This document shows positions 1-64,000 of a DNA stretch of 64,000 nt, one piece after another; within the stretch, counting starts at the first letter, position 1, and each line of letters opens with the position of its first letter. The stretch covers positions 826,266 through 890,265 of the forward strand of contig NW_027192201.1 in assembly GCF_041956535.1 (NCBI RefSeq), in the 5' to 3' direction. Under the pieces are notes generated by a model, which saw nothing but the letters and a program-made list of their open reading frames with translations, ran no database searches and had not been told where the DNA came from. Made by a program: the position numbers and the translations under genes. The DNA comes from Calcarisporiella thermophila CBS 279.70 (taxonomy: Eukaryota > Fungi > Calcarisporiellomycota).

Positions 1-131
1 TAATCTAAAATGAAAAAAAATATTTAATCACACAAGCAGCGGAATATCCCTAATAATCTGAGGTTCACCTCTATATATTCTATCAGTTTCACGAATCCTC
101 GTTGGTAGTTACTCCACTTAGGGAAAACATT

Positions 132-1660
132 CTATTTTACAAAATCATTCAATAAATATTTTAACAATTTTAGATAATAATTGCTTACAGCCAAAGGGAT
201 AGCGCCATTTTTTGTCACTCGTATCATCTCCTCTAGTAATCCATCCACTCCTGAACGAACCTCGTCGATTGCTCTAATTCGAGCATCAAAAAGTGAAGAC
301 ATAAGTTGTTCCAAACTTTTTCCTTCTCCCTCACTAAAAGTTTGCATGTTTTCTCCTTTCACGAGACGCCGAACTAGAGCAATCCGGTTCGAATGAATAT
401 TGCTATTAACACTTGTATCCAGACTCCAGCGAAATCGCCGCACCTTTCGTATTACATTTTGCATTGCATGCTCTTTTTCCTTTGCTTCTTCATTGCTTTC
501 CATCTCCACTGTTTTACTGGCATTCTCATTTGTTACCTGCAGTAAACTTGCAAGCCTACAACTAAGCATTTGTGAGATTTTTCTTGATTTTACGATTTCC
601 TCTCCTTCACTCTCTCCACGCTTTCGCTTTTGAATACGATTGTTCGTATGCAATGACTTTTCATTATCGATTACATAGGTCTGTGCTAGGGGAGGAGGTG
701 GTCTTGAATAAGTGGGGAGTTCCGCTAAGCCCTCATTATGCAGCAGATTTTCAAGTGAGGTTAGCAGCAAATTTGCTGTCTGTTGCCAGAGAGAGCCTGT
801 ATTCATTGGATATACACAGTTATGTATATGCGTTGAATGTGGGCATCCTTCTTGGTATGAAAACATGGTTTTAGTTGTTGGGGGAATCTTGAATAAGTGT
901 ATTCAGTTGAGTAAAGAGACATTGGATCAAATAATTGAAATAGTCACAAATGCTTACATCATGGAGCATTTTGACAAATTACAATAAGTTGTCAAGGATC
1001 GAGGGGGTAACATTGGGTTTAGTCTGTACCAAAATTATATCTGCATATTGAATTGCGGCTCTGAGATATGGTGAATAAATAGCTTAAGATTGGTGTATTG
1101 GATAGTAAGATAGTGCAAAATATATCCACATACATAGCATTCGCCGTTAATCATCAATGATAATAAAAGTTGGCGAGGAAAAGAGTAAGACATGCTTTCA
1201 CAGAACCTTGCAGGATCTCATTATTGTGAATATAGGCCCATTAAAACTGGAGAGGAGGGGCTTTTATTCATTTTGACCTGGGGCAAGCTTGCTGTAAACT
1301 TATGCCTGTGATTTGAAGGCTTATTTGCCTTTACTATTCTATAGACTTCATTAGTGTATCTATGGATATCTACGCTTTCATCTCTCAACCTTCACTATTA
1401 CTCTGATGGAATAGTTGTTTGTAAATTAGACTTCAACTATGAAAAATTATAGCCTTGATATTTTCCCAGTTTCCATCCCCCCGTGCAAGCCTGGGCTTTC
1501 TCATACCATAGTCTTGAGAAAAATTTTGCCCTGTACCACCATTTGCTCTCGTTTAACATCAACTTTACAATAACCTCGCTGCGAGTGCATTTCAACGAAA
1601 GTTATCTTGACCTATCTACACTTTTCTCAATATATTTCAAAGCAATACATAGGCCTCCAT
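132..1660 (-). CDS. Hypothetical multi-exon protein; only the last exon (132-~887) is well supported
   Basis: 244-aa ORF at 132..866 with an NLS-like KRKR. Upstream short exons flanked by GT..AG; candidate ATG at 1660. No family recognised and the upstream exon structure is unresolved. Confidence 0.45.
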
Positions 1661-2144
1661 GCGAATAATTCAGCGCATCGAAAAATTGCTCTACTATCTA
1701 GCGGAATCTCAATTTCTAGTCACATGCCCAGTAATCGAGTATAGCACTTCCCTTTTTTCACGACCAATTCTGTGGCTTCGAAGACAACTCAGCTTAGGAT
1801 TCATAATTTACAGTGTAATTAGGTGTGACCACTTACCACTTTTTAATTTAGTTAGAGTTGGCTGTGATACTTTAATGTGTGTATTAACTCTAACTTATCG
1901 ATATGTATCTTTAGTCAATGAGTAGTGTTTTCGAATCTTGCAACGATTAGTCAGTCGACATTCCCTTACAACGAAATAGGAATAAGGAAATTAGAATTAA
2001 TATTAGTATCTTCACAGTATTATACATAGGCTCAACATGATGAGGTGTGAGATAAATTCTAGTTAACTCTTTTCATAAATATTATAGACAAAGCAGTGGT
2101 AATTGTCCAACATTTGGTGGAAATACAAGTCCCAATTTTTCTAT

Positions 2145-3947
2145 TTAATACTTGAGCACTGACTCAGGTAAAAAGCTCCAAATCGTCCCAAATAGAGCAA
2201 GGATGGTACTCATAGCTATTAACATAACATCAACCATTTTCTCCCTATTGCTCATGGAGTGCCCGAAGATACGCAAACGGCAAGCCAGGGGGAATATAGC
2301 AGCGATGGCGAAGGAAAAGAAAGACCCAAGTAGTGCCTATTTATAACCATAAATAAATTTTCAGTGAATACTTTGACTCCAAGTATGTGATGCATCTAAC
2401 CATGACGCGATCAAAGCCAGGAATAGCGATAGCGATAAAAACCACCACGCTCACAAGTAGGGTACGGATGGTCATCTGTAGTGGGAAATGCCACTTTCGT
2501 ATAAAATTCCAATGATCGATTGCGTACTGGGATCGGAAGAACATGAGCTCGAAAGTCAAACTAATCGGGTTCATCGTCAAGGCAAATTTGGACATAGGAT
2601 TGACTACGATCAACCATACTGCAATATGATTGATCCAGCCCATATAGCCATCCGTGGCCATTAGATTCTTGGTAATTTCCTCCATTGTTTCTCGTCCGAA
2701 CATCAAGTAGCCCGATGCTGCCATTGTGAAGTAGATGCTTGCAGTAGCCAGATAAGTTCTGTCTACAACTGTACCGAAGCGCTTGGGGTTTTTCATCTCT
2801 CTATAAATCGAAGGGAAAACCGCATGGCCAGCAAAGCCAGCCATGATAAGGCCAAACGAAAATGGGAGAGATAGCCAATTTTCAGGCCACAGCGTCGTGG
2901 GCATGGGTGAGAGTAGACTGCCTGGTGCTTCCCCTTTTGATAGGCCATCGATGAGTACCACTCCTACTAAACAAAACGCTGATACAATTCCAACCAGCGA
3001 CCAATAGGACAAGATGTGGATGGGAAGCCAAGTAGATGGCGCAATGATGGCAAAGCCGATTAATTTCAGTGTAGTAAGACTCATATGCGGAAACAAAATC
3101 TTCAGAGAATCTCCAATTAGAATCACCTGGCTAACCGCTGCCGCCATTAGTTCGAGCATAAATGTTACAGTAGTGAAGCTTCGGGAACTGGGGCCGAATG
3201 CTACGACGCCCATATCTGCATAGGTATTTACATTGGGTGCAGAATCCATACAACGTGAAATCGAAATAGCTGTATAGCGAGTGACAGCACAACAAAAAAT
3301 GAAAATGAGAGTACCAAGTATCCAGCCTGCAAACCGGAAACCCAAAGGGAGAGCGAGGATCCCTATGCCCATAAGGACATTAATGCTATTGAAAACGGAC
3401 TAATAGAATAAAGAATAACATTAAAGTAGTCCGCAGGTTCCATTATTGGAGACTGCTAAGGTTTTACCTGCGACACCGAAGATAGGCCATGATAAGCCCC
3501 GTCTTGATAAACTTGACCCTCCTGATCAGCATTATCTTGTGTTGATTCTGCACGATTCTGCAATGAATCCCATCGTGCTAGGGAATCTCTTCTCTGTGGT
3601 ATAGATTCTTCAAAACCAGGGATACCGCTTGCGACAGAACCACGTTTTGCGCGTAGTAACGGCGATTGTTCTGCGAAAGGCGAATAAGTTGTTGAATAAA
3701 CAGACACTGCATCGTATGGATCGATTCTTTCGGAAGAGCTGTCCGCCACAAGTTCATTAAATTTGTAGTTGACGCTGCGAGAATAAGAGCTAGCCCAGCT
3801 ATTGATGGATGTGGAGAGGCGTTGAGAAAAGTTATCTGCCGCGGATTGAGGATCAAGCTGCGAGACACTGCCACGACGATGTGGTATATTGAGGGCAGGG
3901 GAGCCCACTATGGTGGGGGGAGGATGATCACTGCTCGAATACGACAT
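2145..3947 (-). CDS. Vacuolar amino acid transporter (AAAP/Aa_trans, AVT1-like), 3 exons
   Basis: Low-complexity N-terminus, then FNSINVLMGIGILALPLGFRFAGW, GFAGHAVFPSIYREM and many TM segments. The last exon ends ...ESVLKY* at 2145. Confidence 0.9.
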
Positions 3948-4306
3948 AGAGTTAGGGTTGATTAATTAATGTGCAGAGTTTTCCGATGGATTCGCAGAAT
4001 TCACAAGGGCAACAAATACAAGGTTTTTTGCGGGGACAAAAAGGAAGGACAGAAGCACAGAAAAAGCTTTGCGAATAATTCAACGGTCTTTGAAGAAATT
4101 CAGATTAAAGCGGCTTTGTCCTACAATTTATATGGTTGGTATGCTGCGACACATGCTTTTCCCTTCAATTTGTGAACGGGAAAGGAAGTTTATTTCAAAA
4201 TCGATCCTTGACCTCCTACTTGTCCTTCCTCGTTCTATAACGCGAGATTTCTTGCGGCTTTTCTTATTTTCTGCTTTTGTTTTTCTTTTACTATGCAATA
4301 GAAAAT

Positions 4307-6152
4307 ATGGGAGGAATATGTTGCAAGGAGGAAAATATCGACTTTGACGATGAGGGTATTAAACTTTTGTTACAAAGGGGTTGATAGCTTTTCGTTCTCT
4401 TACCAATGCCATATTTTTTAAAAAAAGTCCATTTGAACCATTTCAATCTTATGCGCAGTGTAGGAAGGGGTTCATTTGGAAAGGTGCGCGTCGTTCAGCA
4501 CAAAAAGACAAAAGAAATGTATGCTTTAAAATATATAAATAAGGCGAAATGCGTAAAAATGCGCGCCATTAAGAATGTGATTTCGGAGCGGCGCCTTCTA
4601 GAGTCGCTCGACTACCCATTTATTGTAAATTTACGATACGCTTTTCAGGTGAATAGCAATTCTTCATGTTTACTAAGTGGTTGTCTTAATATCAAATTGT
4701 CATTACGCTCAGGATGACGTTAATTTATTTATGGTGATCGACTTGATGTTGGGGGGCGACCTACGCTTTCACCTGGAGCGAATGGGGAAGTTCCCCGAGG
4801 AATGCGTGCGTCTCTATGCGGCAGAGCTTTCTTCTGCCTTGGACTTTCTGCACAGCAAAAGAGTTGTCCACAGGTAAATATCAACCCAATAATCAGGGTG
4901 TTTTTCCGTATTGAAAAATCTATTCGATAAAGAGATATAAAGCCGGACAACGTGCTACTGGATTCCAAAGGACATGTACATCTTACCGATTTCAATATTG
5001 CCGCCCACTATAACGAGAGTAAGCCCCTGACTACTTATGCTGGTTCATTGGCTTATATGGGTAAGTCGATTTTCACTCTTCTCCCCGCCGATTATCATTG
5101 GGGGATAATAAATTGTACTGAATAGCTTTCCATTTTTAGCTCCGGAAATTCTTCAAAGACATGGGTATTTGAACTCGGTAGACTGGTGGTCGTTGGGTGC
5201 AATGCTTTACGAGATTGTCTTCGGCGCACGTCCTTTCCGCGGAAGAACTAGCAGCGCATTAACCAATGCTATTATCCATGACCCGCTACTGTTCCCCCCC
5301 GATGCACATGAAGTGGCATCGCAAGAGTGTATAGACTTTATAACACGCCTTTGTACCCGAGAGATACCCAATCGCCTCGGATGTGGTGAAGAAGGATTTG
5401 CGGCCGTCAAAAGCCATCCCTGGTTCAAGGACCTGGATTGGGAAGCCATCAAGGAGAAAAAGGTGACTCCTAAGTTCGAGCCGGACTCGACACAATCAAA
5501 TTTCGATGCAATGCATGAGCTTGAGGAGTTGCTCTTGGAAGACGACCCACTCACCATTCGCAAGAAAAATAAAACCAGACCCATCATAGGGCAGCCTGAT
5601 TCAGTTTTGGGTCGAGGGTTTACGAACAAGTATGGACTGGAGTTGAAAATGCTGGAGGAAGAGTATCATCCCTATAATTTCACGCGAGTGAACGAAATCG
5701 CAAGACAACAGAAACGGGCCCATGCGGTGATTACCTCAACTGGAGAGGGCGTGGACGTCGTATCTCCTACATTGTCGCTTGCAAGAAAAGGACGCCAATT
5801 CAAAGGAGACTTTGAACAGGCCGCAATCGCTCGATTCAGAGAGAATGAAAGTTGGAATAGCTTTGGAAGCACCGAAGAGAGAGATAGAGACTACGAGGGA
5901 GATGAAAAAAGCTCATCTACAAAAGTCTTGTCGAATCATCATCTTCCATCTGCTAAGAGATTGGAGGAGCTACGGACAAAGGAATTAGACGGCCGAGAAT
6001 TTGTGAGAAAAGTGACCAATGTCCGTGGTCGCCTTGAGGTCGGCGGAGGAGTTTGCGGAAGTTTTGATGATGGATTCGAACTGGACTCCAAGGAGAGAAT
6101 AGCTGAGGATGAGGAATTTACAGAAAAAATGGTTTCCTTACCGACGAACTAA
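4307..6152 (+). CDS. AGC Ser/Thr kinase, YANK/STK32 family, 5 exons
   Basis: Motifs [31 protein letters not shown] (DFN typical of YANK) and VDWWSLG. The N-terminus is MGGICCKEE. Confidence 0.9.
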
Positions 6153-6676
6153 TCACTATAATCTAAATACCATTTTGATATTTATTGATACAGTCCTTCT
6201 ATTCCTTTTCATTATTTAATTGATTCTTATAATTACCACGTTGTTTTCCCTCCTGTTATTACCTTTGGTATGATCGCTTTGTGTCGTTGCTATTTATTTT
6301 ATTTATTTAATCATCCTATTATTAAGTTAATCGAATTAATGAATCACTTTCGTTATAGTTGACTCCTTAGGACAACTTAAAGACAAAAGTGGATATTAAT
6401 TACAGCTTAAATTTGGAAAATTATTAATTTATTCTGATTTTTGTCACGGTGTCTTGCCCTAGCTTGCTTATCAAAAACGTCTGTACATTTCAGGAATACT
6501 TTCGGATTAAATATTTTGGACGAAATGAAAATATATATATATATATATATGTATAAAAATATGTGAAATATCGTAAGACTAGAGAAGAAATTAATAAGTT
6601 AAACAATCGATATATCATTTTGGAGACAGTCATTAGTTCTAGTGGAGAGATAAGGCTAAAGAGGCGCATGGTCACG

Positions 6677-8410
6677 TCAAATATCGACTGGAATATATCC
6701 CCCATTTAATGACATTACTTTTACAACACGTCGATGGACTTCCGCCTGGAATGGTTCGAAAGGCATTGACTCTCCATCAATAGATAAGTAACCCTTTGTG
6801 GAGCCTTTGGGTAATTTGGGGGTAAGTCTAAACGCCTTCACTTTATAGTATTTTACAGCGCGCGACTCCACATGGGCTCCCTTCGACAGTTTATCAAAGA
6901 TGCCGAGGACATTTAGAGTCGAATCGGGCTCAAGGATCACCATATCCAGAAGCCCATCATCGGGCAGCGCATAAGGATGGCTGAGCATTCCACGGCCGAG
7001 GAGCGGACACTTGGCGCCCAGAACATTGATGAGATCTCCGTTGATGCGGTGCCAGTTTTCCGGTACCGGTGAATCTATATCACCATATTTATCCTTCAAA
7101 AATGACTCTTCCTCGGTATCGATTCCGTTGACATCATTCTTTTCTTTGTGCAAACGGTAGTGCTCTTTGACTGCGGAAAGTTCTGCATGTTCCACGAGCA
7201 TTGATAGCTCGCATGGGTATCGTTTCTTGCGCATGATATAATACAGTGCACCGACCGTAAAGCGGGTATCACCCATCCATTTCAAATGTTTGTCCGTTCC
7301 AAGATCGGCGTCACCGGCGATGCCAAAATTTTGTGAAAGGAAGGAGAAATATCTCTCTTTTCCTTGAGTAATGGAGCAGATATCAATTGAAAGAGGAGTT
7401 CCTGGAGAATTAGTTTAGTAAATAGCATGAGATTGAGGTTAGACAAGATCAAGGGAATAAAATAAAACCTTTAATTGCAGCAAGAGTACTATTTACTGGG
7501 CTGAACCCCTGCTTCTCTCCATGCATAGAAATGCTCAATGCATTGCCGCTACCTAGAAAAGAGTTTGGTCCAGGTGAGAGCCTAGTTTTAGTTGTCTTCA
7601 GGGTAAGAAGAGAGGATACCTGTAGGAATTACACACAAGGGCAGCTTTGATGCGGAGAATGCGTCTTCACGTTTTAAAAGCCCGTTAATCACTTCAAATA
7701 AAAGCCCGTCGCCGCCCACTGAAATTACAGCATCATAGTCTTGAATATTGAGATTGCGCGTGAGTTCTTCTGCATGGCCTCTGTGTTCCGTTACTAGTTA
7801 AGTACACAAAAATCAGCAATGAAACAATGTTTCATTGAGAATGTCCTATGTAGCTCATTACCCTGAACATGATATGAACATCTGGCTGCATTTAACACAG
7901 GAAGAACATATTTATCCAAAGCCCGCCTGCTGGTTCCTTTGCCTGAGTATGGGTTCAACAAAATATAGAAATTCTTTTGCGGCTTTAATCCTAAATTGAA
8001 CCGTGAGAGGACCCTATTCCAAGTCTTCAAATACAGACGATTAGTTTACCTTCATACGCAACTGACATAACCTTTTCAGCCCAAATATTTGCGTCTGCTT
8101 CGTCGTTGACTTCGTAGTACATAACTTGGAGGCGAGCGACCCCTGTTTTCGGATTCGGGACGAGCATCGAGATTTCCAGCGTTATTTGTTCCATTTTTTT
8201 AATTGATGCCCATAGTATGTTTTGAAGCGAGATGGGAACTAAGGGAAACGCACGTCAAAGGATAAGGATTAAATATAATATATTATATTATAATATCTTG
8301 CATGCTAACAGTGATATTAAAATTTTACCTTTGATCCCCGGCAAGATGAGATTCGAACCATCAAACTTGATTAAGACTTCGTATCTATTATAAATGACAG
8401 GTAATTCCAT
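6677..8410 (-). CDS. Sphingosine/long-chain-base kinase (LCB4/5-like, DAGKc domain)
   Basis: Motifs LLNPYSGKG, VGGDGLLFEVINGLL, PTGSGNA, WMGDTRF and SIDGE across spliced exons. ATG at 8410. Confidence 0.9.
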
Positions 8411-10637
8411 GGTAGTTTTGGGAATCGTTAGATAAGAGGGATTAAGGAGTGAAAAATGGGGTTGATGAAAAAAAAAAATAAGAAACTTCGTAAATATAGT
8501 GTATCAGATAGTGTCTTAATATCAATTCTTACATTACTCCATTCTTTTTCACATTCACAAAATTGAACTAAGCCTCTCAGATATGCACTCCAACCTAAAT
8601 ATTCACACCGTTCTCATTTTATATACTTCCTAGGTGTATGGGAAAGTTCCTGTTGCAATTGAGAAGAGAAGAATGGCAATTTGGAACAATGTAGCTGTAA
8701 AGTAATTGAATTGGGCGGCGAGAAGCATAGATTATGTACTATTTTATTTTTTTTTTGGTAGAATAGATCGAAATTTTAGTGTTATGCTGGCAAAGTTTGA
8801 CGAACACATACGCAACTTTTCTGTTCTTTTATTATGGTTATCTATTGTTGTGGTTAACAAACATTAATGAGTTTGAAAGGCGAGCTATATTCAATGCCGT
8901 AGGAGTTTGTATTAGCTCAACATAATTTTGAATATACATTGATAACTTAAACAGTCTTTATTATATATATTGCTTAGTGTCATCTGTTACTTGGCTGCTA
9001 AGTAAAATTTGATAGACGAAAGGCAGTGTGTACATATAATAAAATTTTTTCCGGAAGTATTCAGTTTGCAACCGTTTAAAGAATAAACGATCGAGCCAAC
9101 TAGTTAATTCAAGCGTACTATTTGAGCAAAACCTTGTTACGTTTTTCGCTATTTCTATTCGTTTTTTATATCGGGTATATATGATTTTCGTTTTACACCA
9201 ACAGTTCTGTGCACTAAATTGAACCATTATAATTGGATCAACGAAATAGAGAAAAAGCATTACTTATCATCAATTTTGAAGTTAGTCAGAAGAGTCCAAC
9301 GTTTAAGGTGTCTAATAATCTTTATTATGTAAACATACTTCGTCAACCTGCTATCTGATCTCGCGTGCGGGTTCAACAGTAGTATGAGCATATATAATAT
9401 TCTCGGATGAAATAGTTCGAGGAGTAGGATTTATAATGAAGAATGCTATTGTTTTATATCTCATATCTTGAATTATAAGCCAAATGCACACAGTATCCAA
9501 GTAACCATATTTTTATTTTTTGTATAAACTGCGAGTATTTTGACTATATGGAGGGAGATGAGCCGAATTACATATATACACTTACTTTGTCAAAAAGTAG
9601 AGTACTTAGTGATGGTACTGGCATCACCGCCAAATGAAAGCATAGGGATTATCGGACCGAAAAGAGATTCAAAGGCTTGGTATGTAGGTTTGTGATTAAT
9701 AGGGAGACAAAATCTATTGATATTTGGATTATTCTCCATGAAATTGCATTTTTATACTGCGGAGATTTGGTGAACCTAATATTATTGTCTGCTTATTGAT
9801 TGATGCATATAGCTCGTCGCAAAGCCTTGTCAATTAAACGGAAGTGCAAGGACAATGCGAGAGAGGTGTACAAAGCGTGGATTGCTATTGATGCTGCATA
9901 CTAATTATTGTTGTACTTGGCTGGTCTTTTTTTTTTTCGCTATTTCTTTCTTCCAATTTATTTTTTTCGGTTAATGAATTAATCAAGAAATTGAAGTTGG
10001 TTGGACTGTTAAAGTTCGAGGAGGAAAAGAATCCGAGGAAAAAAAGGGGGCGCAGCACACGTGTCGACTTTATCTGAACAAAATTTCATTGTTCGCTTCA
10101 GTTGAGAGTTCAGACAGCGTCGGTCAAACCGGGCAACACTATTGCTCTCGATTCAGTTAGTAATGGCTAGAGTATTTGACTACGAACCACTGTTATAAAT
10201 ATAATCAAGGTAGGCTTAATGAATATATCCAGCTGGGAGTTAAGCCTGAATTCTACACCCTTACACGAGCTAAATAAATCTCTTTCTCGTAATGGAATTT
10301 CATCATCTTTACTGATACTTATTGCTTGCTCCTTAGATCTCGACATAATTTTCAGTCTACATCTTCTTGTTTATCTCCCACCTTCTAAATCAAACAAATC
10401 GGTAATTATCCCCAACTTTTTCTATGCTAATGTCTCCAATTGCTAATCTGATCTCTAGAGCTCTTTTATTTTTCATCTTGATTTCTCTCTTTTCATACAT
10501 TCTTTTCTGTTTAACATTGTGAGAGCGAGATAAAGGGATTTATCCCAGATCTTAAGGAGATCTTACCCTTACTATTGCCTCCTTGATCAATACCTCTTCC
10601 GTTTTCATCTCTATTCTCTTCGGAATAGTTCTCAAAG

Positions 10638-13600
10638 ATGAACGCGGAGGCTAAACTTATTAATTCCTTCGTAAATCGAATACGAGTAAATCGACTTTTA
10701 TTTTCACTACTAATTTTGTAATGCCTAAGCGATTTTTTTTGGATATTAGGTCCCGATCAATGAGGGGAGGAGCTTGGAGGCACTCGAAAATGATCGGTCA
10801 TTTCAGCAAACTCTCTCAGCCTTGGTGGATGTTGCACAATACAGACTACCTCAAGTAGCTAAGAATTTGGTTGCTATGCTCGAGAATATTTCACAAGTAA
10901 TGTCTTGTAGCTCATTTCATTCGACTGCATATATTAACACTGGTATTCTTATTTTAGCACACTGTCCCAGTGTCTAGTGAAGAAGTCGTTGCCCCTGAGG
11001 TTTTACAATCACAATATATCATTCTCAATATACTATCTGTATGCATGGGTCATCACTGGAGATGGTATCGTGAAAGCACTGCCCATGTTTCTGAAGCACC
11101 AGAGCAACAAGCTAATATACCACAACGACGACTCGAGGATCCGCCAGCACTTGAAGAATCGCTTGTTAAGTCCATAATAAACGTCATTCTTCGGGTCATC
11201 AACCAGACTACAATTAGCGAGGAGGTACAAAACTCATACATCTCAATTGGCAGCCCATTCGTTTCATTTACTTCAATGAGTGAGCGAAATCAAACGCCCG
11301 CCAAACACTTTTATGCTCCGTTGTGCGGCGACATTCATACCGGCATCCATCGATCTGCAAGTAGCATCCTGTTCTACTTGAGCGCTAGCAATTGGGGAGT
11401 TGTCTTTGCGAAAATCAAGTCAAAAATTAAGCATCTCTCATCCACCACTGACGAGTGGCCTGACACATCAGAGCTCAAACTACTCGAGTACGCATGTTTG
11501 GATCAGAAACGTTTGAGTGCTGTACTACAAGGTAATTTACTAATTAATGGCCGGGCCAATTTTATGCTCGCAATTTTCTAAGAAATTATGATTTATAGAG
11601 TTAAGTTCTACCTTTCTTCACCTTAAACGTCCTGCTCAACCAAACATGGGATTGGTTCTGCGCAAGTCAATCTGGAATTGGATTGAAGTTTACCCTGCCG
11701 AATTCGCCGCCCTTTATCAATCCCAGCAGCGACTTGACGGCCGCCCAGAAGTCCTATTTGATATATCCAATTCGCTTGCAGACAATAATCGGCGTAAAGG
11801 CGTTTTCTGGCCTCTGCAGACGACACTACTATTGCTTTGCCCTGATATACTTGCCTCGGCTGTAATGAACGTTGGAACTTCCGGTCGGAATAAAAAAGTG
11901 CAATTCTTGGAGGCGCTGAAAAAGAGCATGCGAAGCTCACGTTTAGGAGATGTTGCATCGGTGTGCTATGTGAGCATTTGTAAGGCGAGCACATACGTAA
12001 ACCAATCGGAGAGATCTATATTAAGGCACATAGTTTCGGATGTGGAGAATGATCTCAGGGTATGCTATTTCCTGGAGGATTTTACTGAAATTTACTGGTA
12101 ATAATACATTGCGATGTTTATTTAGGAAAAGTTACTTGATCCACAGCGAGTTCAAGCGAATTCCGATAATTTCGTCGACCAATCGCTGATGATTGACTGT
12201 CTTACCTCGCTATATCTTCTCAATCCACGAACTGCTCTGCGCTCATTCGTTTCTTATTGTATGCTTGATTCGGCACCCATTGTATTTAAGCTGGTGCTTT
12301 CCAAAACATGTCTTGCACTCTCAGATGAACAGCAGCGTCTTCCATGGAACCCTTCTCTGAGTCAAGCGTACTCCACACTGGCGAGCCCAATCCGTAAACT
12401 CTTCCAAGAAGGATTGAACCGGGACCGGGCAATGCAGGACATCTCTCTCACAAAAAAGATTGTGACGAGTGACAAAAAACAGCGCAAAATGCTACTTGAG
12501 GAAGCAGGCGAGAAACTGGATCTTCTGCTCACCATTTTCAAATTATACCTTGTAGCCCCCCAACTTGCACTATGGGCTGAAAATAGTGAGCACTATGAAG
12601 AATTACGCCGCCTAACACATGGAATTAGCCTTTGCTTGCATGATCCAGTTACTGCTGTGCGTACAAGTGCGGCTGAATTGCTCTTGCAATTGCATTCACC
12701 TGCATATATCGACAAATGGGGATCAGAAGATGCAAAAATGTCTTCCTTTTGGACAATAAGCAGCCAAGTGCTCTTAGCAGTCGCACGTAAAATCCTTGAT
12801 TATAAAGAACGTGAAGAGGGTACCAAACACACCCTTGAACTTTTGTTAAAGTTGCTTGTGCGTCGTAACGAGTTCCTCAAGTCGTGTCGCGAGCAGGCAT
12901 CTCATTGTGCAGATATTCCGGAGCGACTCGCATCTACTGTGGCCCTCGAGATTGCGCTACTTGTATTGCTTTGTAGCCCCGATAATCAGATATGTTCGAT
13001 GACTCTTTCCTGCTTTGGGCATTTGTGTACAGAAGCAAGTTTGACAGAGGAGCTGGATGACACACAGCGATCGCAGTTGACCATTGTTGAAAATTTCAAT
13101 GTGTATTCGGAACTGGCGCGTGTCGGTGGACCCGTTACTGGACGCAGAGCATTACAAAAGAAAATTAGACGCCTATTGCGGCAAATGACGAGGCCTACAC
13201 CGGGCAATTTGGCGGCTTGGGAAGAAGCATGGAAGCGGTGGAGGGTACTTACTCAGTCGCTTGTGCGTTCACTTGATGATATCAAAGAAGAGGGTCTCGA
13301 GTCACCGTCAAGCAGCACCCCGAAGAAGCCGGCATTTTATGAGAAGTTACGTGGTCAAACAATACCTCGTTACCCATCTTCGTCGGGATTACCTTCTCGC
13401 GACGCGATTGACGAAGACAAAGCATCTGAATGGCAAAACTATACTGGTTTTCTTGCGGCGCTCAGTGAATGCTGCGTTGCAGTCGCAAATCCCCCCTCCC
13501 CTCGCACATCCAACTATGATGGAAGACGCCTGGGCGGGTCGCCACATGATAGCGGTCAGATGGTAGAGAAGTTTGTGCAAGAAATGGTAGATCTACTGGT

Positions 13601-16600
13601 ATCCGACAATGTCTTTGTAAGGGAGGTTTCGAAGGAGACGCTTGGGTCGGATCTTCCTCCTGCACTCTATAATCTACTGTTTGGGTATTTTGAAAGTGCA
13701 ATCTCCGTCTTTTTTGATCCGGATTCGGAGGCTGTACACTCGGAACGTTCGACTCTGTTCGTTGATCAAGCAATCTCGGTCATGAAACTGATCCTTGATC
13801 AATTGCGTGATCCTGCCGAGCATGTGTTTATCGTGGATGTCGGTTCCCTTGTGCTCAATTTTGCACGTTATTTGCATCGCTTGAGTCACTCGCAACCCAC
13901 CGTGATTCGTACGAAAATCAAGATGTGCCAGCTCTGTGAAATGCTCATTTTGAAGAAAGAGTGTGTCACCTTGAATCAGGAAGTGACGCTGCGGAACCGC
14001 CTACTCGAGATCGTTGTTGAGTGGACGAGTGACTTTTCTAAATCAGATGGACAGCCGAATGTTCAAGAGGTTTTGCAGCAGGAACGGCTATACCGCGACT
14101 TGGACCTTGCCTGTTTAAAAGCCATCGTAGTATTATTACAGAAGCTTCCGCTCATCCCAACCAACAATGAAGGGGAATCCGACAACTCCCAAGCCAAGAG
14201 CAAACTGTTCTACAAATATTTCAGCCTTTTCGTGAAGCTGCTTAATCGATGCCGCCTTGAGTCGATTGACACAACCACGTCACAAAATGCTCGCAATAAC
14301 CAAGATCTGCAGATGCTTCTTTCAAAGTCCAAGGAGTATGTACGCGACCTTGCCCCCCTTAAAGAGCAAACTATTCTCGCACTTTCCAACCTCCTGAGCG
14401 CGAATGTAGACGCTGGGTTGAAATACACCCTGCTCAAAGGCTACCACGAAGACACCAGAACACGCACCGCCTTTATGCAGGTGTTGACCAATATGCTTAA
14501 TTTGGGAACAGGATTCGATGCGCTTGCAATGAATTTTGTGAGCAGCCGAGCAGAAAAGTACGAGAAGCTGATTGATGTACGTATACACCCTAGTGATATG
14601 TCACGATTGCTTAGTTAATATCACTTCAACTTTTGTCTGTTTTTAGATTATTGTGGGATCAGATCTGAAAATTGCTCTTACCTTATGCAATGTATGCCCG
14701 GTATCCGAGATCGATACTCTTGCACTTCTTTTGCTCAAGGTTTTTAATTCTCGCAAACAAACAATGCTTTTGCTCAAGACAGTCATCGAGCGCGAAGTAG
14801 CGAACACCGAGTCAGAATCCGAGCTCTTCCGACGAAATAGCATGGCAACACGAATGCTTTCCGCTTTCGCGCGCTTGTACGGCACAGACTATATGCGAAC
14901 AACACTGCAACCTATATTACAAGAGCTTTATACGCATCCTGAACAATATTCGTTCGAACTGGATCCCGCTAAGGTGCCCAATCCTGAGGACATTAACCGC
15001 AACGTGGCGAACCTGAAACGCACAACCCAGCAGTTTTTGGATGTCATTTGTACCACAACAAATAGGGTGCCGAGATCTTTCCGCGAAGTTTGCTCTTACC
15101 TCGCTACTGCAGTCGGAGAGCGCTTCCCCGAGGCGAAATATACCGCTGTTGGCGGATTTATCTTTCTGCGATTTTTCTGTCCCGCAATTGTGGCGCCTGA
15201 GGTGGAGCAGCTAGTTAAACCGCCCTCTGTGAGCAAAGAGTTCAGACGCGGTTTGACGCTTATTACAAAGGTTATTCAAAATCTTGCGAATAATGTCTTG
15301 TTTGGGGCAAAAGAACCCTATATGACGGTGCTCAATGATTTTCTGTCAAATAATATCTATCGGGTTACCGCATTCCTTCGCGACATCTCTGTCAGCCCCG
15401 CCGTCAACGAGGAGTTCAAAACTGAAACCCCCGAGCCTTGTAGGCTGGAAGAGTCGGATCAGATTCGTTTGCATTGGTTCCTACTTGACAATCTCGAGAA
15501 GATTGGCCGAGAGATATCTGGCAATACCCGCATGGGGCGTCTGCAAGCTGTGTCGAACTCCCGACCGACTAGCATGTCGTCTACTAGCGATATCTCACAG
15601 CCACCGACTACTTCGCGTGAAGCATTCGATCGTCTCGCAGCCTTGCTCTCCGAAATCGGCGGCCCGACGGAAGCGCCAAAGAAAGAAGCCTTTCCTCAGC
15701 GCACATTCGGTTTTTCATCCAAAAATCACCTGTATCAAGATTTCATGCGCCGCAATGCAAACCGGAATATAGATGAGATCACAAAAAAGGGTGTATTTTA
15801 CCTCGGGGGAGTATCACGCGAGAGGAGACCGGTGTTTGTTTACGTTGCCCGACGCGTAAATGCCGACTCATTTGATTTTGAAGGCATGATCTACTACATC
15901 TTCAAGGTCGTCGGCCACCATATGGAGAAGCCCTTTGATATCCTCATTGACTGCACCTGTACAAGCGAGACCAATGCCGTGCCACACCAATGGCTTAATC
16001 AGCTCTTTCAATACATGCATTTTTCAACTATTACGAACATAGGCAAAATTTACTTCTTTGGAATCAATACGAATTTCAAAAAGTTCCTACAACGCCGGCT
16101 TCCGCGCTCAATTCCCATTTTGACGTCACGTAAGGTTGTATTCGCGGCGAACCTGCGTGAATTGTATGAGCATATCCCACCATCGGAGGTGCATTTACCC
16201 AAATCTACCCAGCTCATGGACAGCGAGCCTGCAGTGACCTTCTCGCCCGCCAATAAAATACTTTCCCGCTCAAGTTCCCCTGTTATTATTAAGGTTGGAA
16301 CTGAGTGGGTCCATATCATATCTGCTCGCAAGGAGGAGATATTCCTTGGGCTAAGCGCAGTAGTTAACGATGTGTTCCATGTGTCACAAATCGTGGATGC
16401 GGCACCCACGCCCGGCGCTTCCGATGAGAATGAGTTCTATATCAAGTATCATATTGAGTCGGAACCTCGTGGGGTATATGCTCTGTCCAGCCCTAAGCGG
16501 CCGGTCATTGTGCAAGCCATTCGATCCGCCAAAGCTCGGTATCAATTATCTCAACCCAACGAGATTAGTGAACGCCATATCCGTCCCGATGACGTACCCG

Positions 16601-19164
16601 GCACTCTGCTGAACATGGCACTGCTTAATCTCGGAAGCGAGGATCCGTCCCTAAGGCTAGCGGCCTATGATCTTTTGCATGCTTTGGTGCTTGCTTTTGA
16701 TTTCGAGGGTATCGACATGCTATTGAGCGTAAAGGGCTTATGCATCCCCGCGAACAGCACGAATTTTGTGGTGTCCGTGAGCGAACGACTTGCGGCAACA
16801 CAGCCGCAACTGACGCTTGAATTTCTGAATGAATGCTTTGTTGGACTTTCCAAATCGAGCACCCGGCAACAGCACCTATGCCTCGAATACATGAGCTCCT
16901 GGCTACCTAACCTTGCCTCGTTCGCGCGCCCTAAAATAGCATCGCCAGCGGGAGATGGAGGCATGCATGTAGTGAGCAATCAGCACAATGTGGTCAAAGT
17001 GCGTGAGATAATTCGCTCCCTCATCGAGCTCACTGTGAGCCAATCCGAGATATACGCACAGATGCAGGCAAAAGTGTGGAGTGTGTTGGGCAAGGTTGAG
17101 GAGCTGATCCCTCTCGTCCTCGACACACTTGTACAATACGCGGCTGATCATGGAGTCGGGTCCAACGTTGCTGAAGCTGTGGCGGATACAATGGTCAGCT
17201 TATCCTCAACTGCGGTGCGTGGCAAGGTAATGGCCAAATTACGCAAGTGCTTACTTAGCACTTGCCTGAAACCTACACGCACTTTGTCTGAGCACCCACT
17301 TTGGCAAGAGATCGCTGTATTGATCCGCATGAATTTGCTGCTCTCATTCAATTGCCGTCATCATGTGCAGCATTTCCTTCCCGAGTTATGCTATATTGTC
17401 TCGATACTTGTCGCAACGGGCCCTTCAGTGGTGCGTTCGTCTATTCATGGGCTCGTTGTCAACGTGATCCAAACTCTGTGCGTTTCAATGCCCCTTGAAC
17501 AAGAGCAGTTAAAGCGGCTGCACGTTCTACTTGCCGAATTTGCGAAGCCCAAGTTCCGTCTGCTCTTCGGACTGAATCGCTCCGCTCCAAATGCCCTTGT
17601 CATCTCACAAGAATCGACAAACGAGGTTGCGGAGACAATGGCGCTTGGTTCACTGGAGAGCATCGTAGATGCCCTCCTGCAGGTGATTAGCGCGGGTGCT
17701 CCTTCGATTGACATGGCCAACGCATGGCGAGCTCGATGGCTGGGTCTTGTCACAAGTTCTGCCTTTCAATTCAATCCTGCAATTCAGCCTCGCACGTTTG
17801 TTGTACTCGGGTGCTTGGCCAAAGAAGATGTCGACGACGACCTCCTATACCAAATCCTTGTGACGCTTCGCGGCGGATTGGCCATGTTCAACGAGACCGA
17901 TTGCAATCTCGTGATTAGCATTGTCATGTGCCTGACAAATGTTGTGCCAAATTTGCAAAAGGATTCGCGCTACTTACACCATCTATTTTGGCTCGCAATG
18001 TCACTCGTGGAAGTGGGCCATGTGCCCATTTTCACGAGCGCGCTCAACCTGTTGCAAGTCGTGTTGCGAACACTTGATGGCCATGGTTTGTTCGCAAAGG
18101 ATGGTCCCACGGAGATGTTGCTGCGCTTGCGCGAGCCCGTCTCTGATATTGCACAGGAAATCGACGCAACAAATGGAATCAGCTTTTCAACGCATTTCTC
18201 ATTTGCAGTTGCAGCAACGCTACTAAAAGGACTTAAACATCCGACCACAAAGGTGGCGACGCAGGCGTTACTGACAACATTTGTGGAGTTGGAAGGCAAG
18301 GCCGCCTCGTCCGAGCACGAGCTCATTAGTTCCCGTACTCTTGGTTATCTTGCAGCTTTGCTTCCCACGGCTGCAAAGAATCTTGAGTTACGTGAGCTTT
18401 TGACACGGGTGAATTTCCCGGACGTTGAAGTGGATTACAATTCAATCACGCCCATCTGCGCACTTGTGTTTGATCGCCTGGATATACCAGACAATAGCAC
18501 CGCACTTTTGCTCGTGTCACTTCTGGTTACTATGTTGAATAATGCGGAAAACGAGGCCGAGCGACTCTTTTTGTATGGCATGTTGGCGGAGTCAGCAGTT
18601 GCTATTCCCGAGGTGTTCTCGCTAGTGTATGCATATATATTCCAACAGAGGAGTGCTGTTCTTTCATCTCTAACCTATTTTATTTCCAATAGCTACGGAT
18701 CGTTGCTTATGAAAATGAACCACATCATTAATAGCAACGAGGTGCTTCCCATTCAGGAGGCTGTTAAGTCCATTCTCTGCACGGTTGTTTCCGACCCAGT
18801 TACCTTTGGAGGCGTCGCATCCAGCACTTCAACAGGTCGTCCAGCCACCCCTGGCCTTGCTGAAGCTGCGAACACCTCGAGCTCCACCTCCCTCCCTTCC
18901 AATAAAGTGCAGGGCTCAAGTGAGAGCGCAATACAGAGTAGCTCGAGACCCGGCAGTGCATCAAGCATACAGGATGCAAGTATCCGCAATAGCAATAGCT
19001 TGAGCTCAGTATCAACGAGAACAAAAGCCACGCAACTTGCTTACCTGCAGGAGCTTGGCTTCCAAGGCATCCTTGACTGTGGGTCCTTCTCGAACGTAAC
19101 CAAGGCTCAAATTATTCGCAATGCTCAGCTAACAGACGCATTGATTGAGAAGATGATTGCGTAA
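10638..19164 (+). CDS. Neurofibromin/Ira-type Ras GTPase-activating protein
   Basis: RasGAP domain (LFRRNS arginine finger, FIFLRFFCPAI, KVIQNLAN), then Sec14/PH-like region, DVPGTLLNMALLNL and HEAT-like repeats. Roughly 2,700 aa over ~7 exons. Confidence 0.95.
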
Positions 19165-20021
19165 AATGCATAATCGCTTTTAATTATTAATTTATTAATT
19201 CTTCTTTCCTTTTTTTTGATTTTGTACAATAATTTTTTTATCTTTGCTTTTCTATCCCCTTTCTTTTTAAATATAGATTTCTATTTTTCTTTTTACTTTC
19301 CACCTCGCTTTTGACGGTTATAACTATGTCACATATCCCCTCTTTTATTTTTCTTTTCTTTTTTTGCTAGAGCTTTCTGTCTTGGTTGTTTTACTTTCTA
19401 TCCTTTTTTGTCTGCGTGAGGACATTGTCACTTAATCCTAATTGCTCTTCTTCTGTTGCTTAACGTTTTCTGTACTAACTGATGTGTGGGTTTGGAATTT
19501 AGCATTTTATTTTATATTTTTGATAATAAATGACATATTATTTGCTTTTCAGTCACTTCAAATAACATATACTATTCCATTTCATCCATGCAAAGTTATG
19601 TTGCTTTATTTGTTCAATTCGAAAGAGGAGAAAAAAAATTATCTTGGTCCCGCTTCACGTTAACCGAATAGATAATAACTACCGAAAATGTGGCTTTGCC
19701 TTTTTCTTTGTCTTAGAAGATTCTGCTCCGCTCAACCATGAAACCCAAATTCTCCCTACTCCGTTCTCTTTTTTTTTCCGGAATTCAAAACTGATATTCT
19801 AAGACATTTGAGCGACTTTTCGGTATTATTATAAGAGCTTGACTAGAAGTTATTTATTTATTTTCTTTACGATACCCCGACACTAAATAGTAAGCGATTA
19901 CATTTTATATATATAAACTTTTTTTTTCCTTGTGCATCAAAAGTAGTCATAATTTTAATACCTTACATCGTTTTCTCTGGATCTTTTGTACTTGTCGCAT
20001 TTTCTTCTCTTTTTCTTCTTG

Positions 20022-21899
20022 GATGGCAAACCATAGTGGTGCTAATTTTTCTTCTGCAACTGCCGAATGCGTTGAGTTCACCTCGCCGGAGGGTGATTAT
20101 ACGCTGAAGCATGATATTTTTCATGCTGACATTCAGACGACCCACGGTACTCATTTATCACTGGTTAATATAAAATACAAGGATACCGCTCCCAACGATA
20201 CACGTCAAAGCAGTGGAGAAAGTCTTGTCTCTATGTCGACAGAACAAGTAGCGGCCGGAGAATCTGAAGGGGATGATGACCAACCTCACACCTCTACTGC
20301 TACCAGTGCGCCAAAGCCTATTCCCGAATCGGGCGGGAGCTCTAGTGGGAGGAATGAAGATTCGAGTTTCTTTTCGTTTGGCTCGGGGCGCCGAAAAAAA
20401 CCCAAGAACAACATCACTAAAACTAATTCGAGCTTTGTCTCTCGCATCGACACTCATCCAAGCTTGGCACGTATTCTTGCGAGCAAGACGAACGAGAACA
20501 CCTACCTATTCTATAATTTATCGAAAAGTTTCTATTGGGCTGACTTGATGACTAAACCTCAGGTGCGTTATCTTGCGTGCTGTGTATTAACGAAGAATGG
20601 ATACTCCACTTCCCCTGCATTTACACGGTATTTGTCAATATACTAGGAGACCATTTCTCGTATAGACTTCGCCGTTGCCCACCCTACTTGCCATGATGCT
20701 AACCTGCTGACCCGTGGGTACGATCACCTAGATATTGTTATTGGGTTTTCCTCGAGCGACCTCATTTGGTTTGATCCTCTTTGTATGAAATACGTACGAT
20801 TGAATAAGGCGGTGAGTTATTTTGAACAGACTTGACATGAAACAACGGATTCCCGCAATACGAAAGTTGAGCCATGGCTTCTAATTCTGTTCTGACTTTG
20901 TTATTAGGGTGTCATTAATAACAGCCCAGTTGTTAGCGTGAAATGGATGCCAGGCTCTGAGAATCTGTTTATGGCGGCGCACCAAGATGGCAGCATAGTT
21001 ATCTATGATAAAGACCGCGATGATCAAGCTTTTACGCCATCTCCGCCTTCATCCCCCGACTGTTTTCACGTAACTAGACCCGCGAAAAATAGCAAATACA
21101 ACCCAGTTTCACACTGGTTCGTGAGCACAAAACCGATTACTGGTAAGCGGCGTTATTTTTATTACCAGAGATTGAGTCTGATTAACAACTTATTATATGA
21201 TTAGCATTCGCATTTTCTCCCGATTGCCAGCATGTTGCTGTCGTGGGAGTTGACGGCTGCCTTCGTGTCATCGAGTTTCTTTCTGAGCGCTTGCATGATA
21301 CGTATCGATCCTACTTTGGAGGTCTCTCATGTGTCGCTTGGTCTCCGGATGGGCGCTATATTCTAACCGGAGGCCAAGATGACTTGGTCACGATTTGGGC
21401 GTTTCGTGAACAACGTATTGTTGCACGATGCCAAGGACATGCGTCGTGGGTAACAAGTGTCGCCTTCGATCCTTGGCGCTGCGATGAACGGAACTACCGA
21501 TTTGGAAGTGTTGGGGAAGACACGAAGCTGCTGCTATGGGATTTTTCAGTGAGCGCGCTACATAAGCCCAAGGGAGGGCATCACTCGCAACGCAGATCAA
21601 GTCTGGCATCGACGCTCACTGGTGCCTCCGCCAACACATCGCTTCGCAGGATAGTGCAGGAAAATAGCAACAGTGGTGTGGCAAAACAGCATGACCCAAT
21701 CGTGAACATTGTACATCCGGTATTGCCCAAGACTGAAGTTGCGATGCTACAGCCCGTCATGGCCAAGAGCATTCATAGCGATCCCGTTGTGGAGCTGCAT
21801 TTCCGAGAGGATGCGGTAGTGACGACAGATCGTAAGGGCCGAGTCAAGGTGTGGACACGACCAAAACTCCGAACAAGAAACATCGCTGGCGCAGTCTAA
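20022..21899 (+). CDS. creC: WD40 protein CreC / WDR20-DMWD family (deubiquitinase cofactor)
   Basis: KKPKNNITKTNSSFVSR, SYFGGLSCVAWSPDGRYILTGGQDDLVTIW and YRFGSVGEDTKLLLWDF. 4 exons. Confidence 0.9.
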
Positions 21900-22374
21900 G
21901 AAATGATTATTTTTGATCTAACATTTTTTTTTATGTTCCTTCTAAAGATTTATATGAGTTGACAAAATTTGTGAAATTTTATGATTCCAAACTTTTTTTT
22001 TGCTGTGCTTCTATTTATTTTTCTTTTTTTCTTGTTTCGAATATTCTCTTTCCTATTTCTCGCCTACTCTGTGTAATGATAACTCCTTATCTATGCTTTT
22101 CCCGATTTCCGTCTGGAATAAGTGTTTGTCTTTTTAATAGCAATATTATATATTTTTAACCGACACAACAAAAAAAAAAAACAAAAGAACTAAAAATTGC
22201 CATCATGAGGAAGAGAAAGAGAAAAAAAAAAGCAGTATAAAAAGTTTTATATCAATGGTGAAAAAAAAAAAGATTTTTAATAGGCAAAATAAATCATTCA
22301 TTATAGCGCCCCCTTTTATGCATTGTCCGAACTCCTGAAAAATAAATCCTCATTGACGCCCGGTTATCGACTGA

Positions 22375-23514
<1,140 letters not shown>

Positions 23515-23834
23515 TATTAAAATCTTGAATTATGATAAATTGAAGATGCTCAATTCTGTAATTTGTATAAAATATTTTTCGTTCAGTGTTTTAATTAAAA
23601 TCGAACAAAGGCAAAAAGGAACAGATGGAACTTTTCACGAGTTGGGTTGCCAGGCGCGAAAATAAAAAAATAAGACAAAAATGATAGAGAGATGGTTGAC
23701 GTCAGCAAAGTGTTTAAGATGGAAGATCCAATTTCCCCGCAAGATGAGGATTTATTCGGAACAATTTTTACATGTCCAGCACTGTTGATTATACAAGCAA
23801 AAGTATCAAATTATAGCTACAAACAAGGAGGGTG

Positions 23835-26149
23835 TCACGCCATTAATCGAGGCACAACCACAGTATAGGGCTTAGTGTCGCGATAGCCTTTGTCTCTGTC
23901 TCTCTCGATGCATATGTTGACGATGAATGCACCGTCGTCTCCTTGATTAAAGGTGGCGTAGTTTCGACGGTTGTAGAGTTTCGTTTTTTTATGCCGTACT
24001 TCGTCGACGTCGAGCTCAAACAGATCAACTGAGTCCTCAACGGTAAAATCGTTAAGAGTATAGGTCTTAGCACGCATATGGAGGACTTGAATTAATCCGT
24101 CTGGTGGAGGGCTAAATACAAGGAAGTATGGCTCAGCTCTTCATTCATATGGAGCGAATTTAGTTAGACATAGTTACATGTTCACTATCGCGGAGGAGAT
24201 TATCTGGTACATAGTGTTCGGGTCTTGCTGTTCCTCGACGGTTGCCTTGCTGTGTAGTTTTCCGACCGATGCACAGTGAACATCCCCACTAATGAAGGTG
24301 ACCCGAACATTCTTTTCACGTGCATAGAGCTGCAGCTTCTCAATAAATCCTTTACGCTCTTCCTTATGGGGACCGGCGGTCCAGTGATCTAAATCATATT
24401 ATATCATTGGTATAGATATATATCAATAGCTCTATAATGGATGGATAAAGAAGATGATTACCTGAGAGATCATCTAAAAGCTCTGGATCTGCATTCAGTT
24501 TATTCACTACGCTCTCAAACACACCAGTTCGTTGTCCCGTAAGTATGCTTAGATTCTTCAGCGCCTTTGCACTCTCCATCATATTTTCTGCAAAATTCAA
24601 TCGCGGATACACAATAGGTACACCAATAAGGACGAATAAATGTTGTGTGTCTGGCGGTGTCTCTTCATAGAGCTTGATAAAGGTTGCGTCGTACGTACTG
24701 GGTGAGCAAACAGATATTTTTGTCCGCTCCGCACGGGCGTCCAAGCCAAGCAATAGTACTTGAGGACCGAGGCTGGTGAGAAGGTGGTGCCCGCGTCCCG
24801 TGCTATAAAATCCATGCTGTGGTGCCAGATCTTCCGTTGTATGATGTTGAAAGAGCAGATAGAAACGCTCTGCTACCTTCCCAATTCTTTGCATTATCTC
24901 AGACATTTGCAAACTTTCAGGATAGGATCCAAACCCATCGATAATATCATGATCTAAAAATAAAAGAATCCAAATTGGAGGGTAGTCCTCTCAAAAGAGT
25001 TATTTTTTACGCGTTGTGCCGAAAATAATTACCATCCCACATGTTAACTGAGGGAATTTGAGCGAGAGCATGAGCATATAAACCCTGAGCGAAATGGCGA
25101 CAATAATGCCGGAAGTAATAGGCTTGCATTCCACGGTACAGCCGTTCAGACATAGCCGTATTACGCCGAACCTTTCGGTCACCCTTTTCAAGCCATTCTT
25201 CAATCATGACCGGTTCCTTGAGGATGGAGTCGCAGTAAATCTAGTGTAAAGGATTGGTCAGAAGGTCGTTTAAAATTTAGCGTAGCGTATAAAAGGCATA
25301 TACCTGGTCGCCCCCTCCCACCATCAAATGATAAGGCTGCTCAGAGTGTTTTTTAAAAAAGTCATTCCATAGTGGGTCATGTCCACCCCAAAGCGATTGG
25401 TCTTGAACACTTTGGGAATAGCCATTGCAGCTAATAACAATAGAATAAGAACATAAGCACACCAGTTATAATGTGAATATTTGCGCCAGCCTAAAAAAAA
25501 AATTAAAAAAAATCACCTGAAGAACATCCACCTGTATTTCTGATTGATTCCAGGAAGAAACCTAAAAAAGGGTAGATATTAATTAAACATGACCGAAAAA
25601 CTGATTGATGGATAATGGTTACCAAGTGTTCTTTGGCCCCCCACATATGCTATAACCGACACACTGGTCATCTTGGTCAAGTGGTATTTCTAACCCGAAT
25701 CTCCAAAACACGTGTCCCTCGTAGTTATCGATGGCTTCGCCAGTCACGCGTCCTTTCTCTTGTTCCCTCCCACCCTCAAACCACCATTCTAGCACGGGCA
25801 CGTCCGACTCTTCTGTTTTCTCAACCATAAGCACTGAGCCGCGCCATACATTATTGAGGACATTTTCATAGCGAAGAAGAGGGCCACATATCCATGAGCG
25901 TCCATTAATAACGTTGGGCTCTGGAAGAGGAGTCACTAGCCCGTACTCGTCACCTTGAACTCGCTCCAAAGGTTTTTCTTCTGTTGCATCGGGGAGATTC
26001 TGAGCTAATATTTCTTTGCCACTGGGGCCTTCGGTGCTGGAAGAAAGGAGAGCGGGAGAAATGGAATCATCCTGGGAGGCGTCTTCATTTTTATCCGACT
26101 TCTTCACCTTTTGCTCTACTTTATCTTTAATTTTCTTGAAAACATTCAT
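23835..26149 (-). CDS. PhoD-like metallophosphatase domain protein
   Basis: SCNGYS, HLMVGGGDQIYCD, NMWDDHDIIDGFGS, LDARAER, ELLDDL.DHW and FISGDVH across ~7 exons. Confidence 0.85.
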
Positions 26150-26360
26150 TTTCGAGGGTAGTTAAAATAAGGGCTGTTCGCTAAAGAGAAAGCAGCTCTC
26201 ATGGCGTATTTGTTTCAAATAATATAAGGTGCGATCGAAAAACTCAGAAGATCTCCCAAGCCACACACAAGTCACAAATCAATAATCTTTCTCGGCACTC
26301 CGTTTACTTCATTGTTTTTCAAGAATCGATCCACACCATTTAATTAATACTAATCTCGTC

Positions 26361-26838
26361 ATGGTACATACTGATCTTTATTGATGTCATAGGCAGTGCT
26401 GTCTCAATTATGTTTGCTAACCCGATCCCTTTGGTATATTACAGGCAACACCCTTTATAATTGGTGTTGGTGTCGCAGCAGCAGCGACCGCTGGACGCTA
26501 TGCAGTCATCGCATTCAAAGAGTTCCAAAAGAGGCCGGTTACACCACGCTTGCAGAATTATTACAAAGGTGGATTTGATCCTAAGATGAACAAACGAGAA
26601 GCAGCACTCATCCTTGGCTTACGGTAGGATTACTAGATCTGATGTCCATGGAAGGATAACAAAACACATTGATTAACTGGTTTGATGGCTGTCTAGTGAA
26701 TCCCAATTAAACAAGGATCGCTTGAAGGAAGCTCACCGCCGCATTATGCTCCTTAACCACCCAGATCGTGGTGGCTCCCCTTATCTTGCTAGCAAGATCA
26801 ACGAGGCAAAAGACTTTTTAGAAGGAAAAGTAAAATAA
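26361..26838 (+). CDS. PAM18: Mitochondrial import J-protein PAM18/TIM14
   Basis: ATG-only first coding exon, then [19 protein letters not shown] and [21 protein letters not shown]. Confidence 0.95.
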
Positions 26839-26977
26839 TATTGTACTTGTCTAAATATATTGTTTAAATAGAATTCTTTTATGTTGAGCTACAATCCAAA
26901 TGCTTGTTTTTTGACAATATGTCCATGATCAAAATCATACAATCTATATCCGATAAATGCTTTTATTTTATTAACCA

Positions 26978-27830
26978 TTAAACAACAATTTCCCCTTCTA
27001 CTGCACGCTGGTCGAGTCCTAGCTCACGGAGACATGTGAAGTATCGCTCGAGACTTTGACGTTTTAGATATCTCAATAACTTGGCACGCTGGTGTACCAT
27101 GCTACGAAGTGCACGATAGTTGTGTTTATCTTTACGGTGTTGCTGTAAGTGTTCATGAAGGTTCAGAATTCTGACGGTGAGTACAGCGGCTGATGTTTCA
27201 GAAAATGAATTAATAAAACCATGGAGAAAGATGGGCAGAGTATAGTCCTAATATAATCACCTTGAACCTCTGGACTGCCGGTGTCCCCTTCTTTCAGCTG
27301 GAACCATTCAATTGCCTTTTGAATCCTGTACAAATTTTCGGCCTTCGCATTGGCAGTCTCTAATGAAACAATCCTCCTCACCATTTCTGCCTTTTCCTTC
27401 TCTCGCCGTAGTGCTTCTTCTGGCGATGCTATGGTCACTTTTGTGCTGGAGATAGCCTGTGGCGCCATTTCGATCACTAATTTTTCCTCTTCGGGGGTAA
27501 TGAAATGCTGTAGTTTGCCAGCAGTAGGTGTGGAGAGCGAACGGATGAAAGCGGTCTCTTTGGAAATGATAGGCGATGGCTTCGAGGCCTCCCATGCGGC
27601 TTTACGGGCAGCACGCTTGGCCAAGTTAGCTTGCTTGAGACGTTTGGCGCGACGACTCGCGTGTGCGATCGGAGTGGTGTGGAATGAGCGTATCCATTGG
27701 GAGGGTGCTAAAGAGAGTCGATCGTCGGATTAGTAAAAGCAGAAAGGTCCTGGAGGATCAAGTGGATCTTACCTGAAGATCCAGCTGGTACCAGTAACCG
27801 CCGGCAGTGTCCTAACAGCTGTGTGAACAT
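26978..27830 (-). CDS. Mitochondrial ribosomal protein uS15m
   Basis: GDTGSPEVQ, then spliced AAVLTVRILNLHEHLQQHRKDKHNYRALRSMVHQRAKLLRYLK. Basic presequence-like N-terminus. Confidence 0.92.
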
Positions 27831-28094
27831 AATTTATTATCTATGAATGATTTGGTTTTTTTCCCCCTCTGCTCCGAACCCTAAACGATCTCTACTTGTT
27901 TACAGAGCAGTGGAGCAGTCTGGTGAGGCGCAGGCGATTTTCTTATTGATGTGAATAAAAATTTACAATAATAAAACACGATTGGGCTAAGCAAGCAAAC
28001 AAGGGAGGGCAAGTGTCGCACAATAGATGGTGTATAAGTAGAAAATTACAATAAGAATATAGTTATTTTTTCTTTTCGATACAACGAGAAAACA

Positions 28095-29237
28095 TTAAGT
28101 GTCTGAAAATGTGTGGGAGGGATACACGGGGATGCCAACTGAAGCCATCGAAGCTGACGCAGACGACGATGACGCAGAAGTGGAGGTGGTTGGGGTTTCC
28201 ATGCTGGTTGTTGCCCATCGGTTATCGCCTGCCACCTGGTATTGATATGCCCCACTGAGAAATGAGAACGAATCGCCATTCCATTCTTTGCCGCCCCCAC
28301 CTCCGGTCAGATCTTTTGAGGGCGAGCCGAACGCAAACTGCATGCTTGCAGTGGTGTGCTGACGTGGGTAGCTGGTGAAGGCGGAGGTGGGGCGGGAGTA
28401 GCCGCGGTTTGGTATATCCTGCGAGGCGGACGGGGTGGTGTACCCCTGGGTGCGATAGTAAAAGTCTAGAGCGCGCTGATCGAACTCGTTTCGCCCGTTC
28501 GCGTCGTACTTATTTTCGGCGGAAAACTCGGAGGAATACATCGAAGGGTGTGTGAGTACGGGCGTCGAGGAGGATTGCTGGGGGATGGGGTGGGTGCCGA
28601 GGGGTTGATCATGGTAGGAAGAATAGAGGCTTCCCGCGGAGGTGGGCGACGAAGGATCGCTTAAGGGGGGAACTCGAAAGTTTTGCTTCAGCAAGAGTTC
28701 GGGCGATATCTCCAGACTCGCAAGCTCGGGCACAGAAGAAGGCGTGCGTAACCGACCGCTGATGACGTCCTCGATGGTGTAATAGGACACCAGGTGTTGG
28801 CATACGCCGTGCACCACGATTGAGATAGTCTTCTTGATAAGCCCGTTCTTTTTGAAATGGTATGAGTTTGTGAGCGAGCCAACGAGCTGCCTCTCCCTCT
28901 CGGCGCACGTCTCCTCCATAAGGGACACGGCGGGGGGCCGCTGGGCCAGCGAGAGCAGCTCGCGCTTCCCCTGGCCATTTCTCTTATCCAGCTCGCGATA
29001 GAGCAGAAAATTGCCAAGGATACGAGAGGGGCTCCACACAAGCCCGTCCGTCCAGCGCTTTATCCCGGATTCACGCTCATCAAAAACAAACACCGTTCCC
29101 GATCGGATTAGCCGCCGCTCTTTTTCGTGCAATCGCCTACAGACGCGGGGAAGCAATCCTCTTCGACATGCCTCGAAAATAAGAAGAGTATCTTGTGTTG
29201 TTTCAACAAAGCCATGGTATGTTTCAGTCACGCTCAT
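28095..29237 (-). CDS. Gti1/Pac2 (WOPR-domain) transcription factor, intronless
   Basis: ETYHGFVETTQDTLLIFEAC, SGIKRWTDGLVWSPSR, GLIKKTISI, HLVSYY. Confidence 0.95.
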   Translation of the reverse strand: MSVTETYHGFVETTQDTLLIFEACRRGLLPRVCRRLHEKERRLIRSGTVFVFDERESGIKRWTDGLVWSPSRILGNFLLYRELDKRNGQGKRELLSLAQRPPAVSLMEETCAERERQLVGSLTNSYHFKKNGLIKKTISIVVHGVCQHLVSYYTIEDVISGRLRTPSSVPELASLEISPELLLKQNFRVPPLSDPSSPTSAGSLYSSYHDQPLGTHPIPQQSSSTPVLTHPSMYSSEFSAENKYDANGRNEFDQRALDFYYRTQGYTTPSASQDIPNRGYSRPTSAFTSYPRQHTTASMQFAFGSPSKDLTGGGGGKEWNGDSFSFLSGAYQYQVAGDNRWATTSMETPTTSTSASSSSASASMASVGIPVYPSHTFSDT

Positions 29238-29327
29238 TGTTTTAGAATAATATAGCTACGCAATGGGCTATTGCATTACACGGTCGTGTTGGAAAGCGTA
29301 ACGCGTAACTCTTTATGTAAATAGAGG

Positions 29328-29383
29328 ATATATATATATATAAATATATAAATATAAAGGTAGAGATATAGATATATGTATAG

Positions 29384-29420
<37 letters not shown>
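29328..29420. repeat. Compound (TA)n/(TG)n microsatellite upstream of Gti1/Pac2
   Basis: Interrupted TA runs followed by (TG)10, seen directly. Confidence 0.9.
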
Positions 29421-29421
<1 letters not shown>

Positions 29422-30279
29422 TTGCGTGAGGGTAGGCCTTGAGGAAGAAATGAAATGAAGGAATCAGAAGAAAATGAAACAAAAGGCCGATGATCCGTTG
29501 GCGGAACTATATAACAGGGGGGAGTCACGGAAAAAAGGGGAAGGGTTGGGAGAGGAGGGGAGCTCTGGCAACAGGAAGCAGCGGTTTTTAGAGTTCGGAG
29601 ACCCCGAAAAGATGGCCGCAGTTGAGGGAGGACTGATCCACTCTACAGGATTACGCTACAAAGCAGCTTTTTCTCTCGCGCTGTTCGTTGTGTTCACGTG
29701 GATTTTTGCTTTAGAGTTCTTCTTCTTCTTCTTCTTCTCACATCCATTGAAGCGGCGACCATCCGCTTCGCCCCTACCAGCTTTCTCACGATCTTCTTTG
29801 CCTTCCTATTATATCGCGATTAGGCTCTGTCGGATCCATAGACTTCGATACTAACCTCACGAATGTCAAACGCGGAAGAAGGGGAGGAAGACCCTGCGTG
29901 GGCTCGCAACCAGCCCCAGGGCTGCGCTCTGGGAAAAAGCAGCACGAAGAGCAACCCCAATGGTTGGGAAGAAGATGGCCGTTCCATCGATAAGATGTAA
30001 TTAATATATTACTGCTTAGTCGTTTATTTTATTTTATAATATCCAAATCATATTTTCATTAATTTGGGAATTTGCCTTCTTGTATTCCCTATCCTTAGTT
30101 TAATCATGGGAAGAATTTTGGAACCAGTTTTTTGGATCCTAGGTTAGGTTATAACGGGTTAGGTTACTTTATACGCCGCCCCCTTTCCGTGGCTTAGCAT
30201 TCAACACAACATTTTTGTTTCTTTCATCCCTTGAAGAGCTCAAGTGTGGACCATTCCCCAGCTCCTTTAGATTCAGATC

Positions 30280-33066
30280 ATGACAAAACGCGCAAGATCC
30301 CGATCGAGATCGCCTTCATCTAAACGTAAGTGTAGCATCTCAGGCGAATCTCCTAAAGAGAATCACATACGCAATTCAGGACCCAAGCGACTTTTTAGCG
30401 CTAGCTCAGGCAAAAACCTGGCTTCAGCAATAGACTTTGATGATGAGCATAAAAGTGAGTCTACTTCTAATAAAATGGTGGAAGACGAGGATGAAGTTGA
30501 TCCTCTTGATGCTTTCATGGTGGGAGTAAACGCTGAAGTGGCCGAATTAAACAAACAGGATGCCCAGCGGTTAGAGCTTTTACATGGAAAAGGAAGGAGT
30601 GGGCGGGCAAATGGACGGGTAAACGAGGACGAGGAAAATGAGGAAGAGACTTCGGATCCAGAAGACATCTTAGCGTAAGTCTAGTGCTAATTCATGTTTG
30701 CTACGTTCATCCTAACCACTCTTTTTTGTTTTTTCTTTATATTCAGATTGGCATCAAAAAAGGTCAAGAAAAAAGATCTCGCTATTGTTGATCATTCACA
30801 AATCAAATACGAACCGTTTCGTAAGGATTTCTATATTGAACATCCTGAACTGCAAGAGATGACTCCAGATCAGGTCGACCTTTTGCGTATTGAACTAGAT
30901 GGAATTAAAATCCGTGGGGTTGACTGTCCAAAACCAATCAAAAAATGGACCCATGCTGGAATGCCCGCTGGATGGTAAATAGTCATTTCCTTTTTTTTCG
31001 CTGAAGCTCTCATATTCACGATTTCTAATGCTTGTTTTTTTTTTTCAGTCTTGAGGTGATCAGAAAACTTAACTTCGTAAAACCAACCCCTATCCAAGCT
31101 CAGGCAATTCCTGCTATCATGAACGGTCGTGATGTGATTGGCGTCGCAAAGACAGGCTCGGGGAAAACTATCGCGTTCTTATTACCCATGTTTCGTCATA
31201 TAATGGACCAGCGCTTTCTTGAACCAGGAGAGGGTCCGATCGCAGTTATCATGACGCCAACGCGCGAACTAGCTGTGCAAATTCATAAAGAGTGCAAGCT
31301 GTTCCTAAAGATCCTTGGTCTGAGGGTAAGCTAATCATGACGCATTCATGCAAAACTTTCGTGAACCCATACTAATACGATTTTCCCATATAATAGGCTG
31401 TCTGTGCTTATGGTGGCTCTCCTATTAAAGATCAAATTGCCGAACTCAAGCGTGGAGCGGAAATTGTAGTCTGTACCCCTGGGCGAATGATCGACCTCCT
31501 TTGCGCTAACTCTGGGCGTGTAACCAATTTACGTCGATGCACTTATCTAGTATTGGATGAGGCCGACCGCATGTTTGATATGGGTTTCGAACCGCAAGTG
31601 ATGCGAATTGTTAATAATGTACGCCCCGACCGACAAACCGTTTTATTCTCAGCTACTTTTCCAAGACAAATGGAGGCGCTTGCACGAAAGATTCTCCGCC
31701 GCCCACTTGAAATCACAGTAGGCGGCCGCAGCGTGGTATCGGACGACGTTCAACAGGTGGTGGAGGTGATCGAGGATGACAAAAAATTCTTGCGTTTATT
31801 GGAGATTTTGGGCGAGACTTATCATAAGCATCCTGATGAGTTGACCCTTATCTTTGTGGATCGTCAAGAGGCAGCAGATAACTTACTAGGAGATTTGATG
31901 CGGAGAGGATATTTTTGCATGTCCATACACGGAGGAAAGGTAAATAGTATTATTGCGTTTTTTAATACACTTTGATTAACTGGGGTTTTTTTTTTCTCCA
32001 TTAGGATCAAGCTGATCGTGATAGCACAATTCGTGACTTCAAGAATAGCATTTTCAACATTCTAATAGCTACTTCAGTTGCAGCGCGTGGCCTCGATGTC
32101 AAAAAGCTTGGCCTCGTGATAAACTATGAATGCCCCAATCATATGGAAGACTATGTGCATCGTTGCGGTCGCACTGGTCGTGCGGGTAACAAGGGTATAG
32201 CATACACATTTATCACTCCAGAGCAAGATCGCTATGCGATGGATATCTTGAAAGCGCTGCGAATGAGTAAACAGCCAATACCTGAGGAGCTACAGAATCT
32301 AGTCAATGGGTTCCAAGAGAAAATCAAGGCTGGGTCGGCACGGGCAGCAGGATCAGGCTTCGGTGGAAAAGGGCTGGAAAAACTGGAGAAAGAGCGTGAT
32401 ACTCTCAAGAAACTGCAGCGTAGGACTCATGGAGGCGACGTGTCCGACCAAGAGAGTGACGAGGAAACAGGCGAGCTCGAAGGAGATGAAGTGGTGCCAT
32501 TCGAAGCGAAACTAGTCAAGAAGACCGAGCCTGTTTTGCCTGCGGTGAAAGTAGATACTAAGGATCCTTCTGCTCGTCAGGCGCTCAAGGCTGCACAGGA
32601 GGCTGCGGCACGCATCAGTGCCCTTGTAGCCGATAAGAGCAAGCAAGGCCAAGCGAAAGATATCCTTTCTGAAATCAATTCCCGCTTCGCTGCGGGAGCC
32701 ACGCAGGCCGCTGGAAAATTGGGCGAGAAGGCCGAGGGCGAAGGAAAATCGTTCTGCTACGAGGTTGAAATCAACGACTACCCACAGAAGGCGCGCTGGC
32801 GTATTAACAATAAAGAAACAATATCCCAAATCACAGAGGACACAGGGGCGGCCATCACAACTCGTGGGACTTATTTCCCCCCTGGAAAGCAACCTGGACC
32901 GGGAGAGCGAAAGCTATATTTGGTTATTGAAGGTGATACTGAGATGATGGTGGAGCTAGCCAAGAATGAAGTTAGACGAATCTTGACCGAAGCGACCATT
33001 GCTGCGATGGAGCAGGAGGCACGGCAAGGTGCCGGATCCGCAGTTGGACGCTATTCTGTTGTGTAA
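30280..33066 (+). CDS. PRP5: Pre-mRNA-processing DEAD-box helicase PRP5/DDX46
   Basis: RS-rich N-terminus, DPLDAFM motif, [20 protein letters not shown] and C-terminal KH-like [11 protein letters not shown]. Confidence 0.95.
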
Positions 33067-33342
33067 AGTCGAAAAAAGAAAAATGCAGATTCTTCCTGTA
33101 ACCTATCTTTTCTACCTCTTCTTCTTCTAATCTTATTTGCTTTTTACCTTGGAAGTATATAAATAAATCCTCCATTTTTGTCGAGACATTCAATTTTAAT
33201 ATTGCGTGGAATCTAGTAGAAATGGTCTGATTAAATTCTAGGGACGGCTTTGCTGCGTCACTTTTTTCCCGATTTCTGCCGCTCGTTTTGTTTTCGACCG
33301 CTTTTAGAGCAAGGGGTTCGAGACCAAAAAAAACTGACTCTA

Positions 33343-35262
33343 ATGTTGAACGCTTTTAAGTTTGCCTCGCGCGTTCCGGTGAGAATTTTTTAGGGGAAAT
33401 AATTCTGTGGTGATAAATACCCTTACGAGAGTCTCTTTCTAGGTTGGACAACAGACGCGACTATTCAGTGTTTCTGCCTCTATCATGGTTAATATCCATT
33501 TCCCATATTTTTGCATCTCTGGCGTTCAATTAACCTTTGCTTCATCCATAGCAAAAATTCAGAGTTGAACGTGATACTTTCGGTGAGCTGCAAGTCCCTG
33601 CCGACAAGTACTGGGGCGCGCAGACTCAACGGTAAGCATGATGAATTGAATTGAGGATTTTCTGGGAGCGCAAATGCGGAGATAATCTGACATTTTTCTT
33701 ATTTAATTAAGATCTCTTCAAAACTTCAAGATTGGTGGGGAGCGTGAGCGTATGCCCGAGCCACTTATCAAAGCCTTTGGAGTGGTGAAAAAGGCCGCCG
33801 CAACTGCTAATATGACCTATGGACTTGACTCCAAAATTGGTCAGGCGATTATTCAAGCCGCTGACGAAGTTGCCTCGGGGAAGTTGATTGACCACTTCCC
33901 ACTGGTGGTCTGGCAGACTGGCTCTGGTACCCAGACAAACATGAATGCCAATGAAGTGATTGCAAATAGGGCCATTGAAATCCTGGGCGGTGAGCTTGGT
34001 AGCAAGAAACCAGTGCATCCGAATGACCATGTGAATATGAGCCAGTCTTCGAATGATACGTGCGTAAAACTTATCCCAAATCTTTTGATAATGAATACAA
34101 ATGTTCAATGACGTGTAATTGAATTCGCCATATATCTAGTTTCCCGACCGCGATGCACGTTGCCGCCGTGGTTGAAATTAATCACCACCTTATCCCGGCG
34201 ATCAGGCAACTGCGCGATGCTCTTCATAAAAAGGCTGAGGAGTTTTCCCACATCATCAAGATTGGTCGCACTCATTTGCAAGATGCCACCCCGCTGACTC
34301 TAGGGCATGAGTTTTCCGGATACGTACAGCAACTTACCTATAGTATCGAGCGCATTGAGAACACTCTGCCAAGATTGTCCAATCTGGCCCAGGGTGGCAC
34401 GGCTGTTGGCACGGTAGGGCGATACTATCCTGATGGAAATTAGGATGAATGGCTTTGAATGAATTTAATTTATCGTTATCTTGGAAATGTAGGGCATCAA
34501 TACCCGCATTGGATTTGCGGAAAAAGTTGCCGAGGAGATCTCAAAGATCACCGGGCTTAAGTTCCAAACCGCTCCCAACAAAGTAAGCATTTCTTTCCCA
34601 TAAATCCATACAGATCGAACTCGTGATATCCAGATGCACATCATTAATTTTAATTATACATCTAGTTCGAAGCGCTTGCTGCTCACGATGCCATCGTTGA
34701 GGCAAGCGGTGCTCTCAATACAGTTGCAGTTTCTTTGATGAAGATTGCTAATGATATCCGCCTGCTCGGATCCGGCCCCCGCTGTGGTCTCGGCGAACTC
34801 AGCCTTCCTGAAAACGAGCCAGGAAGTAGTATCATGCCTGGCAAAGTTAACCCCACCCAATGCGAGGCAATGACCATGGTTTGCGCACAAGTAATGGGTA
34901 ATCACACTGCGGTCAGCGTTGCTGGCTCGAACGGGCACTTTGAACTCAATGTGTTTAAGCCTGTCCTTATCAAGAACTTGTTGCAATCGGTTCGCCTGCT
35001 CGGTGATGCTTGCACCTCCTTCACCGAAAACTGCGTGGTAGGCATCAAAGCTAACGAAAAGAGAATCGAATCTCTCTTGCATGAATCCTTGATGCTTGTC
35101 ACCGCATTGAACCCTCACATCGGATATGATGCCGCGTCCGCCATTGCGAAGAAAGCTCACAAGGAGGGAACCACGCTTAAAGAAGCGGCCATTGCCTTGG
35201 GCGTGAAGGCTGAAAATTTCGACAAATGGGTGCAACCCAAGGACATGATCCAGCCCAAGTAA
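33343..35262 (+). CDS. FUM1: Class II fumarate hydratase with mitochondrial presequence
   Basis: [28 protein letters not shown] and [15 protein letters not shown]. 7 exons. Confidence 0.97.
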
Positions 35263-35556
35263 AATAAGCTTGATAGAGACCATGTAATTATTCAATAAAA
35301 CTCATTCAATAGCCACAAAACGTCATATTATTTGAGATAAATTGTTCACAAGGGCCAGCCAAACAACCAGGAATCCATCTGATATGTTATTTTCGTTTAT
35401 TGAGTAATCGCTCCTTATTTTTGGATGTATTGCAATTGAAATTTTCAACATTTGCGTTAGGCCCCCATGGTGGCAAAACAATATGTGGCTTAGTTATGCA
35501 TTTTATTCATAGCTTATTGTAAACTGGATTTATTACATAAACTGACTCGAGCGAAA

Positions 35557-37535
35557 ATGTCGGCATTCCTTGAAGAGGCAGAATATGACGCGATCGTATT
35601 GGGAACTGGGCTCGTGGAGTCCATAATTGCCGGGTAGAGATTAGATTAGGATAGGATGATGAAGTTTGTTTTAATTCATTTTGGTCTCTGAATCAAATTT
35701 AGTGCACTTGCTTATCAAGGAAAACGCGTGCTTCATCTGGATCAGAATGCACATTATGGAGGCAATTGGAGCTCTGTTACGATCGAAGAATTGATGCAGC
35801 TTATTACCATGCTAAAATCTGGACCAGAGCCCGCCGAATTGTCCTCCTCTCTAAATGTCGATTTTCAACGATCACAGTGCGATTATTTTTTAGATGTAGA
35901 GTGTGAAGGTGACTTGGAGGTGCTGAAAGATGAATCGCGAAAATACGCGTTAGATCTGTGCCCAAAACTCGTGCAATGTACGGGAGAAATGGTGGAGGCC
36001 CTGATTCGCTCTGGTGTTGGCAAGTACTTGGAGTTTAAAGCGCTCGAGAGTATATCTATACTTGATTCTGAGAAGAAAACTTTCTTCAAGGTAATAACTA
36101 AAATTGCTTCTGCGCATCTGTCGGCTGAGGTGACAAACGGGTGCCTTCAAATTTTTAGGTTCCATCTTCAAAAAACGATGTGTTCACCAACACCGACCTC
36201 AGTCTGGTCGACAAACGGAGACTCATGAAGTTTCTTAAGGCCGCCCTTGAGGAGTCACTCGAACTTGAAGGTTATGAAGACCAGCCTATGAACAAATTCA
36301 TCGAGAATAAATTTGCACTGCAAGAAACAATGAAAAATACCATCCTCTATGCCATAGCAAGGAGCAATAACAGAGATGAATGTGAGCTACACCTATATTC
36401 TTTAATTGTTCCCGTTTTGTTTTACGATCTTGATATTGATGTTATTCATTTAGTGAAAACTAGCGAAGGCATTAAAAGGACCACCCAGTACATGAAATCA
36501 GTGGGACGATTTGGCAATTGTGCTTATATATGCCCGCTCTATGGGGGCAGCAGTGAAATTGTGCAAGGCTTTTGTCGGTAATTGATGACACTTCCCTTAA
36601 TAAATACCTTTGATACCATAGCTCCATCATATATGATTGAATAGGTTATGTGCGGTGCATGGAGGAACTTATATCCTTAATCATCCGATACGCAAGCTGT
36701 TCATTGACCCCGATACAGAGGAGTATCGCGTTGGCGTTGTTGGAGATAATGAGCAAGTGCTCAAAGCAAAACACTTGATTACTTCAATGGATTTTCTACC
36801 CTCGGAGTGGAAATCAACACCTGGCAAAAAGTTAGAGTCGCTCTTTTATCTATTTGAGCAGCCATGTTCTAACTATTAAGAACCCTTAACCTTGATAGCG
36901 AATTTGTTTCGCGGGCCATTGTCATTACCGATAAATCATCTGATGAAACTGAGGTGTCCGAATTTGTTTTCCCACCCGGTACGGTAGATAATCAGCACAC
37001 TGTTGTTGCTCTACGTCTCGCGTCTGGTGTCCAAGTGTGCCCGAAAGATAAATGTATTACTTTCAAAATGAACCTGAGGCTGAGACGTGGATATTAACTC
37101 GTGTATACTAGGCTTATACTACTTCTTTGCGAAATCCTCCGGGGGAAAGGCTAAGGATGAGCTTCTGCCCGCGATAAATGCATTAATCAATCCCTCCTCG
37201 ACTACTGATGAATCTCCACAAGGTGTTTAAATAACAAACTTGGACTTTACTTCTCTATGGAGAGACTCACTTCTATTCATAAACTGCTCATTTAAATAGA
37301 CATACCTCGAATTCACTTCTCATTTTATTTCCGTCAATGCATTCGTAGTCCAGCTGCTTCTCTTCCACAAGATATTTTGGTCTGCCCTGATCCTGATCCG
37401 AGTCTCGATCTAGAACAAGCAACACAGCTAGCAAGGGATTTATTCTGTCATATTACTGGTATGACCGAGGAAGAATTTTTGCCCGCTATTCAGAAGGAAG
37501 AAGATGAGGAAGATGTTCCAACAGAGGAATTATAG
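35557..37535 (+). CDS. Rab escort protein (REP/MRS6/CHM, GDI superfamily)
   Basis: YDAIVLGTGLVESIIAG, VLHLDQNAHYGG, RSGVGKYLEF, PLYGGSSEIVQGFCRLCAVHGGTYIL, FLP near the end and an acidic tail. Confidence 0.88.
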
Positions 37536-38080
37536 TTGAATCGATGTAAATATAATTATATTTATCCAATTTATCTACAAATATTGTGCTACAATTCCTA
37601 TAAATTATTCCCCTCAAGTAAAATTTGATGTACGTTGAATTATATGTTAAACATGAAATGAAATGAGGAGTTTCTGTTAAAACTTATTACTGCATAATAG
37701 TGAAAGAATATCGCTGGAGATTCGATAGGGGATATTGCAAATTAATAGAACGAAATTTGTACCTATTCAATTATTTTCAGGATAATATATCCATAATTTA
37801 GAAGTAGTATGAGTTTATTTTCTTGGATAAACAGCACTATCTGCGTTTTCCGTAAAAATTATAGGCTGCTCCGAAATACAAGACAAATCTGTGGTGCTTT
37901 CACAGCTTCATAATTTGAATGGCCAAGGTGCATAATTAGATCGGCTACTGTAGGTCGATAGCTTATGTATTCGGTGTATCTTTTGCAAGCTTTTGCAATA
38001 AACCAGGCTTAGCGTATTTTTTTTATTAGACGTTGATTTAAACAAAAAATACTTCGAACAGAACAACGAGGGTAGCCTGT

Positions 38081-38347
38081 TTATTCGCAGCTACTTTTAC
38101 ACATAAGTGCGCATCCGGTTGGGCAAAAGGCGGGCCTACCACGACATCCTTTCACACATGTTTTGTAGCAACGATTGAAGCCTCCCGGGCAGGAATTAGA
38201 AGGGGCTGGAATATCGCGCTCAAAATACATTTTTTCATCACCAGCGATTTCTTGAACACTCAAATTCGTCTGCTTCAACTGGGATTGTTCTTGAGCGGAT
38301 ACAGCAAAAGTAAGAACCATTAGCGCGAGGATGGAGAGACTTTTCAT
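38081..38347 (-). CDS. Small secreted cysteine-rich prepropeptide (88 aa, 8 Cys)
   Basis: Signal peptide MKSLSILALMVLTFAVSA, pro-region ending in ER, and a cationic 44-aa C-terminus with CxxxC repeats. A TATAAAAG lies ~75 bp upstream. Confidence 0.85.
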   Translation of the reverse strand: MKSLSILALMVLTFAVSAQEQSQLKQTNLSVQEIAGDEKMYFERDIPAPSNSCPGGFNRCYKTCVKGCRGRPAFCPTGCALMCKSSCE

Positions 38348-39379
38348 ATTGGTCAGGATTCAAAAACAATTTATATTTGAAAAGAGATATCTAATAAACA
38401 ACCTTACAGATGGACTCTCTTTTATATTGTATAGCGAGTGCTCAATTTCTCGATATAATGGTACGACGATGGATTCTATTTGGATTTGATTTCAATATCA
38501 TTTCTAGAGTGGTGTTGAATATACGATCAGAGCATTAAGCCCACGACGGTTGCCGACCGATTTCTGTGCACGTTCCTTTGCTCCTTGGCCATGGCATACC
38601 GACTTTTAGTAAAACTCAGCGTAATGAAGCTAAATCAGACTTGCCTTTAGGTTAATAGATACTATCCAGCGAAACTGTAGTCGGCAACAACCGATATTTC
38701 CAGTTCCGATATGAATATGATCGACAATGGGGCATTGAGTTCCACGGTGATTCCTCCTAAGCATTCTTGATACTAACACGAGGAAACATTGATTTCTACG
38801 GAACTGCCTTATTGCTGTTTGGTTTTATATAATAACCTGCTTGAAATCTAAGAGCCAAACCGGTGCATGCACACCGAAAATTTCGTGTACAATAGTGTAG
38901 AACGAAAAACCAGGAAAAGTATTCACTCTCTGAGTTAATGTTGGTATTACAGGTTCGATTAAAATTTAAAGTATTGGTGGGATAATTTGGTTACTATGCT
39001 CCTGCGGTATTTGCTGCTGTTAATATGAGTATATATCAGGTGATTAGATAAGTAATTGGAGATTCAGTCTCTCTATAAGAGTGGATCTTTACTATACTAT
39101 ATATATGCTAAGTTTTCAGTACTACTTGCATTTATACTAATAATTTCCTTTATTATTAGTGGAAATTTGTCGGAGAAAAAGACTGACTAAACAAGATATG
39201 AAGCGCGAACTCTCATACTGATATTCGAGGGAGTGGTGAGCTAAATTTGAACGTATTAGATTGTTTGACTCTTATTGTAGAGGGAGGTAAAATGCAGAAC
39301 AACGAACAATATGCTTGTCCTGCTAAACAAAATAACCAGGCACATCGTATGTTATTCAATTTAAATTTGTGCATTTGTC

Positions 39380-40070
39380 CCGAAACGCTGATGGATTGCC
39401 GTTCGTTTTTTGATAGCATTAGTGCACTCTCCAATACGCTAAATCGGAGAGGAGCTCTATAGAGAAATTTCAAGCTTGGATTGCAATTGTCAACATATAG
39501 TTTATACGGAGGTTTAGCTAAAGAAATCAATAGATAGATATTCTATCAGTTGTATCAAATAACTCAATATGTTAATATTGCTTGGCAAATTTGATAAGGC
39601 TAAGAGTTATATCAAGATTATCATCAACTAAAATTATTATTAATATTGGATCTTTATGAAAGAGCGCCCAAATTCATTCAAAACAAAAAAAAAAAGCGAC
39701 TCAGCTAATGAAGGTGTATTGAACAATAAAATGGTTAAAGGGTTATGTAAGAGAATGTAAAGAAAGGATAGAGCGATATAACAATGAAAATATACTATCT
39801 TTTTTCTAATATCGGTGTTACTCTAAGAGGTGCTTTTGTCACGCTACCCTATCTGAATCATCTAATTAGACTAGATCCCACTACTTCCATGCTTTCATTG
39901 GTTCAACACCTATTGCCTTCTTTAAGTCGAATAAAGTGTGAATTGTAAAAGCCTCGAATGATCATGATCTTCTGAACATGCGAAATATCTATAGAATGAT
40001 GGTTTTAGATGCATTCATATTAGAAGAGCGTGATTATCAACAATGGCTAACTTGAATGCTCCCTGATAAA
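39380..40070 (+). pseudogene. Probable decayed fungal transcription-factor middle homology region
   Basis: Fragments in shifting frames with stops (ETLMDCRSFFDSISALSNTLNR, YVNIAWQI*, LDLYER, YQQWLT*MLPD) loosely follow the order of motifs in the intact TF at 50-52 kb. Confidence 0.3.
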
Positions 40071-41449
40071 CTAAACAAATTACCATAAAATAAAAGATAA
40101 AAACTAAAAAGTTATATTTTTTTGCTGATAAAAAGAGAATAAGATGGTGGAAGTGTGAAGAAAAATTCGTAGTTTCCTGACTTGATCAAAATAGAGCCTG
40201 AATCTCGGTAAATCGTAAGGTTAACATATAAACTCGTTATTACCGAATGATATAGTGCTTGATATTTATTTCTCTCCCCCTAGAATTCAAGGATTTCAGA
40301 TACGGCATCATACGAATATGAAAGCTCAAGGCAATAATAAAAGCTGCCAACTTTCCCAAAATGAAATAGAATCTTAGAAAACTAGCTCCAAGATTTGTAA
40401 GAATGAATTAAATATTATTAGAAATATATTCGAGTTAATTCTTTAAGCTCTCTGTGACAAGGGATATACGTCGATCCGGATTTTTCATAAAAAAGTGTGG
40501 TGATATACAAATAACAACCAAACACATTCTTATTCAAATCAGATTGTCCCCCCTTAATAATCAAAAGCTAAGCAATTTGGTATAATTACGAATACAAACT
40601 CCCATTCACAAACCACTTTCAACTGAACTATAATATGAACCTATACAGTGCAGCATGACCAAGCAAGAGTTATATCAGCCCTAATGTTTTTTTTTCCCAT
40701 ATTAAACAAAAAAAAAGATAGAGGTGTTATATTTCCCAGCTTACTTATCCACCGAGAACTTTAATTAGTACAACTTTGAACAGAACGCCAATTGTAGTCG
40801 TACCAGCTTTTCTATAGGCAAAAATATCTTGAAAGACAAACTAATTAAAAGATAAGGTGAGAAAACTTGCCAAGATGATAAGAATAGGGCTTAATTATGC
40901 AACATACAGTTGGGTAGCGTGGCGTCAATGAAGGCTATTGAGAAATAGAAGGAGTCCCAAAAAAACAAGATGCTGCAGGATCACTCTAACATAAATAGAA
41001 TTTTACTTGGAAGTTTTCCTATGTTTTCAGCCACTAGAAAGTTTTTTTTTGTGAACTTCGGAGCGGTCCACAAGAGTCTTTAAACTTGTTAACGGACTCT
41101 CAACCTTACCTGGATAAAATAACAAAGCCGATTCCTATGTTATTACCAAAGCTCTAAAGCTATGTGTACAGAATGTGAAAATATAGCGAATGTTCAACAA
41201 ATGTCCAGAAAAACAAGCTCAACTCGAGCAGTTAATAGTCCCAAAGGATTGTTGCTGTAGAGCATACATATTGCCTAATATGATTTTATTAAAAATTTCA
41301 CTTTTTTTAACCAATGCTCTGGATATACTTTCATAAAACGAGAATATGGGTCAATAGATCGAGTTCGTTTATTAAATGCATCCCAATTTACACTCGATTT
41401 ATTCCAACAAATGTAATAGTATAAATAAAAAAATGAATGTACCATGCTA

Positions 41450-42818
41450 TTACTCTTCAAATTTGCCGTTTCGTGCAGCAAAGTTTTTCTCAGAGTTCTG
41501 CATGGCCAAGAAGCTCTTCATAATGGGGAAAATGTCCTTGTGCACACGATTGCCCATGAAGACATCCTTTTAAATAAAATATATCGAAAATTAGCAAAAA
41601 CAGAGGGAAAAACAAATGACTTTTTTCATCTGAAGTATAAGCAAAAAGGTTTCCTGTTCTTACCTGGTGGCCATATTCGGGGAACACATAGAGCTGGAAA
41701 TTTTGTTTGCCTCTAACCTTCATGTGATTGTAAAGAGTCTCGTTAGATCCGGGGAATACACCGTTTTCTTTCCCGGTGACTAGCAGAACGGGGATATTAA
41801 TGTTGGTGGCAGCATCAAGGTAATCGTTGGGCATATCCGCAAATTGCTTATCCTTTGGATCCCACTTAATGAGCTTGCCCGCGTTGAGGCATTTTCTGAT
41901 GTGCCAGTCGTACTTGTAAGACGTCGCGCCATACAGATCACCAGTACGAGCATGAGTTTTGGGATCCAGGTTCTTATGCAACCAGACTCCTGGGAAGCCA
42001 ACCGACCACATGAAGGAAACCATATGGCACTCTGGGACTTCGCATTCCAAGTGGAAGAGAGACACGAGATTTCCTAATAGTCGGCGGAAGGTGTACATTC
42101 TCTCTTGGCTGAATTTGGGGGAAATGTGCTCCATCAACAAGTTAACAAGAATGGGGGCCACCTGGATCTTAAGCCAAGCGCCGGTTGTCACACGAGGGGT
42201 AAGGCCTGTCGAGTTGACGGTGATACTGCTAACGTCCGGAATGTTGCCTAGATCAGAAAAGAAAACATGTTTATCTTTCACGTGTACCAGAGATGACAAA
42301 AAGATAATTTACGTACCGGCGGCAGCGCTCATTAAAATAGACATGGCATTGACACAGTGGGCGATGATATGAATACTGGGGTTGGGCCCAACGACTTGGC
42401 GAACTGTCTCGACCATCTTCGGATTGTCGTACTTGGCGATATGGTCGAGGGTGTATTCGTGAACCTCGAGGTTGTAAGGCCAGCGCATCGAAATCCGATT
42501 GTCCACGCACCAGACATCGGTGTACCCGTTGTCCAGGAAATAGTTGACGATGTTGACGGGCTGCTCCGGCATAATGAACATGTCGCTGGAGGTAGTTAGG
42601 CCGTGCATGATAATAATGACATTGTTGCATTGGGCCGATCCACGCCTGAAGCGGGTGAGGGATAGACGCAACTTGTCTTCAGTAAGGAAGGTGTGATAAG
42701 ATATATCGGCATTGGGAACCCCTTCGTCGGTGAAGACAGCAATCTCGCGCTTGAATGGGGGGGGTCGAGTGATTCCAAGTAGATTGGTGACGCGATTGAT
42801 GATTTTAAAAGCAATCAT
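41450..42818 (-). CDS. Alpha/beta hydrolase with Cys nucleophile elbow (cholesterol-oxidase-associated hydrolase family), 400 aa, 3 exons
   Basis: HGLTTSSDMFIMPE, DVWCVDNR, IAHCVNAMS elbow, GKENGVF and YGHQDVFMG. Exons 42818-42317, 42247-41664 and 41566-41450 splice in frame. Confidence 0.88.
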
Positions 42819-43427
42819 TCTTTAATTGAGTAGGATTCCCTTTTTACGTTGGTCTAAATCGACGACGAGCACGCTAGACTGCTTGCATGCTTCCCGCTAC
42901 ATTTCAATCCCTTTTATATAGCCTTTTTAAGCTTCGATATGAAATGACCCGGGTTGATGGGAATATGCAGCTAAGTTATGTGACATGGGCTGATATGAAA
43001 ACTTAGGAGAGGACGGGGGCGGGAGGCTTGGCTTTTTCATGCCACATGCATGGGCCATTTCATGTGAAGAACCACTGATAGAATGGGAATTCGGGGCGGC
43101 AATTTTAACTTTATACTTCATTTATTTAAATTTTAATTTATCAAGTTCAAATTTCGCCCAAAAACAATTAAAGCGCGCAGCAGCTCCGTGCTTTGTACAA
43201 GTATAGAAGTGGAAGGAGAAAAAAGAAGAAGCAAAAGAAGAAGAAGAAGAAGAAGAAAAAAAAAAGATAATGAGAACGCAAATAGACGTGCCTCTCACGG
43301 TATGCATCGTACAGAAAATTACCGAAGTTGATAAGCGAATTTTAAACTTCAGTGGACTGCAGGTTTCATATTTAAACTCTGGGAAAACGCCGCCTTTCTC
43401 TCTCTACTTTCCTCTGGAAATCGGAAA
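42819..43427. promoter_or_regulatory. 609-bp bidirectional promoter region between hydrolase and oxidase
   Basis: Head-to-head ATGs. TATATAAAAG on the minus strand near 42910-42919 and a (GAA)n/A polypurine tract at ~43216-43266. Confidence 0.6.
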
Positions 43428-45649
43428 ATGTTGATTATTCCTTCAGACATCAAACCACTTGTCGACGCGATCAACAAGTCGGTTGTCGCAACCCCCGAGC
43501 TCACTTTTCGGGAGCGTATGCATGGCTCTATGGTGCAGCCCAAGGGCGGCACACGCGTGCCATGCCACATCAATATCAACTTTAACATCGACAACATGAC
43601 CGCCTTCAGCTATGATCGTACGTTCCGTATCACGGGGCAAGTCAACATCGGTGGTAAGGATTATAACATTCTCCAGGTTTGTTGCAGTCTCTTTTCCTTT
43701 CTTATGGCACAATTCTTTTCCGACGCTGATCTCCTACTTCTACTCTCACTATAGGGAATCGCTCAAATCCACCCTTATATGGATTTCTACACGAGCTCAA
43801 TCTTCTTCGTCTACAAACTGATTATTGAGGACGGAAATCGCAACCGTTTCTTATTCTACGGTGAAAAGAAAGTCCAACCAGGTGTTAACCCTTTTCAGGT
43901 AGGGGTCTTGAACTAATTTCCCGTTTTCTCTTCCAAGCTCAAATTTGTCTGGCATCTCTTATCTGACCCACTTTTTCAATCTAGCTCTGGACTAATCTTT
44001 CCGAATTAACCGTCTGGGTTTATAAATACACTGACGTTTGGGACACACCGCAAGAATTGGTCTACAGCGGCAAGATTAATATCAATGTCCTTGAATATTT
44101 GCCCGACCAGATTTTTGGTATCAGAAGCTCGCTGCCTGATGCAATGCAGTGGTTGTGGACTTTGTTTTGGTCCATTTCCAGGATTCACTCAAAGGTGAAC
44201 ATGCGAGCACTTACGCACTTGTTTACCACTGGTCCTGGAAGGTACCTCCAAAGATACAGCACTTACTTCAACTGGGACTGGGCTATTAAACAGACCGTTC
44301 CATCGCGCAACTTCAAGCGACCGAAGACCACCGAAGAACTCAGGCAAATCATTGATACAGCCAAGCGCAATAACCAGAGCATTCGCCTTGTGGGTTCGGC
44401 TCACAGTTTCAACGATATTTATCAGATCTATTCTGGAGATATCCTTCTGAGTCTTCACGATATGAAGCGCATCTTGGGCTTCGATCTCGAAAGGAAGCAA
44501 ATCACTTGCGAGCCCGGAGTTCCGTTGAGACAAGCGGCGTATTTCTTGCACGATTATGGCCTTACCTTGCCCAACCATGGTGCCTACATGGTTCAGACCG
44601 TTGCTGGGGCCATTTCAACTGGTACGCACGGAACTAGTGGTAAAAAGGACTCTAAGCGTCCCGCTACCCTTTTGGATAGTGTGGTATCAATGAAGATGCT
44701 CAACGAGAATGGCCAGATTGTGACTCTGGATCGCTCGCAGTTTGTAACACTTGGCCTGACGGGTGTCATTATCGAGGTTACAATTCAATGTGTAGACGTG
44801 TACTACCTTCATGCAAACCAACAATGGCGCAGTTGGGATCATATCCTCAACCACATGGACGAGTACAAGAACAACTATGCATTCTTTGAGGCTCGCGGTC
44901 CAATCGGCTCTTCAAAAGCTGCTCTCTATACGTACACGCAGATCCCATCCATTCCCAACTGGTTTGCGTACTACAACTTCTTTGTTCGCTTTATGTTCCG
45001 CATTGCCTATGACGTTGGCTCTATCCGCCTTCCCGCCTTCATCTACCGCATATTTTACGCTGTTGCCACAATGATCTATAGTCTTTGCCCCTTACGTGAA
45101 GTGAATACCTGGGCCCTGACCAAAGACTATGCACCTCCCCACGTGGAATCAGAGTGGGCCATTCCCTACTCGGAGACGGCTCGGGTTGTTCGCCAGGTAT
45201 TGACTCTACTCAACTCGCCTCCTCACCGCAATCTTGTGGGAGAGTTCCATATCCGGTTCGATCCGCCTTCCAACGCATGGATGAGTCTCGCCCATGACCG
45301 TGAGACCACTTATCTTGACTTCAACTTTACACGCACAAATAACCCACGCAAGATCGAGATGTGTCTCAAGGAAATTTACGACTATATGATTACTCTGGAC
45401 AAAGGCATTGCTCGCCCTCACTGGAGTAAGGCTTTCGATACCACGACCAAGGATGGTGCAAACACGATCAATTTCCAAGCCATGTATCCAATGCTTGAAC
45501 AATTCCGTAAATTTGCTGGTGAAAACACTCCCAAAGGTACTTTCTCGAGGAACCCATTCAATTCTCGTGTGCAACTCATCAAAAAAGACGTTAAAGCTGA
45601 TAAACTTGGAGGTGTGGTTGACAAAGAGCTTTTGGAAAAAGAGCTATAA
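43428..45649 (+). CDS. Two-domain protein: beta-rich N-terminal domain fused to an ALO/L-gulonolactone-oxidase-type FAD oxidase (685 aa, 3 exons)
   Basis: Exons 43428-43676, 43755-43898 and 43985-45649 join in frame. Motifs IRLVGSAHSFND, TVAGAISTGTHG, LGLTGVIIEVTIQC and RPHWSK. Confidence 0.88.
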
Positions 45650-46737
45650 ATATTTCGTTATCTGTATTGGTATGGAAAAATTCCCCAATAGTTTATGGGC
45701 TTAATTGCATTTTACAATTATTAATAAAAATAGGTTTTTGAATATCTTTATCCTCTCCCCCTTTCTTGAGTGGATAGATCACTAAACCCTAAATTTTCTC
45801 TGAAAAATAGATAATCCCCGCCCTGGGTCCAATTATTTGTTCATGTGTTGACCACATCATTCCAAATGGCTCGAGCTATGCCCCTCATTTTTATATTTAT
45901 ATTATTCAATGTATTTTCCTCAATTTTATTATATGCAAAGCAGGCCCAAGAATTATATGTCTGATACAATCGTTTACGTGGTTCCTAATTATTTATCTTG
46001 CTTGCGGTTCATAAGCTGCATCTGTGATTTGGGTAAAATAGGTGATAGACGCAACATATCATATATCTTTTTATTCTATAACAGGTCACTTTGGGAGTAG
46101 AGTTAGTATTCACGACTGTATATCAGAATCTAATTGAAAGTCGAATTATCAATAATATATATACGTGCACATTTTACAATATATATATCTGTCGTTTCTT
46201 CTGATTCACATATAATTTTTCATAAAGTCAATTTTTATTTTTCAGTAGTCATAAATGCAGTGATTATAAGCATATGGCTCAACGAATTTACTTTGATATA
46301 GCACAACCGAAAACCCGGCTTATCAAGCCAATTTTTCGTAGTCATTGGCGTAAAATATCAAATCCTTAATGCTTTTTGGATTTGATATACAATGGAATTT
46401 AGTCAAAACGCAGCGATTTCGGCTTTATTTAATGATAAGCCGTTTATATAAATTTTAACTTCTCGGCTATATTTATAATTGCTTCTAAGTTTGTCCAAAT
46501 CTGAAAAAATGTCTTATTCATTAGAGAAAAGTGGGCCAGGAACAATAAACAGATATCGAGGTTTAAATAGTAAGCTAGGCATTTATTAAGAGCTTAAGAA
46601 AGCGTCGAGTCAATAAACACAAAGAGAAATATAGCATCAGGAAATAGAGGTGGTGGCTTGGCCTTGTTAAATAATATCTGTCTATATCATAGATATAAGC
46701 AGTGAGAATATTGACTCATGATGGTATATTCGTTCTA

Positions 46738-48620
46738 CTAGGGGTAGAGATCAAAGCGTGTGCAGCACTTTTTGTAGGTTGGGGCCACCCGCGCTTTAGT
46801 GGCCTGTTCAAAGGCATAAGCAACCCGGAAGAGGACATCCTCCCGCAGCGATCCGCTAATGAAAACTAGTCCGTAGGGGAGACCATCTTTATCCAGAGCA
46901 ATAGGCACGCTAATAATAGGGTACCCAGCCACCGCGGTGGATGTTGCGAAGGGCACTTTGCCATAGGCCGGAAGGACCAAGACGTCAACACCATGCTTGG
47001 TCATCAGTGTGTCTATGCCTGTTTCTCCATCACGGAATTTTTTATGTCCACTGGCAAGCGCAGCTTTGTAGACCGGGTCCTCGATCCCCGTCGTGTTTTG
47101 CGACACGATGAAGACCTCTTGTCCGAATAACGACATCTCCTCAGCCTTGTGCGCATTGTTAAATGTTATTGCGTCGGCAAGGGTCCTAATAGGAGTCTGT
47201 TCCAGGTCCGTAAGATACTTGTTCAGATCGTGCTTAAATTCGGTAGTCAACACGATCACCTCTGAGTTGTTTGGGCTATTCCAAAAGGTGGGCTTGTTCG
47301 CTGCGAGATCGGCCATTTCCGCGTCAGAAACGAGATTGACCGGGTCCAGCACCGTTCCTCCCAGCTCCTTAAGCTTGGCGAGCGCTTGCTCAAACGTAGC
47401 CAGATCGTCTCCCAGGTCATTTTTGTCCCAGAAGAGATTGCGGGGTACTCCCAGCCTGATGCCCTGCAAATCTTTCTTCAAGTACTCGGTATAATTCAGA
47501 AGCTGTTTCCCTTTGACCACCTCTGTGGCCGCATCGCGTACATCGGCACCGGAGATCACACTAAGGATTAGAGCCGCATCCTCCACGGTGCGGGTCATGG
47601 GCCCGACGGAGTCCTGGGAATGGGAAACTGGGATGATCCCATCACGAGAGGTCAGCCCGACGGTTGGCTTGATCCCTACGATGAATCCCCTTGAGGCAGG
47701 GCCCGTAATTGAGCTATGGGTTTCGGTTCCAATGGATGCGGCGGCAAGATTTGCCGCGACAGATGTGCCAGAACCAGAGCTAGAGGCTGAGGGAGAGGCG
47801 CTCAAGACGTAGGGGCTCACGCACTGACCTCCGCGGGCACTCCAGCCCTCTTTAGAATTTGGGGAACGGAAGCTAGAAGGAACCAGTTAAAAGGATTAAT
47901 GCAATGTAACCTTGTAGCACCCTCCGCGGGGGGGGGGGGGAGAAGAATCTGGCGTACCCTGACCATTCGGCAAGATTGGCCTTGCCTAGGATAATGGCTC
48001 CAGCTTCGCGTAGCTTCTTAATAATGAAGGCATCTCGGGGAACCTTGGAGTGTAGCAGGGCCAGCGAACCAGCAGCTATGTGTAACAGAGTATCAAGTTA
48101 AGTGCCACAAACACAGAGCAGTACATTGAAATAGGAAGACGGCTACTGGTGTTCATGGAGTCCTTGGTGGCAATATTATCCTTCACTAAGACTATTCAAA
48201 AAAGGCGTCGACGATTCATTCAATTAATAAATCACAAAAAATGTAAACAGAAGCAGCATTCTTTTTACTTGGAATTCCATGGAGCGGACCACGCGGACCC
48301 TTCTGCGTTCTCTCTTCATCCAGTTGCTCGGCGATCGCCATTGCGTCGGCATTGACCTCAATGACTGAATGTAAATAAGGATCGATGGCTTGGATGCGTT
48401 TAATATAGCACTCCGTTAGCTGTTTTGCGGTGAGCTTCTTTTTGTTGAAGGCGTCTTGAAGCGCAAGTATATTAGTCTCAACGATGGTGAAACCGTTGCA
48501 GGAGCTGAGATCCTGGTCAAGCTTGAGAATGTCAGTGTCATTAGCTGGTTGTGGTGGCACAGCGGCAGAAATGGCGAAGAAGCCGAGAGTAAGGACGACA
48601 AAGTAGACCCTTTTTACCAT
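46738..48620 (-). CDS. Secreted amidase-signature-family enzyme, 4 exons
   Basis: Signal peptide MVKRVYFVVLTLGFFAISA, GPLHGIPILVKDNI (catalytic Lys), ASSSGS, GTETHSS and GIKPTVGLTSR. Confidence 0.92.
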
Positions 48621-49885
48621 TCTGAATGCGAATGGTGATGGTAATTGCAAAGAATAAAACAAGGTATTGGAGGGTGGGTTAGGGTGGGAGGACGAGGAGT
48701 TCGTGGGCAGTGAAAAGGGGAAGGTTTACCCGCTTTTGGTATATTTTTGCGCTACAGCCATCTTCTTTTGATGTACTTTATGACAACATGTCTTGCTACA
48801 TTTTATAGCAAGGAACATTGTATAGAAACGGGCAACCATCTGATGGTCGCCATTTAAATTTCTTAAGAGAGATTGCAAGAGCCGTCTGGAGATAATATAC
48901 TAATAATATAGAAACCTATATCTTTAAACGACCTCCTCACCAGAGTACTTATCTATCATCTTTAACGCATAATATTGTTGACATTGGAGAGATTAAGTCA
49001 TTAACAAAATATGCTCTTGAGATACCCCTTCTTGTCAATATAGTATCGTTGGATTTTCTATTGCCAAGAACACTGCAATCTCGGATAATTGCTCATTATT
49101 ATTTAATATTCATACAACTCTTCACAAAATCAAAATATGTTTGTCCTTTATCTCCTAAACTTGTAATTACAGCTAAAACGGGCATAAAAGGTGCGCAAAC
49201 CACGTTTGCCTGGATGCAGCACATCTTAAATCCCAGTTTATCAAATATCTTAGCTGCATACTTATCATAAGATTTTTCACACACTCCAAATCCGATTGAA
49301 ATTTGCGACTCTATCGTAGAAAGATTTGCAAACAGTTGTGAAAAAATATGGAGTAAATTCGGTACTATAATGATGCATAGACAAAATGTTCAATTTATTT
49401 ACTAAGAAAATAAACTTCGCTCTTCAAGAGTACAATCTTTTTATTGTATACATCGCAAGGGTTAATGAGTAGTATCTGGAGTTATGAATTATCGTTTGAC
49501 TTGAATAGCCAAATTAATTCAATTTTCATATTCATGAAAAAGATTTTAGCTTGTTTCTGATTGAAGAGTTTTCAATGGATATTCCATTATGGCAATTCTA
49601 TCTTAAAATGAAAAGCTTCGACTTTCAAAGAATAGTTTGAATATTACAAGATTTATTAAATATTTTCCTCCCTACCTGCAGATGCCTCTCTGATTTTTTT
49701 AATCTGCACAATGCATGCGGTTAAAGGCATTTTATAGCAAAGACTCAGAGTGTCAAAATATTTAGCATGAGAACCCTTTACCGTATTTGATATGAGTACA
49801 ATTATATTAAAATAAAAAAAATAAATACACATCGTCGAGTTTTGAAATGAAGCAGATCTGTACAAAAAAATTAGTTGTATAGCAT

Positions 49886-52372
49886 TTAGACACTTCTCTT
49901 GGGGAGTCTTTTTTCTGGGTAGCAAGTATCAGGGACCGGAGATTCAACTGGGTCCCGGCTACTCTCGATATACGTATTGATAAAACGCTGAGTTGACATA
50001 CCGTCCCCTATTGCTTCTTTGTAATAGTTTCTGAAATTGTAATCGTAGCCTGTGTCATCAACTATGCCGCTGTTCGAATCCAAAGTTGAGTCAATATTGG
50101 GAGAAAATTTGAATAGGGAGGGGACATCTGGTGTGAAGGTGGTGCTCGTAGAATAATCAGAATCTTCGGAGAAAGCGAAAGAGGATTGATTCACGGATGC
50201 ATACAAATCACTAATATTTAATATAATTATTATTGTGAGTGACAGCGTGTTCAGTTATAAAACAGAGCTATAACTACACACTTATCTAGAAACTGGGTTG
50301 GAGAAGGCATGAAACTCAAAAACGGAGTCTCAGAAGATGAAGCTTCCGAAGACTGAAATTCCGAAGATTGCACGAGCATTGCAAGCAAAGAGATTTGTTT
50401 TTGGCTTTTTAAATTTTCCACATTCGCTATCGAGTCAAGACTTATATGAGGGATTACCACAGGCATAATTGATTGTTGGCTACTCTCTTCCCTGGACTGT
50501 GTTATAGGCAACTCGCTGATCTCTGTGACACTCACTATATCTCTGAGAGTACCAACAAACTGCTCATCGCGATAGGCTAGTTGATTAGCTTCTAATAAGT
50601 CCAGCGTTCTTCTCAAATACCGGAGAGCATTCTTGCGCTGAACTCCTGTTCCAGATCCTGCGATTAGGATGTGAATGCGTGCACTCGTGTTCAGTCCAAA
50701 TGCGACCATTGAGTGAAGTTCCAGACTGTTGGGTATTCCAAGCACTAATTCTGATAAGTTGACAATAGTGTCCGCAGCAGTGATGCATTCGGTAGCGGAA
50801 CTTTCCTCAAGGAACACCAAGAGACTGGTCTCCATTTTTGGAAAATATGAGTGGATATTAAGGATATTGAGGCAGAGAAGTATCTCGGCAGCATTCAACG
50901 GAGCAAGGTCAGAGGGAATCGAATTCATCCAATCATGCAATTTAGAACGCAACTTCGGCATATAGTTTTGGATTGGAATTGGATCCTCCCCTGCAGCTTC
51001 ATTTTTGTCGAGGTAATACAATGAACAGAAACCAGCTTTGGGCGTAATATTGATCCATATATCCGATAAGATCCCCACCAAATAGGCGCAGTTATAGAAT
51101 CTACGAATTGCGGCAGCACTTTCCTGAAGATATGCATTGTATCCATTCCTTTTATCCAGAGCGAAGAGCACCGATTCACTTTCATTCTTGACGGGCAGTT
51201 TCACTTTGTTTATAGCCAGGTCGCGATCCATTCTTGAACGAACATGAAAATAGGTCCACGTTAGCCCAAGACGCATTACCCACCAGATGTTATTACGAAG
51301 CTCGCGCTCAATTGGGTCAAGCTTTATATCAAAGTGTTCACTGTCCTGTTCAGGTATTCGTAATTCAAATATCATCTTCCATGCCATCGCAAGTAATGGT
51401 ATTCCTTTATTACATCGACCAATGAATGTTAAATGTGCACCTAGGAGCAATATGCCTTGTAGTTTGGTGAGGTTAGCTTCGGGCGTCTCGTGCTCTAGCA
51501 ATGCGAGCGCGTATTCTGTAAACACAGATCCAGGTGTTCCAAGTCTCGTTTGGTTAAATAAGGGGATACCCATATTGTATAGAACCATTGCGAACACGAC
51601 CGAATATAATAGAGGATCATATCGATTTTCGCAATAATTCTGAATCATAATCGAACGATTGAGTACCGTTGGATAAGCATACACTCGAAACCACATATTG
51701 ATAAGTGCAATTGCTTGGGTATGCGAAATGGATTTGAACGGATCCCTATGTTTGAAAACATCTGAAGATTCCTGATCGATTCCTTTATCGCTTACATCGA
51801 GAAGTGGAAATTTTTTTTGAACCCTCTCATCTATGCTTAGAGAACTTATTGCTTCAATGATTATGGCTAACATGTCATTTGTTTTTATGTTGGCGCCAGG
51901 GAGAGACTTGAACATTACACCTTTCGCCCATCGCCACATTAAGAGTGGCTCACAAGAGGGGGCTTCCATAGATTTGATCTGAATGGTGGAGCAGGATTAA
52001 ATAAAGTCAAAATGGTATTAATTGTCGAAGACTTACCCCCAGACCATTAATTACACTATCTAATTTTCCCAAACTAACCTGGAAACATTGTAATAAAGAA
52101 GGGCGTCTCATTTTCAACACCATACTATTTCCAATGTCAAGTATTATCTGTTCATTCTGCTGGAGAAAACTATTACGTGGACGCCCTCTACGGGCTACTA
52201 TGTCTCCGAACAAGCACTTGATGCCAAGTTTCTTACATCTTAAACATCCTTGAGGGTTACCATCGCAATTCTGCTTCTTCTGGCGACATGCTTGGCATGA
52301 TTTTCGATTGTGGAAAGCGTTTTCGTTTGATGGGTCATGGAGAATGAAAATATGCTTTGTGACAGGTGGCAT
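49886..52372 (-). CDS. Zn(II)2Cys6 transcription factor with fungal middle homology region, 3 exons
   Basis: CQACRQKKQNCDGNPQGCLRCKKLGIKC, RRGRPR, ERELRNNIWW and an acidic/Ser C-terminus. Introns at 51979-52036 and ~50211-50281. Confidence 0.9.
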
Positions 52373-53187
52373 GCTAGAAATACGCTACTGAGCGGTGTGA
52401 AATTTTTCGAAGTCTTTATATTAATCCAATATAATATAACCTAACCTAGAGGATACCATGATATTTCATTAATAATCAAATGGTAGGTATAAGCTCACTG
52501 TGGGATTTGTGAAGAACAAGGCAAACCAGATATTAATTCTGGGCGAATGGGGTTAATCACCGAGTATTCCGGGCAAGAACTCTGTTCAACTAAGGGAATG
52601 TGAGAGGAGAAATTCCCATATCCAGTAGTGGGTAGAGCCCTCAACATTAGCACGTTTTCACTCTTCTTTATAAAACTTAAGACTGAACGACGGCAAAACT
52701 GAAACCGATTATTCTATCAACGAAAAAGCACAATAATGATTTAATTAATCATGCCCTTACAACATCATGAGGTTGAAAAGCTTAGAGAAAGTTTTATTCA
52801 CAATTTCCCCGGTAAAACACTTTTATCAGAGGGTCAAAAAAGAGTAGGATGACAATTGGGTTTCTAAATATATATGTAGAAAGGCTGAATGCCGAGTTTT
52901 CTTTTCTAATGCGCTACTTATCGACTATTAGACACATCCTCACGTAATATCCTCCCATATTAAGAAATAATGCGTGGCATAGACGATTCTTCGCTATGCC
53001 GACCATTATGTGAGAAATATAGTGACTTAACTGCACCCCTAGAATTAAAAGGATTTAAATAACTTCCAGCTTAATCTTGAATATATACAAAGATAAATTT
53101 TGTTTATTATTTATTTAGAACAGTGCAATTATAGATTTACACGGCCTTTTGAAATCAGGCAACGGGTCTCAAGTTCAAGGAAGTAAA

Positions 53188-53937
53188 CTAGCGTGCCAAG
53201 AGACCTCCGTTGACAAACAAGGTTTGTGCGGTTACCCATTGCGATCGAGGTGAAGCGAGGAACTCAATCACAGGTACTATGTCTTCAATCATACCAAGTC
53301 GCTTTGCGACACTCATTTGTGTAAACATGGATACGGAGTCCGGTGTCTCTTGTCCATGGAAGAAGTCCGTGTCAATGGGACCCGGAGCAACTGTATTCAC
53401 TGTGACACCGCGCTCACCTATTTCCTTAGCTAGTGCTCGAGTGAAATCCTCGAGTGGAGCTTTGGAACCGGCATAGACGGAATAAAATGGCGTAGTAACT
53501 CCTAGAAGTGAAGTTCCCATGTTGATGATCCGGCCACCATCTTTAATATGGCGTGCGGCCTCTTGCATGACAAAGAAGGCAGCCTTGGCATTGACCCCAA
53601 AAGAACTGTCGAAATCTTCCTCAGTGATATCGATGAAAGGTTTTTTGATTACTTTTCCGGCATTGTTGATAACAATATCGACACGGCCGAATGTTTCGAG
53701 TATTTTAGCGAAAATGGCCCGAACTGTCTTGGGGTTTGAAAGTTCACCTTCCACGATCAAGGCGCGTCGGCCTTTGGCACGCACGAGCTGTGCGGTTTGC
53801 TCTGCCTCCCCCTTAGTGTTAGATGAACGGTGGTGGACGGCCACGTCCGCCCCAGCTTTCGCTAATGCATCCGCAAACGCTCTTCCCATATTTTTGGATG
53901 AGCCGGTGATGAATGCGACTTTACCTGAAAGATCCAT
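53188..53937 (-). CDS. Classical short-chain dehydrogenase/reductase, intronless, PRK12744-like
   Basis: TGSSKNMG cofactor motif, NNAG, TSLLG, YAGSK catalytic motif and PGPIDTDFF. Confidence 0.93.
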   Translation of the reverse strand: MDLSGKVAFITGSSKNMGRAFADALAKAGADVAVHHRSSNTKGEAEQTAQLVRAKGRRALIVEGELSNPKTVRAIFAKILETFGRVDIVINNAGKVIKKPFIDITEEDFDSSFGVNAKAAFFVMQEAARHIKDGGRIINMGTSLLGVTTPFYSVYAGSKAPLEDFTRALAKEIGERGVTVNTVAPGPIDTDFFHGQETPDSVSMFTQMSVAKRLGMIEDIVPVIEFLASPRSQWVTAQTLFVNGGLLAR

Positions 53938-54028
53938 ACTATTTCTATAGAATATTAGAATTATTTTTTGGAAAAAGGTTGAATGAATGAATAAATGATT
54001 CGAAATTCGTCGCCTTTTATCCTTTTCA

Positions 54029-54934
54029 CGGATGAGGTTGGGCTAAGTGAAGGGCTAAAATCCCTTGTGAATATATGCTTGAGAGATGTTTTGGAGGCGG
54101 GTCCAACCCTGGTCGATCATTTTGACCAGTAAGCAGACGCAATTCCATACTTGATTTTTGCCAAATTGAGGATTGAACAATTTGAAAATTTGATACAGAT
54201 CTAGTAGAAATTTATTATCACATCGCGGATGAGGTTGGGCTAAATGAAGGGCTAAAATNNNNNNNNNNNNNNNNNNNNNNNNNNNNNNNNNNNNNNNNNN
54301 NNNNNNNNNNNNNNNNNNNNNNNNNNNNNNNNNNNNNNNNNNNNNNNNNNNNNNNNNNNNNNNNNNNNNNNNNNNNNNNNNNNNNNNNNNNNNNNNNNNN
54401 NNNNNNNNNNNNNNNNNNNNNNNNNNNNNNNNNNNNNNNNNNNNNNNNNNNNNNNNNNNNNNNNNNNNNNNNNNNNNNNNNNNNNNNNNNNNNNNNNNNN
54501 NNNNNNNNNNNNNNNNNNNNNNNNNNNNNNNNNNNNNNNNNNNNNNNNNNNNNNNNNNNNNNNNNNNNNNNNNNNNNNNNNNNNNNNNNNNNNNNNNNNN
54601 NNNNNNNNNNNNNNNNNNNNNNNNNNNNNNNNNNNNNNNNNNNNNNNNNNNNNNNNNNNNNNNNNNNNNNNNNNNNNATACAGATCTAGTGAAATTTATT
54701 ATCACATCGCGGATGAGGTTGGGCTAAATGAAGGGCTAAAATCCCTTGTGAATATATGCTTGAGAGATTATGTTTTGGAGGCGGGTCCAACCCTGGTCGA
54801 CCATTTCGATCAGTAAGCAGACGCAATTCCATACTTGATTTTTGCCAAGTTGAGGATTGAACAATTTGAAAATTTGATACAGATCTAGTAAAATTTATTA
54901 TCACATCGCGGATGAGGTTGGGCTAATGAAGGGC
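54029..54934. repeat. Tandem ~197-199-bp repeat array spanning an assembly gap
   Basis: Unit starts (CGGATGAGGTTGGGCTAA) at 54029, 54226, 54710 and 54909. Copies differ by a few substitutions and indels. Confidence 0.9.
54259..54677. other. Assembly gap (419 N)
   Basis: Run of N. Confidence 1.
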
Positions 54935-55804
54935 GCCAGTGAGCTTGAGACTGTTGCTATGTCTCAAGCTTATTTGCGATATTACGATAGCTAATTCTCT
55001 TTGAGAATGTGTATGTAAATATTCTAGTCCACATGTATCGATATGCAAATAATTTGATTATATAAGAGGCAAATATGAAAAGGGGTATGCAAACCAAATG
55101 TTTTCAAATAAAATATATTCGAAAGAATATGAAATAATATCTTTAGTATCTATGTGGTAGAGTTTTAAACCTCGAATATCAGCATATTGTTAAAAATTCA
55201 ATATCAGTATATGGAAATTGCTCGCGCTAAAAACGAAATCTTCGGATCGGGATTAATGCCGGTGACTAAATTGTAAGGATTATGAAAAGTAGAAGCTTCG
55301 ATGCATTCTGTGAAATCTTCAAACTCCTAACAATGGATTAGACTTTCCCCAGCAGAGTTAAAATGTATGATCGCAAAACAATTTTAAAATTGCAACACCT
55401 TTTCTTTCAAATTTAGATTTCAGATAATAACAATAATATATACTTGCTTGAGTATGGCACTATGAATTATAAGTCTAGAATTGAAAATGGATACAATATA
55501 GTATATAAGCGTAGTGTATGAGAATTGAATATTTTTTGAAAGACTTGTAACTAATTTTCCCAGTCAACCAAATGGAAAGTTAAAAAATAAAATATTGCAT
55601 AGGGGGTGGTTAAGATACAAGCCACCGCAGTCTAATTTGTTTTGACATCACTTAGAATCAGTAAGCCCTATTCCTAATCAGTTATATAGTGTGACGATGC
55701 TTATTAAGCTTATCCATATAAAAGTTGGCCAATCTTTCCAATTACTTTATAAAGTTTTTTCGACTTCATCTCTACTATATTCCAATTTACCATTTTCAAA
55801 AAAT

Positions 55805-56584
55805 ATGAGTATGTATCTCTGTCCTTTTTTTTATATATATATTGAGTCGTTGAGCTTTATGTTTTTATAGCTGTTCAAATCCAGAAACCTGCACCATTCT
55901 TCAAGGGGACAGCTGTTGTCGATGGAGAGTTCAAGACCATCTCAATTGACGACTTCAAGGGAAAATACCTCGTACTATTTTTCTATCCGCTCGACTTTAC
56001 CTTTGTATGTCCCACCGAGATTGTAGCTTTTTCAGATGCAATTGATGAGTTCAAGAAACGAGACGTTAATGTTGTTGCATGTTCTGTTGATTCGGAATTC
56101 TCCCATCTCGCATGGTACGTAGCTTTAGATTGTGCTAGGCTGTCCACTAAACCAGTGTTGCTCACTAACGCGTCTCCCTTCTTAGGATTAATACTCCACG
56201 CAAACAAGGTGGCCTTGGAGATATGAACATACCAATCCTATCGGATATCACGAAAAGGGTATCGCGCGATTATGGCGTACTTCTTGAAGATTCGGGTGTG
56301 GCACTTCGTGGTCTATTCATCATCGATCAAAATAGCATTGTCCGCCAAGTAACCATCAACGATTTGCCAGTGGGACGTAATGTTCAAGAAGTGTTGCGAT
56401 TAATAGACGCATTTAAATTTAGTATGTGAATTTTATCGATTTTACTTAATTTCAAAATCACTCACAACTTTACATTACAGCTGACGAGTATGGTGAAGTT
56501 TGTCCAGCCAACTGGAATGCTTGGAGCGCAACTATGAAGGCAGACACCAAAGACTCGAAAGAGTATTTTGCAAAACACGCCTAA
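55805..56584 (+). CDS. Typical 2-Cys peroxiredoxin (TSA1/Prx1 family), 4 exons
   Basis: [26 protein letters not shown] and C-terminal EYF. The first coding exon is only ATGA. Confidence 0.96.
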
Positions 56585-56736
56585 TTTTTTTTTTTTAAAA
56601 AAAACTAGTATAGATCTTCAACACATTTTGAGCAATATCAATTTAGATTATTCATAGATTTTATATTAAATACAGTCCGGTAAATAAACCGTCCTGCTTG
56701 ATATCTCGGATAGTATGAATTACTTTTGCCCTTTCC

Positions 56737-58421
56737 ATGAGAAAGTTCAAGAACACACATTACTTGAGAAATTTTCTTACTCATCAACGCCTACTTTATT
56801 CCACGAAAGCTAATCGTTTGATAAGCATTACACAACACGTACGTCGTCCATGGCATGGTTGGAAACCGCTATCAGTTGTAGTTTCAACGCATAACACTCA
56901 AATCATTCATCCAACATCCAATGAACAAGGGCCTTTCTTCAAGCGTTGGCGTGTGAAGGAGGGAATATCTGCTGCCTTTTTACCTAAAAATTACCAGACA
57001 TCGGTTACACCTGAATATTGGGGATTTACACGATGGCAATTTATACAAAATGTTACTGGGGCTCTTACTGGGGGTAATATAAAATACCTTCGTTATAAAA
57101 AGTCAGCTAATGTTTACACGATATCACTAGTCCTTTCTACTCAATCTTTGCTGTATGCCATTGGACTTGGGGTTGGGTCAATACCTGTAAATTTCAAATA
57201 CCCGATTGCTTGTTTTAAAATTTGGTACTTAGTGAGAGATATAAACATAGCTTGCTGCTACATTGAACTGGGTTATACGCGACGGCCTCGGTCAACTTGG
57301 AGGCGTGATATATGCATCTTTCATTAGTGACCGATTCGATTCTGAGCCCAAGAGATACAGATTTCATGCAAGCATCGCAATGCAGCTAGCTAGTTTGTTA
57401 GAGATGCTTACACCTCTGTGGCCAGGTGCATTTTTACCTCTAGCTTCTATCTCGAATATAGGTAAATGCTTTCATATGGTAAAATAGAATTAATAACAGT
57501 ATAGATTAAATATTTAATTATATTTTAGCTAAAAACATGGCTTGGATTGCTAGTTCGGCAACGAGAGCTCAAATGCACAAGTCATTTATGCTGCGAGACA
57601 AGTTAGTTTATTTATTCTTCTTTGCATTTTTCGTGTCCTAATGAATTAAATAAAATAGTTTGGGAGATATTACAGGAAAGGCAGGATCACAGAGTACAGC
57701 TGCTGGTCTCATTGGTACAGGCTTTGGCATCCTGATTAGCGCTGCTATAACCACTACCTCATCACTTCCCATTTTCTGCCATAGCGCATTTACTTCTCAA
57801 CCACTAACTGGTCTTTTTACCGCATTCTTACCCTTCTCAGTCCTCACGCTTTACGCCAACTATAAATCCAGCCTATATGTGATTACCCCAACTCTGAATA
57901 TAACTCGTGCCGAGTTAGTATTTTGGCAAGTTTTAACGCATTTTTCACCTACAAAAAGAGTTTTGAATGCCAAAGAGATGGAGCAAATTATTCCGGAGCC
58001 GCGTGAGATTGCAATGACTGAACCTTTTATCAAATCTTTTCGCACACCCTTTCCTGTTCCAATTCGTGTTCAACCCCCTTTGGATATAACTCCTTCCGTA
58101 TCAGAACTAACAAGTATACTTCTTCAACAAACATTCTCTGAACCCGAACACTATTACATCCACTCTACGTCTCATGAAGTTCGGATATGGTATGATGATC
58201 ATGCATCCTCGTCTGATCTGGTTAAAGGGTTTTTCCACGCTTGTGTGATAAGAGTTTGGGGTTGCAGGAATAATTGTGAAGAGCAAATGAAAGAGCTTCA
58301 TAGATGGGTTAATAGTGTATATCCAATGATAGAGCATGGTCTCGTGGTAAGAAAATGGGATTTATATACACTCTTTCTGATAGAAAATGAACAAGGCAGA
58401 TTACTTGTAAAAGAACTCTAA
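56737..58421 (+). CDS. RUS1/DUF647 family protein (RUSF1-like)
   Basis: FLPKNYQTSVTPEY, VLSTQSLLYAIGLG, LNWVIRDGLGQLGG, FDSEPKRYRF and GDITGKAGSQ. Confidence 0.9.
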
Positions 58422-58576
58422 TTAATAAGTGGTATTTATAATCCCTACCTTATAATCCCCAGATTATTGTAAAACTATGGCTTTCGTTAAAAGAATAATT
58501 TTTTAATAAGTTCACAACTCTGTTGTGCATAATAACATAGGTAAAAAAAGAATAAAAAATACAAGAATATATTATT

Positions 58577-59274
58577 TCAATCTGACTCTCGTTCATTCTG
58601 TCTGAAATTCTTCTTCCCAACATTCCAAGGCACATAACGGTACTTGATCATATGTTGAATCTGCCGTCTCATTGTGACCACAAAAAGAAGGATAAAGTAC
58701 ATTAATAAGATAGGCCAAAGTACTGGCACATTAAATGCTTCAAAGCAAGAGCAAAATGTTGCAACAAGTATGGCTCTTGTTGACCAATACCTAAAAAAAA
58801 AAAAAGATAATCAAAAAATTAGAACATACATCTCATTCAAGTATGTATAAAATGGTTACCAAAACTTGAATTCAGGTAATCGCCTAATAAAGGGCCTAAA
58901 TTCTTCATCTGCCTTGGTAGGAAGTGTGGGTCCCTCTTCATCTTCCTCCTCTTGCTCCAGTGCTGGATCAATTTTCGGTTGAAGGAAGGCTATCAGCAAG
59001 TTCAAGAGATAAATACCAAGTGCGTAGGCAACTAGATACCATCCTTGAGCTAGAACAACACGTAGCATGAAGGCGAATAATAATGCACCAGTTGTTATCC
59101 ATCGGGATTTGGTGAAAGGGGTAAGTCGATCAAGAAGAGTTTGCCATCTCTAGAGATGCGGAAATTTAACGAAGAAAAAATGTAGATTCTGAGGAGGAGA
59201 AGCCTTACCACGCTCAGATTGTGAAACAAAGAGTCAGATGACGACGACGATGATGATGTTGACGGTGCTTCCAT
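58577..59274 (-). CDS. RER1: Golgi-to-ER retrieval receptor RER1, 3 exons
   Basis: QGWYLVAYALGIYLLNL, DEEFRPFIRRLPEFKFW and TMRRQIQHMIKYRYVPW. Confidence 0.96.
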
Positions 59275-59570
59275 AATCTGTTTGTCTAATCAACCACAGA
59301 GCTAAAGCTGAAATTGCTTGTTTAAATGCCGACATTACATATTAGGGGAATATGGATCAATTCGAATCATTTATATTGACAATTGAAGCTCAATCTGGGA
59401 GGTATTTAACTGGATTGAGTGAATTGTAAAAACAAGTTTAGTACACAAATCGCATTAGAAGGCATCGAAATATTAGTAACTGATAAAATTTACAGACACT
59501 TCAACAGAATCAAGATACCCCTTCTTGATTTCTAAACTCTATCGAATTCAGGTAAATGTTAATACTCTTA

Positions 59571-59616
59571 AAAAATGAATAAAACCCCTTCAATGGAAGG
59601 GGTTTTATTCATTTTT
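59571..59616. repeat. Perfect 21-bp inverted repeat with 4-nt loop
   Basis: AAAAATGAATAAAACCCCTTC-aatg-GAAGGGGTTTTATTCATTTTT. Confidence 0.95.
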
Positions 59617-60300
59617 CAATAATGTAGTTTAAGCAACACTTTTATCCCATATTTCTAGATATCTTCTCCGACTTGAGATTTCGACATTTACAAAACAGAA
59701 ATATACAATGGCAACACACTCAGAAACACTTGGGAAAGTGGAGCAAGTTTTTCTATTTGAAATATAGCAAAATAAAGACAACTACATTATTATGCGTGAA
59801 ATTACCAACTTGGCTACGACTAATGGATAAAATCTTTGAAAACATCCCAAGAAAAAATGCCACTCGAAGTTTATGTATATATCATAGATTGATATTGTTA
59901 TTGAATAAATGTTCTGAAAACCACTATCTAGCAATGAGGTAAAATAAAGTGTAAAGGCTAATATGACTGGATTATTGAGGAGATATTCGAGAAAGCAATT
60001 CAGTAATAGCCATTATTTTACAGTGAAGTTGTTTCATTAAGTGTATAAGCTAGTTGACTGTGGAGGAAGGAATATTGATTACGATATCATGGAGAGTAAG
60101 TAAACATTCAATTGAATCGGCATGGTAAGTAGAGAGAAAATATTATTCTAACGATACATTATCCAGTTCAAAGATTTATTGCCAGAATCACTCCCAATTA
60201 TCCAAAATTTAATCTTCATTAGGAATATAACTAACCTAACCTAATTGAATAAACATCAATTGACTCGAGTAAAACACGTATTCATATAAATCCCAAAAAA

Positions 60301-63148
60301 ATGTTAACAGATGCGTTAGAAACAGCGAGTCACCCAGAGGTGATCTATCTCGATGAGGCACCTATCCAATATCAGCCCATAGAACAATGGGCAAAAGGCA
60401 ATAGGCTGTGGCAAGCTAGATTTCATCCCGTTTCGACTTCGACTCTTGTATGTTTTGTAGGGGGTAAGATTCCAACGAAAAATAAGGTAGCTACACCGAC
60501 ATTTAGTTTGGTTATTAAAAAAGCTAATTAGATCTTTCATGTAGTCTGGCATTGTCGAAGGTGATAGGAATTTATATTTTCAGAGTCATAATGTATTAAC
60601 CAGTGAAATGAGAATGGTAAGTTTTATATAGTTGAAGTACAGTTCCGCATATTTCTTAACATTTAGCATTTCTCTAGCTGGTGCGCGATACCCATGGGAT
60701 ATTCTGCTCGTCTCAAACGCTTAAAGATTCTTCACAGCAAAATATTGTGGAGAGTTCCGAATCACTATTAAAGATTGCAAATTTATATCGCCAGGCTCTT
60801 TTTAGAGGATGGAGATTAGCGAAGGTATGGAAAATGTACTATTAGAGTTGAGAAAAGAGAAAAGCATTTAGATCTCAATGTATTTAGGATTACACCAAAG
60901 TAACAATGCAGAGTATGCATGCCTTATGGCATATATGCGAAATCATATTCTTTGCGTCGAACCGAACCGCTCCAGTTTCTGAGGAAATTGTTGACTGGCT
61001 AAATCTCAATTATGAGAGTAAATATATGACTACAATTTTCTAGTAGATACATCTTATAGATTTCTAATTATCATAAATAGTTGAAAAGCGAGATGATATA
61101 GTTAACTCGAGTAGGCCCTCAGAACATCCCGATTTTTGGCGATATGTTTCCAGGTAAAACACTCTTTTAGAGAAAGTTACGCGTTAGTACATATACTGAT
61201 GTATTTTTATCAGACTCACTCTACGAGGATATGCATCGGCTTCAACAAATCTCTTAAAACTGTTACTTAAAGAGAATTTATCGCGAACTTTAGAGAACAG
61301 TGTCAATAATGCAATCAGACTTATTAATGCAATGCCAAGACGTAAAGCATTTGCTCACGATCAAGATTTTTTGAATCGATGGAGAAATTGGCGCGAAGAT
61401 GTCAAGTAAAATACATATTTTACACGTAAAATTGAAATAACTTTGAATCTAGATAAATCCAATCTAGGAATATTCACTTCCCCCATGACCACAAGCACGA
61501 ATCGTTGATTAGATTGATGAAAATGTTGTCGGGTGATGAGCTTATTATATCAAAAACATGCGAGACGTGGCAAGAGGCCTTTTCCTCGCTTCTTTTGTTT
61601 TGCCATCCTACCGTAGATCGCACCGATTTAGAGTAAGCAAATAATTTTTTATGATATTGGTGTTTCTGCGTTATCCATAAATATCCTAACATTTCTGATT
61701 TAGACACATCCTCGATCTAACTTTTCACGAACATCCCATTAATGAGAATAGCGCTGTAGAGCAAGCGTTGGTTTCATTTATAAATAATGACGCTGAAACG
61801 GTATTACATATAAACTTTCAATTCAAGTCTTAGCTTGACTTTTGACATTAAAATTTTATCTGTTGCAATCAGGGTATTAAACATTGCACAAAACTAAGCT
61901 GGTGGCTTTCTGCGCACCTAGTCGACCTCCTGGTGAAAGCAAGACGAGTGATATTAAATACGGAAGGGTATTCTTAGTTACAAGTTAAAATTTTGGACAA
62001 TTCTTTAATTGTATGACTGATTTACTTTTTTTTTTTTAGTTATGACGTCGATGTTCGAGAATATATTATTTTGAATTACGTCGAAACATTGATGGCAGAT
62101 CCTAGCTTATGGCGGGTATCTTTGGACTACTTAGCAACCTGCCAAGTTCTAGGGAGAGAATACATGTCAGAGGTATGTAATATTATCAAGATATAGAGAC
62201 ATGCTGAGTGATTAAATTTTGTATAAAACAAGCTGGTCATACGAGTACCACTGGAGTCGGAGCGCAAAGCTCAAAAAATTCTTGAGGCCTGTAAAACATT
62301 TGAATTGGACGAGCAATATCATGTCATCTGCCGGGTATACATATCCATGTTTGCACTTGTATAGCTCTGCCAATTAATCCTCAATCATTTTATAGCTTGT
62401 AGCATCCCAAAAGTATAGAAACAAAAGCTACGGGTCTGCAATAGCATACAATATTAAGGCAAAAGAATTCAAGAGAGTCTCCCTTATAGCGGATCAATTA
62501 TTGGCAGATTTTTGCAAAAATAGTGTGTATTTAACCTCTATGTCATAGTGTTTTAACACCTCTAAAATATTCTCACCACTCCTAGATGAGTTTAATTTCT
62601 CGGACATTATTGACAGCATTGGAAGAGATATTGCCTGTAGCGATCGTCTAGTTTTTTTACAGCGCTATCGGGAACTGACTGAACTCTTTAACGTAAATAC
62701 GAAATTTAATTATTATCTATCCTTCCCAATTAACCATAATTGCTTTGCAGTCTAAAAAATCTGAAGAGGCTGCAAAACTACTTGTATTATTACTTTCGTC
62801 AAACATAGCTCCGAAAACATTCTGGGCTTCATTATTGGTAGATGCTACAGTGCTTTTGGAGGGTAAAGAATTAGGTCACTTATTTTACAATTATCCATTT
62901 ACTCATATACGAATAACATAGGTCAAAAAGTTGTCTTCGACGCTGAAGATACTTTTGAGCTAATGCGGTGTCTCCAAGAAATTACTTCTTCACATCGTAA
63001 AGAAGAATATTATGCATGTCTTCCAAGTTTTGGCCAACATTTAGATGCTGCTGAAAAACAGCTCAACGTTGTTCGACTTGCTTTAGTACGAAATTTGGCG
63101 CGATCATTGATGGCTTATGATGAAACACAATATATGGGACGGGAATAA
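60301..63148 (+). CDS. NUP85: Nucleoporin Nup85, many short exons
   Basis: Exon peptides MHALWHICEIIFF, EEIVDWL, PSEHPDFW, WWLSAHLVDLL, SLWRVSLDYL, APKTFW and VRLALVRNLARS. Confidence 0.88.
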
Positions 63149-63521
63149 TGTTGAAAAACCAACCTAGTTAAAAAATAATAAATAGGAAGATTGTATACTG
63201 ATTTCAAGATGTTAACTGAGATTTCATCAATCTGCCTGGAATTCTACAAATGCACCTCTTGCTTTCTGACCATATATGCATACATTTTCAGAGATATCCA
63301 GTGATTAAATTGTTAGTTAACTTCGAATTTTCAGTGAAAATTGTTGAGAGAGTTAAATATGTTAGAGGAAGTTAAAATACCAAAAAAAAAATGTTCAAAT
63401 TACATTTCTGTCATTCTAGGATATCAACATCTAAGCATATCTCTTAGTTAAATGATAGTGTGTGTTAAAATTGAGGAATAGATATAATAGAATTTCCTTG
63501 ATGAATTTTTAAAATTTTTTT

Positions 63522-63594
63522 CGATCGTACCAGGGGTCGAACCTGGAATCTCCTGATTCGTAGTCAGGCGCCTTATCCATTTGGCCATACGACC
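63522..63594 (-). tRNA. tRNA-Arg (anticodon ACG), intronless
   Basis: GGTCGTA/TACGATC acceptor stem, anticodon arm CCTGA-CTACGAA-TCAGG and T-loop GGTTCGACCC. Confidence 0.96.
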
Positions 63595-63725
63595 TGTCAC
63601 GAAATGTTACGAGATAATTGGTTTTTGTATGGGGAAGTCACAGAGGCAGTCACATAGACATTCAGAAAGCGCGATATCTTTCAAGTAGAGCAGCCAATGG
63701 AATTGATTACCGCTACGTTGCCGAC

Positions 63726-63759
63726 CCCTCGTGGTTACTCGCCGCCCTCGTGGTTACTC
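63726..63759. repeat. 15-bp direct repeat CCCTCGTGGTTACTC x2
   Basis: Copies at 63726-63740 and 63745-63759. Confidence 0.8.
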
Positions 63760-64000
63760 TTATACTCCCTCATGGCTATCTTATTGATGTTGATTGATAC
63801 TTTGTTGTCTTATCTATCTCATCTTTGAACACCAGTGAGAATTATTCTCCTTTGATCACAATTCTATTTAAACCCTTCGGTTTATTTTAATGTTCAACAC
63901 CAATTCCCTGAATAATTAAGACCAATCTCTTATTTTTATTATTAAGATCCGGAAACCCCTCCACACAAACCTCCTTTCGCCCGTAACTTTTTTTTTTTTG

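Follow-up and report, generated by a model that had tools for sequence, protein, structure and literature searches.

A head-to-head gene pair in Calcarisporiella thermophila links the MID domain and hydrolase of bacterial GMC modules to an ALO-type oxidase

Can the oxidase of a widespread bacterial gene module be exchanged while its other parts are kept? The question is raised by a locus of Calcarisporiella thermophila, in a 64,000-nucleotide stretch of DNA (the window) where a 400-aa hydrolase gene and a 685-aa oxidase gene lie head-to-head, 609 bp apart from ATG to ATG (Table 1). A preliminary description, made from the sequence alone, had read two spliced genes here, an arrangement that the exon models bear out, and had proposed that a structurally unrelated oxidase replaces the GMC oxidase of a conserved three-activity module.

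Table 1. Coordinates, in the window, of the features of the gene pair.
Feature	Position	Strand	Content
Hydrolase exon 1	42317..42818	-	Residues 1-167: HGL oxyanion loop; nucleophile elbow AHCVN; Cys155 (codon 42354-42356)
Hydrolase exon 2	41664..42247	-	Residues 168-362: cap/lid with H233-x-E-C-x4-C-H242; Asn329 at the triad-acid position; His361 (YGHQ)
Hydrolase exon 3	41450..41566	-	Residues 363-400 and stop; profile positions 344-365
Divergent intergenic region, 609 bp	42819..43427	.	GAA-rich tract 43212-43260
Oxidase exon 1	43428..43676	+	Residues 1-83: first half of MID beta-barrel; motif F-x-E29-x-M-x-G
Oxidase exon 2	43755..43898	+	Residues 84-131: MID strands carrying Tyr103 and G-x-Lys121
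Oxidase exon 3, first part	43985..44206	+	Residues 132-205: end of MID barrel (Trp133), then C-terminal hydrophobic helix
FAD_binding_4 domain	44318..44728	+	Residues 243-379; His271 in GSAHS at the flavin-linking His position
ALO-type cap domain and C-terminus	44777..45649	+	Cap 396-652; Arg555 and Lys613 (HWSK) kept; His553, Asp576 and Asn578 replace AldO Glu320, His343 and Thr345

The oxidase gene has two introns, both phase-0 GT..AG (78 and 86 nt), and its exon structure is identical to that of the NCBI model for Calcarisporiella thermophila (P0001). The hydrolase introns measure 69 and 97 nt. Splicing appears to join oxidase exons 1-3, as supported by the annotation and by intronless homologues that span both junctions. 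The intergenic region may be a shared promoter for both genes. No conserved DNA motif was found when it was compared with the metagenomic locus L007 (see below) and with the hydrolase paralog, and a 12-mer common to this promoter and an amidase/regulator promoter was rejected because 9 of 100 shuffles reach it.

Residues 1 to ~205 of the oxidase are homologous to an unnamed domain, here called MID, of bacterial GMC/MID/hydrolase modules. Profile-profile alignment (hhalign) of the oxidase N-terminus with bacterial MID gave a probability of 94.9% (E 4.7e-8, 150 columns), and the predicted models agree with a TM of 0.84. A profile built from bacterial MID only matches the three exons in order, at 6-71 (exon 1), 100-124 (exon 2) and 129-181 (exon 3); among about 120 targets these exons rank second, first and fourth, respectively, each match being individually weak. 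A bridge protein (P0122) matches the fusion at E 1e-7 and a bacterial MID at E 3e-14. The link was found by HMMER profiles, hhalign and structure only: a word-indexed search with the N-domain of a related fusion (P0003) and a Pfam search of oxidase exons 1-2 returned no matches. The N-terminal motifs quoted in the preliminary description are present, and the profile, hhalign and structural results agree with its assignment to the middle domain of these modules.

The predicted MID model is an 8-stranded antiparallel beta-barrel. It resembles streptavidin/lipocalin-like barrels (Z 8-10 to avidins, Cap15 and de novo barrels), a shared fold that gives no function. In Foldseek the model had no match at E<=0.001, and 68 MID sequences had no relative in Pfam or among PDB sequences. 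Three residues are nearly invariant (Tyr, 120/120; Lys, 119/120; Glu, 117/118), and an alternating pattern on the strands suggests that they face the barrel interior. The fungal MID retains Glu, Tyr, Lys and Trp, and has all module motifs (F-x-E-x-M-x-G, Tyr, G-x-K and W). Loss of the Glu and Lys in another fusion, P0002, counts against the explanation that we favor. Beyond GMC, MID is fused to patatin and to DUF362 proteins, and its partners and neighbors include lipid-type enzymes (patatin, a thioester reductase behind a type I PKS, lipase 3, and MMPL). A loose search of the fungal genome, which overlooked even the MID of the window, found no second copy.

Judged by its Pfam matches in exon 3 (FAD_binding_4, E 3e-26; ALO, E 2e-18), the oxidase beyond MID is an ALO/alditol-oxidase-type flavoenzyme, as had been proposed. 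It has this domain pair, the flavin-linking His position and HWxK in common with ALO, GULO, GALDH, and AldO (VAO/PCMH fold). The two residues that contact substrate O1 in AldO (PMC8788829), an Arg and a Lys, are kept, whereas the AldO polyol-binding residues are replaced by His, Asp and Asn in all three known MID-ALO fusions; these equivalences come from sequence alignment, in which the Asp576 and Asn578 positions adjoin a gap. The oxidase scores far below the NCBIfam cut-offs for aldonolactone oxidases (TIGR01678, 144.7 vs 396.8 bits; TIGR01679, 116 vs 292) and, unlike aldonolactone and alditol oxidases, carries the extra 205-aa MID domain. It does not classify as a cholesterol oxidase of type I (GMC) or type II (VAO): Pfam gives only FAD_binding_4 and ALO, and cholesterol oxidase is not among the PDB matches of exon 3. 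The tree separates its ALO domain from the ALO-like paralogs of the same genome and places the VAO genes of bacterial clusters in a distant clade of their own; both were rejected as its source.

The neighboring gene belongs to the hydrolase family of the module, as expected from the preliminary description, and is about 50% identical to bacterial members of the closest subfamily. It has the module signatures (Cys elbow, H-x-E-C-x4-C-H and YGHxD). The HGL and YGH motifs noted earlier are present, but the elbow is AHCVN rather than AHC.G, with Asn in place of Gly at +2. The fold was assigned on a model of a bacterial homologue (L012, pLDDT 94), which comprises an alpha/beta-hydrolase core and a lipase cap. 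Among solved folds it is closest, cap included, to the acid lipases (gastric lipase and lysosomal acid lipase/cholesteryl ester hydrolase), with Z 33.4 over 334 aligned residues for gastric lipase, against 25.8 for the runner-up, PhaC, and 22.3 for the C-C hydrolase DxnB2. The hydration or C-C cleavage suggested earlier finds no specific support. The HGL loop and H-x-D motif are in register with those of acid lipases, whose catalytic triad is Ser153/Asp324/His353 (PMC7397744). In place of Ser-Asp-His with G-x-S-x-G, the hydrolase has Cys155, aligned to the nucleophile Ser of gastric lipase, with His361 and, at the usual acid position, Asn329; Asn occupies that position in 144 of 159 homologues. 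Ordinary esterase activity is uncertain because of this Asn and the elbow Gly-to-Asn change. The hydrolase also differs from acid lipases in that a signal peptide is not evident and in the invariant H-x-E-C-x4-C-H of its lid, which either binds a metal or corresponds to the disulfide in the lid of lipases.

The hydrolase subfamily is encoded at 433 or more places in GTDB genomes, and the loci inspected nearly always contain GMC and MID as well. GMC and MID lie within 6 kb in 61 of 66 full-flank bacterial loci, and in the remaining 5 the module GMC is fused or adjacent to MID elsewhere in the genome. Examples are a Ralstonia triple fusion (BCM05185) and the modules of Pseudonocardia (WP_060577098-100), where the hydrolase is likewise head-to-head with the oxidase, and Streptomyces (UKZ03264-66); Methylomonas and Archangium also carry the module. 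The fungal pair has the hydrolase family and MID in common with them, and differs in its spliced eukaryotic genes, its elbow sequence and the absence of GMC. The GMC of the bacterial module is similar to Streptomyces cholesterol oxidase (E 1e-24), from which the module's "cholesterol oxidase" label appears to stem; our literature search found no paper on the function of the module. In line with the preliminary description, a module-type (cholesterol-oxidase-like) GMC was not found in the fungal locus or genome by a loose, first-look search of an assembly with masked stretches. The genome has 17 GMC_oxred_N matches, one of them in a gene that we take to be long-chain-alcohol-oxidase-like. On the module profile the eight best GMC loci score no more than 42 bits, where a bacterial control scores 493; the GMC at C13 was rejected as the missing module oxidase.

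The search for the fusion architecture and for synteny showed how rare this pairing is. Of 1.84 billion representative proteins, only 3 combine MID with ALO in one chain (the fungal oxidase, P0002 and P0003), and their ALO domains form one clade (support 99); among 160 bacterial loci there is no case of MID fused ahead of an ALO-type oxidase. On the metagenome contig L007, a hydrolase that groups with the fungal one (support 97) lies head-to-head, 268 bp upstream of a MID-ALO fusion, an order kept despite 35-43% protein identity and a GC3 of 0.55 vs 0.21 between the loci. This order and the trees of both genes show the co-inheritance of the pair, which is known from two loci only and from trees with long branches throughout.

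Our main reading, to which we give a probability of about one half, is that the two genes, inherited together, form a unit of three domains that derives from the GMC + MID + Cys-hydrolase module and acts on a lipophilic alcohol or an ester of one; the substrate of the pair is probably a lipid alcohol or ester. From its family and the retained Arg555 and Lys613, the ALO/AldO-type domain, with FAD probably covalent at His271, would oxidize CH-OH to a carbonyl and release H2O2, supplying the carbonyl-forming step that the cholesterol-oxidase-like GMC would supply in bacteria. The MID barrel could have a pocket, bordered by Glu29, Tyr103 and Lys121, that holds the hydrophobic substrate or else the carbonyl product, and, together with its terminal helix, may position the enzyme at a lipid surface or a membrane. 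The acid-lipase-fold partner would then cleave or transfer an acyl group via a Cys155 thioester, with His361 and Asn329. A hydrolase paralog, 85% identical, on contig C10 has no adjoining oxidase and counts against this reading.

The proposed replacement holds for gene content; that ALO does the job of GMC is uncertain, as a VAO-type (FAD_binding_4) gene stands beside GMC in 21 of 160 bacterial loci, often adjoining the hydrolase, and so may add a step to the pathway instead of standing in for GMC. It is possible, though we would not expect it, that GMC was simply lost in the eukaryotic lineage or that a host GMC such as the presumed long-chain alcohol oxidase acts in trans, leaving a truncated or different conversion. 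The 17 GMC matches fit this, as does L106, where a FAD_binding_4 gene whose ALO domain is weak lies between MID-hydrolase on one side and GMC on the other. Yet the bacterial cluster VAO proteins form a clade separate from the fungal ALO, none is fused to MID, and in the fusion ALO occupies the place where GMC often joins MID. Should MID itself be an enzyme, Lys121 might form a Schiff base with the oxidase-made carbonyl, with Tyr and Glu as acid/base for retro-aldol, dehydration or isomerization, before the Cys enzyme hydrolyzes the product, possibly at a C-C bond; this comes near to the scheme of the preliminary description. The near-invariant, seemingly interior-facing residues, an acetoacetate-decarboxylase-family gene in one module cluster, and three unrelated partners that all yield carbonyls (GMC, ALO, and thioester reductase) favor this scheme. 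We nonetheless consider it unlikely, in view of a best structural match of Z 9.9 to generic barrels and to no known enzyme, the degenerate P0002, the patatin and DUF362 fusions and, for the C-C step, the closer fit of the hydrolase to acid lipases than to DxnB2.

A biosynthetic role, in which the Cys enzyme is a PHA synthase-like acyltransferase and the pair tailors a defense or signal lipid instead of degrading one, seems less probable again. The elbow Cys is as in PhaC, and Rhodococcus plasmids carry a related MID+hydrolase pair after a type I PKS and thioester reductase, but that hydrolase is of a distant subfamily (about 27%) and the ORFs of the window showed no gene for a synthase, an acyl-CoA ligase or a carrier. 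We give least credence to mere historical linkage, with both genes arriving together from a bacterium and staying adjacent, MID a decaying passenger and the enzymes now working separately. The state of MID in P0002 and the orphan hydrolase paralog would suit it; the head-to-head order kept across such divergence, the retained MID residues and the two clean introns argue otherwise.

That MID and the hydrolase are kept with a different oxidase suggests that these two form the core of the module and that the oxidase can be exchanged, and so narrows the module chemistry to a carbonyl-forming step. The bacterial module is widespread, yet MID is without a Pfam or PDB entry, and the two-gene fungal form offers a small system for finding the substrate. 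Two enzymes that might serve biocatalysis come with the locus: a VAO-family oxidase whose active site is altered, and a lipase-fold enzyme in which Cys, His and Asn make up an unusual set. The locus also shows, in an early-branching fungus, a barrel domain paired with a flavin oxidase unrelated to GMC. A more speculative proposal, which we make tentatively, is that MID is an undescribed beta-barrel enzyme family whose Lys/Tyr/Glu act on carbonyls from a GMC oxidase, ALO-type oxidase or thioester reductase, that its partner is a lipase-fold Cys-His-Asn enzyme, possibly metal-binding, and that the fungal pair would represent, in minimal eukaryotic form, a new pathway of lipid cleavage that hundreds of bacterial genomes encode, mislabeled "cholesterol oxidase."

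Gene transfer from bacteria to a eukaryote, followed by fusion and intron gain, is the probable origin of the pair. The two hydrolase trees place the fungal gene differently: at the base of the bacterial subfamily with exon 2, and within a group of 29 rows with exon 1. No credible ALO-linked MID turned up in a screen of 401 gammaproteobacterial genomes, and an SDR in the window was rejected as the orthologue of the SDR at locus L093 (24%). At L093, in an operon that is probably bacterial, ALO is directly followed by an unfused MID and that SDR.

The oxidase and hydrolase genes of the window, which comes from the fungus Calcarisporiella thermophila, represent a genuine new arrangement, both rare and conserved, of a widespread, uncharacterised module, which in Bacteria is annotated "cholesterol oxidase" and usually comprises a GMC oxidase, an unnamed domain of ~205 aa (MID) and a hydrolase. 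The preliminary description had two spliced, head-to-head genes 609 bp apart, and this arrangement is borne out. Splice-site and frame checks place 609 bp between the two ATGs, the NCBI model of the oxidase has the same length as the splice-checked 685-aa model, and both predicted oxidase splice junctions are spanned in alignment by two intronless homologues. Window genes were searched exon by exon or via intronless homologues, with the three window exons entered as separate rows in alignments A3 and A6; the exceptions are one alignment including the window oxidase protein (P0001) and one Atlas look-up with P0001 residues 18-180, which span the exon joins. Both structure models are of bacterial homologues (one MID, one hydrolase), not of the window proteins. 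We found nothing tying the amidase, Zn2Cys6 regulator or SDR past the pair to these two genes.

Features of the window, in window coordinates
Feature	Position	Strand	Length	Remarks
Oxidase gene	exons 43428-43676, 43755-43898, 43985-45649	+	685 aa	splice-site and frame checks
Hydrolase gene	exons 42818-42317, 42247-41664, 41566-41450	-	400 aa	splice-site and frame checks
Amidase	46738-48662	-		past the pair; signal-peptide-like start
Zn2Cys6 regulator	50251-52300	-		past the pair; zinc cluster 52214-52297
SDR	53188-53937	-		past the pair; intronless
ORF	38081-38347	-	88 aa	signal-peptide-like start, 8-Cys tail, without Pfam match
Run of N	54259-54677			upstream of the SDR; TRF detected no tandem array there

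The N-terminal domain of the oxidase is the middle domain of the bacterial module, as had been proposed. We gathered 160 bacterial and metagenomic loci via the hydrolase and built a MID profile from bacterial sequences only. Its matches fall, in order, in exon 1 (profile positions 6-71), exon 2 (100-124) and the beginning of exon 3 (129-181), each match being weak, and profile-profile comparison gives a probability of 94.9% (E 4.7e-8, 150 columns). At the sequence level, the stand-alone MID P0122 connects the fusion set with the bacterial set. Structure-based look-ups with the Atlas model of the fungal domain (TM 0.81-0.84) and with the bacterial MID model (TM 0.87-0.94) retrieve common clusters of GMC "cholesterol oxidase" proteins, MID-hydrolase fusions, DUF362 proteins and stand-alone copies; thioester reductases were additionally retrieved by the fungal query and patatin fusions by the bacterial one. 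In the bacterial model (pLDDT 89), MID forms a barrel of eight antiparallel strands plus a terminal helix; we found no sequence relative for it in Pfam or PDB and only generic barrel matches by structure (best Z 9.9). Three residues are kept, Tyr (120/120 sequences), Lys (119/120) and Glu (117/118), equivalent to Tyr103, Lys121 and Glu29 in the window; strand alternation suggests that they face the barrel interior. A divergent stand-alone MID (P0121; L092, 235-864), on a 1-kb contig of 34% GC with unrelated neighbours, clusters with ALO-linked MIDs with weak support.

Exon 3 carries FAD_binding_4 and ALO, the oxidase domain scoring below family cut-offs; among proteins of solved structure, it is nearest to galactonolactone dehydrogenase and alditol oxidase (AldO). 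His271 is the predicted flavin-linking position. In AldO, Arg322 and Lys375 bind substrate O1 (PMC8788829). By alignment, both are retained in the window oxidase (Arg555, Lys613), whereas Glu320, His343 and Thr345 of AldO are replaced by His553, Asp576 and Asn578, as likewise in the fusions P0002 and P0003. This residue pattern would fit oxidation of an alcohol other than a sugar polyol.

Among 1.84 billion representatives, fusion of MID to ALO occurs in just three proteins, P0001, P0002 and P0003, whose ALO domains form one clade (support 99) with P0004 as sister. P0004 itself is from a metagenome-collection fragment (L094) that cuts its N-terminus. P0002 looks like a transcript, with no neighbours visible. 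The contig of P0003 (L007, 33% GC), probably eukaryotic, carries, 268 bp upstream and in head-to-head orientation, the beginning of the same hydrolase gene, which has the fungal genes as its best matches and groups with them (support 97). Synteny of the fusion with the hydrolase recurs there, and two loci in all show the pair. On another contig (L093, 3-2177), an ALO gene is directly followed by a stand-alone MID and then an SDR, converging on genes for an MFS transporter and a membrane-fusion-like protein. This probably bacterial operon could plausibly represent the unfused state from which the fungal fusion arose, though its ALO does not branch as sister to the fusion clade and the contig is truncated on the upstream side.

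As regards gene content, the oxidase has been swapped. GMC and MID lie within 6 kb of each other in 61 of the 66 bacterial loci with full flanks, and in the other five both are elsewhere in the genome. No module GMC was found in the fungal genome: searching it with this protein gave a weak C-terminal match alone, the best eight fungal GMC loci reached at most 42 bits (493 for the control), and no MID was found at them. At the level of function the swap is a hypothesis: a FAD_binding_4 gene, nearby in 39 of 160 loci, accompanies GMC in 21 of them. This co-occurrence is in line with a different history, in which GMC was lost and ALO performs another step, but the cluster-associated bacterial FAD_binding_4 proteins form a separate clade and are never fused to MID, and we consider that history rather unlikely.

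The neighboring gene belongs to the hydrolase family of the module, as first described, with ~50% identity to one bacterial subfamily. The model of a bacterial member best matches gastric lipase (Z 33.4), then PHA synthase (25.8). Cys155 lies at the elbow and His361 is the putative catalytic His; the acid position is Asn in 144 of 159 homologues, and 151 of 159 have the lid motif H-x-E-C-x4-C-H. Most likely, with a probability of about one half, the pair acts on a lipophilic alcohol or ester: a carbonyl would be made from the alcohol by the flavin domain, MID would bind the hydrophobic molecule or pass it on, and cleavage or transfer of an acyl group would fall to the Cys enzyme. A lipid substrate is suggested by context, namely the acid-lipase fold, the ligand-binding-type barrel and the partners (patatin, lipase 3, MMPL and PKS thioester reductase). 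That MID, with its conserved Lys, is instead a Schiff-base enzyme and the chemistry a C-C cleavage seems improbable. We give still less credence to a biosynthetic pair performing acyl transfer, and passive linkage of two genes found together at both loci is very improbable.

Rhodococcus plasmids (L191, 1-15135; L010) encode a type I PKS, a thioester reductase-MID fusion, a related hydrolase and crotonyl-CoA carboxylase/reductase, so that MID and hydrolase stand here in a biosynthetic setting. Four Solirubrobacteraceae clusters (L014, L029, L055, L089) combine a membrane protein, a VAO-type oxidase, the hydrolase and an MMPL transporter; GMC and MID are encoded at another place in the genome, in three of the four at a distance of 3-11 kb. 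Across bacterial loci L012-L091, the commonest extra enzyme genes encode calcineurin-like metallophosphoesterases, one kind at 17 loci and another at 13.

The fungal genome has a second hydrolase copy (L004, 7565-8930; G000:C10, about 36564-37930), 85% identical and with the same two intron positions; the flanks read contain no oxidase or MID, and a run of N lies 1.2 kb upstream. This paralog, the window hydrolase and P0126, from a metagenome-collection fragment (L184), share an AHCVN elbow instead of AHCxG, common to eukaryote-like hydrolases. Directly downstream of the paralog is an intact 824-aa ORF (L005, 2904-5378, minus strand) with a weak RVT_1 match (E 2e-5), which resembles the cellular rvt class of reverse-transcriptase genes more than it does a transposon.
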